Shown: positions 1 to 64,000 of the stretch, piece after piece | Numbering within the stretch: the first letter of the stretch is position 1 | How the letters are laid out: each line of letters starts with the position of its first letter | Source of the DNA: an uncultured virus (IMG/VR IMGVR_UViG_3300000115_000010) | Lineage: Duplodnaviria; Heunggongvirae; Uroviricota; Caudoviricetes | Reading direction: 5' to 3' (one strand) | IMG/VR virus record: IMGVR_UViG_3300000115_000010 | Location: 1-64,000 of that record | DNA length: 64,000 bases | Position numbers and translations under genes: made by a program | The notes under the pieces: generated by a model | Seen by the model: only the letters and a program-made list of their open reading frames with translations | Told to the model about the DNA's origin: nothing | Databases searched by the model: none

Positions 1-47
1 GTAACTTTACAAAATAACAAACAAAGTAAAAAAATTATAACTTATTG

Positions 48-78
48 AAAGCGAAGGATAACCCCCCTTCGCTTTTCT
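48..78 (+). terminator. Hairpin, probable intrinsic terminator upstream of an early promoter
   Basis: AAAGCGAAGG (48-57) pairs with CCTTCGCTTT (66-75), followed by a pyrimidine tail. Confidence 0.5.
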
Positions 79-79
79 C

Positions 80-108
80 TTGACATCAATACGTCTTGGT
101 GCTATTGT
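80..108 (+). promoter_or_regulatory. Sigma70-type early promoter with palindromic operator (inverted orientation) in the spacer
   Basis: TTGACA-17 bp-TATTGT with TG extension; CATCAATACGTCTTGGTG (84-101) is the reverse complement, with 1 mismatch, of the operator at 11085, 11372, 11963 and 12299. Confidence 0.75.
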
Positions 109-139
109 GAAGATAAGTTAAACAAAGCGAGGTGCCAAA

Positions 140-283
140 ATGTATACAGTAGAATATGGATACTATAACTACCCAAAAAAGATACGCACTTTCAAAACAT
201 ATGAAAGCGCCAAAAAGTTTTTTTACTACATCGGAAAACAAAACGGTGTGAAAAAAGCAGAACTCACAGTACCAGGATCATAA
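140..283 (+). CDS. Small hypothetical early protein (47 aa)
   Basis: GAGG SD, ATG at 140, open to TAA at 281; follows the promoter; below the ORF-track cutoff. Confidence 0.6.
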   Translation: MYTVEYGYYNYPKKIRTFKTYESAKKFFYYIGKQNGVKKAELTVPGS

Positions 284-285
284 TA

Positions 286-561
286 ATGGAAGACATCATG
301 CCAATTCAAGAACTCAAAGAACTTTTGAGTAATGAAATCGTAACTGTAACATTTACAAAACTTAATGGTGAAGAGCGTACTATGCCCTGTACATTAATGG
401 AAACTTATTTGCCTGAAGCAAAAAAAGAAGATCCATTAACACAGAAGAAAATTAGAACTCTTAATGAAAACGTACAAGTTGTATGGGCTTTAGAGAGTAA
501 TGGCTTTCGTAGTTTTCGTTATGACCGTGTAACTAAAATTGAGGTTAAAAATGACTCGTAA
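286..561 (+). CDS. WYL_2/DUF2693-like SH3 beta-barrel phage protein
   Basis: VTFTKLNGEERTMPCTL and W.LE.NGFRSFRYDRV pattern typical of this T4-like phage family. Confidence 0.7.
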   Translation: MEDIMPIQELKELLSNEIVTVTFTKLNGEERTMPCTLMETYLPEAKKEDPLTQKKIRTLNENVQVVWALESNGFRSFRYDRVTKIEVKNDS

Positions 562-700
562 TGAAATAATAGATGATGCCATTGGTGTTATGTTGCTTGC
601 TGTATTTGCTTTTGGGTGGATGGATACTCTTTGGATTTTTGGTGTGGAAAATAGTCAACAATACACTTGGTGGAATTTAATTCAGTATTTTGCCAATTAA
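551..700 (+). CDS. Small membrane protein (49 aa)
   Basis: GAGG SD; hydrophobic segment AIGVMLLAVFAFGW. Confidence 0.5.
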   Translation: MTRNEIIDDAIGVMLLAVFAFGWMDTLWIFGVENSQQYTWWNLIQYFAN

Positions 701-704
701 TACA

Positions 705-733
705 TTGACAAACTATTGTAATAGTAGTATAAC
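705..733 (+). promoter_or_regulatory. Sigma70-type early promoter
   Basis: TTGACA-17 bp-TATAAC, intergenic. Confidence 0.65.
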
Positions 734-769
734 GTATGAATAAAGTTAAGTAGATCAGGAGATAATAAA

Positions 770-961
770 ATGAGTGCTACAAAAAATTGGATGATGGCAG
801 TAGAAGAAACTTTTTGGGACTGTGTTAACGATATTATGAAGCAATCTTCAACTTTAAATGAGGCTATTGAAAGATCAGTTTCATTAGGTAAACCAATGGT
901 TCCACATATTAGCGAATCTCAGATTGACGAAGCAGTTTCAGAAATGTATACACATGGATGA
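770..961 (+). CDS. Hypothetical protein
   Basis: AGGAG SD; ORF track. Confidence 0.6.
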   Translation: MSATKNWMMAVEETFWDCVNDIMKQSSTLNEAIERSVSLGKPMVPHISESQIDEAVSEMYTHG

Positions 962-1196
962 GAACCAAATGTTAGAAACACTTAAACAGGAGTACCTAGG
1001 TATGAAGTTTGTAGTTGAATTTAAAAAGCATATGACAACTGGCATTTTGCAAGGTCTTATTTTCGATGAAAAGATGAACTTTGTAGACTGGAGCGATGCT
1101 TGTGATTGGGCAAGTAAAGTTACTGCCAGTGCAAAAGTACCGTTTAATATTCTTGAAATGCATAACCCTTTAACTGGTGAAATGGAGACATTTTAA
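954..1196 (+). CDS. Hypothetical protein
   Basis: ORF track 924..1196; ATG 954 overlaps the previous stop and is the more likely start. Confidence 0.55.
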   Translation: MDENQMLETLKQEYLGMKFVVEFKKHMTTGILQGLIFDEKMNFVDWSDACDWASKVTASAKVPFNILEMHNPLTGEMETF

Positions 1197-1354
1197 TGAA
1201 CGATCTATTAGAAGATATCGCAGTAATGGAAAGCGTACTTATTGCAATGGCAGAAGGTGCTAGTGATGAACGCCGAATGGCACTTGGTTATATGGAAAAC
1301 TTAGTTGCTAAAAAACAATTAATAGTAGAGGAATTTGAGAAACAAGCAGAATAA
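1196..1354 (+). CDS. Small hypothetical protein (52 aa)
   Basis: GGAG SD, TAATG coupling to the previous ORF. Confidence 0.5.
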   Translation: MNDLLEDIAVMESVLIAMAEGASDERRMALGYMENLVAKKQLIVEEFEKQAE

Positions 1355-1384
1355 TTAATACTACAAAAAGGAGCAGGTAATATT

Positions 1385-1594
1385 TTGAGTAATAAAGAGG
1401 TTGATTTTGAAGATGCAATGTCGGATGATGACTATGGTATTATTATTAGTAGAACTGGAGAGCTAAAAGGTCTATTTGTTCCAAAAATTATCAATAATAA
1501 TGAAAACGTGCCAGATAGTATTGTTGCAATCATTACTGACATTTTTGGATTAGAACTTGATGGAAATGAAGAAAATAATATAACAATACACTGA
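1385..1594 (+). CDS. Hypothetical acidic protein
   Basis: TTG start after AGGAG/AGGT; ORF track. Confidence 0.55.
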   Translation: MSNKEVDFEDAMSDDDYGIIISRTGELKGLFVPKIINNNENVPDSIVAIITDIFGLELDGNEENNITIH

Positions 1595-1603
1595 GGAGTT
1601 TAA

Positions 1604-1849
1604 ATGACAATACCTAATGCTTTTGAAGTAACTAATGATCGTCGGGAAGCAACAAGGCTCGCTGAGTTTATCGCGAACCTAACTTATTCGACTGGAGAAG
1701 ATTATAAACTAGCAAACACGTTGAGTGAAATTTCACGAAATTTACAATCATTTAATGAAATATTTGGATATAGATGGAATGATTTTAGTCAGGAACATCA
1801 ACGTATTATAGTTCAATGCAAAAAATTAATGGAAAAAGAAGTGAAATAA
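1604..1849 (+). CDS. Hypothetical protein
   Basis: GAGGAG SD. Confidence 0.6.
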   Translation: MTIPNAFEVTNDRREATRLAEFIANLTYSTGEDYKLANTLSEISRNLQSFNEIFGYRWNDFSQEHQRIIVQCKKLMEKEVK

Positions 1850-1850
1850 A

Positions 1851-2027
1851 ATGGGAAGATTTAGTGTAACTGATGAAGATCAGAAATTAATTGACGAGTA
1901 TTTAAAAAAAGGTGGCGAGGTAACAGTTTGTAAGAAATTTGCTCGTACAGAAGAAGAAGACATTCGTTATCTATGGAAAAAGAAAGCATTCAATCCTCCA
2001 AAAAAAGTTGACACTGATGACAAATAG
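1851..2027 (+). CDS. Small protein with SutA-RNAP-binding-like motif (58 aa)
   Basis: MGRFSVTDEDQKLIDEYLKKGGEVTVC: I.E(F/Y)L..GG.(I/V) pattern recalled from SutA-like phage proteins. Confidence 0.45.
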   Translation: MGRFSVTDEDQKLIDEYLKKGGEVTVCKKFARTEEEDIRYLWKKKAFNPPKKVDTDDK

Positions 2028-2066
2028 TGTTAGATATATTATGAATTAGAAATAAAGGATGAAGAA

Positions 2067-2651
2067 ATGAAATTTAGAAAAGATATAATTTTAACTGATG
2101 TAGATGGTGTCTTACTTGATTGGGAAAGTAAATTTACTGAATGGATGGAAACCAAAGGGTTTCGACCAGAACCTGAGCAATATAGTTATGAAATGAACCT
2201 TCGTTTTGGTTTAAAAAAACCACACGTTAAAGAGCTAATACGTCAGTTCAATGAAAGTGCCTGGATTGGATTCTTACAACCATTACGTGATTCAGTAGAC
2301 GGGGTTCGTGTATTACACCAAGAAAAAAAATGGAGGTTCGGCGCTATTACAAGTTTATCCGAAGATCCATTTGCTACACAGTTACGTAAAAATAATTTAG
2401 AACTAATTTTCGGAGAAGACACGTTTGACTTTGTAAAATGTATCGATACTGGTGCAGATAAAGACAATGAGCTTTTGCCATATAAAGACAGTGGTCTTTA
2501 TTGGCTAGAAGATAAGCCTGAAAATGCACTACTAGGTGCAGACCTAGGATTAAACACAATTCTAATGCGGCATAAACATAACGCAAATTTTTATGATGAA
2601 CGTATCAAAGTTGTGGACAATTGGACTCAAATTGTTAATACTATAACTTAG
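2067..2651 (+). CDS. HAD-family 5'(3')-deoxyribonucleotidase-like phosphatase
   Basis: DVDGVL motif I, T/S motif II, K, and EDKPEN motif IV. Confidence 0.8.
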   Translation: MKFRKDIILTDVDGVLLDWESKFTEWMETKGFRPEPEQYSYEMNLRFGLKKPHVKELIRQFNESAWIGFLQPLRDSVDGVRVLHQEKKWRFGAITSLSEDPFATQLRKNNLELIFGEDTFDFVKCIDTGADKDNELLPYKDSGLYWLEDKPENALLGADLGLNTILMRHKHNANFYDERIKVVDNWTQIVNTIT

Positions 2652-3370
2652 TTATTTTCACCGTAAATATTCAGTATGTCTATCACAGCGGGGTGTCTTT
2701 CGACATCCCGTTTTGTAAAATGCACATGTCCTATAGACGCAGGAGAATGTGATCTATATCTTTCTAAAAAGTCTTTTAAACCATTATTTGTAAATCCTCT
2801 ATCATGTTGAGCAAGGTCACCTGTCACAACAACCTTTGATCCAACACCGATACGAGTTAATAACATTTTAGTTTGTTCTTGAGTTGCGTTTTGCATTTCG
2901 TCTGCAACAATCCAAGATTTTTTAAATGTTCGTCCTCGCATATATGCTAATGGGGAAATTTCAATGTCTTTGTTTTCTAACATTGCTGCTATCTGTTTGA
3001 TAGTATAAAATTCCTCAAGGAAATCAAATATTGGTCGTGTCCAAGGCGCCATCTTGGCGTTTAAATCACCGGGTAAGAATCCATGTTGTTCGTCAACACT
3101 TACAGCGGGCCGTGTAACAACGATTTTGTCTACACTTCCTGCCTCCATTTGTTTAATTCCCATTTGGACAGCCATCATGGTTTTGCCTGTACCCGCAGGT
3201 CCAGTTGCAAAGCATATATGTTTATGGGTGTCTTCTAGGATATCAAGATATTCTTCTTGATTTAAATTACGAGGTAGGATTTGTAGTTTGGTTTTTTTAG
3301 AACGCTCTAGTTCTGATACCATATCGTTAAACGATCCTTTTTGTTTTGTTTGTCTTGCTCTTTTAGCCAT
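2648..3370 (-). CDS. phoH: PhoH-family ATPase
   Basis: GPAGTGKT, TRPAV, GFLPGDL, AYMRGRT, DEMQN, TGDLAQHD and RHP motifs. Confidence 0.95.
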   Translation of the reverse strand: MAKRARQTKQKGSFNDMVSELERSKKTKLQILPRNLNQEEYLDILEDTHKHICFATGPAGTGKTMMAVQMGIKQMEAGSVDKIVVTRPAVSVDEQHGFLPGDLNAKMAPWTRPIFDFLEEFYTIKQIAAMLENKDIEISPLAYMRGRTFKKSWIVADEMQNATQEQTKMLLTRIGVGSKVVVTGDLAQHDRGFTNNGLKDFLERYRSHSPASIGHVHFTKRDVERHPAVIDILNIYGENN

Positions 3371-3425
3371 TTGTAGAACTCCATTGTTGAGTTAGTCTTT
3401 GTCGAGTCCAATGTGTCCACACTAT

Positions 3426-3449
3426 TACTTATTACCAAACTGCTAAATA
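3426..3449. promoter_or_regulatory. Back-to-back T4-like late promoters
   Basis: TAAATA on + (3444-3449) and TAAGTA on - (3426-3431) between divergent genes. Confidence 0.45.
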
Positions 3450-3471
3450 ACTGTATAAAAGAGATGTAAAA

Positions 3472-4017
3472 ATGCGTGAAATTGAAGAATTAAAACAAAC
3501 ATTAGACCAACTAGTCGATTCTAGTAGCGATTTAAATATCCTATTAGAGTTTGAAGAAGTATTGGATAATCTAAACATATATGCATATAAGAATTGGGAG
3601 TATGGAGAAGTACTTGCTGGTCCTGACATTAGTAAGTATTGGATTACTTGTTCATTGATGTGGCCGCGAAATCTTATGCCAGATCCAGATGGTGCATTAC
3701 GATTAACTAAACACGGTGCAAGAGTATCTTTTAAGAAAGACACTCTTATTGAACCAATTAAGATTGTAACACAAGCCGATTTAGAGATTGCGCCTGACAC
3801 AGACGGAAAAAGCAGAGCAAAAAAGAAAAACACTCCAATTTGGATAGTAAATGTTGAAATGCCACGACAGTTTGTTGATGAATTTGAAAGCAGTAAGATT
3901 ACTATTAACGGAACAGACATTGATTTAAGTGAAGTTGATGGAGCATATGATAGTGATCAAGATCTTGATTTAACACCAGAAAAATCAGATGTATTAGACA
4001 ATATTGGAGAACAATAA
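3472..4017 (+). CDS. Conserved large-phage hypothetical protein
   Basis: 181-aa ORF after a late promoter, with NW..GE...GP....YW and MPDPDG motifs. Confidence 0.7.
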   Translation: MREIEELKQTLDQLVDSSSDLNILLEFEEVLDNLNIYAYKNWEYGEVLAGPDISKYWITCSLMWPRNLMPDPDGALRLTKHGARVSFKKDTLIEPIKIVTQADLEIAPDTDGKSRAKKKNTPIWIVNVEMPRQFVDEFESSKITINGTDIDLSEVDGAYDSDQDLDLTPEKSDVLDNIGEQ

Positions 4018-4490
4018 TGAGTGTAAAATTTAATGAAATGGCAAACCTAGTTAATCCAACAATTAGTATTGATCAATATAAGCCTAAAATTGGCGAAGCT
4101 AGTGAAACAGTTGTAGTAGCATTTGAAGTTGACTCAGAACAACCAGCAAGTGATTTAGCAAATTTATTAGAAACTGATGTTGTTGAAATGTTAGATGTGG
4201 ATGTTTCCCAAGGTCCAAATAAGGATGGCAAGCATCTTGTATTTGTTGAATTTGCTAGAGATAATAGATTACACAGTAATATCTTAGATATTATGCATGC
4301 TGTATCGAGTGCAACTGGTATATCAGAATGGCAGTTTGATGGATACAAATCTGAAGCATCTTCACAATTAGATGAAGACAATCTGTCTTCTTTGGTACTT
4401 GACAATCCGCAAGATTATGTGTTAAAGTATGCAGACAAGATGGAAGAATCTTCAGAATTATTAAGGCTAAAAACCTTATCTGGAATTTAA
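4017..4490 (+). CDS. Conserved large-phage hypothetical protein
   Basis: Translationally coupled; ends with ELLRLKTLSGI. Confidence 0.7.
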   Translation: MSVKFNEMANLVNPTISIDQYKPKIGEASETVVVAFEVDSEQPASDLANLLETDVVEMLDVDVSQGPNKDGKHLVFVEFARDNRLHSNILDIMHAVSSATGISEWQFDGYKSEASSQLDEDNLSSLVLDNPQDYVLKYADKMEESSELLRLKTLSGI

Positions 4491-4506
4491 AAATCGAGGT
4501 ATAATA

Positions 4507-4968
4507 ATGGGAGCAAAATTAGCAGGTGTTATGTTTATAATACTGATTGCCGCAAGTGGTGTCGGTTACTGGTACTATAATGACACCCAGCAACGTATTG
4601 CAATCTTAAATGAAAATAATGCTAAACTAAACGTAGCAATAAATTTAAATGAAGAAACTATAACTTCTTTGGAATCAGATTACAGAAGAGTTAATGAAGA
4701 ACTAACAACTATTAATCAACAATTTGCTAATGTTCGGAAACAAAATAATAGATTAAATGAAAAACTTGCAACGATTGATCTTGGACTAGCGGCAGTTAAT
4801 AATCCCGATGGGATTGGCAGAGCAGTCAATAGAGGTACAGAAAATGCAGGAAGATGTTTCGAATTATTAAGTGGTGCTGATTTAAATGAAAAGGAAAAGG
4901 GAGCCACCAATGGCATACAATTTAACAAAGAGTGTCCTTGGCTTTGGCCTGGTAATGACACTCCTTAG
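4507..4968 (+). CDS. Rz-like inner-membrane spanin
   Basis: N-terminal TM helix, long coiled coil, C-terminal cysteines; overlaps a lipoprotein gene. Confidence 0.65.
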   Translation: MGAKLAGVMFIILIAASGVGYWYYNDTQQRIAILNENNAKLNVAINLNEETITSLESDYRRVNEELTTINQQFANVRKQNNRLNEKLATIDLGLAAVNNPDGIGRAVNRGTENAGRCFELLSGADLNEKEKGATNGIQFNKECPWLWPGNDTP

Positions 4969-5299
4969 TGGGTGCAGTAGTTTACCAAGCACCTTAAATG
5001 TATCAACAAAACCAGTTACAAAGCCAATATTGGTATTGCCTGATGTTGACGAAGTATCAATGCGCCGCATTGAATGGATTGTTATTAATGAAGAAAATGT
5101 AGATGATGAGTTAGCTAAACTTAAAGAAAAAAACATTCCAACTGGTTTGTATGCATTAACTGGTCAAGGTTATGAAAATTTAGGTCTGAACTTTAGTGAC
5201 ATACGTGCTCTAGTACAACAACAGCAAGCAATTATTGTAGCATATAAAAATTATTATATTGAAGCAGAAGAAACTCTAGACAACTCAGTAGCAAAGTAA
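4910..5299 (+). CDS. Rz1-like outer-membrane lipoprotein spanin
   Basis: AAGGGAG SD, ATG 4910, signal peptide with lipobox LLSGC, Pro-rich segment. Confidence 0.65.
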   Translation: MAYNLTKSVLGFGLVMTLLSGCSSLPSTLNVSTKPVTKPILVLPDVDEVSMRRIEWIVINEENVDDELAKLKEKNIPTGLYALTGQGYENLGLNFSDIRALVQQQQAIIVAYKNYYIEAEETLDNSVAK

Positions 5300-6150
5300 T
5301 GTCAACAAAACCATATAAAAATTCAGATCCATATGATCTATTAGGTGTTGACAAAACTGCTACTGATAGTGATATTAAAAGTGCGTATAGAAAATTAGCA
5401 AAAAAATGGCATCCTGATACTCCTAATGGAGATGCTAAAAAGTTTAATGAAGTAAATACTGCATATGAATCAATTAAAGATGTCAATGCTAGGTTCCAAC
5501 AAGAACAACAACAGCATACATCTAACCCACATAATTGGCAACATAAAGCAGAGTCTAATCCATTCAATAATCCCAACACTCCTCCTGGATTTGATAGTAT
5601 GTTTGATAGTATGTTTGGAAGACAGCAAAAATACCACCAACGTAATCAGGATGTAGAAATAACTGCACATGTAACATTAGAAGAAGTATTAAACGGATCT
5701 CAAAAAAACTTAAATATAAATCTTATGAATGGTAATTTTAGAACTGTTACTATACACATTCCACGTGGTGTACATGAAGGATCTAAGATAAGATACAATA
5801 GTATGGGTGATGATTCCGTTCCTGGACCACCTGGTAATTTAATAGTAACTTATCGATTAAAAAAACATAATAGGTTTTGGACAGATGGTTACAATTTAAA
5901 TGAAAAAATTAATATAAGTTTAAAAACTGCATTATTTGGTGGTGACATCCCTATTAGCGGAATAGACGGAAGTCAATTTAAATTAAATATAAAGGCGGGT
6001 ACTAGCCCAAATACAAAACTTAGAATACCACAACATGGGTTACCACAACCCAATCAACCAAATGGTGATTTAATATTACATATTGATGTTTCTATACCAC
6101 CATTAACAGTCGACAATTTAAATACCCCAATTGGGGAATTATTAAAATAA
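5299..6150 (+). CDS. dnaJ: DnaJ/CbpA-type co-chaperone (no Zn finger)
   Basis: J domain with HPD (KKWHPD), G/F linker, DnaJ C-terminal domains. Confidence 0.9.
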   Translation: MSTKPYKNSDPYDLLGVDKTATDSDIKSAYRKLAKKWHPDTPNGDAKKFNEVNTAYESIKDVNARFQQEQQQHTSNPHNWQHKAESNPFNNPNTPPGFDSMFDSMFGRQQKYHQRNQDVEITAHVTLEEVLNGSQKNLNINLMNGNFRTVTIHIPRGVHEGSKIRYNSMGDDSVPGPPGNLIVTYRLKKHNRFWTDGYNLNEKINISLKTALFGGDIPISGIDGSQFKLNIKAGTSPNTKLRIPQHGLPQPNQPNGDLILHIDVSIPPLTVDNLNTPIGELLK

Positions 6151-6169
6151 AGTAATAGGAGTAAGTTTA

Positions 6170-8416
6170 TTGTCTAATGAAGATAAGATTGAAAAAATCG
6201 TAAACAAGACATTTATGTTGAGTAAAGATTACCGTCACCACTATGTAACTATTGAGCATTTACTAGCTATTATTCTTGATTTAGACGAAGTGAAGGATAT
6301 TGTTTCTGATTTTAGTGTAGATCCATCTGATATAAGCAGAGAAGTATACGATCATTTAGCAGATTCAGTTGATAGTTATCCAGATGCTACAGAACAAGAA
6401 CCCAAAAAGACTGTCATGTTGGAGCGTGTATTTCACAGAGCATTTACGCAAGCATTGTTCAATGGCCGTAATAACTTAGACCCCAGAGATTTACTGATTA
6501 GTATTTTATCAGAGCAACAAACGCCAAGTGCTTTTATTTTACAAAAATACGGTATTGACAGAGATGCAGTTAGTAACTATCTTCAGGATATTAATCGTAT
6601 TCGAGATCAAAATATTAATCAAGATTCATCTTCACCAACCATTACTAAAGCTGACAAAATATTACGTAAATTTTGTGAAAATTTAAATGAATCAGCAGCT
6701 AGTGGTAAGATAGATGCTATTGTTGGCAGAGAAGAAGAATTAGCTGAAACAGTACAAACTCTTGCTCGTCGTAAAAAGAATAATGTTGTTCTTGTCGGCG
6801 ACAGTGGTGTTGGAAAAACTGCTATTGCTGAAGGACTTGCTTATTTGATTAATGAAGGAAACGTTCCTGAGCTAATACAAGGACATATTGTTTATAGTTT
6901 AGATTTGAGTGCATTATTAGCTGGTACTAAATTTAGAGGAGACTTTGAAGAGCGACTTAAAGAAGTATTGGATGTATTAGAAAAAAGAGACGATGCTATT
7001 TTGTTCATTGATGAAATACATATGATTATGGGAGCAGGTAATAGTGGATCCGGTGCAATGGATGTTGCTAATATGCTAAAACCAGCACTGCAAAAAGGAA
7101 AGCTAAGATGTCTTGGCAGTACAACATATGATGAATACCGCCAACATTTTGAAAAAGACAAAGCACTTGCAAGAAGATTTCACAAAGTAGACGTACCTGA
7201 GCCAAGTGTAGCAGATGCAAAGCGTATAATTAATAACAGCATATATCCATATGAAGCACACCACGAGATTGCATTTACTAAGAACGCACTTGATGGTGCA
7301 GTAGACTTAACTGCACAATATTGGCATAATAAATTTCTTCCAGATAAAGCATTTGATGTAATTGATAGTGCGGCAGCTCGTCAACGGTTACTTCCCAAAG
7401 ACGACCGTAAGAGTATTATTGACTTAGATGAAATTAGATTTGAGGTTGCCAAACTAACAAGGATACCAGTTGACCAATTAGTATTAACCAAAGATAGTGA
7501 GTACAAAAAAGAAAAGCCTGTAGACATTGAAAAGCAATTAAATCTTAAAGTGTTTGGCCAATCAGAAGCTATCACTAAGTTAGCTGATAGTATTTACATT
7601 GCGAAAGCAGGTCTTAAAGCAGAAGATAAACCAATTGGTAGTTACTTGTTTAGTGGACCAACGGGTGTTGGTAAAACAGAAACAGCAAAGCAGCTCAGTA
7701 ATACCATGGGAATGGAATTATTACGTTTTGATATGAGTGAATATCAAGAAAGACATACAGTATCAAAACTTATCGGCAGTCCTCCAGGCTACGTTGGATT
7801 TAGTGAAGGCGGTTCAGGTAGTGGTCTGTTAATTAATAAACTAGAAGAAAATCCAAATAGTATTTTACTATTGGATGAGATTGAAAAGGCTCATCCAGAC
7901 GTTAGTAACGTATTGTTACAACTAATGGATAATGGAATGGTTACATCAAGTGACGGCAAAACAGTCAGTGCTAGAAATTGTATTATTATACTTACAAGTA
8001 ATTTAGGTGCTGCTGATAGCGAAAAGAACTTAATTGGCTTTGGTGCTGGAAAAAATGAGTCAGCAGCAGGTGAGGCAGTTAAAAGTTTCTTTAGTCCAGA
8101 GTTTAGAAATAGACTTGATGCAATTGTGCAATTTAAAAAATTAGACAGAACATTGATGAAAAATGTTACAGTTAAGTTTATTACTGAACTAGAAGCAATG
8201 TTAACTCCACGGGAGATTGTACTATTATATGATGATAAAGTAATTGAATGGCTAACTGACAATGGATTCAGTGAAACAATGGGCGCAAGGCCGATGGCAC
8301 GTGTCATTAATCAACAAATTAAAAAACCACTTGCGAAAGAATTACTATTCGGTGGTGATATCAAAACAGTAACACTGGAAATATTAGATGGCAGTATTAA
8401 CATTACAACAAATTAA
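6170..8416 (+). CDS. clpA: ClpA ATP-dependent chaperone/protease subunit
   Basis: Clp N domain; two AAA modules (GDSGVGKT, GPTGVGKT); GTKFRGDFEER and PPGYVG pore loops; IGF ClpP-docking loop; TTG start. Confidence 0.92.
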   Translation: MSNEDKIEKIVNKTFMLSKDYRHHYVTIEHLLAIILDLDEVKDIVSDFSVDPSDISREVYDHLADSVDSYPDATEQEPKKTVMLERVFHRAFTQALFNGRNNLDPRDLLISILSEQQTPSAFILQKYGIDRDAVSNYLQDINRIRDQNINQDSSSPTITKADKILRKFCENLNESAASGKIDAIVGREEELAETVQTLARRKKNNVVLVGDSGVGKTAIAEGLAYLINEGNVPELIQGHIVYSLDLSALLAGTKFRGDFEERLKEVLDVLEKRDDAILFIDEIHMIMGAGNSGSGAMDVANMLKPALQKGKLRCLGSTTYDEYRQHFEKDKALARRFHKVDVPEPSVADAKRIINNSIYPYEAHHEIAFTKNALDGAVDLTAQYWHNKFLPDKAFDVIDSAAARQRLLPKDDRKSIIDLDEIRFEVAKLTRIPVDQLVLTKDSEYKKEKPVDIEKQLNLKVFGQSEAITKLADSIYIAKAGLKAEDKPIGSYLFSGPTGVGKTETAKQLSNTMGMELLRFDMSEYQERHTVSKLIGSPPGYVGFSEGGSGSGLLINKLEENPNSILLLDEIEKAHPDVSNVLLQLMDNGMVTSSDGKTVSARNCIIILTSNLGAADSEKNLIGFGAGKNESAAGEAVKSFFSPEFRNRLDAIVQFKKLDRTLMKNVTVKFITELEAMLTPREIVLLYDDKVIEWLTDNGFSETMGARPMARVINQQIKKPLAKELLFGGDIKTVTLEILDGSINITTN

Positions 8417-9068
8417 AAATTTACCAGAATTTACCTATGCTACTGGAATATATTATAAAAAGTTTCCTTGGCGTATTCAGTTTTGGCAACCAGAGTTCTT
8501 TAGACGTGGATTTTATAAAGATCTAGAGCATGAGAATGCATGGAGAACTTGTATGATACGTAATATGGACATCAACTCACTTTTAAAAAATCAATTAGGA
8601 TATGAACGTTGGAAGGTTAGGCGAGACAGAAAGTTTTTTGTATATCTGACTGAACATAATTTAATATCTAAATTAGTAGATCGTTGGGGTGAAGATATAT
8701 TACAAATACAAGGGCCTATTAACCAAAAACATCAAGAGCTTATGATTGATAATTTAGACTTGGTAACAAAAAAAGAACTTTGGTATAATAAATTTAGATA
8801 TAAGGTTAGCTTTACTAGATATGGTAGACAAACACTCGACATACTGTCTGAAATTTTTGAGTTTGTTGATGAGACATTTGACGCAAATAATTATCAGATG
8901 AATCATATTATGAAGCGGTCTATTAGGCACATATACACACACAAAGATCCTTATACTAGCACTGGTACTATATTTTTAAAAGAATATGATGATGTTGCCA
9001 CATTGCATCTGATGTTTAAGAAATACATCACATCAACCAAAAAATGTGTTCTAATAAATGAACTGTAA
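8388..9068 (+). CDS. Hypothetical protein
   Basis: 226-aa ORF overlapping the clpA end. Confidence 0.65.
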   Translation: MAVLTLQQIKNLPEFTYATGIYYKKFPWRIQFWQPEFFRRGFYKDLEHENAWRTCMIRNMDINSLLKNQLGYERWKVRRDRKFFVYLTEHNLISKLVDRWGEDILQIQGPINQKHQELMIDNLDLVTKKELWYNKFRYKVSFTRYGRQTLDILSEIFEFVDETFDANNYQMNHIMKRSIRHIYTHKDPYTSTGTIFLKEYDDVATLHLMFKKYITSTKKCVLINEL

Positions 9069-9099
9069 TAAATACATATAACTAATAGGATATTGTGCT

Positions 9100-9270
9100 A
9101 TGGCAAAGATGAATGAAGATATGGTCGTTATTAAAGTAAGCGAACTAATTCGAGATGATCAATCAGCATCAGAGATACTTAACGGAGAAATAATCTCCAC
9201 TATAGAAGAAGCAGTACAAGCTCTAGTCGGCGCTGGTAAATTAGTGGAGATTATTAAAGATGAAAGCTAA
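9100..9270 (+). CDS. Small late protein (56 aa)
   Basis: TAAATA at 9069, AGGA SD, MAKMNEDMVVIKVSEL... Confidence 0.6.
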   Translation: MAKMNEDMVVIKVSELIRDDQSASEILNGEIISTIEEAVQALVGAGKLVEIIKDES

Positions 9271-9586
9271 AGAATTTACAATTAACGTACCAATTAATAT
9301 TAAGATTAATGGTGACGGCGATCCTGAAATTGATATGGGACAAAATGATGATGGTTATGAAAAGTCTGATGGACTTGACCCAGATCCATTAATGGTTCCA
9401 CCATTACAGCAAAACTTAGAACTTAAAAAAGCTGCATTAGGTAAAGATAGTGAAGCAATTGATAAAATTACATCTGATGATATCCCATCAGATGAACAAG
9501 AACAAATTGATAATGACAGTATGGATAATTTTCGCAAGGCGTTGGGTTTAGTACAGGATGGTGGCAACGGCGCAGAGGTGGAATAA
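9260..9586 (+). CDS. Hypothetical late protein
   Basis: ORF track; VPPLQQNLELKK segment. Confidence 0.65.
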   Translation: MKAKEFTINVPINIKINGDGDPEIDMGQNDDGYEKSDGLDPDPLMVPPLQQNLELKKAALGKDSEAIDKITSDDIPSDEQEQIDNDSMDNFRKALGLVQDGGNGAEVE

Positions 9587-10252
9587 ATGTCTGTTCAAAA
9601 ATTAGTTACTAGTCTTAATAAAAAACTTGATGGTCCTGATTATGTAGGCGAAAAGAATAGACTATTTTTTGATCTTGCAACTAGATCATTTAGACTCAGT
9701 GACGGCGTGACACCAGGCGGTATAGTATTACAAGGCGGTGGTGGCGGAGGCGGCGGTGGTTTAACTGGTATTACTGATTTTGCAACTAGCAGTGTTGTTG
9801 AGCTTACTGATACTCAAATAACAATTACAGGTGCTACACTATTAGAATCTGACGAGACTATTGATCCTGTTACAAAATATGAATATGTGTTATACGGAAC
9901 AACAGTTAATAACACAGTAACAGAACTTTATAGAGATTCATTTAATAATAAAATTATCTTAGATAATAATACAACTTATTTTTATGAAATTGATGTAATA
10001 GGCAGAGGTAATGCAGGAACTAATCATGCCGCCATACAATTTACTGGTGCAATCAATGTTTCCAATAGTGGCATTATGAGTAAAATTAATGAACAAAAAA
10101 CTACCATTTCATCTGGGCCAGGATTTGATTTAGATGCTATAATTGGACTAACCTCCAATGATAAATCACTAAATGTATCTGGTAGTGGGAGACCATCTAC
10201 TACGGTTAGATGGACAGCACTTGTAAAATTAATTGAAGTCAAACAGATTTAA
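9587..10252 (+). CDS. Probable virion/tail-fibre-associated protein
   Basis: N-terminal GE...LFFD.....RLSDGVTPGG resembles Mtd_N/hyaluronidase-N fibre anchor modules; poly-Gly linker; beta-rich C-terminus. Confidence 0.55.
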   Translation: MSVQKLVTSLNKKLDGPDYVGEKNRLFFDLATRSFRLSDGVTPGGIVLQGGGGGGGGGLTGITDFATSSVVELTDTQITITGATLLESDETIDPVTKYEYVLYGTTVNNTVTELYRDSFNNKIILDNNTTYFYEIDVIGRGNAGTNHAAIQFTGAINVSNSGIMSKINEQKTTISSGPGFDLDAIIGLTSNDKSLNVSGSGRPSTTVRWTALVKLIEVKQI

Positions 10253-10322
10253 ACACATAGAATAGATAAATAAATATATAGGTACACAATATAGTGTAAT
10301 AAATTTTTAGAGGAGACCAGAA

Positions 10323-10577
10323 ATGGCTTTAACAACAAACGCAGCAACCAAAGCAGGCAACGGCTTAGGTTCAGTAACACAAATCGTTTCAGCAGCACCA
10401 GCAGATCAAGCGGCATTAGATGCATTTGAAAAAGCAGTAGGCGCAGCAGGACACAGCATTGCAGGTGTAGACGGCGCACACGGCGGAACAATGCACTTTG
10501 CAATCCAAGGTGGCGGTGCAGTAGCTAACCCAACAGGCGCAGAAGCAACAGCAATTGTTGCAACATTTGAAGACTAA
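10323..10577 (+). CDS. Probable highly expressed virion (decoration-like) protein
   Basis: Late promoter TAAATA at 10267/10271, GAGGAG SD, Ala/Gly/Thr-rich, strong codon bias, own terminator. Confidence 0.65.
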   Translation: MALTTNAATKAGNGLGSVTQIVSAAPADQAALDAFEKAVGAAGHSIAGVDGAHGGTMHFAIQGGGAVANPTGAEATAIVATFED

Positions 10578-10596
10578 GTTTTAGTAATACTAAAAT

Positions 10597-10625
10597 AAAA
10601 GCAGTGTTTCGGCACTGCTTTTTTT
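10597..10625 (+). terminator. Rho-independent terminator
   Basis: AAAAGCAGTG-TTTCGG-CACTGCTTTTTTT. Confidence 0.9.
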
Positions 10626-10661
10626 ATGACTAAATACAAGTAGAGTATATAGGAGATTAAA

Positions 10662-11009
10662 ATGGTAGCAAGAGCAACAAACAATTTAAATGCATTTGGC
10701 CACACAAATGGAATTGCCGAAGATGTAGAAATGTTTACAATTGATGGTGGTGCAACACTAGCCAACGAAACTAATCCAGGTGAAGCTATGGACGCAATTA
10801 CAAGATGTATTGAAGAATTTTCAAATATTATTGCAGTAGGAGTAGAAGATACTGCTGGTGCATTTCGTATTATGTTACATGGTGGTAAATGGACAGCGGT
10901 GTCATTACAGGCAGCATTAAGGGTATTAGGACCAACAGCAAACGGACTAAACGTTGGATCAAATAATTATGACTTGTCAGGTGCAACAGTAGTCGATTTT
11001 GAATTCTAA
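10662..11009 (+). CDS. Probable virion (decoration-like) protein
   Basis: TAAATA at 10631, AGGAG SD, small-residue-rich, followed by a terminator. Confidence 0.65.
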   Translation: MVARATNNLNAFGHTNGIAEDVEMFTIDGGATLANETNPGEAMDAITRCIEEFSNIIAVGVEDTAGAFRIMLHGGKWTAVSLQAALRVLGPTANGLNVGSNNYDLSGATVVDFEF

Positions 11010-11030
11010 ATTATAAAGAATATCCCCAGA

Positions 11031-11059
11031 AGAAGGCGCATTTCGATGCGTCTTTTTTT
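11031..11059 (+). terminator. Rho-independent terminator
   Basis: AGAAGGCGCAT-TTCG-ATGCGTCTTTTTTT. Confidence 0.88.
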
Positions 11060-11079
11060 ATGATTTCTTATAATTAAGT

Positions 11080-11128
11080 GTTGACACCAAGACGTATTGG
11101 TGCTATATGTAGTACATAGAAAACAACA
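11080..11128 (+). promoter_or_regulatory. Early promoter with palindromic operator; copy 1 of a 49-bp exact direct repeat
   Basis: TTGACA 11081, CACCAAGACGTATTGGTG 11085-11102, TGC-TATATG; identical to 11367-11415. Confidence 0.85.
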
Positions 11129-11147
11129 ATGTAGAGGGATTACTACT

Positions 11148-11354
11148 ATGTCAGAAGTACGTTTCAAACGTTTTGTACTAGTTTGGGAAGGCGCTAACTA
11201 TTGTGCTGCTAGCGAATATACTCCAGATGAATATCATCAAGCATTCGACAAACAAGAACGCACTCAACTGCTAGCAGGATATGAAGTTGATCAGTGTGTA
11301 GACTTAGAAGCGTTCTATCATCGCAAATCAAAAGAAGACTTTATGGGGCTATAG
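11148..11354 (+). CDS. Hypothetical early protein
   Basis: GAGG SD before ATG 11148; the longer track start lies inside the promoter. Confidence 0.6.
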   Translation: MSEVRFKRFVLVWEGANYCAASEYTPDEYHQAFDKQERTQLLAGYEVDQCVDLEAFYHRKSKEDFMGL

Positions 11355-11366
11355 TTTAAATAAGGG

Positions 11367-11415
11367 GTTGACACCAAGACGTATTGGTGCTATATGTAGT
11401 ACATAGAAAACAACA
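11367..11415 (+). promoter_or_regulatory. Early promoter with palindromic operator; copy 2 of the 49-bp repeat
   Basis: Exact copy of 11080-11128. Confidence 0.85.
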
Positions 11416-11430
11416 TAACAAAGAAGGAAG

Positions 11431-11748
11431 ATGAAAATGCAAACTCAGTTATCAACAGCAGAAACCGGATTTGGAATTTGGAACCGTTATGTTAATAAGT
11501 CAGGCTCTAATAAATCAATACGTTTTAGCTTTGAGCGTGAAACTCAAAACGGTGAGTGGGCATATGATCTTCCAATTTGGAATATCAAATATACAGAAGA
11601 TGGCTTTCATTATACTACAGTTGGTTGTGTTACAGCGTTTCCAGGAGATGGTGTACAAGCTACTATAAGAGGTTATGACACTGTTAAAGGTAAGATCCGT
11701 TTACAGTGTTTGAAGATGCAGTTGAAGCCGCCGCAGATTTTGATTTAG
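11431..11748 (+). CDS. Hypothetical early protein
   Basis: AAGGA SD, downstream of the promoter. Confidence 0.6.
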   Translation: MKMQTQLSTAETGFGIWNRYVNKSGSNKSIRFSFERETQNGEWAYDLPIWNIKYTEDGFHYTTVGCVTAFPGDGVQATIRGYDTVKGKIRLQCLKMQLKPPQILI

Positions 11749-11783
11749 AAGAGTTTTATAGAGCAGAAGAAGAGGAGATATAA

Positions 11784-11954
11784 ATGCAACTTAAAGGTGC
11801 AACCACTGTTTTAAATAAACAATGTGAATTTTTAGGAATGAACTTTGATCAACTGATTGAGTTTATCGAACGTGCTCCATTGGCACAAACTGAAACAACT
11901 ATCCGAGCTTACAAAGTGTACAAGCGAAACACAGGAAGTATGCACAATGAATAA
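11784..11954 (+). CDS. Small hypothetical protein (56 aa)
   Basis: GAGGAG SD, MQLKGATTVLNKQCEFLG... Confidence 0.55.
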   Translation: MQLKGATTVLNKQCEFLGMNFDQLIEFIERAPLAQTETTIRAYKVYKRNTGSMHNE

Positions 11955-11958
11955 GACG

Positions 11959-11987
11959 TTGACACCAAGACGTATTGGTGTTATAAC
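11959..11987 (+). promoter_or_regulatory. Early promoter with palindromic operator
   Basis: TTGACA-CCAAGACGTATTGGTGT-TATAAC. Confidence 0.85.
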
Positions 11988-12021
11988 AGTTATAGAGAAA
12001 CAGTACAGCTAGGAGGCTTAC

Positions 12022-12291
12022 ATGGCATACTTCACTCACACCGTAGATCCAGTTGGAGCATTTGTTGAAAAAGAATACGGCAACGTATTTGAATACAGTG
12101 TTAACAATGATCCTATTAGTTTCTGCGAAGACTTCCCACACAAGATATGGGTAAATGATGTTATAGGTCAAGGCTACCGTTATGGTGTAGTCAAGAAGAC
12201 TGTTGCGTATGTGTGTACTGACGAAGATGAGTTTGGTCTTCCTGTGCTAGAGAAATGGTACTTGAAAAAGAACAATGAATATATAAATTAA
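12022..12291 (+). CDS. Hypothetical early protein
   Basis: AGGAGG SD. Confidence 0.65.
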   Translation: MAYFTHTVDPVGAFVEKEYGNVFEYSVNNDPISFCEDFPHKIWVNDVIGQGYRYGVVKKTVAYVCTDEDEFGLPVLEKWYLKKNNEYIN

Positions 12292-12294
12292 TGG

Positions 12295-12323
12295 TTGACA
12301 CCAAGACGTATTGGTGCTATGGT
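12295..12323 (+). promoter_or_regulatory. Early promoter with palindromic operator
   Basis: TTGACA-CCAAGACGTATTGGTGC-TATGGT. Confidence 0.85.
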
Positions 12324-12355
12324 ATGTGTATAAGTTAAACAAAAAGGAACACACA

Positions 12356-12685
12356 ATGAGCTATATGATCGATAAATTCAATAACGGTGAAGTTAAAATG
12401 CAAAACGGCGCCGCAGGTTGGTTGTTTGATAGTGGTGAGTTTCGTCCGCTTATGGCAGATGCAATGGCAGAGCTTTTAGAAGCAGGACTTGTAGATATAC
12501 AAACAGTTGAAACAACCGCAGTAGCTCGTGAAGCTAGCTTGAAAGTAGTTTTTGCAGAATACAGAACAGCACAAGCAAATCGCAGTCCAGAACAAATTGC
12601 AGAAGAACGTATGATGGCAGCTGGTGCAATGGGGCCAGGTGTTGATATGGTAAATATATTCACAGGTGAAACTTACACTACATAA
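12356..12685 (+). CDS. Hypothetical early protein
   Basis: AAGGA SD before ATG 12356. Confidence 0.65.
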   Translation: MSYMIDKFNNGEVKMQNGAAGWLFDSGEFRPLMADAMAELLEAGLVDIQTVETTAVAREASLKVVFAEYRTAQANRSPEQIAEERMMAAGAMGPGVDMVNIFTGETYTT

Positions 12686-12696
12686 GGATTAATAAG

Positions 12697-12960
12697 ATGA
12701 AACGTAATTATAGAACAGCATTCAATGCACTGAAGAAAATGGGTGTGCCAGTAATCGAAGGCGGTTATAATGGCGAAGATACATTTCGTATTAGCGGTGA
12801 AGATAACGATACAGTTGTTTGGGCCGACTACTATGGTGAGTACATGAATGAGCCAGAATACTTGTTTGGTGTTAAGCGTGAAATTAATGATGTGCTGGAT
12901 ACATGTGGATTGTTTGCAGAGTGGATTAATCCAGGTGTGTTAGGTGTGTGCGAAGCATAA
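12697..12960 (+). CDS. Hypothetical early protein
   Basis: ORF track; SD AAGGA. Confidence 0.65.
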   Translation: MKRNYRTAFNALKKMGVPVIEGGYNGEDTFRISGEDNDTVVWADYYGEYMNEPEYLFGVKREINDVLDTCGLFAEWINPGVLGVCEA

Positions 12961-12986
12961 ATATTGTTAATACAAAGGATAATGTT

Positions 12987-13229
12987 ATGAACGAATTAGA
13001 TTTATTAAAACGCAATGCTGGTATCTCAGAAGATTCGCAAATGATTCAAGTTAGAGTAATAAACAGTGGATTCGGATCTGATCGAGGTATGATGGATGCA
13101 CAGATTATTAGTCAAGAATTAGACCATAGAATGATGCCCATTCTCAAAGTTAGAATTAAAGATGTTAATATGGGTGACCCTGTTGTTGCGGATTTCCGTG
13201 ACGGTGGATGGGTTGTGGATATGGACTAA
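12987..13229 (+). CDS. Small late protein with N-terminal LKRNAGI motif
   Basis: TAAATA at 12958, AAGGA SD, ATG 12987. Confidence 0.6.
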   Translation: MNELDLLKRNAGISEDSQMIQVRVINSGFGSDRGMMDAQIISQELDHRMMPILKVRIKDVNMGDPVVADFRDGGWVVDMD

Positions 13230-13787
13230 ATGCAAGATTTTTATATACTACAAAGAACAGATAAGCCACTTAATGCTGAAGTAATTCAGCGTTGGTACTT
13301 AACTGTTGACATGCTTGCACCAGAAGATGTTATTATGAGTGATGACGAAACTAATAGTTTTGTTATGGCTACACAAGATGATTCGTATTTGTACTTAATA
13401 CCGCTAGTAAGACATCTTACTGCTAACGAAGCAGAAGTAATTGTTGAAGGGTATATGAGAATTGCAGATCATGATTTTCAAATAGAATCAAGTAACGTAT
13501 ATCGTGTGAATGCAGACTTTGGTCATCCTTTTGATTATGACATTGATTTAGACGAAGGTGCTCGTAGTATATTAGAAGATACATATTCAAGACAGCAACA
13601 TAATGCTTGGATACAAGACAAGCAACACAAAGGCTGGCGCTACGGGTTAAATTTAAGTATGCAAGAAAAAACTCATCCAGCAATGCGTCCCTGGGACGAT
13701 TTACCAGAGTCTTACAGAAAACAGCCAAGTGCAGATAATAAACAACTAGTTGATTTTTATGCCAGTAATGTAAGCAAATTTAAATAA
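13230..13787 (+). CDS. RyR-domain-containing protein
   Basis: HNAWIQDKQHKGWRYG...KTHPAMRPWDDLPE is the RyR repeat signature. Confidence 0.8.
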   Translation: MQDFYILQRTDKPLNAEVIQRWYLTVDMLAPEDVIMSDDETNSFVMATQDDSYLYLIPLVRHLTANEAEVIVEGYMRIADHDFQIESSNVYRVNADFGHPFDYDIDLDEGARSILEDTYSRQQHNAWIQDKQHKGWRYGLNLSMQEKTHPAMRPWDDLPESYRKQPSADNKQLVDFYASNVSKFK

Positions 13788-13803
13788 CAATCTCCACTAA
13801 ATA

Positions 13804-13877
13804 CCTATGTCCAATAGTACTCATGAGAGGACTTATGCTGTACCCACAGCGTAGCGACTAGAACTCGCATAGGACTT
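13804..13877 (+). ncRNA. Putative structured cis-regulatory leader RNA (multi-stem junction)
   Basis: GC-richer intergenic region between late promoter TAAATA (13798) and AAGGAG SD, with helices GTCC/GGAC, TATGCTGT/ACAGCGTA, GCGA/TCGC and CCTAT/ATAGG. Confidence 0.55.
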
Positions 13878-13896
13878 CTTTTTAAGGAGAAAACAA

Positions 13897-14289
13897 ATGG
13901 GAAGACCACTACAGAAGAAGAATTTCGGTCCGCGAGCAGACGCTGCGGAAGCAGATGGCGCAGGCCAATGGGCACCAGCCGCATACACTGACTCACTATA
14001 TGGCGATGCCCATATAGTCAATCAAAAAGGTGCAAAGCGTTTTACAGTAGCAACTACTGGTCAACCAAACCAAGTATGTACACTAGTAGCAAGAATACCA
14101 AATGCGACTGGCGAAGTATCTATTAAAGTTAGAGATAGTGCTACACAAACTTACTTTGTAAGTAAGATTTCAGGTAGAACTTGCACACTTGTAGCAGATA
14201 CAGGAACACAGTTTTCAGATGGACAAAAAGTGCCTTGGAACCGTACCGGCGCTGTGGCCAACAAATCAGTTGTTATAGCTTTAGCATAA
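13897..14289 (+). CDS. Probable virion structural protein (MGRPL.KK.FG N-terminus)
   Basis: Late promoter, strong SD, beta-rich small-residue composition. Confidence 0.65.
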   Translation: MGRPLQKKNFGPRADAAEADGAGQWAPAAYTDSLYGDAHIVNQKGAKRFTVATTGQPNQVCTLVARIPNATGEVSIKVRDSATQTYFVSKISGRTCTLVADTGTQFSDGQKVPWNRTGAVANKSVVIALA

Positions 14290-14307
14290 TAAAATTATAA
14301 AACTCTT

Positions 14308-14354
14308 CCCTTAGTAAACACATAAATACTTTAAAGTTTACTAAGGGTTTTTTT
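14308..14354 (+). terminator. Terminator hairpin whose loop holds a TAAATA late-promoter motif
   Basis: CCCTTAGTAAAC / GTTTACTAAGGG 12-bp stem followed by T7. Confidence 0.7.
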
Positions 14355-14403
14355 ATGGAAGATCCAAACTAATGAGAATAAATACATTTGATAGGAAGTT
14401 AAT

Positions 14404-15006
14404 ATGGATAACATGAGAAATTTAATTAATTTAGTAGAGGGACGTCTTGAAGGCAATCCAGAAGTTAGTTACACAGATAGCGAAGGTGCATCTGCTACCA
14501 AAGTTGTAGCACAATTAAACAGTTATAAAAGTGGCGTGTATACTAAGTTAGCTATGAAATTAACAAGGCTAGAAGAAATTAAACAAGAAGCTAAAGAACT
14601 AACTGCTGAAATTAAGCAACAATCAAGAGAAAATGTTGCAGATTTATTTGATGCAGAAGATGCAGCAAGTACGAGAGTTGTAGATACATTACAATTTATT
14701 TTTACTATGACTAAAGATCCAAAAGCAACTGAAAGTCCACAATATAAAAAGATACTAGAAACACTCGAAAAACAATTTACACCAGAATTAACAGAAGTAT
14801 ATACTAGATTAAAATCAGAAATGGTTACAGTAACACAAAAAGCACCAGCCTTAAAAGTTGCAAAAAAAGAAGAATCAATACAAGAAATGTTAAATTTACG
14901 TGAGGGCATTGCTTCTATGTTTACTAAAATTAAAAATGCAGTTATGAGATGGGGACAAAAATATGACGCCAAACTTGATGCATTAAAGGCACAAGTAGGG
15001 ATGTAA
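14404..15006 (+). CDS. Probable head-internal protein
   Basis: TAAATA at 14379; MRNLINLVE N-terminus; coiled coil. Confidence 0.65.
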   Translation: MDNMRNLINLVEGRLEGNPEVSYTDSEGASATKVVAQLNSYKSGVYTKLAMKLTRLEEIKQEAKELTAEIKQQSRENVADLFDAEDAASTRVVDTLQFIFTMTKDPKATESPQYKKILETLEKQFTPELTEVYTRLKSEMVTVTQKAPALKVAKKEESIQEMLNLREGIASMFTKIKNAVMRWGQKYDAKLDALKAQVGM

Positions 15007-15008
15007 TA

Positions 15009-15383
15009 ATGAAAATTAATGAAGTGATACAAATAGTAGAAGAAGTTACGCTAGAAGATGATCAAGACTTCCATGAAGAATATGGCTATCTAGCATACAG
15101 CATTGATGAAAGTGATTTGTTCGAAGCAGAGTATCAAGGACGTAAAGTTAAACTAAACAAGCCAATGCGTGGCGATGTTAAAAAGTTTAAAGTATATGTT
15201 AAGAATAAAAAAGGCAATGTTATCAAAGTTAACTTTGGACACGGTGGTACTAGTGCCAAACGTCCAACAATGCGTATACGCAAAAGCAATCCAAAAGCAC
15301 GTAAGAGTTTTAGAGCAAGACATAATTGTGATAACCCAGGCCCAAAGACTAAGGCACGTTACTGGTCATGTAGAAAGTGGTGA
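15009..15383 (+). CDS. Basic conserved phage protein, probable internal head cargo
   Basis: MKINEV..VEE leader, then AEYQGRKVKLNKP...RKSFRARHNC...ARYWSCRKW. Confidence 0.75.
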   Translation: MKINEVIQIVEEVTLEDDQDFHEEYGYLAYSIDESDLFEAEYQGRKVKLNKPMRGDVKKFKVYVKNKKGNVIKVNFGHGGTSAKRPTMRIRKSNPKARKSFRARHNCDNPGPKTKARYWSCRKW

Positions 15384-15384
15384 T

Positions 15385-16458
15385 ATGAAAGCTGAAGATT
15401 TAAGGTTACCTGCAGCCGCGGCAGGATTAAGAACAGGTACTTCATTTAAAAAAGGTGCTAAAGCGAGTGGACCAGTGAGTCAAGCTACTTACAATCGTGA
15501 AATGGGAGCTTTAGCAAGAAGTAAAACAGCCGTAAAACCAACAAAACAGATTCCAATGCCAGGGCGTGGTGTAAATGAACTTAAAATAGTTAAGCCTAAT
15601 CCTAAGGATACCAAAGGTATTAAACGTAGTGATATGCCACAAGTGTCCAAAAAAGATTATCCAGAATTTTTTGAATACTTAAAATCTAACGGTGCTACTT
15701 TTGAGATGCAAAGAGATATTCCTGCTAACACATTCAAATCAACACAGGGTGAATTTAGCGATGCTGGTGTTGAGCGATCAATGACTAAACTACTCAAAGG
15801 TGCAAAAAAGAAACCAATTATAGTTAGTCAAGACAACTATATTATTGACGGACATCACAGATGGTTAGTTGCTATGAACTTAGGCAACAGTACAGTTGAC
15901 ACAATAAAGATAAGCATGGATGCAGATGAGTTACTAGCACTAGTAAAAGCATTTAACAAAACAAGTTACAAAGACATTTACAGTGAAAAAATAGATAAAT
16001 TTAATAAAGACGAACCAAACAAAAGTACAGTAGCAGTACCAGGTTACGGTACTATGAACATTGATAGTTTGATGAAAAATGTAATCGATCAAACAACACA
16101 AATGTTAACTCAGATGAAACAAGGCACTCAGGGTTTTCGTAATGCAAATTATGCACTTAACAGTAATAAGGTGTTAGCAGCTAAAGTTGGAGCATTAGTA
16201 CAAGCATTAGATGACCTACAATCAATTCGTAGTAAAGGCGGATCAAATAGTAGAAATATACAGCAAGAAGCAGAAAGCGATAATGAATTGCCAGTTGATG
16301 AAAATGCTATTATGTCTAAAATACAAGAATTTGAGAGCCAAGAATATGTTACACCAGAAGACGCTGACTTTATGAGAAGAGCTGTACAAAGTTTAACATC
16401 TGGTAGACAAACAATTAATCCACGAGCTATACTACAGTTATTAACACTGGTATCATGA
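15385..16458 (+). CDS. Multi-module protein with ParB/Srx-like domain
   Basis: PIIVSQDNYIIDGHHRW motif; ATG 15385 directly after the previous stop (track start 15169 overlaps another gene). Confidence 0.7.
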   Translation: MKAEDLRLPAAAAGLRTGTSFKKGAKASGPVSQATYNREMGALARSKTAVKPTKQIPMPGRGVNELKIVKPNPKDTKGIKRSDMPQVSKKDYPEFFEYLKSNGATFEMQRDIPANTFKSTQGEFSDAGVERSMTKLLKGAKKKPIIVSQDNYIIDGHHRWLVAMNLGNSTVDTIKISMDADELLALVKAFNKTSYKDIYSEKIDKFNKDEPNKSTVAVPGYGTMNIDSLMKNVIDQTTQMLTQMKQGTQGFRNANYALNSNKVLAAKVGALVQALDDLQSIRSKGGSNSRNIQQEAESDNELPVDENAIMSKIQEFESQEYVTPEDADFMRRAVQSLTSGRQTINPRAILQLLTLVS

Positions 16459-17303
16459 AAGCATTTGAAATCATAAATGAACGTGTTCAACAACGTACAC
16501 AGATTATGTATCATGGTACTAGCACTAACTTAATACCTAGTATTAAGTCTAACGGATTATTAGCAACACCACCAAAGAAAACATATGATAAAGACACGTA
16601 TGGTGCAAGTACTGCGAGTATGGGTGGTGTATATGTTGCTAGTGAGAAAGGCTTTGCATTAGAAGTTGCTCGTGAAGCAGTTGGCACACATGGTGGCGAA
16701 AAGGCACTAGTTACAATACAATATGTAAAAGGTTCAGGAGATCTTGACGAGGATGAAATAGTTGCTAGTATTAGTGATGCTGCCCAGCAAATAATGAGAA
16801 AACTATCTGCTAACGCACCTAATAAAAGACCAGATATCATACCAAGTGGAATGAAGTTTAAAGATGAGACGCCTGATCGTTATTCTGGAATGAGCTATCC
16901 AGATCAAGGATGGGCTGCTGATTGGATGGTTAGTAATATAGATAAATCTGCAACTCAAATTGCTACACGAACAATAGAAATACTACAGAAAAAATCCAAC
17001 CCAAGTAAGCAAGCTATTTCTATAGTAAAACAAATGGCAACTAAATTATTACAGTCAGCTAGTAAAGTTGAAGACGCATATGGCAGATCAAGAGCCATCG
17101 GATTTGATGCGTATGATACTTTTAGAGAAAATATGGAAGATTTATTATCAGTATTAATGCAGCAAGTTAATCCTGATACTGCTAATAAGAGTGCAGAATC
17201 AAGACGTATTAATAGAGATGTAAAGTTTAAAGGTAAAACAAGAATACTACAAATTGAATCTCCTGTTGGCAATATTGTATATAAAGATGCAAATTTTAAT
17301 TGA
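16455..17303 (+). CDS. ADP-ribosyltransferase-fold protein, probable internal head cargo
   Basis: MKAFEIINE leader; MYHGTS...I...GL...GGVYVA pattern of H-type ART folds. Confidence 0.55.
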   Translation: MKAFEIINERVQQRTQIMYHGTSTNLIPSIKSNGLLATPPKKTYDKDTYGASTASMGGVYVASEKGFALEVAREAVGTHGGEKALVTIQYVKGSGDLDEDEIVASISDAAQQIMRKLSANAPNKRPDIIPSGMKFKDETPDRYSGMSYPDQGWAADWMVSNIDKSATQIATRTIEILQKKSNPSKQAISIVKQMATKLLQSASKVEDAYGRSRAIGFDAYDTFRENMEDLLSVLMQQVNPDTANKSAESRRINRDVKFKGKTRILQIESPVGNIVYKDANFN

Positions 17304-17328
17304 CAGTTAATACTCGATAGTATACAAC
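17300..17328 (+). promoter_or_regulatory. Sigma70-type promoter for the CCA-adding enzyme gene
   Basis: TTGACA-17 bp-TACAAC. Confidence 0.5.
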
Positions 17329-17358
17329 ATAGTAGTACATATAATCTAGGTAATCAAA

Positions 17359-18477
17359 ATGGAAATGAAAATAACCAAAGAACTGAAACAACTAGATAAA
17401 ATGTTTACTAAGTCTGGCTACGACATACGAGTTGTAGGTGGTGCAGTAAGAGATCTTGCATTAGGTAAAGATCCAAAAGATATAGACCTTGCAACAAACG
17501 CAACCCCCACAGAAATGCAAAAAATGTTTGACAGCTCAGGCGTTAAGCATATACCGTCAGGCATTGAACATGGCACTATAACTGCCATAATCAACGGCGA
17601 GGAGTTTGAAATAACCACACTAAGAGCAGACGTGGAAACAGACGGTAGACATGCAGAAGTAGAGTTTGTACGTAGTTGGAAAGAAGATGCTAAACGCAGA
17701 GACTTAACGTACAATGCAATGAGCATGGATTTTGATGGTAAACTATATGATTACTTTGGTGGTATGGATGACTTACAAAACAAAGTAAGCCGTTTTGTCG
17801 GTGATCCTGCAGCACGTATACAAGAAGATTATTTGCGTATATTAAGGTATTTCCGTTTCCAAGGAAGAATGGATACGCCAAAGTTTGAAAAAGATACAAT
17901 GAAATCTATAGCAGATAATGTTTCTGGACTAAAGCAGTTGAGTGTTGAACGTGTTTGGATGGAAATGAGCAAGATACTTAGTGGTGGAAATATACAGCAA
18001 GTACTTAGTGCTATGTCACATACTGGTGTAACTAATTCTTTAAATTTACAAGTGCAAAATATAGATAAAGTACAAGATGGCGGAGATCCTATTATAAATC
18101 TTGCTAGAATAACTAACGATGAATCAGTAGGCAAGCGTTGGAAGATGAGCAATGATGAAAAATCAAAGCTAGGGTTCCTAATACAAAACAAAGGGCAAAC
18201 ACACGATAAAAAGTGGTTTACTGATCAAATGGCAGACGGATTTAATAGAGATTTGTTGGATGCACTTGCTAGGTTTAATCATCAAGACGATATGATACAG
18301 CATGTTAAATCATTCAAAGCACCTAAGTTTCCAGTTACTGGAAATGACTTGATGAAACTAGGACATGCACGTGGTCCTGGTATAGGAAAAACGTTGCAGT
18401 CAATGAGAGATCAATGGAAAAAAGGTAACTTTGATTTAAGTAAAGACGATTTGCTAAAGAGTGTAAGTAAAGAATAA
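17359..18477 (+). CDS. cca: CCA-adding tRNA nucleotidyltransferase (class II)
   Basis: VGGAVRD..LG..PKDIDLAT, EITTLR, DAKRRDLTYNA, EDYLRILRYFRF and ERVW.E motifs. Confidence 0.92.
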   Translation: MEMKITKELKQLDKMFTKSGYDIRVVGGAVRDLALGKDPKDIDLATNATPTEMQKMFDSSGVKHIPSGIEHGTITAIINGEEFEITTLRADVETDGRHAEVEFVRSWKEDAKRRDLTYNAMSMDFDGKLYDYFGGMDDLQNKVSRFVGDPAARIQEDYLRILRYFRFQGRMDTPKFEKDTMKSIADNVSGLKQLSVERVWMEMSKILSGGNIQQVLSAMSHTGVTNSLNLQVQNIDKVQDGGDPIINLARITNDESVGKRWKMSNDEKSKLGFLIQNKGQTHDKKWFTDQMADGFNRDLLDALARFNHQDDMIQHVKSFKAPKFPVTGNDLMKLGHARGPGIGKTLQSMRDQWKKGNFDLSKDDLLKSVSKE

Positions 18478-18505
18478 ATACACTTAGTAAATAAAGGCCC
18501 TTTAC

Positions 18506-19960
18506 ATGAGACTTAATGAATTAACAGAAGCATTAGATAATCCATATCCATACACCTGGTACGAGCGTAGTAATGATACATGGACTGCATATGCAGAATT
18601 GAATTCAGAACGTTCATCTGATGGAAGAGATGACGAAGACGCAACACTTAGAATAATAGCTGACAGAGTTTCAGGCGGTGATGACTGGGACGATGATGAG
18701 CGTGTGGTTCCTACCATTTGGGAACTTAGCTTTATGACTGGTTATAAAACTCACAAGACCGGTGCAGGTGATCAATTTAGAATTTTTGCTACAGTGGTTG
18801 CCGCATTTACTGATTGGTGGAAACAAATGGGATCAAAAGTAAATGATATTGACGAACTTGAATTTACCGCAGATAAAGCAAAAGATGGTAAAAGCAGAGC
18901 AGTACTATATGCTAGATTTGCTAAAAAGTTTGCACAAATGACTGGCTTTAATTTAGAAACTAAGCAAGATAGTTATCAGGATGTCTTTACGTTTGTAAAT
19001 CCACAAAGTAGTTTTGCTGAGGATTCAGTTACTGAAGAGGTAAGTCTTCCAGAAGATATCTTTCATATGAAAAACAGATTGCTAAAAGTTAAAAAAATAA
19101 CTGATGCAATGGGTAATCGTCCAATAATGTTTAGAAGTTTTGTATATGACGCAGATCGTATTGGAAAAATTATTAAAAAGGTAACTAATGATAGTGGCAG
19201 AAAAATAAAAACTGGAAGCAATCAAAAACAACAAGAAGTCTTACAAAAACTTGGTGTCAACAATCCAACATTTGCAAACCTTGCAGCAGGAAAGCATGCA
19301 GATGTTCGCAGAACCTCACTTGAGGATCATGGGGTAGCTGGATTGCAAAACATTTTTATCCCAATAAGCAACGAAATATATTACAGTGATGCAGTTGAAG
19401 ACTTGGGCATGGGTCGCTCAACAGGTGGAGATAATATTTCATTGCAAAGTGACTTTGATGTAGATAAAGCAGTAGCCAGTTATAAAAAAGGGTGGCCACC
19501 TGCTGGATTTGATAACGAAATAATTGTAGATACTGATAAGTATTATCTTCTAAACTTGCAGTCTTTTTTATTAGAACTAACAAGTCCTGATATTAAAGAT
19601 CAGATTAAACGTTTAAAAAGAGAATATGATAAGTCATATTCTAGCAATGCATCAAAAAATCAGGTCGATGATATTTTAAAAGATCTGTTTAAAACAAAAA
19701 TAATGACATATAGTAATATATCACGCTGGATCGAAAGTGTTGCTATTCCTTTTGTAGATATGCTTGGAGCCAGTAGTGTACAAGAAAACTTTGCTGACGG
19801 TAAAGTAAAAGGCAAAAGTAGACCAGGGCGTGTAAAACGTAGTGGTGCTAGTTGTAACGGTAGCGTAACAGAACTAAGAGCCAAAGCAAAAAAAGCCAGC
19901 GGTGAAAAAGCAAAAATGTATCACTGGTGCGCCAACATGAAGGCTGGTAAGAAGAAATGA
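18506..19960 (+). CDS. Modular probable head-internal polyprotein
   Basis: TAAATA at 18475; MRLNELTE leader; modules separated by SVTEE and SVQE; basic C-terminal ENFADGK...HWCANMK module. Confidence 0.65.
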   Translation: MRLNELTEALDNPYPYTWYERSNDTWTAYAELNSERSSDGRDDEDATLRIIADRVSGGDDWDDDERVVPTIWELSFMTGYKTHKTGAGDQFRIFATVVAAFTDWWKQMGSKVNDIDELEFTADKAKDGKSRAVLYARFAKKFAQMTGFNLETKQDSYQDVFTFVNPQSSFAEDSVTEEVSLPEDIFHMKNRLLKVKKITDAMGNRPIMFRSFVYDADRIGKIIKKVTNDSGRKIKTGSNQKQQEVLQKLGVNNPTFANLAAGKHADVRRTSLEDHGVAGLQNIFIPISNEIYYSDAVEDLGMGRSTGGDNISLQSDFDVDKAVASYKKGWPPAGFDNEIIVDTDKYYLLNLQSFLLELTSPDIKDQIKRLKREYDKSYSSNASKNQVDDILKDLFKTKIMTYSNISRWIESVAIPFVDMLGASSVQENFADGKVKGKSRPGRVKRSGASCNGSVTELRAKAKKASGEKAKMYHWCANMKAGKKK

Positions 19961-20145
19961 GATTTCGAGAACTAGCTGAAGATGGAAAAATTGTTCCAGG
20001 GGTAAATACTACAGTTGATGTACAACCTGGCGAAACTGAAAGACAAGCAAAGAAATTGTTTCCTATGAATAAAGACGGAAAGCCCAAGCCATTGGGTGTA
20101 AAAGGTGCTACGCCTCATCAAGCATTTAACTTGGGACTAGATTAA
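19957..20145 (+). CDS. Small probable head-internal protein
   Basis: MRFRELAE leader; IVPGVNTTVDV. Confidence 0.65.
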   Translation: MRFRELAEDGKIVPGVNTTVDVQPGETERQAKKLFPMNKDGKPKPLGVKGATPHQAFNLGLD

Positions 20146-21008
20146 TGAAGATTAATGAAATTTTTGAAAATATGAGTTATACTGGTACTGCATTGAAAAA
20201 AGCAGAGCGTAAAAAGGGTATACAGCCAGGAACACCAGACTGGTTTAAACATTGGTTTGAGCTGCCTTATATGAAAGAAGATGTGTCACAAGGACAATTA
20301 AATGCTTTAGAAAAAATTGTTGATAAAGTATTTGCTCGTGTTGGTATTGATGTAGAATTTACACGTCACTTTTTAGATAGAGTAAATGATGAACGTAACG
20401 GAGAGCCTATTAGTATACAAGAGTTGGGAAGATTATTTGCTAAAGAATATAAGCAATGGGGTAAACCAATTGCAGCAATGGGACCAGACCAAGCACTAAT
20501 GAAAGATTTAGAAAGTGATATTAATGTACCATTTGTATTAGAAATTAATCCACGTACTAAAATGCTTGACTTAGTTGCCAAAAGTGTTATGCGTAAGAAA
20601 GATTTCAGAACAAGCAACAAGGTATTTGCTGTTGAAGACTTTGGTAATATACCTAATTTAGTAGATTTAATCTTACTTGCTGTTGCATTAAAGACAACAG
20701 TAGCTGGTGTTAAAATATTATTTAAAACTGCACAAGGATATAAAAAATTACTTCGTGCAGCAGATTCAGTTGGTGTTAAACTAGCAAACAAAATACAAAG
20801 AGAAGATACTAAAGATGAAATGATGGCTAGAATGCTAGCCAATCAAAAGAATCGTTTTTGGGATGCCGCAGTAGAAGCATTGCACCGATTAGTAACATCA
20901 CAGACAGGGCGCCAAAGTTTAGGCGGGTATGCATTTGATATTTCTCGCAGTTTTAAAGATATGGATTCTAAAGAACTAATATCTGCATATAAACAAAAAT
21001 ATTCATAG
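20145..21008 (+). CDS. Modular probable head-internal protein
   Basis: MKINEIFE leader; IQPGTPDWFKHWF module; FTRHFLDRVND module. Confidence 0.65.
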   Translation: MKINEIFENMSYTGTALKKAERKKGIQPGTPDWFKHWFELPYMKEDVSQGQLNALEKIVDKVFARVGIDVEFTRHFLDRVNDERNGEPISIQELGRLFAKEYKQWGKPIAAMGPDQALMKDLESDINVPFVLEINPRTKMLDLVAKSVMRKKDFRTSNKVFAVEDFGNIPNLVDLILLAVALKTTVAGVKILFKTAQGYKKLLRAADSVGVKLANKIQREDTKDEMMARMLANQKNRFWDAAVEALHRLVTSQTGRQSLGGYAFDISRSFKDMDSKELISAYKQKYS

Positions 21009-21034
21009 ACTTATAAAAAAACACATGTTACAAT
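21006..21034 (+). promoter_or_regulatory. Sigma70-type promoter
   Basis: TAGACT-17 bp-TACAAT with TG extension. Confidence 0.5.
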
Positions 21035-21053
21035 AATTAAAAATGGAGTTACT

Positions 21054-21959
21054 ATGAAAATAGCTATATTACTCAGTGGGCAAGCTAGATATCTTGAACA
21101 GAGTGCTGAATGGTGGAAAAAAGTATTTCCTAAGATAGCTGGATCACATATAGAGGTTGATTTTTTCTGTCATTTTTGGGAAGAACCGGGAAGAGACTTA
21201 TATGAAGAATGTCAACGCCTATTTAACCCAGTTAAATGTTTTATACAGACTTATGATGATGTTTTTTATCCACATATGTATGCTATTCAAAATCTAAATA
21301 AAAAATATGATAAGCATACGGAACTAGTACCTAACGATGTTAGGTCTACTTTATTATTTACAGGAAGTGAACTTAGTAAATATGCATATAATTTTCATGC
21401 GATGTTTTTAAGTGCATCTGCAATAGGAAAAATGTGTGGAGAGTTGACTGAATATGACTTTGTTATTAAAACAAGAAGTGATACAGTGTTTAATCCAATG
21501 CCCGAACATCATTGGATGAATTTATTACACAATATGAGAAAAGATATATACAACAATATTATATTTTCTCCTTGGATGCGTTTACATAACGGAAGCGGCT
21601 ATTTTGGTGATTTGGCATTTATTTCTGCTCCATCTACTATGTATAGATATTTAAAAAACTTAGACGATAATCTTATTAATGTGTGTACCAAATATAAATT
21701 TCTGTTTGGTGAAAGATTAATAGAATCTAGCTCTCCAATTGCCCATTGGATGTGGCATAGATTAAGTATGGAATCTAAGGTTGATTGGCTTGCAATTAGT
21801 GTAGTTTGGCCTACACCATTTAATGCAGCATTAATAAGGAATAACGAACCAATTACTAATTTTGATTTTGATACTATGCTAGAAAAGTATAAAAATGAAG
21901 AGGATTCGAGACATGCGGAAATGCATAAAAAAGATCTTATTAAACCAAGGTCAACTTAG
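21054..21959 (+). CDS. Putative glycosyltransferase-like protein
   Basis: MKIAILLSGQAR...DFFCHFW...YDFVIKTRSD pattern seen in viral glycan-locus proteins. Confidence 0.5.
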   Translation: MKIAILLSGQARYLEQSAEWWKKVFPKIAGSHIEVDFFCHFWEEPGRDLYEECQRLFNPVKCFIQTYDDVFYPHMYAIQNLNKKYDKHTELVPNDVRSTLLFTGSELSKYAYNFHAMFLSASAIGKMCGELTEYDFVIKTRSDTVFNPMPEHHWMNLLHNMRKDIYNNIIFSPWMRLHNGSGYFGDLAFISAPSTMYRYLKNLDDNLINVCTKYKFLFGERLIESSSPIAHWMWHRLSMESKVDWLAISVVWPTPFNAALIRNNEPITNFDFDTMLEKYKNEEDSRHAEMHKKDLIKPRST

Positions 21960-21983
21960 CGGACAATTAGTATAAATAACTAT

Positions 21984-22178
21984 ATGAAAGTCTGGGAAGT
22001 CATAAAAGAAGATACTACTTCTGGCGTATTTGCCAGTGTTGCTATGCCACTGTTTACAGGAAAAAAAGGCAAAGCACATCACAAGGCTGCACGAAAAGCA
22101 GTAGGATTAGAAGACACAGGAAAAAACAAACCTGTTGTTCCAGGCTATCCAAATAACATGATTCGGAGAGTCAAATGA
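21984..22178 (+). CDS. Small probable head-internal protein
   Basis: Full TATAAATA at 21971; MKVWEVIKE leader. Confidence 0.65.
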   Translation: MKVWEVIKEDTTSGVFASVAMPLFTGKKGKAHHKAARKAVGLEDTGKNKPVVPGYPNNMIRRVK

Positions 22179-22642
22179 GACTAAACACATTAAACACAAA
22201 TAAAGCGCCTAAAGCAGTACCAATGGTTGTCAAAGAAAATGCTGGGTATGCAGTTAAAGATATAAATGGTATTACAAGGAAACTATTTGACGATATTGAT
22301 ATTGCAAATCATTATATGAAACGTCACAATAAAGAACTTAGAGAAGGTGTCGAGCCAGTTGTATACATGAGTGAAATTATGGAAGGTGTTCTTGATAGCA
22401 CTGACGATGATGGATGGATGGCAAAAGGACAACTATATCAACTTAGTAAGTATAGTGTAGAGTTACACGGAATGATTCAAGACACGGATAATTTAGAGCC
22501 TTGGGTACAAGCAAAAATTACTAAAGCAGCAGATTATATTAGTGCAGTTAAACATTATATGGAATATCTAGTAATTAATGATCAACAATCTGACGCACCA
22601 GTAGTAATAGATGACCTTCCTGACGACGAATTTGAAATGTAA
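22175..22642 (+). CDS. Conserved late protein
   Basis: MAKGQL...LEPWVQAKITKAADYI..V.HY module. Confidence 0.7.
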   Translation: MRLNTLNTNKAPKAVPMVVKENAGYAVKDINGITRKLFDDIDIANHYMKRHNKELREGVEPVVYMSEIMEGVLDSTDDDGWMAKGQLYQLSKYSVELHGMIQDTDNLEPWVQAKITKAADYISAVKHYMEYLVINDQQSDAPVVIDDLPDDEFEM

Positions 22643-24480
22643 TGCGTTTTACGGAGTTCACTGATCTAACTGAAGGCCTCCCTGCTTTTAATCAAGGCGG
22701 GGTGTTTGGATCTGGGTTAGATCCACAGCAATTCCAACAACGTACTGGTGTTTCTCCAGCTAATGCATCAAACACAGTTAAGAATATAGTTAAATTATCT
22801 CCAGGATTTAAAAGTCCGCAGATGAAAAATGCACTACAGGGTTATTTTTTAGAAAACCCCAAATCACTCCAAGCAGCTAATCAGAATTTTAACCCACAAG
22901 GACAACCAAAATCAAGCGTAAAGCCTGGATTATTCAGAGGGTTGCTAGGTAAAGCATTTGGTGCTATTGGATTAATATTGACTCCTAGTGCTGCAAACCA
23001 GGGCGAAGACCAAGCAGTAAGACAAATGGAATCTGTTTGGAATTTTACAAGATATTTGTTAAAAAATGCACCCAAGGAATACATTAAGTTTTATGATGAT
23101 GAATGGGCTGCATTAACCCCAGAAGAAAAAAAAACAAACGCACAATGGAACCCAAAAGAGACTGACGAATATAAGCAAGCTCAAGAAATAGTACGTATGT
23201 TAGACAAAAAACCTGCTACTGACTTTGCACCTGCTGAACCTTCTCCAAAGGAAGTTAGTCCAGATGTTGAGCCAGATTGGTGGCCGGAGGATTTACCTTT
23301 TAATCCAGAGACATTACCAAGTAATAATCCTGAAGCAGAACCGTTTACACAACCAGATATTCCTACTACACCAAGTAAGCCAAGTAGTCCTGAGCCAGAT
23401 GATGCTCCAGAACCAATAGTTAATCCTAAGGGTCCTAACATAGACCCAACTACTCCAGAGCAACCAAACACTCCAAAGATAGATCCAAATACTAATCCTA
23501 AATCGGATCCAATTACACAACCAGATATTCCTACTACACCAAGTAAGCCAAGTAGTCCTGAGCCAGATGATGCTCCAGAAATTGAACCAAAGACACCGGG
23601 TCCTGATATAGACCCAACTGCACCAGCCCCACTAAAAGTTCCTGATCCACTAAAAGTTCCTGATCCACTAAAAGTTCCTGATCCACTTTCAGTACCTGAT
23701 CCACTAAAAGTTCCGGATCCACTTCCAGTACCTGATCCAGATACAGCACCAAATATACAACCACCATCTCCAGGACCTGAATTGGATCCTAACGCACCAT
23801 CACAGCCTCAGACACCAACAGTGCCTGACAATGCGCCAATTGTACTTCCTAGAATTTCGCCAGATGATGCTCCGCAATTTGATCCAACCCCAATGCCTGT
23901 TATTCCTCTACCGGATCCATCACCAGTACCTAGTACAACTCCAGCAGATCCAGCAGCACCACCTAAGCCACAACCCAAACCAGAGCCTGGGCCTAATATA
24001 AATCCGCTGGCACCTTCTCAACCAAACACTCCAAAGATAGATCCAAATACTAATCCTAAATCGGATCCAATTACACAACCAGATATTCCTACTACGCCAG
24101 CTCAACCGGAAGCTCCTAAACCAGATGATGCACCAGCAACTCAGCCTGCACCAAAGCCAGCACCTAAGCCAGCACCGAAACCTAAGCCAGCACCCAAAGT
24201 TGCACCTACACCTAAGCCAGCACCCAAAGTTGCACCTACACCTAAGCCAGCACCGAAACCAAAACCCAAGCCTGCACCCAAAGTTGCACCTACACCTAAG
24301 GTACAACCAATACCTAAAACTGGTGGGGGAAGAGGTGGTAGGCCACCACGTATAAGACCACGTAAAAGAATCGGGTTACCTCCATTTAGTGCAAAGGGTG
24401 ATAACAAAAAATGGGTACCATTTGATTTTGTAAACGTAAGAGATCCGTTAGATCTTGGCAGAGCGGCAAGACGTAGCTAA
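22642..24480 (+). CDS. Proline-rich repeat protein, probable virion-internal
   Basis: MRFTEFTDLTE leader; long PD/PEP/PKP repeats; C-terminal W..F..V.V.DPL.L.RA. Confidence 0.75.
   Translation: MRFTEFTDLTEGLPAFNQGGVFGSGLDPQQFQQRTGVSPANASNTVKNIVKLSPGFKSPQMKNALQGYFLENPKSLQAANQNFNPQGQPKSSVKPGLFRGLLGKAFGAIGLILTPSAANQGEDQAVRQMESVWNFTRYLLKNAPKEYIKFYDDEWAALTPEEKKTNAQWNPKETDEYKQAQEIVRMLDKKPATDFAPAEPSPKEVSPDVEPDWWPEDLPFNPETLPSNNPEAEPFTQPDIPTTPSKPSSPEPDDAPEPIVNPKGPNIDPTTPEQPNTPKIDPNTNPKSDPITQPDIPTTPSKPSSPEPDDAPEIEPKTPGPDIDPTAPAPLKVPDPLKVPDPLKVPDPLSVPDPLKVPDPLPVPDPDTAPNIQPPSPGPELDPNAPSQPQTPTVPDNAPIVLPRISPDDAPQFDPTPMPVIPLPDPSPVPSTTPADPAAPPKPQPKPEPGPNINPLAPSQPNTPKIDPNTNPKSDPITQPDIPTTPAQPEAPKPDDAPATQPAPKPAPKPAPKPKPAPKVAPTPKPAPKVAPTPKPAPKPKPKPAPKVAPTPKVQPIPKTGGGRGGRPPRIRPRKRIGLPPFSAKGDNKKWVPFDFVNVRDPLDLGRAARRS
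23345..23580 (+). repeat. 68-bp exact direct repeat (23345-23412 and 23513-23580)
   Basis: Read directly; encodes TQPDIPTTPSKPSSPEPDDAPE. Confidence 0.9.
23461..24095 (+). repeat. 77-bp exact direct repeat (23461-23537 and 24019-24095)
   Basis: Read directly; encodes QPNTPKIDPNTNPKSDPITQPDIPT. Confidence 0.9.
23629..23736 (+). repeat. Six tandem 18-bp units (PLKVPD)
   Basis: CCACTAAAAGTTCCTGAT x3 exact plus 3 variants. Confidence 0.9.
24145..24300 (+). repeat. PAPK/PKVAPT coding repeats, including two exact 30-bp units (24181-24240)
   Basis: CCTAAGCCAGCACCCAAAGTTGCACCTACA x2 plus degenerate copies. Confidence 0.85.
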
Positions 24481-24502
24481 ATAATACTGTTAAGGATGTA
24501 CC

Positions 24503-26227
24503 ATGGATAGTTTAACAGAAGCACAAATAATAGAAGCACAAGTACAAGAAATAATAGATGAAGCAGAACAACTCAATGAGTTCTTGCCACTAATACCATT
24601 GGCTATTTGGGCAGGTGGTGCTGCATGGACAGCCTACGATGTTTATCGTACTGCAAAACAATACAAAGCAGGTGAAATTACCAAAGGTGAAGTTGCTAAA
24701 CGAGTTGGTACTGATGTTGCATTAAGTATCGCTGGAGGAGCAATAGCCAAGGGTTTAATTAAAGGTGGAAAAGCTGGTTACGGCGTAATTAAAAAAGTAG
24801 TTGACAAAAGTAAAGAAAAGTTCGATGTAGTTGATCGAGCAAATAAAAGAGGGCGTACTACTAAGGATATAACAATTGGTGGTCAAAAAATAGTTGATCC
24901 TACTAAAGTAACTACAGCACGTGGTGCTGATGGTAAGATGAGAGCATTAACCAAAGCAGAGAAAAAAGCATTAGCAAGGGCTAGTGATACTAGAAGTACT
25001 GCCGCAAAAGCAATTGATGCGGTTTCTGCACCAGTTAAGGCGGTTACTGGGTTGGGTAAAGGTGGACTTGACAAAAAAATGGGCACTGCTACAAGTAATG
25101 TTGTTAAAAAAATTACTGACCCCTTAATGAAAAAGAAAAATATTCCTACAGTAGCAATAGATCCTTTAACCAAAAAGTTTAAAAAATTAGATGGACCAAT
25201 TGATGACAGAACTAGATTAGCTAAAGTTATTGACGCACCAAAAGCTGGACTGGATGCTCTAAGAAAAGTAGATGACTTTATTGGTGATATACCTGGCAAC
25301 ATTGCAAGAAAAACTATAGACACAGTAACACAAAATCCAATTGCTAAAGCAGAAAAAGCTAGACGTAAAGCAGCTAAACAAATTAGAGCGGCAGATGCAG
25401 TCGCAGCAAGAGCCGCTAAAGAAATTGATAAGCAAATGCAGCAAGCAAAAGACTTGCGTAAACGTGATGCAACACAACGTATTAGATCTGCTGATGCGGA
25501 TGCGGCAGATGCCGCTAAAAAAGCAGCAAAGAGTGCAGATGAATTTAAACGTAATGCAGCTCAACGTAATGCTAGTGCCGCAATGCGTAATGCAGATAAC
25601 ATCGCAGTTAAGCAAGCAACTAGGCAAGCGGCAGACCAAAAAGCAAATACCGCCAAAAGAAGTGCATCAGCAGCAATACGTAAAGCAGATAAAATTGCTA
25701 CAGACAGAGCATCTGATGTAGCCGCATTTAAACGTAATGCAGCTCAAAGAACAGCTTCAACTAGGATGCGTAGTGCAGATAAAATTGCTACTAGACGAGC
25801 TGATGATCTAGCAGTAAATGATAAAAGAAGAGCGGCAGCAGCCACAATTAGAAAAGCAGACTCAGATGCAATTAAAAAAGCAAAAGAGATAGAAATTGCT
25901 GCTAAAAAGAAACGAGCAGATGCTGTGGCAGCAAGAGCTGCTAAAAAAGCAGATGCAGAAGCACGTATTAAGAAAGCTGATGCCGCCGCAGCGAAGAGAT
26001 TAGGCAAAAAGACAGATGCTGGTGAAATCGCTGCAAGAGTAGCTGCAAGACGTGCATCCAGAAAAGTTGATGGTAAGACAAAAATGGCCAAGCGTGTAGG
26101 AAGAAGAGTTGACAAATTAATTCCAGGCGGTAAATCTGGTGGTGGCGCTCCAGCAGCTTCATGGCAGTCATTTTCGCCAGTCGCAGTAAATGATCCACTA
26201 AATTTGTCAAGAGCTAATAAAGGGTAA
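24503..26227 (+). CDS. Ala/Lys/Arg-rich helical protein with hydrophobic N-terminal segment, probable ejection/internal protein
   Basis: TAAATA at 24478; acidic leader ending LNE, then FLPLIPLAIWAGGAAW; (I/M)R.AD repeats; C-terminal W..F..V.V.DPL.L.RA. Confidence 0.7.
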   Translation: MDSLTEAQIIEAQVQEIIDEAEQLNEFLPLIPLAIWAGGAAWTAYDVYRTAKQYKAGEITKGEVAKRVGTDVALSIAGGAIAKGLIKGGKAGYGVIKKVVDKSKEKFDVVDRANKRGRTTKDITIGGQKIVDPTKVTTARGADGKMRALTKAEKKALARASDTRSTAAKAIDAVSAPVKAVTGLGKGGLDKKMGTATSNVVKKITDPLMKKKNIPTVAIDPLTKKFKKLDGPIDDRTRLAKVIDAPKAGLDALRKVDDFIGDIPGNIARKTIDTVTQNPIAKAEKARRKAAKQIRAADAVAARAAKEIDKQMQQAKDLRKRDATQRIRSADADAADAAKKAAKSADEFKRNAAQRNASAAMRNADNIAVKQATRQAADQKANTAKRSASAAIRKADKIATDRASDVAAFKRNAAQRTASTRMRSADKIATRRADDLAVNDKRRAAAATIRKADSDAIKKAKEIEIAAKKKRADAVAARAAKKADAEARIKKADAAAAKRLGKKTDAGEIAARVAARRASRKVDGKTKMAKRVGRRVDKLIPGGKSGGGAPAASWQSFSPVAVNDPLNLSRANKG

Positions 26228-26231
26228 TAAG

Positions 26232-27647
26232 ATGAAAAAAGATGCAAATAGTATACTAAAAAATATATTTGATAAAGCCGCCAATGCGGTTAATGAAGGT
26301 TACAAAGTACTTCCTCCAATGGATGCCAAGTACCAACCACGTGATGGTTTAGAAGGCCCGTTTACAACATTAAGTGGAAAAGTAGTATACTATGATCCAG
26401 GCGAGGGGGCATATTACGACCCAGATACTGATTTTTATATTTCATACGATGAGTACCAAGAACTAGATAAAGATTATAGTGGTATGAAAACCGAAGGTGT
26501 TGAAACAGATTATGAAAATGAGATTGATCAAATTATTGATGAGATAAAAGAGTTAGGAATAACAGACGTAGATGAAATCGCCAGTGTTGTTGGAAACTTT
26601 ATTGATAATGAAGATGACGCAGCGGAAGTATACGTAACTGTGTTAGACTTTTTGGGACTTGCAGAATCAATTAGCGAAGGTGCAATGGATGATGAGATTG
26701 CCGCATACTACAGGCAGTTAAAACTTCCAAATATGAAATCTTGGAGAAAATTAACAAAAAATGAAAATCTTGGAGGATCTCCATTTAGAGCATCCGCTGC
26801 TAATGCTGAAGATTATGGCATGTTTAGTCAAGATGGTAATTATGAAGTTCAAGAGATTGTCGACGATGCATGTGGAATGGTTAAAAGTGGTGAAGCTGAT
26901 ATTATGAAGGCAGTCGATGCAGCAATGCGAATGCTTACAGATCTAAGTGAAATGGGCGGTCACGAAGAAGCAGAAGACACCGCAGTACGTGATAGTGTTA
27001 CACGAGCTATTTGGAATCGTTGTGATAATGACGATACTAACGAAGGGCATAGTCCACATAAAAAAGGTACAAAGAAATACAAAGCACACATGGCGGCAAT
27101 GCATGCTGAAGATAAAAAGAAAATGGTTAAGGATCCAAAAACAGGTAAGATGGTTCCAAGTTATGCAATAGACGGCAAAGGTGATAATGATCTTAAAGAG
27201 AAGGTATCAATTTCCCAAGTTAAAGAAAGTATCAATACTAAGTCCACAGACAAGAATCGCATAGTAGCGGATTATATTGGCGGATACTTAAATGGAAACC
27301 TTACTGAATCACAAGTTAAAGATGAAATTAAACATGTAGTAAGTCAAATACGCGAATCTGTTGATGCTAACGTAATATACACTAACATGCGTAAAACTAA
27401 TATACAAGAATCTCTTGATAAAAAATTAATGGTAAGAGAAAGTATTGCACAACTCCAAAAAATTGTATCAGACAAGCAAATGATGCCAGTTAAATTTACT
27501 GACGGCAGTATGAAAATTGATATGACTACAGCAAATATAGTTCTAGATGCATACAAAAAAGTTAAGCCTGAAAATCAACAAAAAATAGAAAAAATGATGG
27601 AAACAAAATACGGGTTTAAGCGTTTATTAGATATCATCTATAAATAA
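26232..27647 (+). CDS. Modular probable head-internal polyprotein
   Basis: Many short modules bounded by (I/L/V)xE/ES sites; GLEGPF...GKVVYYDP.EG.YYDP.TD module. Confidence 0.65.
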   Translation: MKKDANSILKNIFDKAANAVNEGYKVLPPMDAKYQPRDGLEGPFTTLSGKVVYYDPGEGAYYDPDTDFYISYDEYQELDKDYSGMKTEGVETDYENEIDQIIDEIKELGITDVDEIASVVGNFIDNEDDAAEVYVTVLDFLGLAESISEGAMDDEIAAYYRQLKLPNMKSWRKLTKNENLGGSPFRASAANAEDYGMFSQDGNYEVQEIVDDACGMVKSGEADIMKAVDAAMRMLTDLSEMGGHEEAEDTAVRDSVTRAIWNRCDNDDTNEGHSPHKKGTKKYKAHMAAMHAEDKKKMVKDPKTGKMVPSYAIDGKGDNDLKEKVSISQVKESINTKSTDKNRIVADYIGGYLNGNLTESQVKDEIKHVVSQIRESVDANVIYTNMRKTNIQESLDKKLMVRESIAQLQKIVSDKQMMPVKFTDGSMKIDMTTANIVLDAYKKVKPENQQKIEKMMETKYGFKRLLDIIYK

Positions 27648-28249
27648 TGATTGCTGACAGTACTGAAGATTTTGTATGGGCGAGTATTGACCCAGATGAT
27701 ATCTGGGTCATGGATAAACTAATACTGTCAAGAAAATTAGGGTACGTTTGTGGTCCAGTTGGGCTTGATGTTCCGATACCAGGATATTATATTGTGCGAC
27801 CATGTGTTAACATGTTAGGTCTAGGGTTAGGGACACGGCGGGTATGGATAGAAAAAGAAACTATGCATTTGCCATTAGGATACTTTTGGTGTGAATTCTT
27901 TGAGGGCAGACACCTTAGTGTAGATTATAACTATGGATTACAGCGGTTATGTGTTGAAGGATTTAAACCATTAGATACATTTACTAAATGGAGCGAATGG
28001 AAACGTACTACAGACTATGTAACCCGTCCTAATATATTACTTGACTTATTAAAAAGATACGAATGGATTAATTGTGAATTTATTGGCGGTAATCTTATTG
28101 AAGTTCATCTAAGACACAACGAAGATTTTGACGGCGGTATTAATCATTTTATTCCAGTATGGGAGGGACAAGACACTACCCCACCAAATGGATATCAATA
28201 TAAAGATTATCCAGACGCACATGGACGTATAGGAGCGTTTATAAAATAA
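27647..28249 (+). CDS. Conserved phage protein, possible ATP-grasp fold
   Basis: DKL.LS, YIVRP..N..G.G.G, EFFEG.H.SVD and INCEFIGGNLIEVHLR resemble ATP-grasp motifs. Confidence 0.5.
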   Translation: MIADSTEDFVWASIDPDDIWVMDKLILSRKLGYVCGPVGLDVPIPGYYIVRPCVNMLGLGLGTRRVWIEKETMHLPLGYFWCEFFEGRHLSVDYNYGLQRLCVEGFKPLDTFTKWSEWKRTTDYVTRPNILLDLLKRYEWINCEFIGGNLIEVHLRHNEDFDGGINHFIPVWEGQDTTPPNGYQYKDYPDAHGRIGAFIK

Positions 28250-28276
28250 ATACATTTAGTATAAAAAGGAAAAACT

Positions 28277-29131
28277 ATGAGTAAATTTACATTTGACTTT
28301 AAAGGAAGATATGTAGCAGACATCTTACATCTTGGTAAAGATGACGCTATGGAATGGTTAGGCGCAATGCAAGATGTATTGCCTAAATATGACATTAATA
28401 CTCCAGAAAGAGTTGCTGGATTTATGGCTCAAACTGGGCATGAATCCAATGGATATAAGGTACTTACTGAAAACTTAAACTACAGTGCAAAAGCACTCGA
28501 TGCTATATTTGGCAAATATTTTAAACGAGCTGGGAGAGATGCAAATGAATATCATAGACAGCCTGAAAAAATTGCGAACGTTATTTACGCAAACAGAATG
28601 GACAACGGTGATACCAATTCCGGTGATGGCTGGAGATTTAGGGGCGGTGGCATACTGCAACTTACAGGTAGAAGCAATTATACAAGATTTGGAGAATCAG
28701 TTGGAATGAGTGCTGAAGAAGCAACTGACTATGTACGCACAAAAGAAGGTGCTCTTGAGAGTGCATGTTGGTTCTGGAAAACAAACAACTTAAACAAATA
28801 CTGTGATAATAATGATATCACAACATTGTCTAAGCGTGTTAATGGTGGTACAATTGGTCTTGAAGATCGTATTAAACATTGGAATCATGCAATGGAATTG
28901 TTTACTGGAGTAGCAGCACCACACGTAGAAGAGAAGCTAGACATTAAACTTATTAAAAAAGGCAGTAAGGGATCGCTTGTTAAAGCAATGCAAGAAGTGC
29001 TTGGACTTGATGCTGATGGCGACTTTGGCCCAGGCACAGAACGTGCGGTCAAATCTTGGCAAGCTGAAAATGGACTAACACCTGATGGCATTGTAGGACC
29101 AAAAACACTAGCTAAGATGGGTATTGAATAA
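28277..29131 (+). CDS. GH19 (chitinase-like) endolysin with C-terminal peptidoglycan-binding domain
   Basis: FMAQTGHES, ENLNYS, FRGGGILQLTGRSNY, VNGGTIGLEDR; DGDFGPGTE..VK.WQ...GLTPDGIVGPKT. Confidence 0.92.
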   Translation: MSKFTFDFKGRYVADILHLGKDDAMEWLGAMQDVLPKYDINTPERVAGFMAQTGHESNGYKVLTENLNYSAKALDAIFGKYFKRAGRDANEYHRQPEKIANVIYANRMDNGDTNSGDGWRFRGGGILQLTGRSNYTRFGESVGMSAEEATDYVRTKEGALESACWFWKTNNLNKYCDNNDITTLSKRVNGGTIGLEDRIKHWNHAMELFTGVAAPHVEEKLDIKLIKKGSKGSLVKAMQEVLGLDADGDFGPGTERAVKSWQAENGLTPDGIVGPKTLAKMGIE

Positions 29132-29325
29132 TGGCAGCAAACGATGATGATCAAGGAAAGTTGGAAATTGCTGTAAGAGTACTAGGTAATGAATTAGTTG
29201 CTCTAAAAATGGTAGTAGATGATTTTAAAATGAAATGGTTAGTAATAGGCGTATTAACTATTGTATCATTATTTTGGGCTGCTAGTAAATTTGGACCAGC
29301 GTTAATGGGAACATTTGGATCATGA
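29131..29325 (+). CDS. Small single-TM protein (holin/antiholin candidate)
   Basis: Hydrophobic WLVIGVLTIVSLFW segment next to the endolysin. Confidence 0.5.
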   Translation: MAANDDDQGKLEIAVRVLGNELVALKMVVDDFKMKWLVIGVLTIVSLFWAASKFGPALMGTFGS

Positions 29326-29516
29326 TAAGCAAACAGTGTAAAGCACATTTAGATGATGTTGGAGAAACAGGATTACAACATATGGCAGTGGCATTAAAAT
29401 CAGCAGTTAAATTACAACTATTGGTTCCTGCACTAATTATTCACAGCATTGCACCTAGGTGCTTTACACATACAGCAACTAATGTGATGAAAGATATTTT
29501 GGAGAAAAGAAAATGA
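29322..29516 (+). CDS. DUF6356-like small protein
   Basis: HL..VGET..QH...A...IH...P..F pattern. Confidence 0.55.
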   Translation: MISKQCKAHLDDVGETGLQHMAVALKSAVKLQLLVPALIIHSIAPRCFTHTATNVMKDILEKRK

Positions 29517-29671
29517 ATTGGATAAAAGAACGTATCAGTGAACGCACCACATGGGACGGTGGCGTGATGATCGCAATGGGGCTGATTGCATTGTTTGCAA
29601 CTAGTTTTATTAAACTTGCGGCAGTTGCAGCAATTGCATATGGCGCATGGACTATTTGGAAAGCAGAATAA
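29513..29671 (+). CDS. Two-TM small protein (holin candidate, 52 aa)
   Basis: MNWIKERISERTTWDGGVMIAMGLIALF...AIAYGAWTIWKAE; GGAG SD; not in the ORF track. Confidence 0.6.
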   Translation: MNWIKERISERTTWDGGVMIAMGLIALFATSFIKLAAVAAIAYGAWTIWKAE

Positions 29672-29672
29672 T

Positions 29673-29972
29673 ATGTGGGATATGATCGAACGCATGGCTA
29701 GCGATAGGCTTTGGATTTACACTGCACTTGCTGGTAGTGTGTTCGGTGCAATTTTCATTGCATATATGAGTACTACACGTATAGGACTTTGGTTTTATGC
29801 TAAAGTAGATCATAGTATGGACTATTTGGTTGCTCGATACGGCTGGACTTGGCTTGAGCAACCAGAAGATGCATGGCGTAAAAAGTACCCACGTATTACA
29901 AAAAAAATAGATGAACTAGAAACTCGTATTGAAGAACTAGAGAGAAAAGACAGCCAATATCATAATTATTAA
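29673..29972 (+). CDS. Membrane protein
   Basis: ATG 29673 after the previous stop; TM LWIYTALAGSVFGAIFIAY; C-terminal coil. Confidence 0.6.
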   Translation: MWDMIERMASDRLWIYTALAGSVFGAIFIAYMSTTRIGLWFYAKVDHSMDYLVARYGWTWLEQPEDAWRKKYPRITKKIDELETRIEELERKDSQYHNY

Positions 29973-29973
29973 C

Positions 29974-30003
29974 TTGACATTTCTATTGTAAACCTGCTAT
30001 ACT
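29974..30003 (+). promoter_or_regulatory. Sigma70-type promoter of the replication operon
   Basis: TTGACA-18 bp-TATACT with TG extension. Confidence 0.7.
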
Positions 30004-30036
30004 GTAGTAAGATTACAATATAAACAAGGAGCAAAT

Positions 30037-30297
30037 ATGCCTACACGATCATTTAGTAGTTCAGAAATTACAAAACTAAAGCAATTAATGAGCGAAGGAA
30101 TTCAAGTAACTAGTGAAGTTGATGCATTAAAAGAAGGTCTTAAAGATACAGTTAAGGCTATTGCTGAAGAAATGGATATGAAACCAGCACTACTTAATAA
30201 AGCAATCCGAATTGCTTATAAAAATGAGTTTGCTCAAACACAGGATAACTTTAGTCAAGTTGAAGAAATTTTAGCGGCTGTAGGTAGAGACAATTAA
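30037..30297 (+). CDS. T4 DsbA/GapR-like dsDNA-binding protein
   Basis: 86-aa helical protein with LK..VK.IAEE.D.KPA.LNK.I pattern, upstream of the polymerase. Confidence 0.65.
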   Translation: MPTRSFSSSEITKLKQLMSEGIQVTSEVDALKEGLKDTVKAIAEEMDMKPALLNKAIRIAYKNEFAQTQDNFSQVEEILAAVGRDN

Positions 30298-30995
30298 TGC
30301 TCGACTTAAAAGTTATTGAAGTAGAACATTACACAGACAAATTATTTAGAATACAAACAGAAAGACCCCGTAGTTTTAGATTTACTGCGGGGGAGTTTGT
30401 TATGATAGGTTTAGAAGATGCACCTAATAGGGCATACAGTATTACTAGTGGTCCATATGATGACTACATTGAGTTCTACAGTATCAAAGTACAAGAAGGT
30501 CCACTTACTAGTAAATTACAACATGTTAAAGTAGGTGATACTATTCGTGTAGGAGAGAAGCCAACAGGTACACTTATACTTGCTAACTTAGAACTAGGTG
30601 GACACCTAGTAATGATGGCAAGTGGTACTGGTATTGCTCCGTTTATTAGTTTACTACGTGAACCAGAAACATACGACTTATTTGAGAACATTACAGTAAC
30701 ATGGACCACTAGGCTACATGCTGAACAGGACTGTTACCGAGACTTCTTGAATGAGATGCCAATTGAATACATCAGCACAGTTACACAAGAGCCAGCTGAA
30801 CTACAAGGACGTATTCAAAAGTTTATGGCGGATGGTACAGTACAGATTGACAATCCTGCTGAACAGCGTATAATGTTATGTGGAAGTGTGGCATTTAATA
30901 ATGATTTGAAAGAACACTTTAACAGTCTCGGATTTAATGAGGGAAACAAACGCACACAAGGTACGTTTGTACAAGAAAGGGCGTTTGTTAGTTAA
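30297..30995 (+). CDS. fpr: Ferredoxin/flavodoxin-NADP+ reductase
   Basis: GEFVMIGL, RAYSITS, GPLTSKL, GTGIAPF, MLCGS and ERAFV C-terminus. Confidence 0.92.
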   Translation: MLDLKVIEVEHYTDKLFRIQTERPRSFRFTAGEFVMIGLEDAPNRAYSITSGPYDDYIEFYSIKVQEGPLTSKLQHVKVGDTIRVGEKPTGTLILANLELGGHLVMMASGTGIAPFISLLREPETYDLFENITVTWTTRLHAEQDCYRDFLNEMPIEYISTVTQEPAELQGRIQKFMADGTVQIDNPAEQRIMLCGSVAFNNDLKEHFNSLGFNEGNKRTQGTFVQERAFVS

Positions 30996-33676
30996 TGTAT
31001 GTAGATGCACATTTTGATCGTAACAAAGATATTATCTATGTTGCTGAACGTATTAATGGCCATAGAGAGTATCGAGAGTACCCGCCAAGCTATATGTTTT
31101 ATTATAAAGACCAACGTGGGAAATATGAAAGTATTTTCGGAGACAAACTCTCACGGTATTCAACTACAAATGGCAAGGCATTTAAAAAAGAAAAGAAAAT
31201 GTATGGTGGACAAACATTATTTGAAAGTGATGTTAATCAAGTTTTCAAATGTTTGGAAAACAACTACTTGGGGAAAGAACCTCCTAAACTAAACACTGCA
31301 TTTTTTGATATTGAAGTTGACTTTGACAAAGATGTAGGATTTGCACCGCCAGAAGATCCGTTTAATCCTGTTACTGCTATTGCTGTTAACTTAAATTGGA
31401 TTGGCAAGACAATATGTATTGCTTGTAAGCCTGATACACTCACTAAAGAAGATGCACAAGAAATTTGTGATAGATTTCCTGACACACTTCTTATGGATAC
31501 AGAAGAAGAACTGCTTCGAACATTTTTAGAGTTAATTGAAGACGCAGACGTAATGAGTGGATGGAATAGTGAAGGATTTGATATTCCATATTTGGTAAAC
31601 CGCATTACACGTATACTTGGAAAAGATTACACACGTAAATTTTGCTTGTGGGATCAACTACCAAAGCGCAGAGAGTTTGAAAAATATGGCAAGGCACAAG
31701 AAACATATGATACAATTGGTCGATTGCATTTGGATTATATGCAACTATATCAGAAGTACACATATCATGAAATGCATAGTTATGCACTAGACGCAATTGG
31801 CGAATATGAGCTCAATGAGCGTAAGATTGCATATTCAGGCACATTAGATGCGTTGTATAATAATGACTTTGAAACTTTTATTGACTACAACCGTCAAGAT
31901 GTGGAATTGTTAGTTAAACTAGATGCAAAGTTGCAGTTTATTGACTTAGCAAATGTTATTGCACATGATAACACAGTACTAATACAAACCACAATGGGCG
32001 CAGTTGCAGTTACTGACCAAGCTATTATTAATGAAGCACATCGCAATGGACTTATTGTTCCAGATAAACAACATGATAAAGTACAAAAGCATTATCCACA
32101 AACAACACAAGCCGCTGGTGCATACGTTGCAACACCAGTTAGAGGACGGCATGAATGGATTGGTAGTATGGATTTAAACAGTCTGTATCCAAGTATTTTA
32201 CGTGGACTTAACTTGAGTACTGAAACAATTGTAGGACAAGTTAGACATACATTAACTGTACCACTATTGCAGGAGTATAAATGGGAAGCTGCTAGAGCAT
32301 GGGAAGGCAAATTTGCCGCACCAGAGTATGAACTAGTAATGGCAAAAGATACCGAAACTCAGCTATGGATTGACTTTGAAAATGGCGAAGAGCTAATGGC
32401 CACTGGTGCAGAGATATATCAAATTATCTTTGAAAGTGGTCAGCCTTGGGTTATATCAAGTAATGCTACTATTATCAAACAAGATAAAAAAGGTATTATT
32501 CCCGGATTGCTAGAGCGTTGGTATGCTGAACGTAAAGTACTGCAAAAGAATGCCAAAGAAGCACAAGGTGTTGATCCTGAGAAATTTACATACTGGGATA
32601 AAAGGCAGTTAGTTAAGAAGATTAACTTAAATAGTTTATACGGTGCGTTACTTAACCCTGGTAGTAGATTCAATGATCCACGCATGGGACAATCAACAAC
32701 ATTAACAGGGCGTACTATTGCTAGACATATGGGAGCAAAAGTAAATGAACTATTTACAGGAGAGTATGACCATGTCGGGGCCAGCATTATATATGGAGAT
32801 ACTGATAGTATCTATTTTAGTGCGTATCCTATATTCAAGGAACAGATAGAAAACGGTGAGTTTGAATGGGACAAAGACAAAGTTAGTGAACTATATGATA
32901 CAGTATGTGAGCAAGCTAATGTAACTTTTCCTGGTTATATGGCAGACGCACATAATGTACAAGACCGTGAGCAGGGAAAAATTATTGCCGCTGCTCGAGA
33001 AATGTGTGCATTATCAGGTATCTTTATCAAGAAGAAACGCTATGCAATCCTAGTATATGACAACGAAGGGTTTAGAGAAGATTATGATGATAAACCTGGT
33101 AAAATTAAAGCCATGGGATTGGACTTAAAACGTAGCGATACTCCTCCATTTATGCAAGATTTTTTGAGTGAACTACTTTTAAAAACACTTACTGGTGTCC
33201 CTAATGAAGAACTTATTGAAAGAATTGTTGAATTCAGACGTGAGTTTAGAGACAAGCCAGCATGGGAGATTGGCACACCTAAGCGTGTTAATAAGCTCAC
33301 ATATTATAATAATTTAGAGTGGGATAAAAAAGGCAGCTACAAAGGTAAAGCAAACATGCCAGGGCATGTTCGTGCCGCAATTAACTATAATCGTCTACGT
33401 GATATCAATAGTGATAAGTTTAGCTTAGATATTATTGATGGTATGAAAACTATTGTATGTAAATTAAAACCAAACCCAATGGGATTTACTAGTATCGGTT
33501 ATCCTACAGATGAAGGCAGAATTCCAGATTGGTTTAAGGAATTACCATTTGATACTGATCTTATGGAGGAGACTATTATTACTAAAAAAATAGAAAACTT
33601 ACTAGGAGTAATAGATATTGACTTATCTAAAGCAGAGGACAAAACTACATTTGAGAGTTTGTTTGATTTTGGATGA
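30995..33676 (+). CDS. Family B DNA polymerase
   Basis: Exo FDIEV, GWNSEGFDIPY and YNRQDV; Pol DLNSLYPS, K...NSLYG, YGDTDS and KKRY. Confidence 0.97.
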   Translation: MYVDAHFDRNKDIIYVAERINGHREYREYPPSYMFYYKDQRGKYESIFGDKLSRYSTTNGKAFKKEKKMYGGQTLFESDVNQVFKCLENNYLGKEPPKLNTAFFDIEVDFDKDVGFAPPEDPFNPVTAIAVNLNWIGKTICIACKPDTLTKEDAQEICDRFPDTLLMDTEEELLRTFLELIEDADVMSGWNSEGFDIPYLVNRITRILGKDYTRKFCLWDQLPKRREFEKYGKAQETYDTIGRLHLDYMQLYQKYTYHEMHSYALDAIGEYELNERKIAYSGTLDALYNNDFETFIDYNRQDVELLVKLDAKLQFIDLANVIAHDNTVLIQTTMGAVAVTDQAIINEAHRNGLIVPDKQHDKVQKHYPQTTQAAGAYVATPVRGRHEWIGSMDLNSLYPSILRGLNLSTETIVGQVRHTLTVPLLQEYKWEAARAWEGKFAAPEYELVMAKDTETQLWIDFENGEELMATGAEIYQIIFESGQPWVISSNATIIKQDKKGIIPGLLERWYAERKVLQKNAKEAQGVDPEKFTYWDKRQLVKKINLNSLYGALLNPGSRFNDPRMGQSTTLTGRTIARHMGAKVNELFTGEYDHVGASIIYGDTDSIYFSAYPIFKEQIENGEFEWDKDKVSELYDTVCEQANVTFPGYMADAHNVQDREQGKIIAAAREMCALSGIFIKKKRYAILVYDNEGFREDYDDKPGKIKAMGLDLKRSDTPPFMQDFLSELLLKTLTGVPNEELIERIVEFRREFRDKPAWEIGTPKRVNKLTYYNNLEWDKKGSYKGKANMPGHVRAAINYNRLRDINSDKFSLDIIDGMKTIVCKLKPNPMGFTSIGYPTDEGRIPDWFKELPFDTDLMEETIITKKIENLLGVIDIDLSKAEDKTTFESLFDFG

Positions 33677-33903
33677 AACTAGATTTACATGGAAAACATA
33701 TTCATGAAGCATGGAAATGTGTTGACAGATTCATTAATGACTGCTATTATGGTAATATTAAAAGATGTGAAATTATCTGCGGTCAAGGTGCTATTAGGAC
33801 TGAAATTGAAACCTGGTTGCATCTAAATAAGCATGTAAAAGAATACAGATTTAATAGTCGCACACAAGGCAGCTATAACATAATACTAACAAAAAGGAAA
33901 TAA
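33673..33903 (+). CDS. Stand-alone Smr-domain protein
   Basis: LDLHG...EA...IICGQG.I motif. Confidence 0.8.
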   Translation: MKLDLHGKHIHEAWKCVDRFINDCYYGNIKRCEIICGQGAIRTEIETWLHLNKHVKEYRFNSRTQGSYNIILTKRK

Positions 33904-33905
33904 GT

Positions 33906-34625
33906 ATGAGAGATTATCTTCTCGATATTGTAAAACATACACGAAGTGTAGGCAACATTGATGCAGTTAAAGTTACTGACGGATTAGTTGTCGAAGCAAA
34001 AGACGACGATAATAAGGTAATTGTGAAAGCAACTTATAAGTCAGCCCCAACAGAATTAAACGGTGTACTAGGGCTACCTAACTTGGATAAACTAAACATT
34101 ATCCTTAATATTCCTGAGTACACAGAAAATGCAAAAATTAGTGTTGAAAATCGTGAACGCAATGGAGAAAGCACACCATTTAGTTTGAAGTTTGAAAATG
34201 CAGGTGGCGACTTTAAAAATGACTTCCGCTTTATGAGTAAGGAACTAGTTACCCAACGTATTCCAGAAGTAAGATTTAAAGGTGCTAATTGGGATGTAGA
34301 GTTTGAACCACATAGTGCAAGCGTACAACGGTTTAAATTCCAAAGCCAAGCAAATAGTGAAGAAAGTGTGTTTATTGCAAAAACTGAAGGCACCAATCTA
34401 AAGTTTTATTTTGGCGATGATAGTGGACATACTGGAAACTTAGTATTTCAGGCAGACATATCTGGATCACTAAAACAAAGCTGGAAATATCCAGTTGCAG
34501 AGGTATTAAACGTATTAAATATCAATGGTGACATTACTATGCGGTTTAGTGATAGTGGGGCACTTAAAATTGATGTAGACAATGGCATGGCCATTTATGA
34601 ATACATCTTTCCGGCACAAAGTTAA
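33906..34625 (+). CDS. Sliding clamp (gp45/PCNA-like)
   Basis: 239 aa next to the polymerase; two-repeat alpha/beta pattern ending YEYIFPA. Confidence 0.7.
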   Translation: MRDYLLDIVKHTRSVGNIDAVKVTDGLVVEAKDDDNKVIVKATYKSAPTELNGVLGLPNLDKLNIILNIPEYTENAKISVENRERNGESTPFSLKFENAGGDFKNDFRFMSKELVTQRIPEVRFKGANWDVEFEPHSASVQRFKFQSQANSEESVFIAKTEGTNLKFYFGDDSGHTGNLVFQADISGSLKQSWKYPVAEVLNVLNINGDITMRFSDSGALKIDVDNGMAIYEYIFPAQS

Positions 34626-35062
34626 TGATAGTTGGGTTCACATGTAGTGTATTTGACCTGCTACATGCAGGTCATATTGCAATGCTACGTGAAGCTAAAG
34701 ATCATGTTGATTACTTAATAGTTGGGTTACAAACTGACCCAACTATTGATAGACCAGACGAAAAGAATAAACCAGTACAGAGTTTAGTAGAAAGATACGC
34801 ACAATTAGCAGCTACTAAATATGTTGATGAAATAATACCTTATCAAACTGAACAGGACTTAACTGACATACTTGAAATGTATCATATTGATATTCGAATC
34901 CTTGGAGAAGAATATCGAGAAAAAGATTTTACTGGAAAAGAAGTTTGTCGCAAAAGAGAAATCGAACTATATTTTAACAAACGAGATCATAGGTTTAGTA
35001 CTAGTGATCTTAGGAAGAGAGTGGAAAATGTACCCTGCCAAAAAAGAAGCTCACCTAAATAA
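34625..35062 (+). CDS. Cytidylyltransferase (TagD-like)
   Basis: FDLLHAGH motif and FSTSDLR. Confidence 0.88.
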   Translation: MIVGFTCSVFDLLHAGHIAMLREAKDHVDYLIVGLQTDPTIDRPDEKNKPVQSLVERYAQLAATKYVDEIIPYQTEQDLTDILEMYHIDIRILGEEYREKDFTGKEVCRKREIELYFNKRDHRFSTSDLRKRVENVPCQKRSSPK

Positions 35063-35216
35063 ACTACGTGAACAACATAAAGATCTTGACATTAGGATCC
35101 AAAAGTTATATAATACAACTAATAGTGAACGTACCTTGAAAACCCTTAAAATTGAGAAATTAGATCTCAAAGATAAAATTACCGAATTGGAGAATAGAAA
35201 TGGTAAAAAAAATTAG
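35028..35216 (+). CDS. DUF465/YdcH-like small coiled-coil protein
   Basis: L...H..LD..I...LK.EKL.LKDKI; ATG 35028. Confidence 0.6.
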   Translation: MYPAKKEAHLNKLREQHKDLDIRIQKLYNTTNSERTLKTLKIEKLDLKDKITELENRNGKKN

Positions 35217-35370
35217 AGTTATTGAACCAGATATTGAAAATACTGGAGATGCAGAAAATATGACAGAGCTAGCAAAATCTATGGATTGGAAGCTATGGGA
35301 AATCTTGCAAATTATGCAGAGATTAGAAAAGAAAATTGGGGCTGATGGTTTAGTTCTCAACGATGACTGA
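35200..35370 (+). CDS. Small hypothetical protein (56 aa)
   Basis: GGAG SD; LAKSMDWKLWEI; fills the gap exactly. Confidence 0.55.
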   Translation: MVKKIRVIEPDIENTGDAENMTELAKSMDWKLWEILQIMQRLEKKIGADGLVLNDD

Positions 35371-35809
35371 TAATTATGAACCCTACGAAGCATATATGCG
35401 ACGGAGATCAAGAGAAGAGGATGCAAAAATGAATAATGCTAAACGTAGTATTTGGGTAACTTTCACTAAAGAAGGTATCCATAAGTATCCAGCAGCATTA
35501 GACGATCCTGCACTAGCAACAGGAGATGAGTATGATGTAAGTTTCTTAGGATACCCACATCGACATACTTTTCACTTTAAAGTACAAATACAAGTAACAC
35601 ACAACGATAGAGACATTGAATTTATTCAGTTCAAACGTTGGTTAGAGAATCTTTATAAAGAAGACATTCTCGAACTAGATTATAAGTCATGTGAAATGAT
35701 TGCGGATGACTTATATCTACACATCAACAGCAAATACCCCGGCCGGTTTGTTGTCATTGATGTCGCCGAAGATGGCGAAAACGGCTGTCAAATTGTTTAT
35801 CCAGCATAA
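35363..35809 (+). CDS. dpdL: QueD-like T-fold protein, DpdL-type (putative 7-carboxy-7-deazaguanine decarboxylase)
   Basis: LGYPHRHTF fits LxxxHRHxF rather than the QueD CxxxHGH; SCEMIA and V.EDGENG T-fold motifs. Confidence 0.65.
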   Translation: MTDNYEPYEAYMRRRSREEDAKMNNAKRSIWVTFTKEGIHKYPAALDDPALATGDEYDVSFLGYPHRHTFHFKVQIQVTHNDRDIEFIQFKRWLENLYKEDILELDYKSCEMIADDLYLHINSKYPGRFVVIDVAEDGENGCQIVYPA

Positions 35810-35818
35810 AGGAATATA

Positions 35819-36142
35819 GTGGTGAATAATGTAGGTACAGATATTCGCGACCTTCGTCAAGGTCGTGTGAGTATTAATGATATCAAGTTTGACTTGATTA
35901 AGATTATCGAACCACATGATGGGTGGTTAGCAACAAATGAAGGAAGTGACAAACTTGTAAGTCGTCTGTTTACTCGTTATTTGAGTGACTTAAGATACGC
36001 TAGTTTAGTAAATGACTTTAATATTAGAAGTGCTATACGTAATAATGCAATTACATATGATGTTTCTGTTAAAATGAGTCAAGAACGTAGTGATAAGAAA
36101 CTCAAAATTCATGTGGGTGTATATCAGAAACGAGTAAAGTAA
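35819..36142 (+). CDS. Hypothetical protein, paralog of 40811..41098
   Basis: SINDIKFDLIKIIEP...RLF..YL.DLR...AITYDVS.K...KLKIHVG.YQ shared between the two. Confidence 0.7.
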   Translation: MVNNVGTDIRDLRQGRVSINDIKFDLIKIIEPHDGWLATNEGSDKLVSRLFTRYLSDLRYASLVNDFNIRSAIRNNAITYDVSVKMSQERSDKKLKIHVGVYQKRVK

Positions 36143-37653
36143 TGACAGCGACCCGTATTAACTTAACAGAACGTAATAAGGACTATGCAGTATTTTTGCC
36201 TAGTATTAGTACATTTTATAATAATTATATTGCTAAACAACAAGTAACCGGTGGACAGCACATTTTGCCAGACCGCATGCCAGATGGTTTTGAAACTGGC
36301 ATGGAAGGCATGAACTTTCTCAATGAGAAGGATGCTTACTATAGTTACAAGTGGGGGTTATACTCCGCAGGACATGCCCAACTTAATTTAAGCAAAGCTA
36401 ATGATTCAGATGCAATGGTACAAGGACGTGATCGTGACAAAACGTTTATGCTCTGTGACAGTGGCGGGTTTCAGATTATTAAAGGTGTTATCCAGTGTGA
36501 CTGGGATAACTTTAAAACTGATGACAGTTTACGTCAGAAGATCTTAAACTGGTTGGAACACACGGGTGACTACAGTATGATCCTGGATATTCCAACACTG
36601 GCGGCGGATCCTACATTTAGTGGTCGTACTGGTATTACTAGTTTTAATCAGTGCTTAGAGTTTACAGACTTTAATGTAAACTGGTTTAAAAAGAATCGCA
36701 AATATCAAACAAAATACTTGAATGTTATGCAGGGACGTAATTGGGCTGAAGCAGAACACTGGTATGAAACTATGAAGCATCATGATTTGGAAGGCTTTGC
36801 GTTTGGTGGTAGTGCTAAAAACGATATTAATATTGTATTGCGTACACTTATTAAGATGCGTGATGATCAGCAACTAGAACGTGGTAAACGTGATGTGCTA
36901 CACTACTTGGGTATTGGTAGATTGGAATGGGCAACAGCCTATACAGCAATCCAACGTGCATTGCGTGAGCATGTAAACGAAGATGTTCAAGTAATGTTTG
37001 ACTGTGCATCGCCTTTCTTAGCAACAGCAAATGGTACAATGTATACCCAACATGTACATAAAAATGACCGCTTTGGTTATGTTATGGATAAAGCAATGGA
37101 CAATAAAGCACTAAGCGGTAGTAAGTTGGCATTTCCCTTTGGTAGTCCAATTGGCGAAAGACTTAACTTAGGTGACATTTGTCATTATGCACCTGGCATG
37201 CTGAATAAAATTGGCAAAGAAGGAAAAACTAGTTGGGATAGTTTTACATACATGCTGTTAATGTCACATAATGTATACAGTCATATTGAAAGTGTACAAC
37301 GTGCAAACGCACTTACTGATATGGTAAACACAACAGTAAGTACAGACTACAGACAGTGGCGTAAGCTAAAAGCGACCAGTAAAGATGAAGTGTTTAGTCC
37401 GTATGTACCACGTAATATTGTTTATATGACGCAATTTATTGATCAATTGTTCCGTAGTGAAACGCCAATGCAAATGTTAGACGAAGCGGAGTCTATGCTT
37501 GCTAACTTTAGTGGACAGAAACTACAAACATCAAGTGCTGGAAGTTTTAGTAACTTGTTTGAAGTTGACGATGTGGTTTCAGAAGAATTAAATGAAATGA
37601 CAGCTGAACAAGAAGCTGAGGCTGAAAACTTCTTAGAAACATTGGAGGTATAA
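36142..37653 (+). CDS. TGT-fold transglycosylase, DpdA-like (7-deazaguanine insertion)
   Basis: DSGGFQI catalytic motif, MILDIP, NVMQG, AFGG, HYLG and FDCASP; in a cluster with dpdL, folE and queE. Confidence 0.8.
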   Translation: MTATRINLTERNKDYAVFLPSISTFYNNYIAKQQVTGGQHILPDRMPDGFETGMEGMNFLNEKDAYYSYKWGLYSAGHAQLNLSKANDSDAMVQGRDRDKTFMLCDSGGFQIIKGVIQCDWDNFKTDDSLRQKILNWLEHTGDYSMILDIPTLAADPTFSGRTGITSFNQCLEFTDFNVNWFKKNRKYQTKYLNVMQGRNWAEAEHWYETMKHHDLEGFAFGGSAKNDINIVLRTLIKMRDDQQLERGKRDVLHYLGIGRLEWATAYTAIQRALREHVNEDVQVMFDCASPFLATANGTMYTQHVHKNDRFGYVMDKAMDNKALSGSKLAFPFGSPIGERLNLGDICHYAPGMLNKIGKEGKTSWDSFTYMLLMSHNVYSHIESVQRANALTDMVNTTVSTDYRQWRKLKATSKDEVFSPYVPRNIVYMTQFIDQLFRSETPMQMLDEAESMLANFSGQKLQTSSAGSFSNLFEVDDVVSEELNEMTAEQEAEAENFLETLEV

Positions 37654-37654
37654 A

Positions 37655-38422
37655 ATGCGTGATATTGTTTTAGTAACTGGTGGATTTGATCCGTTACACT
37701 CAGGACATATTGCTTATTTTAAAGCAGCTCGGGAACTAGGTGATATCTTAGTTGTCGGGCTGAATAGCGACAGTTGGCTTACCCGTAAAAAAGGTAGACC
37801 ATTTATGTCTTGGAATGAACGTAGTAGTATTATTGGCGAACTTGAGTGTGTTGATGAGGTTATTGGATTTAACGATGATGATGGCACCGCTGTTGATGCA
37901 ATTTCAGAAATGATTTCAGAATATCCGAATGATAATATTATATTTGCCAATGGCGGAGACCGTAAAAAAGGCACAACACCAGAACTAGAATTTGCTAAAC
38001 AATTCGATAACGTTACATTTGAGTTTGGTGTTGGTGGTGAAGATAAAAAGAACTCTAGTAGTTGGATACTAAAAGACTGGAGCCAACCTACTACAAAAAG
38101 AGCATGGGGTACTTATACAGTACTTCACAACGGCCCAGGCTGGGCAGTAAAAGAACTAGCATTTGGTACTGAAACTCCACTAAGTGATCAACGACATTTT
38201 ATTCGTAGTGAACATTGGCATGTAGTTGAAGGTGTTATACAAATGGATTTAGAGTTTGACAATGGCGAAAAATCTAGTACAATATATACATCAGGCGAAA
38301 GTATTGACATTCCTGTTTTAACTTGGCACAAAGCAACTAACATTGGTAGCACAACAGCAAAAGTTATTGAAGTTTGGATGGGAGATAAATTAACAGAAGA
38401 TGATATTGAAAGAAGAGATTAA
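37655..38422 (+). CDS. Cytidylyltransferase (RfaE/HldE-like) fused to a mannose-6-P-isomerase-like cupin
   Basis: TGGFDPLHSGH, ANGGDR, KNSSS; R.WG.Y, LS.Q.H..RSEHW.V..G cupin. Confidence 0.85.
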   Translation: MRDIVLVTGGFDPLHSGHIAYFKAARELGDILVVGLNSDSWLTRKKGRPFMSWNERSSIIGELECVDEVIGFNDDDGTAVDAISEMISEYPNDNIIFANGGDRKKGTTPELEFAKQFDNVTFEFGVGGEDKKNSSSWILKDWSQPTTKRAWGTYTVLHNGPGWAVKELAFGTETPLSDQRHFIRSEHWHVVEGVIQMDLEFDNGEKSSTIYTSGESIDIPVLTWHKATNIGSTTAKVIEVWMGDKLTEDDIERRD

Positions 38423-38994
38423 TGACTACAGTACAGATTTTTCCCATTAGTGTATATGATGGTGAAATTAGCGAAGCTACTCATACTGCAACTGTAGACA
38501 AATTAAAAAATGTTCAATGGGATTATCCGGTTGAACATTCTTCAGAAGCACATAAGATGAATATATCCGATAATGGAACTGCAAATTTTCAATCTGACGT
38601 TATATCACAATTTGAATTAACAGAATTTGCCGATGAACTTATAAAACATATGGAAGAATATTCAAAAAGCATTGGAGGATATGTCGGAGACTTTACAAGA
38701 AGTTCTTGGATAACAAGATATGAAAAAGGTGATTATGCTCAACAGCATTCACATGGATCTGCAAGCATATCAGTAGCTTATTACATTGCTAGTAACGGCG
38801 AAGATGGAGATTTTTATTTTGCTAGTCCTAGCCAACAAAGGTTTACAGCCAATACATCACACTTACCAAATATGGTAAGAATATCTCCACAAGAACGCAA
38901 GCTATTATTATTTCCAAGTTGGCTAGAACACGGTGTGTTTAAAAATAAAACCGACAATATTAGGAAATGTTTATCAGCTAATATATATTTTTAA
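38422..38994 (+). CDS. 2OG-Fe(II) oxygenase (TIGR02466-like)
   Basis: H.H, S..YY, LLLFPSWLEHGV and R...S.N. Confidence 0.8.
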   Translation: MTTVQIFPISVYDGEISEATHTATVDKLKNVQWDYPVEHSSEAHKMNISDNGTANFQSDVISQFELTEFADELIKHMEEYSKSIGGYVGDFTRSSWITRYEKGDYAQQHSHGSASISVAYYIASNGEDGDFYFASPSQQRFTANTSHLPNMVRISPQERKLLLFPSWLEHGVFKNKTDNIRKCLSANIYF

Positions 38995-39016
38995 TGAAAA
39001 CAATTTGGATTACACA

Positions 39017-40078
39017 ATGAACACAATTTGGATTATACCAATTGAGCCTATTGACCAGCGTTATACTAAACAATGGTACGATAACATTCCACTTACACTA
39101 AAAGCAAAAATTGCAGAACGTGAACTTAATTATTTTGTACAAACTATTGATGGTGAAGATTTTAAACCTGATGTGAGAACTGAAGGTGCCTTTCTTGACT
39201 TTGGTGCAACTAATGTATACAAAGCAACACAAGCGGCAGAAGTAAGTCGTATGTTTAGCAATGGCAAAGTTAAAGCAGGTGACAAATTTCTGATAACTGA
39301 TGCTTGGAACTTTATCATCACTCCAATCAAATACATGAGTGACCTATTAGATATTCCAGTAGAGATACATAGTATTTGGCATGCTGGTGCATATGATCCT
39401 ACAGACATACTTGGCTATAAAATGAGTAAGCCATGGCCTTCACATGTTGAAAAAAGTTGGTATTATAGTAGTGATTATAATTACTTTGCAACAAATTTCC
39501 ACAAAAATATGTTTTTACGCAACTTGGATATTCCAGTAGAAGATCATGGAAGAGCAATACGTAGTGGGCAACCACACGAGCTTATTGTTGACAGTTTAGT
39601 ACAGTATCAAAATACACCAAAGAGTGATAAAATTATGTGGCCACATAGGTGGAATGATGATAAGCAACCGGATATTGCATTAGCATTAGCACAAGATTTT
39701 GATATGGTTATTACACAAAAAATGAACCTTGACAAATCACAGTACTATGCTAAAATGGGAGAAAGTAAATTAATTTTTAGTTGTGCATTACATGAAAACT
39801 TAGGTATCAGTGTTATGGAAGCAGTACTAACTGGTGCTATTCCTATTGTGCCAGATCGTGCAAGCTATAGTGAGATGTATTTGCCAGAATTTAAGTACCC
39901 ATCTGAATGGACTGCAAGTTTTGAATCATATAAACAACACAAGGATTCACTAGTAGGATTTATAAAAGAAAAACTAATCATGTTTGACAAATACCAAGAC
40001 GTATTGGTTAAGCAACGTAACATTCTTATTGAAAATTATCTAAATAGCAGTGTTATGATAAACAACATACTGCAATAA
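39017..40078 (+). CDS. GT-B (GT4-like) glycosyltransferase
   Basis: HR...DKQP and ENLGISVMEAV..GAIPIVP donor-binding motif; ATG 39017. Confidence 0.8.
   Translation: MNTIWIIPIEPIDQRYTKQWYDNIPLTLKAKIAERELNYFVQTIDGEDFKPDVRTEGAFLDFGATNVYKATQAAEVSRMFSNGKVKAGDKFLITDAWNFIITPIKYMSDLLDIPVEIHSIWHAGAYDPTDILGYKMSKPWPSHVEKSWYYSSDYNYFATNFHKNMFLRNLDIPVEDHGRAIRSGQPHELIVDSLVQYQNTPKSDKIMWPHRWNDDKQPDIALALAQDFDMVITQKMNLDKSQYYAKMGESKLIFSCALHENLGISVMEAVLTGAIPIVPDRASYSEMYLPEFKYPSEWTASFESYKQHKDSLVGFIKEKLIMFDKYQDVLVKQRNILIENYLNSSVMINNILQ
39993..40008. promoter_or_regulatory. Intragenic copy of the operator palindrome core
   Basis: ACCAAGACGTATTGGT exact 16-bp match, preceded by TTGACA (39984). Confidence 0.6.
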
Positions 40079-40094
40079 AAAGGAACATAGTATA

Positions 40095-40784
40095 ATGACA
40101 AAGACTTCCGATTTGATTAAGCAACGACTTAAAGATCAAAACATTAGACATTGGGCTGGTGACAACATTAGCTCAGTATTAGAAGATGGCGATAAACAAA
40201 AACTTATTGATGAGGCGACAACTAGTTTTGAAAATGTATTGGACTCATTAATTATTGACAGGGACAATGACCCAAATAGTCATGGAACTGCCAAGCGTCT
40301 TGCTAAGATGTATTTTAATGAATTAATGAGTGGACGGTATGAGCCAGCACCCAGTGCAACAGCATTTCCAAATGATAGTGCTGAACGTTATGAAGGTATG
40401 CTAGTTGTACGTAGTGAATTAAGAAGCATGTGTTCACATCATCATCAGCCAGTAGCAGGAGTTGCATATATTGGCATTATCGCCTCTAATAAATTAATTG
40501 GACTAAGTAAGTATACAAGAATTGCACAGTGGTGTGCAAGACGTGGAACTTTACAAGAAGAGTTGGCAACCGACATTGCTCGAGAAATTATGAAAGCAAC
40601 AGAAAGTGAAAATGTAGGGGTCTACATTCAGGCTACCCATGGCTGTTGTGAAAATCGAGGTATTATGGCACATAGTAGTTTAACACAAACTACAGTACTT
40701 AAAGGTAGCTTCCATAATGATCCTGGATGCAAAAAAGAATTCATGGATAATATTAAACTACAACAAGAATATGCTCCAAGATAA
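40095..40784 (+). CDS. folE: GTP cyclohydrolase I
   Basis: SMCSHH, GLSK..R, LQE.L, HGC...RG and T....G.F. Confidence 0.95.
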   Translation: MTKTSDLIKQRLKDQNIRHWAGDNISSVLEDGDKQKLIDEATTSFENVLDSLIIDRDNDPNSHGTAKRLAKMYFNELMSGRYEPAPSATAFPNDSAERYEGMLVVRSELRSMCSHHHQPVAGVAYIGIIASNKLIGLSKYTRIAQWCARRGTLQEELATDIAREIMKATESENVGVYIQATHGCCENRGIMAHSSLTQTTVLKGSFHNDPGCKKEFMDNIKLQQEYAPR

Positions 40785-40810
40785 ATGTAAACAATTAATA
40801 AGGAATAAAG

Positions 40811-41098
40811 ATGTATACCCGTTTAAGCATTAACGATATCAAATGGGATCTAATAAAGATCATTGAACCATTTGATGGTATCCTCGAAAATAAGCCACGT
40901 GGAGAAACGTCGATCCGTCGACTTTTTGAAGCGTATCTTAAAGACTTACGTTCAGATCAACAAATATCAGATTTTAACGTATATAGTAACATTCGTGACA
41001 CAGCGATTACTTACGATGTTTCTATAAAAGTGGCATCAGATAGATCGCCACGAAAACTAAAAATCCATGTTGGCACATATCAACACCCATGGATATAA
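40811..41098 (+). CDS. Hypothetical protein, paralog of 35819..36142
   Basis: SINDIKWDLIKIIEPFDG...KLKIHVGTYQ. Confidence 0.7.
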   Translation: MYTRLSINDIKWDLIKIIEPFDGILENKPRGETSIRRLFEAYLKDLRSDQQISDFNVYSNIRDTAITYDVSIKVASDRSPRKLKIHVGTYQHPWI

Positions 41099-41179
41099 TT
41101 TTTAAATTGCATTAGTAATTTATATAAGGGTGAAGCATTTAGTTAAAGAACACCCACTACTAACTAAGAAGGACTTAAA

Positions 41180-42106
41180 ATGAAACGATTTTTACTCGCA
41201 ATGGTAGCAATGGTATTTGCTACAGCGGCTTCTGCAAAAGAAGTTACACTACTAATGGATTGGTTTCCACAAGGTAACCAAAGTGTTTTCTGGCAAGCTA
41301 TGCTGGATAACGATAATCACGATTTGAAAATTAATATCAAGGCAGGTGGCCCTGGTGTTAAAACAGCAAATCTAGTAGCCGCAGGACAAGTTGAGTTTGG
41401 ACTTAATGGTTCAGATTCAGTAATGATGGCTAACTCAAAAGGTGCAGGACTGGTAGCAATATTTGCTAACTTGGATCATGTTCCTTATACATTAGTATTC
41501 CATCCAGATCAAGGTATTAAAACTGTACAGGATTTAGACGGCAGACGTTTTGCTGTTGTTCCTGGCATTACATATTGGAAATGGATTAAGAAAGAGTACG
41601 GCGTAAGTGCTGACGAATTCCCACTAAAAGGCGACTTGGCTCTATTTGGCAGATCACCTGAAATGTTCCAACAGGGATATTCAATCTTTCTTCCAGCAAG
41701 ACTTGAAGATAAAGGTATTGCAAACGAACAAATTAAAGTGTCAGACTTGGGCTATAAACCATATAGCACACTGTTTACTACACAAAAAATGATTGACGAA
41801 AACCCAGAACTAGTACAAGAAGTTGTAGATAGACTTAGAGCGGCTTTTGTTAAATCTCTTAACAATCCAAAACCAACTATGGATTTGATCTTAGGCAAGA
41901 GTAAAAAAGTTACCCCAGCAGTACACATGAATGCTATTAACCTTATGAAAGAAGAATTTCTTCCTAAGGACTACAGTAAACTGGGTTGCATGAAAAGTGA
42001 ACGTTGGGCAGAACTAGCAGGACAACTAAAAGAAGTTGATGTTGTACCTAGTGATTTCGATCCATCGACTAGTTTCAATCTATCCTTTATGGGCAACTGC
42101 GAGTAA
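41180..42106 (+). CDS. NitT/TauT (NMT1/THI5-like) ABC substrate-binding protein
   Basis: Signal peptide (ASA|K); LMDWFPQGNQ, GGP, AGQVEFG, I....DLDG. Confidence 0.85.
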   Translation: MKRFLLAMVAMVFATAASAKEVTLLMDWFPQGNQSVFWQAMLDNDNHDLKINIKAGGPGVKTANLVAAGQVEFGLNGSDSVMMANSKGAGLVAIFANLDHVPYTLVFHPDQGIKTVQDLDGRRFAVVPGITYWKWIKKEYGVSADEFPLKGDLALFGRSPEMFQQGYSIFLPARLEDKGIANEQIKVSDLGYKPYSTLFTTQKMIDENPELVQEVVDRLRAAFVKSLNNPKPTMDLILGKSKKVTPAVHMNAINLMKEEFLPKDYSKLGCMKSERWAELAGQLKEVDVVPSDFDPSTSFNLSFMGNCE

Positions 42107-42118
42107 GAGGTAGATACT

Positions 42119-42823
42119 GTGATTGCAATTTCCAAAGTAAGTAAACACTTTGACGAAGTTCAAGCACTAGCAGAAGTAAACTTAAATATTGCCACAGGCG
42201 AGTTCATCAGTATTGTTGGACCTTCAGGCTGTGGCAAGTCTACCCTACTTCGTGTGATTGCTGACCTAGTTGAAACAGACGGAAGTGTTACCAAACCTAG
42301 TAAAGGTGCATTTGTATTCCAAGATAGTGCATTGTTACCTTGGCGTACAGTACAACGCAATGTAGAACTGTTAATGGAACTAGATGGCACTGACAATAAA
42401 AAAGACAAAGCCCGTAAAGCATTAGAGCAAGTTGGTCTAACGGGATTTGAAAACAGTTATCCACATCAACTAAGTGGCGGTATGAAGATGCGATTAAGCC
42501 TAGCAAGAAGTTTAGTATTAGATCCACAATACATATTGCTAGATGAGCCACTGAGTGCAGTAGACGAATTAACAAGAGAAGTCCTGCAAGAAGAATTACA
42601 CAACATGTGGACCAGAGACAAGTTCACTGCTATACTTGTAACACACAACATAGCGGAGGCAGTTTATCTAAGTAATAGAGTTGTCGTCATGAGTCCACGT
42701 CCAGGTAAAATTACAGACATTGTAGATATACCATTTAAAAAACGAACACCAGACATTAGAACAAAACCACAGTTTACAAAACTGGTAAATGATATATCAG
42801 GAAAGTTAAGAACATGGAGATAA
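42119..42823 (+). CDS. NitT/TauT ABC ATP-binding protein
   Basis: GPSGCGKST, FQD.ALLPWRTV, YPHQLSGGM, LLDEP, VTH and MSPRPG. Confidence 0.95.
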   Translation: MIAISKVSKHFDEVQALAEVNLNIATGEFISIVGPSGCGKSTLLRVIADLVETDGSVTKPSKGAFVFQDSALLPWRTVQRNVELLMELDGTDNKKDKARKALEQVGLTGFENSYPHQLSGGMKMRLSLARSLVLDPQYILLDEPLSAVDELTREVLQEELHNMWTRDKFTAILVTHNIAEAVYLSNRVVVMSPRPGKITDIVDIPFKKRTPDIRTKPQFTKLVNDISGKLRTWR

Positions 42824-43587
42824 AAAAGATATTACCACCTGTACTAATACTTGTACTATTTTTAGGCAGTTGGCACATAGGTGCATTAATGTATGACATG
42901 GCATTTTTATTACCTACACCTTGGACCGTAGCAAAACAATTTATTGCAGACTTCGACATTATTATGATCGGACTAGCACAAACATTTACAGCGGCTTTTT
43001 CAGGATATATTATTGCGGCACTGTTAGGTATTAGTGTAGCAACTGTAATGAGCCTAAGTAAAATACTAGAACGCAGTTTATATCCATATGCGATACTACT
43101 ACAGACAGTGCCTATTGTTGCTGTCGCACCACTAATTGTATTGTGGTTTGGATTTGAGATTAAAAGTATAATCATTATAAGTGTTATTATTGCACTATTT
43201 CCTATTATAAACAATACACTGCTAGGACTAAAAAGTACAAACACAACACTAGTTGAGATGTTTAACTATCACAAAACAAACAAATTTAGTACATTTTATA
43301 AACTTAGGTTTCCTGCCGCAATACCAAATATTTTTGCTGGTCTAAAAATTAGTGCAGGACTTAGCGTTATTGGTGCTATTGTAGGCGAGTTCATTATTGG
43401 CAGTGGTAGCGAAGAAGGCGGACTAGGAATACAAATTATCTATGCACAATCAAACTTAGAAACAGCTCTAGTTATGGCGCTTATATTAACAGCGACAGGC
43501 TTAGGCTTTGCATTTTTTATGACAATACAGACCATCGGTTGGCTGTTAATGCGTAAATGGCATGAATCAGAAATGAAAGGGAGTTAA
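42814..43587 (+). CDS. NitT/TauT ABC permease
   Basis: Six TM segments; LPTP, P.VA.APL...WFG, KLRFPAA.P.IF.GL, AIVGEF. Confidence 0.92.
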   Translation: MEIKKILPPVLILVLFLGSWHIGALMYDMAFLLPTPWTVAKQFIADFDIIMIGLAQTFTAAFSGYIIAALLGISVATVMSLSKILERSLYPYAILLQTVPIVAVAPLIVLWFGFEIKSIIIISVIIALFPIINNTLLGLKSTNTTLVEMFNYHKTNKFSTFYKLRFPAAIPNIFAGLKISAGLSVIGAIVGEFIIGSGSEEGGLGIQIIYAQSNLETALVMALILTATGLGFAFFMTIQTIGWLLMRKWHESEMKGS

Positions 43588-44481
43588 ATGGACGGAGTAC
43601 CAGTAATTGACATCAGCAGAGATCCTGATGTTGTACATAAAGAGATAGATGAAGCTTGTAAGAAATGGGGCTTTATTGTTGTAAGTGGACATGGCATAAG
43701 CAATGATCTTATTGACGACATGTTTAGTGTCAGTAAAGACTTTTTTGACCAATCACAAGAATATAAAGATACATTCGATAGAGCAAGTATTGGTAGAGGA
43801 TACTATGCAGTAAGAGCCAAAGCACTTGCTAAAACACTTGGCATTGAAGATGCCAAACCTGATGAGAAAGAAAGTTTCACAACAGGACAAGAAGCAGTAC
43901 CAGGTGATCCGTACTATGAAACACAAGGTGCCCAAGGACACTTTGCTCCAAACATTTATCCTAATGAAGAGTTTGAAAGAGTGTATAGAGATTACGACAA
44001 AATGTGTGTTGACTTATCACAACGTATACTTGATCTAATGCATTGTCCGTTGCGTAGCGATAAACCAATTAGCACACTAATCACACATAACTATCCAAAG
44101 CAAGATGTCTCGCCTGAAGGTATCAGAGCAGGTATGCACACAGACTTTGGAACACTTACACTATTGCTTACAGAAGACAAGCCAGGCGGCTTACAAGTAA
44201 TGGGATTAGATGACGAATGGCATGATGTAAAGCCGTTGCCTTATACATTTATTGTAAACTTAGGTGACCTAATGCCACGTTGGAACCCAGAATGGCGTAG
44301 CACACTACATAGAGTTACAAACCCTCCTGTGGGAAGTGAATCAAGACGTATGAGTGTAGTATACTTTCATGCACCCAACTATGAAACAGAAGTAGATGGT
44401 ACAACATCAGGTGAACATTTAATGATGAAGTTTGGCAAAAATAAGAATGTGGAGGAAAAAAGTGACAACAATAGCTCGTAG
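43588..44481 (+). CDS. Isopenicillin-N-synthase-family 2OG-Fe(II) oxygenase
   Basis: VPVID, AC..WGF..V.GHG, HTDFGTLTLL, GGLQV, VNLGDL, STLHRV and R.S. Confidence 0.9.
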   Translation: MDGVPVIDISRDPDVVHKEIDEACKKWGFIVVSGHGISNDLIDDMFSVSKDFFDQSQEYKDTFDRASIGRGYYAVRAKALAKTLGIEDAKPDEKESFTTGQEAVPGDPYYETQGAQGHFAPNIYPNEEFERVYRDYDKMCVDLSQRILDLMHCPLRSDKPISTLITHNYPKQDVSPEGIRAGMHTDFGTLTLLLTEDKPGGLQVMGLDDEWHDVKPLPYTFIVNLGDLMPRWNPEWRSTLHRVTNPPVGSESRRMSVVYFHAPNYETEVDGTTSGEHLMMKFGKNKNVEEKSDNNSS

Positions 44482-45481
44482 AAAGTTAGGTCTAACCCAT
44501 TGGGATAATAAAACAGCGGGCGGGTATACACTATTTGCACCACAAACAGGAGGCGGACGTATACCACTCATTGACGATAGCGGTGAAGTAGTACACGAAT
44601 GGAACATGCCTGTTAGACCAGGCAGAGATGCAGTACTATTAGAAAACGGTAACTTGGGTTATAACGGAAGTCATAACACCAGTGTTGACCTTTATCCACC
44701 TTGGGATATTTGGCATGGTGGTCACTTTATGGAAGCTACAAAAGATAGTGAAATAGTTTGGGAATATGAAGATCCTTATGCACACCACGATGCACAATGG
44801 CTAGATGGCGGATTGTTATATGTTGCTGCCGCTGAATATAAAGACGGACGATTCAGTGACATTGTGCGTATGGTAAACCGTAAAGGTGATGTTGTATGGG
44901 AATGGTGTGCATGGGAACATATTACAGAAGAAGAGTTTCCAGTACACGAAGGTATGCCCGACAATCATTGGCCCATGATTAACGGAGTATGTCTATCTGG
45001 TCATACTATCTATTTAAGTTTGCGTAACACAAGTGGCATTATTGGAGTAGACAGAGCTACAAAAGAAGTTGTATGGAAAAAGCAGTGGCCCGATGTAGCA
45101 CAACAACATTGTCCTGTTGTTACCACAGCCGGTACAATGATTGCATTTTGTAATGGAAATATTAGGCCACCCGGGTTACATCACAGTAGGATTGTAGAAT
45201 TTGATTTAGCAACTAAAGAACAAATATGGAGTTATGTGGATGATATGCCTCCTAGTTTCTTTAGTCCTTATATGGGCAGTGTACAACGTTTATGGAATGG
45301 CAACACATTTATTTGTGAAAGTGCCTTTGGTAGATTGTTTGAAGTTACACCAGAAGGAGAAACAGTATGGGAATATGTTATCCCATGGTTTGAAGAATAC
45401 CCTGCACCACTAAACGAATTTATTACAGGAGCTCAAAACAGTTGCTTCAAAGCACATAGGTACAAAACATGGGAAATTTAG
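44462..45481 (+). CDS. Arylsulfotransferase (ASST-like beta-propeller), no signal peptide
   Basis: GGAGG SD with GTG 44462; G.V.H.W, HHD, G.VVWEW, QH, GSVQRL.NGNT.ICE...GRLFEVT..GE.VWEY. Confidence 0.75.
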   Translation: MTTIARRKLGLTHWDNKTAGGYTLFAPQTGGGRIPLIDDSGEVVHEWNMPVRPGRDAVLLENGNLGYNGSHNTSVDLYPPWDIWHGGHFMEATKDSEIVWEYEDPYAHHDAQWLDGGLLYVAAAEYKDGRFSDIVRMVNRKGDVVWEWCAWEHITEEEFPVHEGMPDNHWPMINGVCLSGHTIYLSLRNTSGIIGVDRATKEVVWKKQWPDVAQQHCPVVTTAGTMIAFCNGNIRPPGLHHSRIVEFDLATKEQIWSYVDDMPPSFFSPYMGSVQRLWNGNTFICESAFGRLFEVTPEGETVWEYVIPWFEEYPAPLNEFITGAQNSCFKAHRYKTWEI

Positions 45482-46674
45482 TAGTAGTAGGAACACAATG
45501 GGGCGATGAGGGTAAAGGCAAAGTAGTTGATCTACTAGCAGAACACGCTGATATTATTGTACGTTTCCAAGGCGGACACAATGCAGGACACACATTAGTA
45601 ATAGAAGATAAAGTTTTTAAACTTAGTTTACTGCCCAGCGGTATAGTAAGACAAGACAAAGTTTCAGTTATTGGTAACGGTGTTGTATTGAATCCTTGGA
45701 AACTATTAGAAGAGATTGAACTAGTACAGTCACAAGGCGTAAATATTGATCCTAGTAGATTAATGATTGCAGAAAACACTCCGCTAATTTTACCCTATCA
45801 CCAAGCATTAGATCAGTCAAGAGAAGAAGTAACTGATAAAAAAATCGGTACTACTGGCAGAGGCATCGGGCCTGCATACGAAGATAAAGCAGGAAGACGT
45901 GCAATTAAAGTAGGAGATCTTAGAGATGATGAACTACTCAAACATAGACTAGCAATAGCCGCAGAGTATCACAACTTTGACCAACAACAGTTGTTTAATC
46001 AGCTAGCACATATCAAAGAACATGTATTACAATATGTAAATGATGTACCACTTTATCTAAATCAAAAGACTGACTTAGGATTTAATATATTATTCGAAGG
46101 CGCACAAGGAAGCATGCTAGATGTAGACTTTGGCACTTATCCTTATGTAACAAGTTCAAACACACTAGCAGGCATGGCTAGTATAGGATCAGGTGTACCA
46201 CATAATAAAATACCAAATGTAATTGGTATAACAAAAGCATACACAACTAGAGTAGGTGAAGGTCCTATGACTACTGAACTGTTTGATGAAGTTGGAGAGC
46301 ATCTAGCAAATGTTGGTAAGGAAAAAGGCACAGTAACAGGCAGAGACAGAAGATGCGGCTGGTTTGACGCACCACAGGTTCGTAAGACTTGTATGTTAAA
46401 TGGTGTTACTGGCATAGCATTAATGAAAATAGACGTACTCGATAAACTCGAGACTATTAAGATTTGTACTGACGTACACAACGGAATACCAGTGTATGAA
46501 GAGCTACCTGGTTGGTGTACTAGTACAATAGGTATAACTGATTATTCAGATTTACCAAGACTTGCTCAAGAGTATATTAACCGTATTGAGCAATTAACAC
46601 AAACCGAAGTAGTTTTGATATCAACTGGACCAGAAAGAGATCAAACTATTTTATTACAAGATTCTTTCTTTTAG
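45469..46674 (+). CDS. purA: Adenylosuccinate synthetase
   Basis: QWGDEGKGK, GGHNAGHT, GTTGRGIGPAY, FEGAQG, GTYPYVTSS and TGR.RRCGW. Confidence 0.93.
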   Translation: MGNLVVVGTQWGDEGKGKVVDLLAEHADIIVRFQGGHNAGHTLVIEDKVFKLSLLPSGIVRQDKVSVIGNGVVLNPWKLLEEIELVQSQGVNIDPSRLMIAENTPLILPYHQALDQSREEVTDKKIGTTGRGIGPAYEDKAGRRAIKVGDLRDDELLKHRLAIAAEYHNFDQQQLFNQLAHIKEHVLQYVNDVPLYLNQKTDLGFNILFEGAQGSMLDVDFGTYPYVTSSNTLAGMASIGSGVPHNKIPNVIGITKAYTTRVGEGPMTTELFDEVGEHLANVGKEKGTVTGRDRRCGWFDAPQVRKTCMLNGVTGIALMKIDVLDKLETIKICTDVHNGIPVYEELPGWCTSTIGITDYSDLPRLAQEYINRIEQLTQTEVVLISTGPERDQTILLQDSFF

Positions 46675-46708
46675 AGAAAGAAATAACACTAACAGGGAGA
46701 AATATATT

Positions 46709-47329
46709 ATGTTAGGATTTTTTAAAGATATTGACAGAAGCATGTTGCTAAAACTAGTAGCACTACATGTAATTGTTATCGTAGTAAGTAACGCACTAGT
46801 GAGTATTCCAGTAGAAATTTTTGGAATTAAACTTACCTGGGCTGCATTTACATTTCCGTTGGTTGTGCTAGCAACTGACTTAACAGTACGAATGTTAGGT
46901 AAAAACATTGCACGTTCAACAATTGCGGCAGCTTATCCGTTGGCAATTATTGGATCAATTTTAGTTGTAATGGCGGAGGGTGCGCCAAGTAGTGTAGCAA
47001 TGCGTATTGGTTTAGCCAGTGCAACAGCGTATGCAGTTGGCACAATGTTGGATGTATATGTATTTCAATACCTACGTGAAAACTTTTTGAAGCATTGGTG
47101 GATTGCGCCAGCGGTATCAACTGTGGCAGCAAACATTATTGACACATACACATTCTTTTGGGTTGCGTTCAACAACAGTGCAGACGAATATATGGCTGCA
47201 AACTGGGTAGAGATCGCAGGATCACAAGTTGTGATTAAGATTGCAGTAGGACTTATTATCTTCCTACCAGCATACGGTGTGCTATTACGTTACTTAAATG
47301 GTAAACTTTCAGAAGAAGACGCCGAATAA
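46709..47329 (+). CDS. yhhQ: VUT-family queuosine-precursor (preQ0/preQ1) transporter
   Basis: SN.LV, TW..F.FP...LATDLTVR..G...AR, R...AS..AY..G..LD..VF, WW.AP..ST. Confidence 0.88.
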   Translation: MLGFFKDIDRSMLLKLVALHVIVIVVSNALVSIPVEIFGIKLTWAAFTFPLVVLATDLTVRMLGKNIARSTIAAAYPLAIIGSILVVMAEGAPSSVAMRIGLASATAYAVGTMLDVYVFQYLRENFLKHWWIAPAVSTVAANIIDTYTFFWVAFNNSADEYMAANWVEIAGSQVVIKIAVGLIIFLPAYGVLLRYLNGKLSEEDAE

Positions 47330-47340
47330 TACAAAATTAA

Positions 47341-47370
47341 AAACGGTGGGGATCTCCCCCACCGTTTAAT
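47341..47370 (+). terminator. Intrinsic terminator, possibly bidirectional
   Basis: AAACGGTGGGG-ATCTC-CCCCACCGTTT. Confidence 0.75.
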
Positions 47371-47384
47371 ATAAGGATAATATA

Positions 47385-48104
47385 ATGAAAATTAAATATG
47401 AAGACCATGATATACTTTATCCATTTGGTGAATATATTTATAGATCAAAAGTAGACGCTGATGGTCTTAAATTTATGCAAGACTTAGCTGAATCCTCAAG
47501 GGGAGGCGACGATGCTAGTAAATCTTTAGTTGGAAATATAAAAGAACAACGACATGGCATGATTAAAAATCAACAAGATGTAAATAACTTTGATAAAATT
47601 TTTCGTCCACATTTAAAAAACTATATGGATCAAATTAACAGAACGGCTAATTTTGTATTAGAAGAACCTGCTGAACGTCATAGTCATGAACAAGAAAATA
47701 CATCATTTTGGAGAATTGTCCAAGGTGATTATGAAAAACTTAGTTATTCATTAAACCAAGGACCTTGGTTTAATTATATGAAAAAATATGAATTTAATCC
47801 ATTACACAATCATCATGGAGAAATAAGTGCAATATGTATGGTAAGGGTACCTGAGGAAATTCAAAAAGAAGCAGAGAATGATGAAGATCCAAATTGGAGA
47901 GCTGGTGGAAAATTAGAGTTTGTTAGTGCAAACGGCCAATCATCACCACATAGGGTTGTTTCAAGAGAGGCTGATGTATATCTGTTTCCATCTATGCTGA
48001 GACATCAAGTTTATCCTTATAAAAGTGATGTTGAACGAATTACATGTAGTTGGAATTATTATAATATTAACTACCCATCCCTACAGGAATCATCAAATGA
48101 GTAA
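47385..48104 (+). CDS. 2OG-Fe(II) oxygenase
   Basis: W.N.....EFNPLHNH, LFPS.L.HQVYP and RIT.S.N. Confidence 0.8.
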   Translation: MKIKYEDHDILYPFGEYIYRSKVDADGLKFMQDLAESSRGGDDASKSLVGNIKEQRHGMIKNQQDVNNFDKIFRPHLKNYMDQINRTANFVLEEPAERHSHEQENTSFWRIVQGDYEKLSYSLNQGPWFNYMKKYEFNPLHNHHGEISAICMVRVPEEIQKEAENDEDPNWRAGGKLEFVSANGQSSPHRVVSREADVYLFPSMLRHQVYPYKSDVERITCSWNYYNINYPSLQESSNE

Positions 48105-48285
48105 TGAAATACAAGCTAGAATGTTAGAGCTATGTGAGCCAATTGAACGACAAATTATGATGTGCGATAACAGAGAAGATATCTTAATGATGGCATGCGT
48201 TATGCTAGATAAGGTTAAAGTTATGCTTGACAGTCAAATTGGTGTTAAAGGAAGACGTGAAATTATAGATGGTGCAAATAAGTAA
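48097..48285 (+). CDS. Small hypothetical protein
   Basis: ATG 48097 after AGGA; helical. Confidence 0.55.
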   Translation: MSNEIQARMLELCEPIERQIMMCDNREDILMMACVMLDKVKVMLDSQIGVKGRREIIDGANK

Positions 48286-48978
48286 ATGTATTTTATCAGT
48301 GCGCCATTTGGCAATTATTTACAGTACACAAACTTTCTAAGTGGCAAACCAATAGTCAGTGTTACTGGAACATTTACGGTGAAGCCACGTCCTGGACTAG
48401 CAAAACAAATTATAAAAACACTTAGGTATACTAGAACAGGCTGGCGCAACAAACTAGGTTTGCGTAACCCAGGAATATTTAAGGGGTTGGACAACACTGC
48501 ACCACACAATGTAATGAGTATTGCTAGTTTGGAACCAAATGATTGGCGTATACTATATGAAATAGTGCCCAAGCATCAGAATGTAGAACTTAACATAAGT
48601 TGCCCAAATGTAGATGAACATCCAGACTTAACTAAAGCATTTGCAAAAGATCAACGCTTCTGGTGCATTGTAAAAGTACCACCAACTATAACAAACAAAC
48701 AGATTGACAAAATAGTTAAACTAGGCTATAATCAAATACATGCAAGTAATACTGTTCCAACACAAAAAGGTGGACTTAGTGGTGATGTAATTGTACCACA
48801 CACTTTGAGAATACTAGAATACATAAAAAGTACACACCCTCATGTTACGGTTATTGCAGGTGGCGGAGTAAAAAATAAAGCTAGTGTTGATAGATATATT
48901 AACGCTGGTGCAGATCATATTAGTATAGGCAGTGTATGTTTTACTCCTTGGCGGATTAAAGGAATTATAAATGATTAA
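48286..48978 (+). CDS. Short dihydroorotate dehydrogenase-like flavoprotein
   Basis: N..GL.NPG, ELNISCPN, VK, SNT, GGLSG and IAGGGV. Confidence 0.8.
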   Translation: MYFISAPFGNYLQYTNFLSGKPIVSVTGTFTVKPRPGLAKQIIKTLRYTRTGWRNKLGLRNPGIFKGLDNTAPHNVMSIASLEPNDWRILYEIVPKHQNVELNISCPNVDEHPDLTKAFAKDQRFWCIVKVPPTITNKQIDKIVKLGYNQIHASNTVPTQKGGLSGDVIVPHTLRILEYIKSTHPHVTVIAGGGVKNKASVDRYINAGADHISIGSVCFTPWRIKGIIND

Positions 48979-49531
48979 GAAACATTATTATAGCTGGACT
49001 GACATTGAACGTATGTGTGTAAGCATTGTTAATCAAATGTATGCTGACAACTGGCGTCCTGATTACATTGTAGGACTTACACGCGGCGGCAATGTACCTG
49101 CTACTATTATTAGTAATATGACTGGCATACGTTGTGAAGCACTTAAAGTAAGTTTGCGTGACGATGAAGTAGGTCCCGAAAGTAATCTTTGGATGTCAGA
49201 AGATGCATTTGGTTATAACGATTCTGAAAAAACTGGAATCACTGGCGCACGTTGGGATATTAAACTTCGTAAGAATATTCTTATTGTAGATGATATCAAT
49301 GATACAGGTGCAACATTCAATTGGATTATAAAAGATTGGCAAGCAAGCTGTTTTCCTGGAGAAGATAATGGTTGGAATAGTGTATGGAACAATAATGTTC
49401 GATTTGCCACATTAACAGACAATTTGGCTAGTGAATTTACAGAGCATTGTGCTTACACATGTCACGAAATTAATAAAGCAGAACAAGATGTTTGGCTAGT
49501 TTATCCTTGGGAAAACGTAGGAGAATATTAA
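48971..49531 (+). CDS. Type I phosphoribosyltransferase (xanthine/guanine PRT-like)
   Basis: GLTRGG, ILIVDDINDTGAT and WLVYPWE. Confidence 0.88.
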   Translation: MIKKHYYSWTDIERMCVSIVNQMYADNWRPDYIVGLTRGGNVPATIISNMTGIRCEALKVSLRDDEVGPESNLWMSEDAFGYNDSEKTGITGARWDIKLRKNILIVDDINDTGATFNWIIKDWQASCFPGEDNGWNSVWNNNVRFATLTDNLASEFTEHCAYTCHEINKAEQDVWLVYPWENVGEY

Positions 49532-50332
49532 ATGAGCAAATTTTTATATAGAGTTGATGGCGGACGATATGGCGGAGAATTAGCAATTGGTAAAGTAACA
49601 GCAGAATTTGTACGCTATTGGCAAGACAAAGACCAAGATGATCTAGTATCACACATTGTTGGATTGGATTGGGACGATAGTGAAGATGTTGATACTAATA
49701 GTCCAGATCCATATGAAGATATGGATTACTGGAACAACTGGTACGAATGTGACGAGTATGAACATCAAAATGGTTACTATGCTGACGGTACATTTAGTGT
49801 CCATGATGTTTCAGGCAATGACCCAGAAAGTGAAGAAGCACAGGGATGGGACGAAGATGCAGTTGAGGTAGATCCACGATATTTAATCAGCAGAGAATGT
49901 TATGCAAATAAAGAAGAGCCTGAAGACTTGGAAGGTTATACTCCTGTATTGTGTTTTCATAGTGGTGAGAAAGGCGGCTTTGGCCAATGGTTTATTGAAA
50001 CAGACGAACCGTTTGATCCTAAAAAACTAGCATACACACAAGTAGAAACAGATTTATGTGAACTAGTAGATGGCATGTACTATGATAAACAACATCTGGA
50101 AACTGTCTATGATTACATGGACTCAACTGGCAAAGGCTACTATGCATATGTAGGCTGGCTTAAAGATGAATGGCACGACACACCAGATGGTATAACTGAA
50201 GAACACTGGGAAGATGTTTGGACAGATTATGATGCTGAAATGGAAGAACTTAAACAACAAGAACGTAAAGAATACGAACAAGCAAGAGCACAAAAGATTG
50301 CTGACAATCCTGGATGGGAACCTGGACAATGA
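49532..50332 (+). CDS. Acidic hypothetical protein
   Basis: 266-aa ORF with G..GGE and S.EKG.F segments. Confidence 0.7.
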   Translation: MSKFLYRVDGGRYGGELAIGKVTAEFVRYWQDKDQDDLVSHIVGLDWDDSEDVDTNSPDPYEDMDYWNNWYECDEYEHQNGYYADGTFSVHDVSGNDPESEEAQGWDEDAVEVDPRYLISRECYANKEEPEDLEGYTPVLCFHSGEKGGFGQWFIETDEPFDPKKLAYTQVETDLCELVDGMYYDKQHLETVYDYMDSTGKGYYAYVGWLKDEWHDTPDGITEEHWEDVWTDYDAEMEELKQQERKEYEQARAQKIADNPGWEPGQ

Positions 50333-50446
50333 TAACAGAAACAATTATAAACAACAGTGGTATTATCATAGGTAATTTACTGTTCTGGCCTATCTATATA
50401 TGGGTATGTACTATACCATATCGTATGTTACAAATGGGTATAGACA

Positions 50447-50632
50447 ATGCATAAACAAACAGGCACAAACAGTTGGACAATCGAAGTCCAAGAAAACGGA
50501 AAAACAAAAGAGCTATTCATTGAGTTTCCGCCGGATGCACTTAGTCAAGTTGGATGGGATGTAGGTGATACATTGATTTGGGAAGAATTAGATCATGGTG
50601 GCTGGAGTATAAAAAAATGCGAGTCAGAATAG
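50447..50632 (+). CDS. AbrB/MazE-like small DNA-binding protein
   Basis: LFIEFP.D.L.QVGW..GD.L.W pattern. Confidence 0.6.
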   Translation: MHKQTGTNSWTIEVQENGKTKELFIEFPPDALSQVGWDVGDTLIWEELDHGGWSIKKCESE

Positions 50633-50979
50633 GACCGTACAGAAAGAATCGTGCCACCAGAGTTGAAATAGAACCGCACGACACATGGAGTATGGATCAT
50701 ACACTTGCTATGATTATTCATCCTATGCTAGTACAACTAAAAGCAACAGCACATGGGTATCCTAGCGGTCTTACTGAAGAACGTTGGAACGAAATACTAG
50801 ATGAAATGATCTGGGCATTTGGTCACAAGTCAAAAGAAATAGATGCTGGCGACATGTGTGCTGATAAATGTTCAAACTTTGGTGATCCAGTATGCAAGGC
50901 TTGCATCAACGAAACACAAGAACGCCTTACAAATGCATTTATACTGTTTGGCAAATACTACGAAAACTTATGGGACTAA
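50617..50979 (+). CDS. Conserved phage hypothetical protein
   Basis: DTWSMDHTLA.II.P.L...W..ILDEMIWAF...LFGKYY.NLWD. Confidence 0.7.
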   Translation: MRVRIGPYRKNRATRVEIEPHDTWSMDHTLAMIIHPMLVQLKATAHGYPSGLTEERWNEILDEMIWAFGHKSKEIDAGDMCADKCSNFGDPVCKACINETQERLTNAFILFGKYYENLWD

Positions 50980-50989
50980 TAAAAGTAGT

Positions 50990-51018
50990 TTGACAGACTA
51001 ATAAAAAAGTAATATAAT
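50990..51018 (+). promoter_or_regulatory. Consensus sigma70 promoter upstream of queE
   Basis: TTGACA-17 bp-TATAAT. Confidence 0.8.
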
Positions 51019-51048
51019 ATTAGAAAATACAATCTTATAGGAAAATTT

Positions 51049-51945
51049 ATGAAGTTAAGATATAGCGAAGCATTCTACAGTGTACAAGGCGAAGGCAAGT
51101 TTGTAGGAGTACCTAGTGTATTCCTGCGTACATTTGGTTGTAACTTTCGTTGCATGAACTTTGGACTTGATAGAAGCGAGCCAATGCGTGACGTAAAACA
51201 AAAACAAGGTGTAATACATAACGAAGAAGTACAAGGTCTATTAGACAATAAAGTACATGAAACTACAGAAGTATTTACAGACTTGCCCATTATACACACA
51301 GGCTGTGATACATATGCAAGTATCTATCCAGAGTTTAAACACTTTAACAAGCAAGCTACAGTTGACGAAGTTGTAGAGCATTTAATTAGTTTACTGCCAG
51401 AAGGCAAGTGGACTTGTGATAACGGTCAAGACATACATTTGATAATGACCGGAGGTGAACCGTTGTTGGCGTGGCAACGACTGTACATAGAATTATTTGA
51501 ACATCCACGTATGCAGGATCTAAAAAATGTTACATTTGAAACAAATACTACACAATTTCTCAAAGACGATCTCTTTGACTATCTCAACAACAACGACAGA
51601 ATTACTGTCACATGGTCATGTTCCCCGAAACTTAGTGTTAGTGGAGAACCTTGGGATACTGCTATTAAACCTAAAGTTGCTCATGAGTATAGTCTTGTGG
51701 ACGGCAGTGACTTGTATCTCAAGTTTGTTGTCGCTGATCGTATGGACATTGAAGAAGCTGAGCGAGCTGTTGAAGAATATCGTGCTGAAGGTTTGGAATG
51801 CCCTGTGTACCTTATGCCATTGGGTGGTAGGTCTGAAGAGTACAATCTTAACGTCCAAGAAGTTGCAAACATCTGCATGGAAAAAGGGTGGCGTTTTACC
51901 CCAAGACTTCACATTTCACTCTTCGGAAATGCGTGGGGCACTTAA
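51049..51945 (+). CDS. queE: 7-carboxy-7-deazaguanine synthase (radical SAM)
   Basis: E.FYSVQGEG, FLR..GCN..C (long insert) CDT, TGGEPL, ETN, SPKL and RLH. Confidence 0.9.
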   Translation: MKLRYSEAFYSVQGEGKFVGVPSVFLRTFGCNFRCMNFGLDRSEPMRDVKQKQGVIHNEEVQGLLDNKVHETTEVFTDLPIIHTGCDTYASIYPEFKHFNKQATVDEVVEHLISLLPEGKWTCDNGQDIHLIMTGGEPLLAWQRLYIELFEHPRMQDLKNVTFETNTTQFLKDDLFDYLNNNDRITVTWSCSPKLSVSGEPWDTAIKPKVAHEYSLVDGSDLYLKFVVADRMDIEEAERAVEEYRAEGLECPVYLMPLGGRSEEYNLNVQEVANICMEKGWRFTPRLHISLFGNAWGT

Positions 51946-52023
51946 TAAAAAATATAAAAATAAGCAACACGAACGAGCTATGAAGGCACCCATTAATGAA
52001 GATAAAATTAGAAAGGCTGGATT

Positions 52024-52371
52024 ATGAATTTACATAGTATTACTAAAAAATATCTTTCTTCTTGGAATACAAGAGATAAATCTACGCTCCAAAGTATATT
52101 TGCAGAAGATATTACACTACAAGATTGGAATGTTAAAGTACATGGCAGAGAAAACGTAATTAATGCTAATGCTGATATTTGGGAAAATGTACCAGATATA
52201 CATGTATTGTTAATGCATATTGGTGTTTGTGAAAAACTAAAAAAATCATATGCAGAAATTACTGTTGTAAGTCAAAAAGAAAATTTACACATAAAGGTAA
52301 TTGATGTTATTTCTTTTGACAAAAACAATAAAATTATCAAGGTAGATGCATTCCACCAGGAGTCAACATAA
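52024..52371 (+). CDS. SnoaL/NTF2-like protein
   Basis: Y...WN..D...L...FAEDI.L.DW...G; VIDVI.FD...KI. Confidence 0.75.
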   Translation: MNLHSITKKYLSSWNTRDKSTLQSIFAEDITLQDWNVKVHGRENVINANADIWENVPDIHVLLMHIGVCEKLKKSYAEITVVSQKENLHIKVIDVISFDKNNKIIKVDAFHQEST

Positions 52372-53463
52372 ATGAACAACTATATCTTTACAAGCGAAAG
52401 CGTTAGTGATGGACACCCAGATAAAATAGCAGATCAAATCAGTGATGCACTAGTAGATGCCGGACTAACCAATGGCGACGAAACAACTCGTGTAGCTATT
52501 GAAACACTTGTAACCACTAATCATGTAACGTTAGCGGGCGAAGTAAAAAACTTTAACGTAAGCAAAGACAAGGTAAAACAAATCGTTCGTGACAAAGTTC
52601 GTGAGATTGGGTATGAACAAGAAGGATTTCATTGGGATAACTTGCGTATCTATAATGAGATTCACTCACAAAGTGGAGACATTGGCTTAGGCACAGATGA
52701 CTTTGGTGCAGGTGATCAAGGACTTATGTTTGGATATGCATGTAATCATACAGACAGTATGATGCCAGCACCTATCCATTACAGTCACGAGATTCTAAAG
52801 AACTTGAAAAGCAAACGTGGTGCTATACTAGGTCCAGATGCCAAGAGTCAAGTAAGCGTAGAGTACTATGGTGCCAGACGTGATGGTGTAATCAAGCGTG
52901 TGGACCAAGTTGTGATAAGTACACAACATACACAAGGCAATGTGGAAGAAGCAAGGCATTTGTGTAAACTTTCAGCAATGGAAGAACTTGGAGATTTAGT
53001 AGATGACAACACTATATGGCATCTTAATCCTACAGGTAATTTTGTTATTGGTGGTCCTGACGGTGATGCTGGTGTCACAGGAAGAAAGATTATCGTGGAC
53101 ACTTATGGCGGTTTCGCTCCTCATGGTGGCGGTGCTTTTAGTGGTAAGGATCCTACTAAAGTCGACCGCTCTGCAGCCTATGTGGCTCGTTGGCTTGCTA
53201 AAAATGTTGTAGCAGATAATATGGCGGACTGGTGTAATATCCAATTAAGTTATGCTATTGGTGTTAAAAAACCCACCAGCATTTATGTTGATAGTAACGG
53301 ACACAATGCTAGTATTGCCAAGTTTATCGAACGTGAAATTGATCTAACACCCAAAGGAATTATTGATAGATTTGATTTGTTTAACTTTACTAAGTACAGT
53401 GAAAATTGTGTATATGGACACTTTGGAAATAAAGATGTACCTTGGGAGAAAATTGGGTGGTAA
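52372..53463 (+). CDS. metK: S-adenosylmethionine synthetase
   Basis: FTSESV..GHPDK, GAGDQG, PDAKSQV, GGGAFSGKDPTKVDRS. Confidence 0.97.
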   Translation: MNNYIFTSESVSDGHPDKIADQISDALVDAGLTNGDETTRVAIETLVTTNHVTLAGEVKNFNVSKDKVKQIVRDKVREIGYEQEGFHWDNLRIYNEIHSQSGDIGLGTDDFGAGDQGLMFGYACNHTDSMMPAPIHYSHEILKNLKSKRGAILGPDAKSQVSVEYYGARRDGVIKRVDQVVISTQHTQGNVEEARHLCKLSAMEELGDLVDDNTIWHLNPTGNFVIGGPDGDAGVTGRKIIVDTYGGFAPHGGGAFSGKDPTKVDRSAAYVARWLAKNVVADNMADWCNIQLSYAIGVKKPTSIYVDSNGHNASIAKFIEREIDLTPKGIIDRFDLFNFTKYSENCVYGHFGNKDVPWEKIGW

Positions 53464-53768
53464 AGAAAATAATAACTGAAGAAATAGTCAGAGAAGCATT
53501 ACTAAACGTATATGATCCAGAAGTTAGTCTTAGTGTACAAGAGCTAGGATTAATTTATGAAGTAAAAATTAACGGACAAGAAGTTTACATTAAGCATACA
53601 TTGACAAGTATGATGTGTCCGTTTGCAGATGAAATTTGTCAAGGTATTGAAGAAGCAGTTGGTGAAATTTCAGGTGTTGAATCAGTTAAAAGAGAACTAG
53701 TATTTGAACCACCATTTAGTATAGAAATGGTACCAGAAGATACACGAATGATGATGGGATGGTATTAA
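53457..53768 (+). CDS. DUF59/SufT Fe-S cluster assembly protein
   Basis: VYDPE...ELGLIY, TLTS..CP and LVFEPP. Confidence 0.85.
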   Translation: MVKKIITEEIVREALLNVYDPEVSLSVQELGLIYEVKINGQEVYIKHTLTSMMCPFADEICQGIEEAVGEISGVESVKRELVFEPPFSIEMVPEDTRMMMGWY

Positions 53769-54169
53769 TGCCGTATTATACAACTGCAAACTTATTTGAA
53801 GTAGGTGACTTTATTAGTCACGCAGGAAACAAACTAGCATGGAAAATTGAGTGCGATGCTATACGCCCAGAGTGGTGGGACGGACTAGCACGTATGATCA
53901 TGGACTATCAAACAGAGCCTTTTAGTAAAGTAGTTGGTATTCCACGTGGCGGGTTGCCACTACAGTATGCAATGGAAAAATATGTAACACCTGGTGATCA
54001 TCCTTGGATGGTTGTAGATGATGTGTACACTACAGGCACAAGTTTTAGGGAGTTTTGCACAAGTAATCAAACAATGTTTGCATACAAGTGGTGTATTTTT
54101 GCACGTAAACCTATCGAAGGCGATGAGCCACATGACGTGAGAGCGTTGTTTACTATGCCCACTAAATAG
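53768..54169 (+). CDS. Short orotate-PRT-like phosphoribosyltransferase
   Basis: F.SH.G....WKIECD, GIPRGG and VVDDVYTTGTS. Confidence 0.78.
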   Translation: MPYYTTANLFEVGDFISHAGNKLAWKIECDAIRPEWWDGLARMIMDYQTEPFSKVVGIPRGGLPLQYAMEKYVTPGDHPWMVVDDVYTTGTSFREFCTSNQTMFAYKWCIFARKPIEGDEPHDVRALFTMPTK

Positions 54170-54186
54170 ATTTAGAGAAAGTAAAT

Positions 54187-54456
54187 ATGTTAGACAAACT
54201 CAAGAATATTTTTAATAAAAGTAAAGAAGTAGAAACTAAAGAAAATGCCAAAGGTCCGTGGGTCAAGGTAGTAGAGGTACACTTCGATAAAGACAACCCC
54301 ACACAAGGTTATTTTGAATTAGACTGGAACGAAGATTTCGTTGGTCTACTAGGTGAGGCTGGCTATGCTGGTGAGACACCTGAACAAATTGTTGACCTAT
54401 GGTTTAATGATTTATGTCGTAGTGTAGCAGCAGATGCTGCTGGAGAAGATTTATGA
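54187..54456 (+). CDS. Conserved phage hypothetical protein
   Basis: PWV.V...G.FELDWN..F...L...GY.G...IVD.WF..LC. Confidence 0.7.
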   Translation: MLDKLKNIFNKSKEVETKENAKGPWVKVVEVHFDKDNPTQGYFELDWNEDFVGLLGEAGYAGETPEQIVDLWFNDLCRSVAADAAGEDL

Positions 54457-54677
54457 ATGAACAACCTAAATTAATACTACTTACTGATATAATCGAACAA
54501 AAAGTTCGCAAAGAGAAAGAACTAAAATTTTACGAAAAAGAATTAGAAAAGCTACAAAGTAAAATGTATTGGCTTAGGCGTGAGATCGGATTGAATGAAA
54601 CTATCATTGATATCATTAAAAACGATGCTGTATTAGATATTAAGGACAATATGGAAAAACGTATGATCGAAGAATGA
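54453..54677 (+). CDS. Small coiled-coil protein
   Basis: ORF track, coupled. Confidence 0.6.
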   Translation: MNEQPKLILLTDIIEQKVRKEKELKFYEKELEKLQSKMYWLRREIGLNETIIDIIKNDAVLDIKDNMEKRMIEE

Positions 54678-54871
54678 AAAACGCAGAATCGCAACGTATT
54701 CAAGATAGCGAAGAACGTAGACAAGCTATGAAAAAAGAACGCCGGCAGCAAGAAGGCGAAATTATTCATCAAATTAAACAACCTAAAAAAATGTACAAAG
54801 GTCGTAGTTTTAGTGGAATTGAAACTTCTTCAGGTACAGTTAATCGTGGGAAGGATTGGTACTCAAAATGA
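54674..54871 (+). CDS. Small hypothetical protein
   Basis: ORF track, coupled. Confidence 0.5.
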   Translation: MKNAESQRIQDSEERRQAMKKERRQQEGEIIHQIKQPKKMYKGRSFSGIETSSGTVNRGKDWYSK

Positions 54872-54904
54872 GTATTATATGGGATAGACTAATCGAGTGC
54901 AAAG

Positions 54905-55600
54905 ATGAAAAACATTAAAGACGTGCTGTTTATAGTACAAGCAAGGACTAATAGTCAACGTGTACCTGCAAAAATGACAAGAGAATTTGCAGGTACTTGT
55001 CTATTTGAGATATTCATTAATAAGATTAAACAAACCAATATACCAATGGAAAACTTTTACGCAAGTGTTTGCGATCAAGAACTTATTGATATATGTAACA
55101 AACATGAAGTTAACATATTTAATCGCAGTTTAGCGTCACGCAACAGCGAAAATGATTTAGTACAAATGTACGAATGGTGGGACAAATTTCCACAATACAA
55201 GTATGTTGTATTATTCAATCCATGTTTGCCATTCTTAAGCGTAAATACTATAAATCAGTTTGTAGATCAATATGTTAGTAGTGAGCACGATGGCCTTTTT
55301 GGTGTTATGTCTAAAAAGCAATACTATTGGAACACCCAAGGTGAAATGATCACACCCTGGCCAGCTGGTGTAACTATTATGAACACCAAAGTAGTAGAAC
55401 CTACACTTGAAGCTGCACATGCATTATACGCTGGAAGACTTGATCTAATTGGCCAAGAGCGTTGGATGGGTGACTTTACAAAAAACAATCCTGCACTATT
55501 TGAAATGAAAGAGTTCGAATGCCTTGATATTGATTACGAATGGCAATTCGAAGTATATACAACTTATTGGGAAAAACATTATGGTAAAAACAATAGCTGA
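54905..55600 (+). CDS. neuA: Acylneuraminate (CMP-nonulosonate) cytidylyltransferase
   Basis: AR..SQRVP.K, NP..PFL and DID...F. Confidence 0.82.
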   Translation: MKNIKDVLFIVQARTNSQRVPAKMTREFAGTCLFEIFINKIKQTNIPMENFYASVCDQELIDICNKHEVNIFNRSLASRNSENDLVQMYEWWDKFPQYKYVVLFNPCLPFLSVNTINQFVDQYVSSEHDGLFGVMSKKQYYWNTQGEMITPWPAGVTIMNTKVVEPTLEAAHALYAGRLDLIGQERWMGDFTKNNPALFEMKEFECLDIDYEWQFEVYTTYWEKHYGKNNS

Positions 55601-56390
55601 AATTGGCATCAATCACAACGGTGATTTAGGGTTATGCAAAGAAATGATCACACTCGCAAAAAAAGCAGGTGCTGATTATGTAAAATTTCAAAAGCGTGAT
55701 CCGAATGTTTGTGTACCAGAAGATCAAAAGTCTAAATTAAGAGATACTCCTTGGGGAGAAATGACATACCTTGAGTACAAGCATCGTATTGAGTTCAATG
55801 ACGAGTTTTATGAAATTGATCAACATTGTAAAGAAGTAGGAATCAATTGGTTTGTAAGTGTATGGGATACAAATAGTATTCAGTTTATGGCTAATAATTT
55901 TGATACTAGTATAGTAAAAGTACCAAGTGCAAAAGCCACAGACACTGAAATTTTAAATATGTGCAATGCCATATATGGTACAGTAATAGTGAGTACTGGT
56001 ATGTGTACACTGGAAGAAATTGAACAAATTGTTAGATATGTAGACAAGAATAAACTTGTACTAATGCACACTGTAAGTACATATCCAGCAAAGACGGCGG
56101 ATCTACACATTGACACAATTGATTACTTAAAACGTTATCAGGTTCCTGTTGGATATAGTGGACATGAGTTGGGTAAATTTATTTCAGCTGCACTTGCTCT
56201 AAAGGATATTGACTGGCTAGAGCGTCATTTTACTAGTGACAAAACACTGTGGGGGACTGATCAAAGTTGTAGCTTAGAAACACACGAACTTAAAGAGCTC
56301 ATAGGAAATATGCAGATGCTCGAGAAGGCACGTGGTACTAGAGTTGGTGTATTAGAATGTGAAATCCCGATACTAGAGAAACTAAGGTAA
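55581..56390 (+). CDS. neuB: N-acetylneuraminate/nonulosonate synthase without SAF domain
   Basis: IAEIGINHNG, AD.VKFQ, KVPS, STGM, H.VSTYP, GYSGHE, ERHFT and DQ..SL. Confidence 0.9.
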   Translation: MVKTIAEIGINHNGDLGLCKEMITLAKKAGADYVKFQKRDPNVCVPEDQKSKLRDTPWGEMTYLEYKHRIEFNDEFYEIDQHCKEVGINWFVSVWDTNSIQFMANNFDTSIVKVPSAKATDTEILNMCNAIYGTVIVSTGMCTLEEIEQIVRYVDKNKLVLMHTVSTYPAKTADLHIDTIDYLKRYQVPVGYSGHELGKFISAALALKDIDWLERHFTSDKTLWGTDQSCSLETHELKELIGNMQMLEKARGTRVGVLECEIPILEKLR

Positions 56391-56400
56391 TTTAGTATAA

Positions 56401-57327
56401 ATGCATTTAAATAGAGATCTGGCAATTTTAATTCCAGGATTAACTTACGGTGGTAGTAAAAGTTCTGAATTTTTATCACATTGTGAACAAATCACAAATC
56501 AACTAAACAAAGGTAACATTAATGATGTTACTTTTTATATTAGTACGTGGGATCATAAAAATAATAATACACATGATTTAATAACTGCAATTGAAAATTT
56601 TGGTTTTAAGTATAAATTAGATATAGAAACTTATCAAACATTTGATCAAATCATACATGAAATAATATATGAAGATATGCCAGAGTTTGGAAAGCTCTGG
56701 GACAAATGGCTACACGAAGATTTACTCAAAGCTTCACAATGTTCAGCAGTTGACTACAAGCGTAGACATCTATCGATATACTATAAATTTTATAAAGTGT
56801 TTTATATGACACAACACGAACACCTAATTGTTAGGACCAAATCAAACAACGGAGTCAATCTACCAATACTAGATCTATTAGATTCTCTAGAAGAAACATT
56901 AGAATGGAATCAAACAAACAATAAGTTTAAACAACCTAGTAATTTCAATAAAGAATTAGGAAACGCAAATGAACTTATTAAATATGATAACTGGATATCA
57001 TGTAACATTGATGGAGTGAGTAACAATGGTCTTGTAAAAGTCAATGAAAATGGAATATTTGGATTAAGACCTGTTTTTGAACACAGAATATTTAACTATA
57101 ATTCACCTAAGGAATTTATACTTAATGGTATAGCGTCTATATACTATCAGCAGTTCTTGGATAATTTTACAGCATCACAATTAAATAAAAATTTGTCAAT
57201 GCCGCCTATAGCTAGTGGTAGTTTAGTGTGGGGTCAATATTTTACTAGCAAACGTATACAGATACATCCAGTCTGGGCGTCTGCAAATCCGTTCTCTAAA
57301 GATGGACAGGTTCATAAAATGTACTAA
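56401..57327 (+). CDS. Hypothetical protein, possibly glycan-related
   Basis: AILIPG...FYISTW...YYK...IVRTK loosely parallels the 21054 protein; follows neuAB. Confidence 0.5.
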   Translation: MHLNRDLAILIPGLTYGGSKSSEFLSHCEQITNQLNKGNINDVTFYISTWDHKNNNTHDLITAIENFGFKYKLDIETYQTFDQIIHEIIYEDMPEFGKLWDKWLHEDLLKASQCSAVDYKRRHLSIYYKFYKVFYMTQHEHLIVRTKSNNGVNLPILDLLDSLEETLEWNQTNNKFKQPSNFNKELGNANELIKYDNWISCNIDGVSNNGLVKVNENGIFGLRPVFEHRIFNYNSPKEFILNGIASIYYQQFLDNFTASQLNKNLSMPPIASGSLVWGQYFTSKRIQIHPVWASANPFSKDGQVHKMY

Positions 57328-57416
57328 AATGATAAATAAATAGATGGAAAAATAAAGCTCAATTTTTTTTGAGCCAATTTTTTTTAGGCTGAATTAACTA
57401 AAAAGGAAAAAGATAA

Positions 57417-58289
57417 ATGACGCAACTCATAAACCCACGAAAATTTACACAAACAGTTGGCCTTTTAAGGTCATTTTTTTTGGACAAAGGATTCTTGGAA
57501 GTCCACACCCAAAACAGACTAAGCATACTTGCCGCATGTGAAGATCCATTCAATGTAGCAACGTACAATTACGCAGGCAACACTTGGCCACTACCCCAAA
57601 CAGGCCAGATGTGGTTAGAACATGAATTATTAAGTAGCCCCGATAGTAAGGGGTTTTTTTGTGTCTCCACTTCCTATAGACAAGAGCCAAATGCTATACC
57701 AGGCAGACACGATATTATCTTCCCAATGTTTGAATTTGAAATGCCAGGCAGTGTAGATGATCTCAAAGCAATGGAAATTGAACTGTGTGAATACTTAGGC
57801 TTTGATGCACTAACAGAAAAAACATACAGAGAATGGCAACAGCATTGGGGTGTAAGTGCAGACACCGAAATGGATGACAGTCACGAAAAAGCTATGGAAA
57901 TGAACTTTGGTAGTTGTTTGATTACTGACTTTCCAGAACTAACATCACCTTTCTGGAACATGGCACGTAATGATGATGGCGAAACTGCCAAGAAGATGGA
58001 TGTTATACTAGGTGGTATGGAAACTATAGGCTCAGCAGAACGTAGTTGTGATGTTGATATGATGCGTGATACATTCCATAGTATTGTAGACGGAGAGTAC
58101 GCAGAGTTGTTATTTAAACTATTCGGTAAAGAACGTGTAGAAGCAGAACTAGAAGAGTTCCTCAAGTTTGACTTCTTCCAAAGAGTAGGCGGCGGAATTG
58201 GTATTACACGTATGATACCTGCACTAGAAAAAATAAATGCACTGAGTGAGCCAATGGGTATGATTCAACCCATGCTTCGTTCAGCATAA
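57417..58289 (+). CDS. Class IIb aminoacyl-tRNA synthetase catalytic core (AsnRS-like) lacking the anticodon-binding domain
   Basis: Motif 1 RSFFLDKGFLEVHT starts at residue 18; LPQTGQMWLE; motif 2 SYRQE...RH...F.MFEFE; ETIGSAER; motif 3 GGGIGITR. Confidence 0.85.
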   Translation: MTQLINPRKFTQTVGLLRSFFLDKGFLEVHTQNRLSILAACEDPFNVATYNYAGNTWPLPQTGQMWLEHELLSSPDSKGFFCVSTSYRQEPNAIPGRHDIIFPMFEFEMPGSVDDLKAMEIELCEYLGFDALTEKTYREWQQHWGVSADTEMDDSHEKAMEMNFGSCLITDFPELTSPFWNMARNDDGETAKKMDVILGGMETIGSAERSCDVDMMRDTFHSIVDGEYAELLFKLFGKERVEAELEEFLKFDFFQRVGGGIGITRMIPALEKINALSEPMGMIQPMLRSA

Positions 58290-58296
58290 AGTTTAT

Positions 58297-58397
58297 TCCA
58301 GGGTGGAGAAATTGGTAGACTCGCACGACTGTTTATCGTGTGATAGATGTTCCGCAAAATATTTATCGTGTAGGTTCGAGTCCTACCCCTGGAGCCA
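58297..58397 (+). tRNA. tRNA-Asn(GUU), atypical: long variable arm, U37, encoded CCA
   Basis: Acceptor TCCAGGG/CCCTGGA plus G-CCA; D stem GAG/CTC with GG; anticodon stem CACGA/TCGTG with loop CT-GTT-TA; 29-nt variable region; T arm GTAGG-TTCGAGT-CCTAC. Confidence 0.88.
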
Positions 58398-58403
58398 ATA
58401 AAA

Positions 58404-58448
58404 TATGACCTACAGATCATAAAACTATAATATGGTCTATAGGTCATA
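58404..58448. terminator. Imperfect inverted repeat after the tRNA, overlapping a TAAATA motif
   Basis: TATGACCTACAGATCATA ... TATGGTCTATAGGTCATA. Confidence 0.5.
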
Positions 58449-58458
58449 AATATGTGTA

Positions 58459-59055
58459 ATGAATTACATTGAAAAATTAGAACAATCAGATATATTTCGT
58501 TATATAAAAGACAAAAAAGTACTAGAAATTGGTACTGCAGAAGGTTACTATTGGAATCTTTACAAAAAATATAATCCTTTAAATATAACCGGATTAGATC
58601 CAGATGATAGATGGAGTCTGACAGATGGTGTAAAAAGAGAGAATATAATAAAATACGGCTGGGAAAAATATTTGCCAGTAACTGGCTATGACGTTATTAT
58701 TGCATATGGTGTAATATACAAGTTAAGCAGTCCATTACATTTTTTAGAAACATTAGTCAGGTCTGAGCCACAAGTTATAATGATCGAACAAGTAGATCGT
58801 TGGGGCCAACCAGGTATTTCAAAATATCAGTCTATTAGAGATGGACGACGGGGAGATATTATCTATAGTGATAGGTATAATAGTAAAATTCATATGCATG
58901 CACCGGAAGATTTAATTGTAAAAGCAATGAATAATATGAATTATGAATTAGTTCAAAAAGAAGTTATCAGGGCAACTGATGATGATGAGTTTTGGATGAT
59001 TAGAGGCAAAAAAAGCACAAAACAATTTACATTTTTAAATAAAAATAATATATAA
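58459..59055 (+). CDS. Class I SAM-dependent methyltransferase
   Basis: KKVLEIGTAEG, TGLD and YDVII.YGV.Y.L.SP. Confidence 0.75.
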   Translation: MNYIEKLEQSDIFRYIKDKKVLEIGTAEGYYWNLYKKYNPLNITGLDPDDRWSLTDGVKRENIIKYGWEKYLPVTGYDVIIAYGVIYKLSSPLHFLETLVRSEPQVIMIEQVDRWGQPGISKYQSIRDGRRGDIIYSDRYNSKIHMHAPEDLIVKAMNNMNYELVQKEVIRATDDDEFWMIRGKKSTKQFTFLNKNNI

Positions 59056-59073
59056 AAACACTGGAAACAAAAC

Positions 59074-59127
59074 TTGACAATACCCTCGATTGTTGCTATT
59101 ATAGGTAGATAAACAATTGAGGGTTAT
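59074..59127 (+). promoter_or_regulatory. Sigma70-type promoter overlapped by an inverted repeat
   Basis: TTGACA-17 bp-TATTAT; ACCCTCGATTGTT pairs with AACAATTGAGGGT. Confidence 0.65.
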
Positions 59128-59129
59128 TC

Positions 59130-60110
59130 ATGACATATATTCTAGTAGACACAGCAAACATGTTTTTTCGTGCAAGGCATGTAGTACGTGGAGATGATAT
59201 TGATACCAAAATTGGTATGGCATATCACATTATGTTTGCAAGTATTTTAAAAGCATATAGAGACTTTAACGGCAGTCATGTTGTATTCTGTTTAGAAGGA
59301 CGCAGTTGGCGTAAAGACTTTTATGAGCCTTACAAAGCTAATCGCAAAGTAGCTCGTGATGCACTTACTCCTAAGGAAGAGGAAGAAGATAAGGCATATT
59401 GGGAAGCATTTGACAATCTTAAAGAGTTTATGGAAACTCGAACAAATTGCACAGTACTGCAACACAAACAATGTGAAGCTGATGACTTTATTGCACGTTG
59501 GATACAGAATCATCCTGATGATGAACATGTTATTATTAGTAGCGATAGTGACTTTTATCAGTTACTCACAGACAAAGTAACACAGTACAATGGAATTAGT
59601 AATCAGCATATTAAAATAGATGGTATTGTAAACGACAAAGGCAAGCCTGTAATTGACAAGAAAACTAAAGAGCAAAAACAAATTGGTGATCCTAGTTGGT
59701 TGCTGTTTGAAAAGTGTATGAGAGGCGATAGCAGTGATAACGTGTTTAGTGCTTTTCCAGGTGTTCGTAAAAAAGGTACAAAAAACAAAGTTGGTCTACT
59801 TGAGGCATTTGCTGATAAAGATGCAAAAGGCTTTGACTGGAACAATATGATGCTACAACGTTGGGTGGATCATAATGGTGATGAACATCGAGTACTAGAT
59901 GATTATCTACGCAATGTAACACTAGTCGATCTCACACAACAGCCTGATGATATTAAAGTAGCATTGGATGATGTCATTACTTCACAAGTACAAGCTACTC
60001 CAGTTAGTGGTGTAGGTATTCATTTTATGCGGTTTTGTGGAACATATGATTTACAACGTATCAGCGATAACTCTCAAGCACATGCAGAATATTTAAATGC
60101 AGCCTACTGA
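59130..60110 (+). CDS. rnh: T4-type RNase H / 5'-3' flap exonuclease
   Basis: LVD..N, SWRK..Y..YKANR, EADD, SSDSDF.QL and GD.SDNV. Confidence 0.9.
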   Translation: MTYILVDTANMFFRARHVVRGDDIDTKIGMAYHIMFASILKAYRDFNGSHVVFCLEGRSWRKDFYEPYKANRKVARDALTPKEEEEDKAYWEAFDNLKEFMETRTNCTVLQHKQCEADDFIARWIQNHPDDEHVIISSDSDFYQLLTDKVTQYNGISNQHIKIDGIVNDKGKPVIDKKTKEQKQIGDPSWLLFEKCMRGDSSDNVFSAFPGVRKKGTKNKVGLLEAFADKDAKGFDWNNMMLQRWVDHNGDEHRVLDDYLRNVTLVDLTQQPDDIKVALDDVITSQVQATPVSGVGIHFMRFCGTYDLQRISDNSQAHAEYLNAAY

Positions 60111-60606
60111 TACGTATAAATATAATGCGAAGAGTGTTATAGAAGATAGTTTCTGGATTGTAGAAAATCGTGGTAATCGAGTTGGAACAATTAGAAAAAA
60201 TTTAGATAGCTATACGTTTTATAATACTTTAGAAAAGACAGAAACGTTAGTGGATATCAAAGACTTTAATATTACAACTGTTACTACAAAGACTACAAGT
60301 AACAATCAATCAGTATTAGGGTTTCCAACTAACCAGGATATAGTGTATAACGGTCAGCTACTAGATAATGTGCCTGCTTACACAAAGACACCCAAAAGCA
60401 ACACATATTTTGTGGCTGGGTATTGGGCATTATTATTTGCTACAGGATGGAGGCCGAGCTTTTGTCCAAGACATAAAACACAGCAAGGTTACACTAGCTT
60501 AGGACCATTTAAAAACGAAGCTGACATGCATCTTGCTATAAAAAGACAAGGATCGGATTATGAAACTCTTACTAGCAGGGGCAATAGCACTACTACCAGT
60601 TATTAG
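60097..60606 (+). CDS. Conserved phage hypothetical protein
   Basis: FWIVE..G..VG, YTKT.KS...F.AGYW, FCP and GPFK. Confidence 0.7.
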   Translation: MQPTDTYKYNAKSVIEDSFWIVENRGNRVGTIRKNLDSYTFYNTLEKTETLVDIKDFNITTVTTKTTSNNQSVLGFPTNQDIVYNGQLLDNVPAYTKTPKSNTYFVAGYWALLFATGWRPSFCPRHKTQQGYTSLGPFKNEADMHLAIKRQGSDYETLTSRGNSTTTSY

Positions 60607-60940
60607 TGTTGCACAAGAAAACCCCAAAGCTCTAAAATCGCCAACTGCAAGAACATTTTTTGCTACACATGCATGTGACAATGTCATGACAATGACAGAT
60701 CTAGTAGTGGGAAAATACAGAGAACAACCATTATTTAAAGCAATGGGTCTGCAATTTTCTGCACAAGATGGAAAGGCATATGCTGGTAGTATGATGATGT
60801 TTGTTAATCAGGATACTGGCACATGGAGTTTGATCACACTATACCCAGACGGTACTGGATGTATGGTTGCTACTGGTAGAGAGTTTGAACCTTATAATGG
60901 ACCTAAAATTAATCCTTCTAAAAAGGAATATACTCCATAA
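60560..60940 (+). CDS. Secreted/periplasmic protein
   Basis: Signal peptide MKLLLAGAIALLPVISVA; FVN..TGTWS..C. Confidence 0.65.
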   Translation: MKLLLAGAIALLPVISVAQENPKALKSPTARTFFATHACDNVMTMTDLVVGKYREQPLFKAMGLQFSAQDGKAYAGSMMMFVNQDTGTWSLITLYPDGTGCMVATGREFEPYNGPKINPSKKEYTP

Positions 60941-61128
60941 TGTGGACATTAGTTTTTATATACTTCTATGAAATAACACCTTATGTAGAGTTAATAAGCA
61001 CCCATACCAATATGGTAGAGTGTTTCCAAGCAAGAGAAGAGTTAAGTGAATTTCATGGTATGGGAGGTGGCTATTTCAAACCAGAACAGCAAGCCATATG
61101 TATTAACATGAATGGGTCAGATATATAA
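60940..61128 (+). CDS. Small hypothetical protein
   Basis: MW.LVFI...M.EC...RE...AIC. Confidence 0.55.
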   Translation: MWTLVFIYFYEITPYVELISTHTNMVECFQAREELSEFHGMGGGYFKPEQQAICINMNGSDI

Positions 61129-61198
61129 TTTAAATATCACAATTATATGGTGTTTTAACTAAATACATTAAAGCAGTATACAATGATGGAATTTAAAA

Positions 61199-61510
61199 AT
61201 GGCAAGACCTAAACCAAAAATATTAATGGAATTTACCGACCCTAAAAGTTATCGTAGCGAACAGATACTAGATGCAGATGCTATCTATGCAGTGTTTCAT
61301 AATAACAAACCTATTAATTTGCGTAGCTTAAATAGCTTAGTAAATTTTCCAGGACCTAAATATAAAAAAGTTAGCTTTAGTAATAGCGGCCATGCTTTCA
61401 ACTTAGCAACTCGATTAAACAAGTTATTTAAAACAGATTCATTTACAGTAGTAAAGTTACTCGAGGGACAGATAGTAATAGAGAAAGATGACAACGGAAG
61501 CCTTTTATAA
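61199..61510 (+). CDS. Conserved large-phage protein (MARPKP N-terminus)
   Basis: TAAATA at 61160; PKYKKVSFSN.GHAFNLA.RLN. Confidence 0.7.
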   Translation: MARPKPKILMEFTDPKSYRSEQILDADAIYAVFHNNKPINLRSLNSLVNFPGPKYKKVSFSNSGHAFNLATRLNKLFKTDSFTVVKLLEGQIVIEKDDNGSLL

Positions 61511-61850
61511 TAGCATACTAACACATGCAAAAAATTCACATTGGGCTGACGAGAATATTTCATTACGTAATCTGTTTAAAAATTATCGTAATAATAGCGG
61601 TCTTAGTTTAACTAGGCTTGGACTTCGTATAATGCAAGATATGGGCATAGAATACGAAACATTTAAAAGTAATGATGAAATTAAATTTACTGCAAAATTT
61701 AGAATTGTCATGGACAGATATAATCAATATCCATATTACTTTACTAAGAATCAGTTAATATTATTTGGTAGTGAAGATCGTATAATGTATAAATTATATG
61801 GTAAAAATCTTGATGCATGGATCGAACATATGGAAGAACAATTGAATTAA
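61488..61850 (+). CDS. Hypothetical protein
   Basis: ORF track; GL.LT..G segment. Confidence 0.65.
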   Translation: MTTEAFYNSILTHAKNSHWADENISLRNLFKNYRNNSGLSLTRLGLRIMQDMGIEYETFKSNDEIKFTAKFRIVMDRYNQYPYYFTKNQLILFGSEDRIMYKLYGKNLDAWIEHMEEQLN

Positions 61851-61864
61851 TTTCATTTCTGCTA

Positions 61865-61893
61865 TTGACACTTGGATATATTGGTGCTATAAG
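61865..61893 (+). promoter_or_regulatory. Early promoter with a degenerate operator (right half TATTGGTG)
   Basis: TTGACA-CTTGGATATATTGGTGC-TATAAG. Confidence 0.65.
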
Positions 61894-61922
61894 CCAAATA
61901 TACGTTAACAAGGAGAGTTGAA

Positions 61923-62342
61923 ATGGTACTTGAAGCAAAACTAGTTAATTATATTTTAGCCCAGCATGCCGAAGCAGATGCATTTGAAGCAGAAGCTCCA
62001 GGTAATTGGATGGGCCGTTTGCCATCACCACAAGATACTGCATACTGGACAGCCCGTGTCCCAACTGGAACGTTTGCAGAGTTTAATCGTATTGAACTTG
62101 AAGAGTCAGCATATTATGCAACCGCAGATGCTTACAGTAAGTCATACGCTCGTAGCTTTGATTTCTCAACTATGTCAGATGCCCAGTTGGACGCTGTTAT
62201 TACAGAAGCATGTAATGAAATGGATTACCAGCATAAAGCTGAAGAAGCTTATAAAAAAGCTGAAGAACTTAAAATGACAGAACTTGCAAATTCACTTAAC
62301 GTAGATATGAATACTCTTAACAGATGGATGGAGGCAGCATAA
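61923..62342 (+). CDS. Hypothetical early protein
   Basis: AAGGAG SD. Confidence 0.7.
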   Translation: MVLEAKLVNYILAQHAEADAFEAEAPGNWMGRLPSPQDTAYWTARVPTGTFAEFNRIELEESAYYATADAYSKSYARSFDFSTMSDAQLDAVITEACNEMDYQHKAEEAYKKAEELKMTELANSLNVDMNTLNRWMEAA

Positions 62343-62551
62343 TGACCGAATATGATGAAATACATGGTGGACCGTTTGATAGGGGGAGTGCAGATAGTTA
62401 TTACCGACGTCCACCAGAACCACATTATTATCCGCAAGGAACGTATACTGGACCGAGAATTGAAGAACATCAAATGACACCAGAACAAATTAAAGCATAT
62501 TGTGCTGGTTTTGATGATAATGAAGCTAACGGCATGTATAAGGAGTGGTAA
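62342..62551 (+). CDS. Conserved small phage protein
   Basis: HGGPFDRGSADSYY.R...PHYYP; ATG 62342. Confidence 0.7.
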   Translation: MTEYDEIHGGPFDRGSADSYYRRPPEPHYYPQGTYTGPRIEEHQMTPEQIKAYCAGFDDNEANGMYKEW

Positions 62552-62552
62552 A

Positions 62553-62801
62553 ATGTTCGATACATTAAATTTTAAACCAGTTCGTGAAGGACATTGGCAA
62601 GCAAAGGAACAGTTTGGCAAATACCAGTTGAGTATTGTTTTACTACCTGGAAAAACTTTATATGAAGCTGCCATATTTAAAGATGGTGATTTTGTACAAT
62701 TGCCAGGTATCAACTATGATGACGATGTTATTCCAGGCTTGACAAAGAATATGGTAACTGCTATTATGCAAAAATTGGAACTTATAAAAATAGCAAGTTA
62801 A
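62553..62801 (+). CDS. Hypothetical protein
   Basis: AAGGAG SD; YE.AI...DDV...LT. Confidence 0.6.
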   Translation: MFDTLNFKPVREGHWQAKEQFGKYQLSIVLLPGKTLYEAAIFKDGDFVQLPGINYDDDVIPGLTKNMVTAIMQKLELIKIAS

Positions 62802-63011
62802 ATGAAACCTAAATGGGCGGCATGTGTTGGACTTAGTAGAATTGGTGACAGTCGTTGGCCATGGAAACAACAACGAACAGAATGTTGGAATGATATGGTG
62901 CGCCGTCCGTATCCATATTATTTAAGATTAGTACCAAATCGATGGATATGGTATACTATTCGTGGAGCAAAAGTCTGCTTTTGGAAAAGAAAAAGAAAGG
63001 ATATGAAATGA
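62802..63011 (+). CDS. Small basic Trp-rich protein
   Basis: ORF fills the gap between neighbours. Confidence 0.45.
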   Translation: MKPKWAACVGLSRIGDSRWPWKQQRTECWNDMVRRPYPYYLRLVPNRWIWYTIRGAKVCFWKRKRKDMK

Positions 63012-63415
63012 CACCTGTATTATATATTTTGATGAGAACTGATTTGGGTTCAATGAATCCTGGTAAAGCTATGGCTCAAGCCAGTCATGCTAGTAATGCA
63101 TTTGTACATTCAGCAGAGCCTGGATACAATGTAGATGAAAAACTGTTTGAAGAATGGCGACAGTCAACAACACAAGGTTTTGGTACTGTGTTGGTACTTG
63201 GTGTAAATGAAGCTCAAATGAGAACCGCAGTTGATGTTGCATCCAATTGTGGCATAGATAAGTTTCCATGTGACATTATACATGATCCAACTTACCCACT
63301 ACAAGATGGCGACACCACACATTTTATTCCTGTGGACACTTGTGGTTATATATTTGGAGATAAAGATAATGTATTATTGCAATCAATATTAGGAAACTTT
63401 GAATTACACTATTGA
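63008..63415 (+). CDS. Peptidyl-tRNA hydrolase Pth2-like protein
   Basis: YILMRTDL.SMNPGKAMAQASHA, T.VL, I.D and TC...G motifs. Confidence 0.75.
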   Translation: MTPVLYILMRTDLGSMNPGKAMAQASHASNAFVHSAEPGYNVDEKLFEEWRQSTTQGFGTVLVLGVNEAQMRTAVDVASNCGIDKFPCDIIHDPTYPLQDGDTTHFIPVDTCGYIFGDKDNVLLQSILGNFELHY

Positions 63416-63440
63416 CAACAGATTATAATGGCATTATAAG
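63412..63440 (+). promoter_or_regulatory. Sigma70-type early promoter
   Basis: TTGACA-17 bp-TATAAG. Confidence 0.6.
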
Positions 63441-63475
63441 CAAAGAGTAAGTTAACACAAACTAGGAGAAATAAA

Positions 63476-63742
63476 ATGGTAGATATGAATACAGCAATTA
63501 ATCAAGTGCGTAATATGGACTCAGATCAACTTAATGAAATGATTGCAGAAATTAAATTACGCCGAAATTACATTTCTAGTACTACTGCCCGTAGTTTAGT
63601 TAAAGGCGCAAAAGTACAATTTACAGGCCGGGGTGGTGAAGTTATAACTGGCACTGTTACTAAAGTTAATCAGAAAACTGTTGTTGTAGACGCAGGCGTG
63701 ATTAAGTGGAAAGTTACTGCAAGCATGTTAACACAAATTTAA
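63476..63742 (+). CDS. Small SH3/KOW-like phage protein
   Basis: AGGAG SD; G.KV.F......GTV.KVNQKT..V. Confidence 0.65.
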   Translation: MVDMNTAINQVRNMDSDQLNEMIAEIKLRRNYISSTTARSLVKGAKVQFTGRGGEVITGTVTKVNQKTVVVDAGVIKWKVTASMLTQI

Positions 63743-63746
63743 TAAT

Positions 63747-63783
63747 ATAGGGGCTTGACACTCAAGCCCCTATTTGCTATGAT
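63747..63783 (+). promoter_or_regulatory. Terminator-like hairpin overlapping the -35 of the next promoter
   Basis: ATAGGGGCTTGA-CAC-TCAAGCCCCTAT; TTGACA 63755, 17 bp, TATGAT 63778. Confidence 0.7.
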
Positions 63784-63806
63784 TACGTGTAACGAAGGAG
63801 AAAACA

Positions 63807-64000
63807 ATGTCAGACCAAAATGTAAAAAGAGACCGTGCTCGTAAATCACTTACTGCTATATCCAAAGCGGCAGAAGCCAAATATGGCGACAATGCACCTT
63901 CATACATGTCGGGCTACTTGGAAAGTGCAATGGTTGAGGCAATGCTTAAGATGTCACAAAAAGATTTTGATAATCGTCTAGCACAGTTTGCGACAGCCAC
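63807..64000 (+). CDS. Hypothetical protein (runs off the window)
   Basis: AAGGAG SD, ATG 63807, open to the end. Confidence 0.55.
   Translation, partial: MSDQNVKRDRARKSLTAISKAAEAKYGDNAPSYMSGYLESAMVEAMLKMSQKDFDNRLAQFATA

Follow-up and report, generated by a model that had tools for sequence, protein, structure and literature searches.

A long-arm tRNA(GUU) gene directly behind an AsnRS-like mini-enzyme gene in marine phages

A tRNA gene with a GUU anticodon and the gene immediately upstream, which encodes a small enzyme resembling the catalytic core of asparaginyl-tRNA synthetase (AsnRS), form one conserved unit in a single marine lineage, mostly T4-like cyanophages, in which the other neighbouring genes change. 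The unit was analyzed in a 64,000-nucleotide stretch of DNA from an uncultured tailed virus (IMG/VR record IMGVR_UViG_3300000115_000010), referred to here as the window. As read from its sequence, the tRNA is a chimera in which the acceptor end and the anticodon are of Asn type and the class II body is of Leu type. The explanation that we prefer, at a probability of roughly 0.5, is that the tRNA is the dedicated partner of the AsnRS-like mini-enzyme and not a routine decoder. The features of the unit are as follows.

57417..58289, + strand: class IIb (Asp/Asn/Lys-type) synthetase catalytic core, 290 aa (Pfam PF00152, phrog_29758, fold and profile)
58297..58397, + strand: chimeric long-arm tRNA(GUU) with encoded CCA (Rfam tRNA, 46 bits; family model R1, 111.3 bits; minimum free energy cloverleaf; covariation, n = 46)
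58297-58303 / 58387-58393, + strand: acceptor stem, 7 bp
Between the acceptor and D stems, + strand: U8 G9
58306..58322, + strand: Leu-type D arm with a 3-bp stem; loop with A14 A15 ... G18 G19 and one extra nucleotide
58306-58308 / 58320-58322, + strand: D stem, 3 bp, with A13 and A22 unpaired
58324-58328 / 58336-58340, + strand: anticodon stem
58329..58335, + strand: anticodon loop CUGUUUA, with U33, GUU at 58331-58333 and U37 at 58334
58341..58369, + strand: variable region, 29 nt, with a 10-bp stem (58342-58351 / 58358-58367) capped by CCGCAA
58370-58386, + strand: T arm
58394, + strand: discriminator G
58395-58397, + strand: encoded CCA

The tRNA reached 46 bits with Rfam RF00005 (cut-off 29, E 6e-9) when its region alone was scanned. 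It was missed by the Rfam gathering scan of the whole window and by ARAGORN run on the whole window, and blastn gave no match to it in the phage collection. Long-arm tRNA(GUU) genes are missed or mis-called by standard tRNA finders. The minimum free energy structure by RNAfold was the same five-arm cloverleaf (-32.3 kcal/mol, z -2.6), and the variable arm folded alone gave the 10-bp hairpin (z -4.0). Variable arms of tRNA-Leu, tRNA-Ser and tRNA-Tyr in tRNA compilations are typically shorter than 29 nt. A hairpin was also observed 3' of the tRNA.

Conservation and covariation were counted on 46 distinct tRNA relatives, family members being those that score at least 75 bits on R1, the covariance model of the tRNA family. 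Pairing was found in 96.7% of 1287 alignment cells and in 100% of the cells of the acceptor, D, anticodon and T stems, compared with 39-61% in slid controls. Changes on both sides were detected in 18 of the 30 pairs, including two of the three D-stem pairs, and none of 500 shuffles reached the observed values. The basal pairs of the variable arm covary (GC 19, AU 15, CG 7). All 46 relatives have a hairpin of 3-12 bp in a variable region of 13-32 nt, which elsewhere in the family reaches 38 nt (locus L087), and by reading of the listed sequences GCAA lies in or at the loop of all 34 long variable arms. A 1-nt bulge interrupts the T stem at five loci. Invariant in 46/46 are U33-G34-U35-U36, A15 and the base preceding the T stem (U48), and also U1-A72 and G73, while acceptor pairs covary; the elbow, T loop, G18-G19 and CCA are likewise intact and invariant. 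Variation was observed around the anticodon, at positions 32 (C 42, U 4), 37 (U 34, A 10, C 2) and 38 (A 42, C 4), and loci L070 (C37) and L074 (A37) differ at position 37 on near-identical backbones.

A preliminary description of this DNA, made from its letters, had already reported a tRNA with a GUU anticodon, U37 and a long variable arm, all of which were confirmed, the stem being 10 bp. Its Leu-like D arm also held up: 17 of 21 positions are identical in a genuine tRNA-Leu(UAG), and A15 and U48 are constant in the 46 relatives. It had proposed covariation of the arm in relatives as a check against a pseudogene; this was run, compensatory changes were found across the 46 relatives, and the pseudogene reading therefore fails. 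On this comparative evidence, the element at 58297-58397 is a real tRNA under strong structural selection and no pseudogene. Two statements stood in part. U37 is present in the window copy but is not a family trait, and the emphasis laid on it was overstated, because relatives carry A37 or C37. The "anticodon-switched type-II scaffold" is right about the type II body, the Leu-like D arm and the Asn anticodon but not about the acceptor end, which is Asn-like: since U1-A72 and G73 are invariant and common to ordinary phage tRNA-Asn, the molecule appears to be a chimera and not simply an anticodon-switched tRNA-Leu.

Between the stop of the enzyme gene and the tRNA lie 7 nt in the window and 6 nt in L010, where an apparent overlap of the open reading frame with the tRNA proved to be an alignment artefact. 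Its product matches Pfam PF00152 (4e-16, residues 12-271) and phrog_29758 (4e-130), and its AlphaFold model is a single domain with a pLDDT of 94.5. The top Foldseek matches were the catalytic domains of AspRS, AsnRS and LysRS (TMq up to 0.75); Foldseek did not separate the Asn, Asp and Lys types. The profile of the enzyme family had its best match in solved AsnRS structures (1e-14). The anticodon-binding OB domain is absent, the 290 aa covering no more than positions 27-293 of a catalytic profile of 308 positions, and typical relatives are 276 aa long. The family has kept motifs 2 (SYRxE...GRH...FEFE) and 3 (GGGIGxTR), and a further family motif, Q-T-G-Q-M-x-L-E, aligns to Q-S-S-Q-L-Y-L-E of AsnRS, where AspRS has Q-S-P-Q-L-Y-K-Q. 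The Q..Q..LE residues may form an Asn-specific pocket. Judged by these motifs, the enzyme looks intact as a catalyst and of Asn type. It scored 33 bits against TIGR00457 (asnS), below the cut-off of 342.6, and 19.7 bits against NF005055 (cut-off 389), outside asparagine synthetase A. The gene is present in at least 597 viral contigs, and at least 8000 proteins match the enzyme at E ≤ 0.001.

The linkage was followed from both sides. Starting from the enzyme, the tRNA was detected at ≥ 75 bits (model R1) in 80 of 86 sources, or in 81 of 84 assessable loci when L035, cut off within the tRNA, is counted and L066 and L078, which end inside the gene, are excluded; L004, L005 and L052 are enzyme loci at which model R1 found no tRNA. 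Starting from the tRNA, a DNA pattern built on it alone picked 80 viral loci, and in all 80 the enzyme gene lies immediately upstream in the same orientation. Because the tRNA sits near-obligately just behind the enzyme gene, the two probably work as one unit. The other neighbours in the window recur rarely across 160 loci (308-aa open reading frame 3, exonuclease 9, NeuB 1), and the CmoB-like methyltransferase of the window, considered as a third partner, was found at 0/160. All 64 tRNA-bearing enzyme rows of the tree fall in one group of 70 (SH-aLRT 90). A separate clade of 66 enzyme rows from Patescibacteria, Bacteroidota and a few other metagenome-assembled genomes (MAGs) has no tRNA-bearing member.

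The cultured Prochlorococcus phages P-SSM2, P-SSM5 and P-SSM7 carry the pair, which is therefore testable now. The GenBank record of P-SSM2 misplaces its own copy of the tRNA. Assembled contigs from four RNA-library runs cover the enzyme gene, and one of 1061 nt extends from 64 nt upstream of the open reading frame into the tRNA of a close variant, DNA carry-over being possible in both cases; none of the RNA-library contigs of the four runs lies over 58338-58600. Our literature search found no paper on the enzyme-tRNA pair, and neither the long arm nor the enzyme is mentioned in the relevant passages of PMC1079782 (the P-SSM2 genome), PMC3152331, PMC11726456 or PMC12801897.

If the tRNA is the dedicated partner of the enzyme, the enzyme would probably bind asparagine, form Asn-AMP and act on the 3' end of the long-arm tRNA, most likely by charging it. 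Instead of the anticodon, the enzyme would recognise the acceptor end together with either the unusual body or the long arm, and the outcome would be a private pool of Asn-tRNA(GUU). Such a pool would probably be more than extra decoding capacity, because the purine-37/t6A requirement for codons starting with A is not kept, phage contig G002 has an ordinary tRNA-Asn as well, and those bacterial relatives of the enzyme that come without a tRNA look metabolic. The charged tRNA might be used in a special translation of AAY codons, or might donate activated Asn to a metabolic reaction. The preliminary description made its functional suggestions without taking the upstream enzyme gene into account. 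With that gene considered, charging with a non-cognate amino acid is unlikely given the AsnRS-type pocket motif of the enzyme, while another of the suggestions, a role outside the ribosome, is mildly favoured. An anticodon-blind enzyme would leave the invariant GUU unexplained, and ribosomal decoding or an anticodon-reading host enzyme is therefore needed.

The enzyme also has relatives without a tRNA. Those in bacterial MAGs share 54-61% identity with it (best tblastn segment), and a tRNA at family-level score was found at 0/74 of their loci; in two huge phages with the enzyme the tRNA is absent genome-wide. The enzyme family can thus work without the tRNA and, because of these relatives, its core reaction may not be tRNA charging. 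At 15 of the 74 bacterial loci, pyrD/E/F-like genes lie within 7 kb; in L133 and L102 they adjoin the enzyme gene, apparently as an operon. At 14 further loci a gene for a Dus-type flavoenzyme is nearby, and at 45 neither type is within reach. Aspartate carbamoyltransferase was above the cut-off in 0/5 genomes with the pyr context, these being MAGs and possibly incomplete, compared with 14/14 controls. Homologues of two of the operon genes were found in the window as possible distant partners.

48286..48978, + strand: divergent short dihydroorotate dehydrogenase (DHOdh)-like gene (tblastn with the L133 operon protein, E 8e-37; Pfam DHO_dh, 2.7e-12)
53759..54169, + strand: small phosphoribosyltransferase (PRT)-like open reading frame (tblastn against the L102 operon PRT, E 5e-16, 43% identity)

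The first scored 67 bits against a PyrD cut-off of 269 and is homologous to the DHOdh-like gene adjoining the enzyme in the bacterial operons; a DHOdh-like gene also adjoins the enzyme-tRNA unit in L087 and L096. The second has no Pfam or NCBIfam match and contains VVDDVYTTGTS, presumably a PRPP-type motif. The 266-aa open reading frame at 49532-50332, considered as a divergent OMP decarboxylase, showed no similarity. As an obligatory phage partner the DHOdh-like gene was rejected (0/5 records, by a search without a positive control).

This context raises a tentative alternative, in which host AsnRS, or a non-discriminating AspRS with GatCAB, charges the tRNA and the phage enzyme draws the activated Asn (or Asp) for a non-ribosomal reaction related to the synthesis of pyrimidine-type nucleotides; normal translation would be barred by the odd body and by position 37. 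The bacterial relatives without a tRNA, their pyr and Dus neighbours, the genomes lacking aspartate carbamoyltransferase and the operon homologues in the window all fit it, as do the relaxed position 37 and the ordinary tRNA-Asn coexisting in G002. GUU, G73 and U1-A72, all of them invariant, are the elements that host AsnRS or AspRS and GatCAB would read, and U1-A72 promotes bacterial GatCAB amidation, according to the available text of PMC1635274. The same text reports that an extra D-loop nucleotide (U20A) blocks GatCAB, however, and the Leu-type D loop of the long-arm tRNA has an extra nucleotide. Moreover, P-SSM2 and P-SSM7 have the pair, yet their complete genomes yielded no DHOdh-like gene (in a search again without a positive control), most of the bacterial loci (45/74) have no pyr or Dus genes within reach, and the five MAGs may owe their missing aspartate carbamoyltransferase to incompleteness. 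No established chemistry leads from an AsnRS-type pocket, which activates the alpha-carboxyl, to dihydroorotate. The hosts may lack AsnRS and free asparagine. An unlikely full version of this scheme would make the tRNA a captive carrier and no translation adaptor: host enzymes would load it with Asn made on the tRNA, the phage enzyme would feed an undescribed pyrimidine-type route, and the tRNA-less bacterial relatives, in genomes without aspartate carbamoyltransferase, would use a free substrate.

More doubtful is an ordinary codon-supplementing tRNA-Asn that reads AAC and AAU for an AT-rich phage and is host-charged, co-transcription being its only tie to an unrelated metabolic enzyme and the long arm and U37 being tolerated. 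In its favour stand an intact anticodon, U33, T loop, G18-G19 and CCA. In P-SSM7 a cluster of decoder tRNAs (Ile, Arg and Leu) is located about 860 nt upstream of the long-arm tRNA, which comes right after the ligase gene, and no second tRNA-Asn was found in the P-SSM2 and P-SSM7 genomes; both observations also fit plain decoding. However, codons starting with A are read via t6A37, and the pyrimidine at position 37 in 36 of 46 distinct sequences is at odds with such reading; G002 moreover keeps an ordinary A37 tRNA-Asn besides the long-arm one. Nor would drift explain a whole Leu-type body under strong covariation. Cyanomyoviruses carry tRNA-Asn(GUU) as one of their six most frequent tRNAs, as given in the available text of PMC3152331 and a table in PMC11726456, but the long-arm form never occurs without the enzyme (80/80), whereas ordinary phage tRNA-Asn does, as in Syn9.

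The pair might instead, in line with a further suggestion of the preliminary description, serve evasion of defence, the anticodon loop and body escaping a host anticodon nuclease and the anticodon-blind synthetase still charging the tRNA, so that the variation at 32, 37 and 38 would be diversifying and not relaxed. Changes in the loop are known to let phage tRNAs escape anticodon nucleases; the variation here is concentrated in the loop beside an invariant anticodon, as in the near-identical L070 and L074, and the enzyme has no domain able to sense it. We consider this improbable: we know of no nuclease against tRNA-Asn in picocyanobacteria, the tRNA-less relatives by pyrimidine genes are left unexplained, and the ordinary A37 tRNA-Asn of G002 would be vulnerable. 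Hardly credible is a decayed tRNA gene, or an element that serves RNA processing or termination at the enzyme mRNA's 3' end. Such a reading might be suspected from the miss by ARAGORN and from the position of the tRNA, 7 nt past the stop codon and with a hairpin behind it. Against it, every stem is fully paired in the 46 distinct sequences, compensatory changes are numerous, no variation touches the anticodon, elbow, T loop or CCA, and a processing signal needs no conserved anticodon or discriminator.

Should the dedicated pair handle charging by itself and without regard to the anticodon, it would be an orthogonal synthetase/tRNA pair of natural origin, and a class II body on an Asn acceptor end would represent a new mode of tRNA identity. 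A tRNA that feeds a metabolic enzyme would, for its part, reveal a tRNA-dependent step in the metabolism of nucleotides and account for an abundant gene whose function is unknown.

Among known proteins, class IIb AsnRS (2XTI/2XGT, 8TC7, 1X54, 9SH8) shares the catalytic fold, motifs 2 and 3 and Q..Q..LE with the phage enzyme, which differs in its size of 276-290 aa, in lacking the N-terminal OB-fold anticodon-binding domain, in an identity of 16-19% and in falling below the asnS cut-off. The archaeal asparagine synthetase A/AsnRS-related protein (3P8T, 1NNH) is a stand-alone AsnRS-like core of the same size (294 aa) but is tRNA-independent and, unlike the phage enzyme, has no associated tRNA; it is not among the Foldseek matches listed for the enzyme, and the enzyme-family profile gave 34 bits to 3P8T compared with 57 to true AsnRS.

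Ordinary tRNA-Asn(GUU), as in Syn9 and G002, has GUU, U33, U1-A72, G73 and the T-loop sequence in common with the long-arm tRNA. It is found without the mini-enzyme (Syn9), scores 35-49 bits on R1 compared with at least 75 for members, and in three phage genes has 72-76 nt, a 4-bp D stem, G15-C48, a variable loop of 4-5 nt and A37. The long-arm tRNA departs from this class I form in its 29-nt variable region (13-32 in relatives) and 3-bp D stem, and from canonical tRNA-Asn in not keeping a purine at position 37 (U37 here; U 34, A 10 and C 2 in the family). Class II tRNA-Leu is closer in body, and the best non-members on R1 were tRNA-Leu genes (63.4, 61.5, 59.6, 57 and 50.9 bits), above tRNA-Asn (49.4 and 35). 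It shares the 3-bp D stem, the sequence and length of the D loop (17/21 positions), A15-U48 and a variable arm that forms a hairpin, flanked by one unpaired base on its 5' side and two on its 3' side. What sets the long-arm tRNA apart from tRNA-Leu is G73 in place of A73, the Leu identity element, together with U1-A72, the Asn anticodon and an arm of up to 12 bp with a GCAA or GNRA cap.

The key to the long-arm tRNA-Asn(GUU) in the window is that it is paired with a catalytic core of AsnRS-like type, which is encoded just upstream and was overlooked in the preliminary description.

57417-58289, + strand: catalytic core of a class II synthetase, Asp/Asn/Lys type (PF00152, 4e-16)
58297-58397, + strand: complete tRNA with encoded CCA, by sequence reading
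58459-59055, + strand: 198-aa methyltransferase, weakly CmoB-like (CmoB being a tRNA U34 enzyme; 26 bits), flanked by the tRNA and the exonuclease gene

ARAGORN reported no tRNA anywhere in the window, and the Rfam scan of the whole window at gathering thresholds missed it. When the 301 bases around the gene were scanned alone, the Rfam tRNA model scored 46 bits against a cut-off of 29 and placed a 26-nt insertion in the variable region. The same gene, with an identical score, was the sole tRNA-model match in the 78,040-base record, which is an estimated 22% complete. The minimum-energy fold was a five-arm cloverleaf with acceptor (7-bp), D (3-bp), anticodon (5-bp, extended by a G-U pair), variable (10-bp) and T (5-bp) stems, and the variable arm folded alone gave the same hairpin (z = -4.0). 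The anticodon loop, CUGUUUA, has GUU as anticodon and carries U37; all parts of the tRNA that had been described from the sequence were found where they had been placed. ARAGORN also mis-called relatives of the same build (the family) as 'Glu(ctc)', 'Asn(att)' or 'Asp(atc)' at L079:2336-2435, L084:2339-2440, L326:1498-1599 and L307:2516-2617, so automated annotation will under-report the family. A long inverted repeat (ATGACCTACAGATCAT ... ATGGTCTATAGGTCAT; 58398-58455) begins directly after the CCA and may serve as a terminator or represent a small repeat element; like palindromic units lie 3' of the tRNA in contigs L007 (once) and L012 (twice). Elsewhere in the window, a freshwater-2 RNA motif (RF02980; 13817-13899, + strand; 71.7 bits) ends at an ATG.

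The enzyme matches phrog_29758, a phage family of unknown function, at 4e-130. In Foldseek, its confident AlphaFold model (pLDDT 94.5, pTM 0.91) resembled AspRS, AsnRS and LysRS catalytic domains to the same degree (TMq 0.63-0.75, 16-19% identity). Because the protein has only 276-290 aa, there is no room for an N-terminal anticodon-binding domain. Motifs 2 and 3 were conserved in most of 50 diverse members, with arginines lost in a few. Against solved structures, the enzyme-family profile matched AsnRS best (Brugia 9.8e-15, human 5e-14), followed by archaeal AspRS (9e-13) and archaeal asparagine synthetase A (1.3e-7). The family motif Q-T-G-Q-M-x-L-E aligns with Q-S-S-Q-L-Y-L-E of AsnRS, where an aligned AspRS has Q-S-P-Q-L-Y-K-Q. 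We take the lysine of AspRS to bind the aspartate side-chain carboxylate and the glutamate of AsnRS to contact the asparagine amide; if so, the pocket would be Asn-type.

Direct reading gave a spacer from enzyme stop to tRNA of 7 nt for the window and 6 nt for contig L010. Enzyme homologues were found in nine records of the annotated phage collection, among them three of huge uncultured phages and those of Prochlorococcus phages P-SSM7, P-SSM2 and P-SSM5, where the gene is labelled 'tRNA ligase' and directly followed by an 85-88-nt tRNA-Asn(GUU). These cyanophage copies share the loop CUGUUUA, U1-A72 and G73 with the window tRNA but have a 5-bp arm. At least 597 IMG/VR contigs encode the enzyme, and the best 80 were analysed. 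From the enzyme side, a member by the family covariance model R1 was found in 80 of 86 sources; with L035, cut off within the tRNA, counted as a carrier and L066 and L078, which end inside the enzyme gene, as unassessable, the tRNA was carried at 81 of 84 assessable loci. The R1 search found it absent at L052 and two huge-phage loci, and detected no family tRNA anywhere in the 735-kb and 484-kb records of these two phages. From the tRNA side, a DNA pattern of the D stem and anticodon arm only, derived from the family consensus, matched at least 120 stretches, and the enzyme lay directly upstream on the same strand in all 80 loci tested (L166-L245), some on contigs that overlap the enzyme-side set.

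Beyond the enzyme and tRNA, no neighbour was kept. Over 160 loci, the upstream 308-aa ORF was found in 3, the exonuclease in 9, NeuB in 1 and the methyltransferase in none, so the last looks like a recent insertion. Contig L006 encodes a protein identical to the window enzyme together with a different tRNA variant and no methyltransferase, indicating recombination at the edge of the unit.

The tRNA alignment comprised 46 distinct sequences, from the best 80 of the at least 597 IMG/VR enzyme contigs, two distinct P-SSM copies and the window. Standard pairs filled 96.7% of 1287 cells, and 100% of cells in the acceptor, D, anticodon and T stems; as a control, the partners were shifted by 1-3 columns, which lowered pairing to 39-61%. 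Compensatory stem changes, proposed earlier as the test for a pseudogene, were present: both sides had changed at 18 of 30 pairs, and none of 500 shuffles reached any observed measure. The window tRNA is a genuine, selected and conserved gene of unusual architecture and no relic. The arm covariation looked for across related phages was found at the arm base (GC 19, AU 15 and CG 7 at one pair), while the upper arm showed mostly A-U to G-U changes, its 3' strand being conserved. Each of the 46 variable regions formed a single hairpin of 3-12 bp, 34 being long (28-32 nt) and 12 short (13-17 nt); in the sequences as listed, GCAA stands in or at the loop of all 34 long arms and a GNRA tetraloop ends 7 of the 12 short ones.

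Invariant in all 46 were U1-A72, G73, U8, G9, A14, A15, G18, G19, A21 and U33-G34-U35-U36, together with the U that precedes the T stem and the greater part of the T arm. Position 32 was C in 42 and U in 4, and position 38 A in 42 and C in 4. Position 37 was U in 34, A in 10 and C in 2, and differed between near-identical backbones (C in L070, A in L074). The U37 stressed in the preliminary description is present in the window copy but, being variable among relatives, is not a defining feature; the family hallmark is that no purine is required at this position. A sub-lineage with a 1-nt bulge in the T-stem 5' strand (GCAUGG / CCUGC) comprises L006:2381-2480, L007-L009 and L012, five contigs whose acceptor stems differ.

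An enzyme tree of 143 distinct sequences was built by a quick maximum-likelihood method; with its midpoint root and several long branches, it gives no direction of change. All 64 tRNA-bearing rows fell within one group of 70 (SH-aLRT 90), whose remaining six were the two unassessable contigs, L052 and a tRNA-less MAG trio (L090, L091, L093). A separate clade of 66 rows held Patescibacteria, Bacteroidota and a few other MAGs, none with the tRNA; the rows of Rickettsiales and other Alphaproteobacteria lay outside both, as did the two huge phages.

Searched against 1.84 billion representatives, the enzyme profile gave 681 clusters with E <= 0.001; the 150 listed consist mostly of stand-alone proteins 270-300 aa long. 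Among one-genome-per-species contigs, 428 stretches encode enzyme relatives, and the best 80 were analysed. Six carried the family tRNA, all of them marine MAG contigs (61-78% identity) that look like binned phage DNA; the R1 search detected none at the other 74. In 14 long bacterial-MAG loci annotated with Pfam, the enzyme appears to share an operon with DHO-dehydrogenase-like, phosphoribosyltransferase and OMP-decarboxylase genes (L133, L102), lies within two genes of such genes (L101, L134) or directly follows a Dus-type flavoenzyme gene (L098, L128); in L147 the next two downstream genes were Lyase_1-family and amidohydrolase, and nothing related lay near the enzyme in the other seven. By tblastn over all 80 loci, pyrD/E/F-like genes lay within 7 kb in 15 of the 74 tRNA-less loci, Dus-like genes nearby in a further 14, and neither in 45. 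The Dus-family (dihydrouridine-synthase-type) genes at L098:5182-6189 and L128:5839-6816, from Saccharibacteria and other Patescibacteria MAGs, could be tRNA-related or DHO-dehydrogenase-like oxidoreductases. Aspartate carbamoyltransferase was above cut-off in 14 of 14 control genomes and in none of five enzyme-relative genomes (two of 4.4 and 6.7 Mb), MAGs that may be incomplete; canonical AsnRS was present in two of these five.

Homologues of two of the bacterial operon genes are also encoded in the window, together with a second PRTase.

48286-48978, + strand: DHOdh-like gene, homologue of the bacterial operon gene (E 8e-37)
48971-49531, + strand: second PRTase, overlapping the end of the DHOdh-like gene
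53759-54169, + strand: small PRT-like ORF, homologue of the operon PRT (E 5e-16)

A DHOdh-like gene stands beside the enzyme-tRNA unit in L087 and L096. The protein was not detected in the complete P-SSM2 and P-SSM7 in a search run without positive control, which counts against a tight module. Nucleotide and cofactor genes are lined up in the window at 45469-54169 (+ strand): adenylosuccinate synthetase, a Vut_1 (putative vitamin-uptake) family transporter and 2OG-Fe(II) oxygenase, then the DHOdh-like gene overlapping the phosphoribosyltransferase and a 266-aa ORF without assigned role, and finally a QueE-like radical SAM enzyme, SAM synthetase, an Fe-S assembly protein and the small PRT-like ORF.

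Thirteen runs on record as RNA and containing part of the stretch were among the matches listed. In the four examined, assembled contigs cover the enzyme ORF, transcription and mature ends being outside their reach; one RNA-library contig of 1061 nt starts 64 nt before the start codon and reaches into the tRNA of an L006-type variant. Enzyme and tRNA genes are already annotated in three cultured phages, and a literature search found no paper on the long-arm architecture or the enzyme-tRNA pairing. In the GenBank record of P-SSM2 (L002, NC_006883.2), tRNA-Asn PSSM2_199 is placed within a CDS, at 164094-164179; the only tRNA of this genome was located by both Rfam and ARAGORN at 162083-162168, directly after the ligase gene, a placement that fits the locus-tag order.

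We put at about one half the probability that enzyme and tRNA form a dedicated pair, the former acting at the tRNA 3' end, using asparagine and independently of the anticodon. The leading rival, a host-charged tRNA serving as captive carrier that feeds a metabolic reaction, is considered unlikely. Since the enzyme lacks an anticodon-binding domain, the invariant anticodon needs either the ribosome or an anticodon-reading host enzyme. One study (PMC1635274) reports that U1-A72 promotes amidation by bacterial GatCAB and that an extra D-loop nucleotide blocks it; the family keeps U1-A72 and has the extra nucleotide in its Leu-type D loop, so this evidence cuts both ways. That the tRNA is a plain decoder of Asn codons fits its intact anticodon, U33, elbow, T loop and CCA, yet 36 of the 46 distinct sequences have a pyrimidine at position 37. 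According to two papers (PMC3152331; PMC11726456), tRNA-Asn(GUU) is among the six tRNAs most often carried by cyanomyoviruses, which favours decoding, as does the situation in P-SSM2 and P-SSM7, where the family copy is the only tRNA-Asn; the P-SSM7 copy lies ~860 nt downstream of Ile, Arg and Leu decoder tRNAs, just beyond the ligase gene. However, the tRNA occurred without the enzyme in none of 80 loci, whereas Syn9, which has an ordinary tRNA-Asn, lacks the enzyme, and contig G002 has both an ordinary A37 tRNA-Asn (~101.3 kb) and a long-arm U37 copy (~57.0 kb), the one such case among five long contigs examined, all incomplete.

Other over-long phage tRNAs were noted at L057:155-239 (an 85-nt tRNA(CCA) with a 12-nt variable region), L072:1407-1500, L304:1664-1757 and L310:826-915, a set that includes 94-nt 'Ile(tat)' and roughly 90-nt 'Ser(act)' genes. 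The annotated tRNA-Leu(UAA) of P-SSM7 (L001:3871-3943), only 73 nt and without a long variable arm, is the mirror image of the long-arm tRNA-Asn ~860 nt downstream.

Three ordinary phage tRNA-Asn genes (Syn9, huge phage LR756508 and contig G002) were used as controls. Like the family, they have U1-A72, G73 and the CUGUU core; they are 72-76 nt long, the D stem has 4 bp, the variable loop is short and position 37 is A. On R1, where family members score at least 75 bits, ordinary tRNA-Asn reached 49.4 and 35 bits, and the top non-members were tRNA-Leu genes (63.4, 61.5, 59.6, 57 and 50.9 bits). The Leu-like D arm noticed earlier was borne out, with 17 of 21 positions matching genuine tRNA-Leu by our count and loops of equal length. 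From these likenesses, the tRNA is a chimera that sets the acceptor end and anticodon of tRNA-Asn on a Leu-type class II body.
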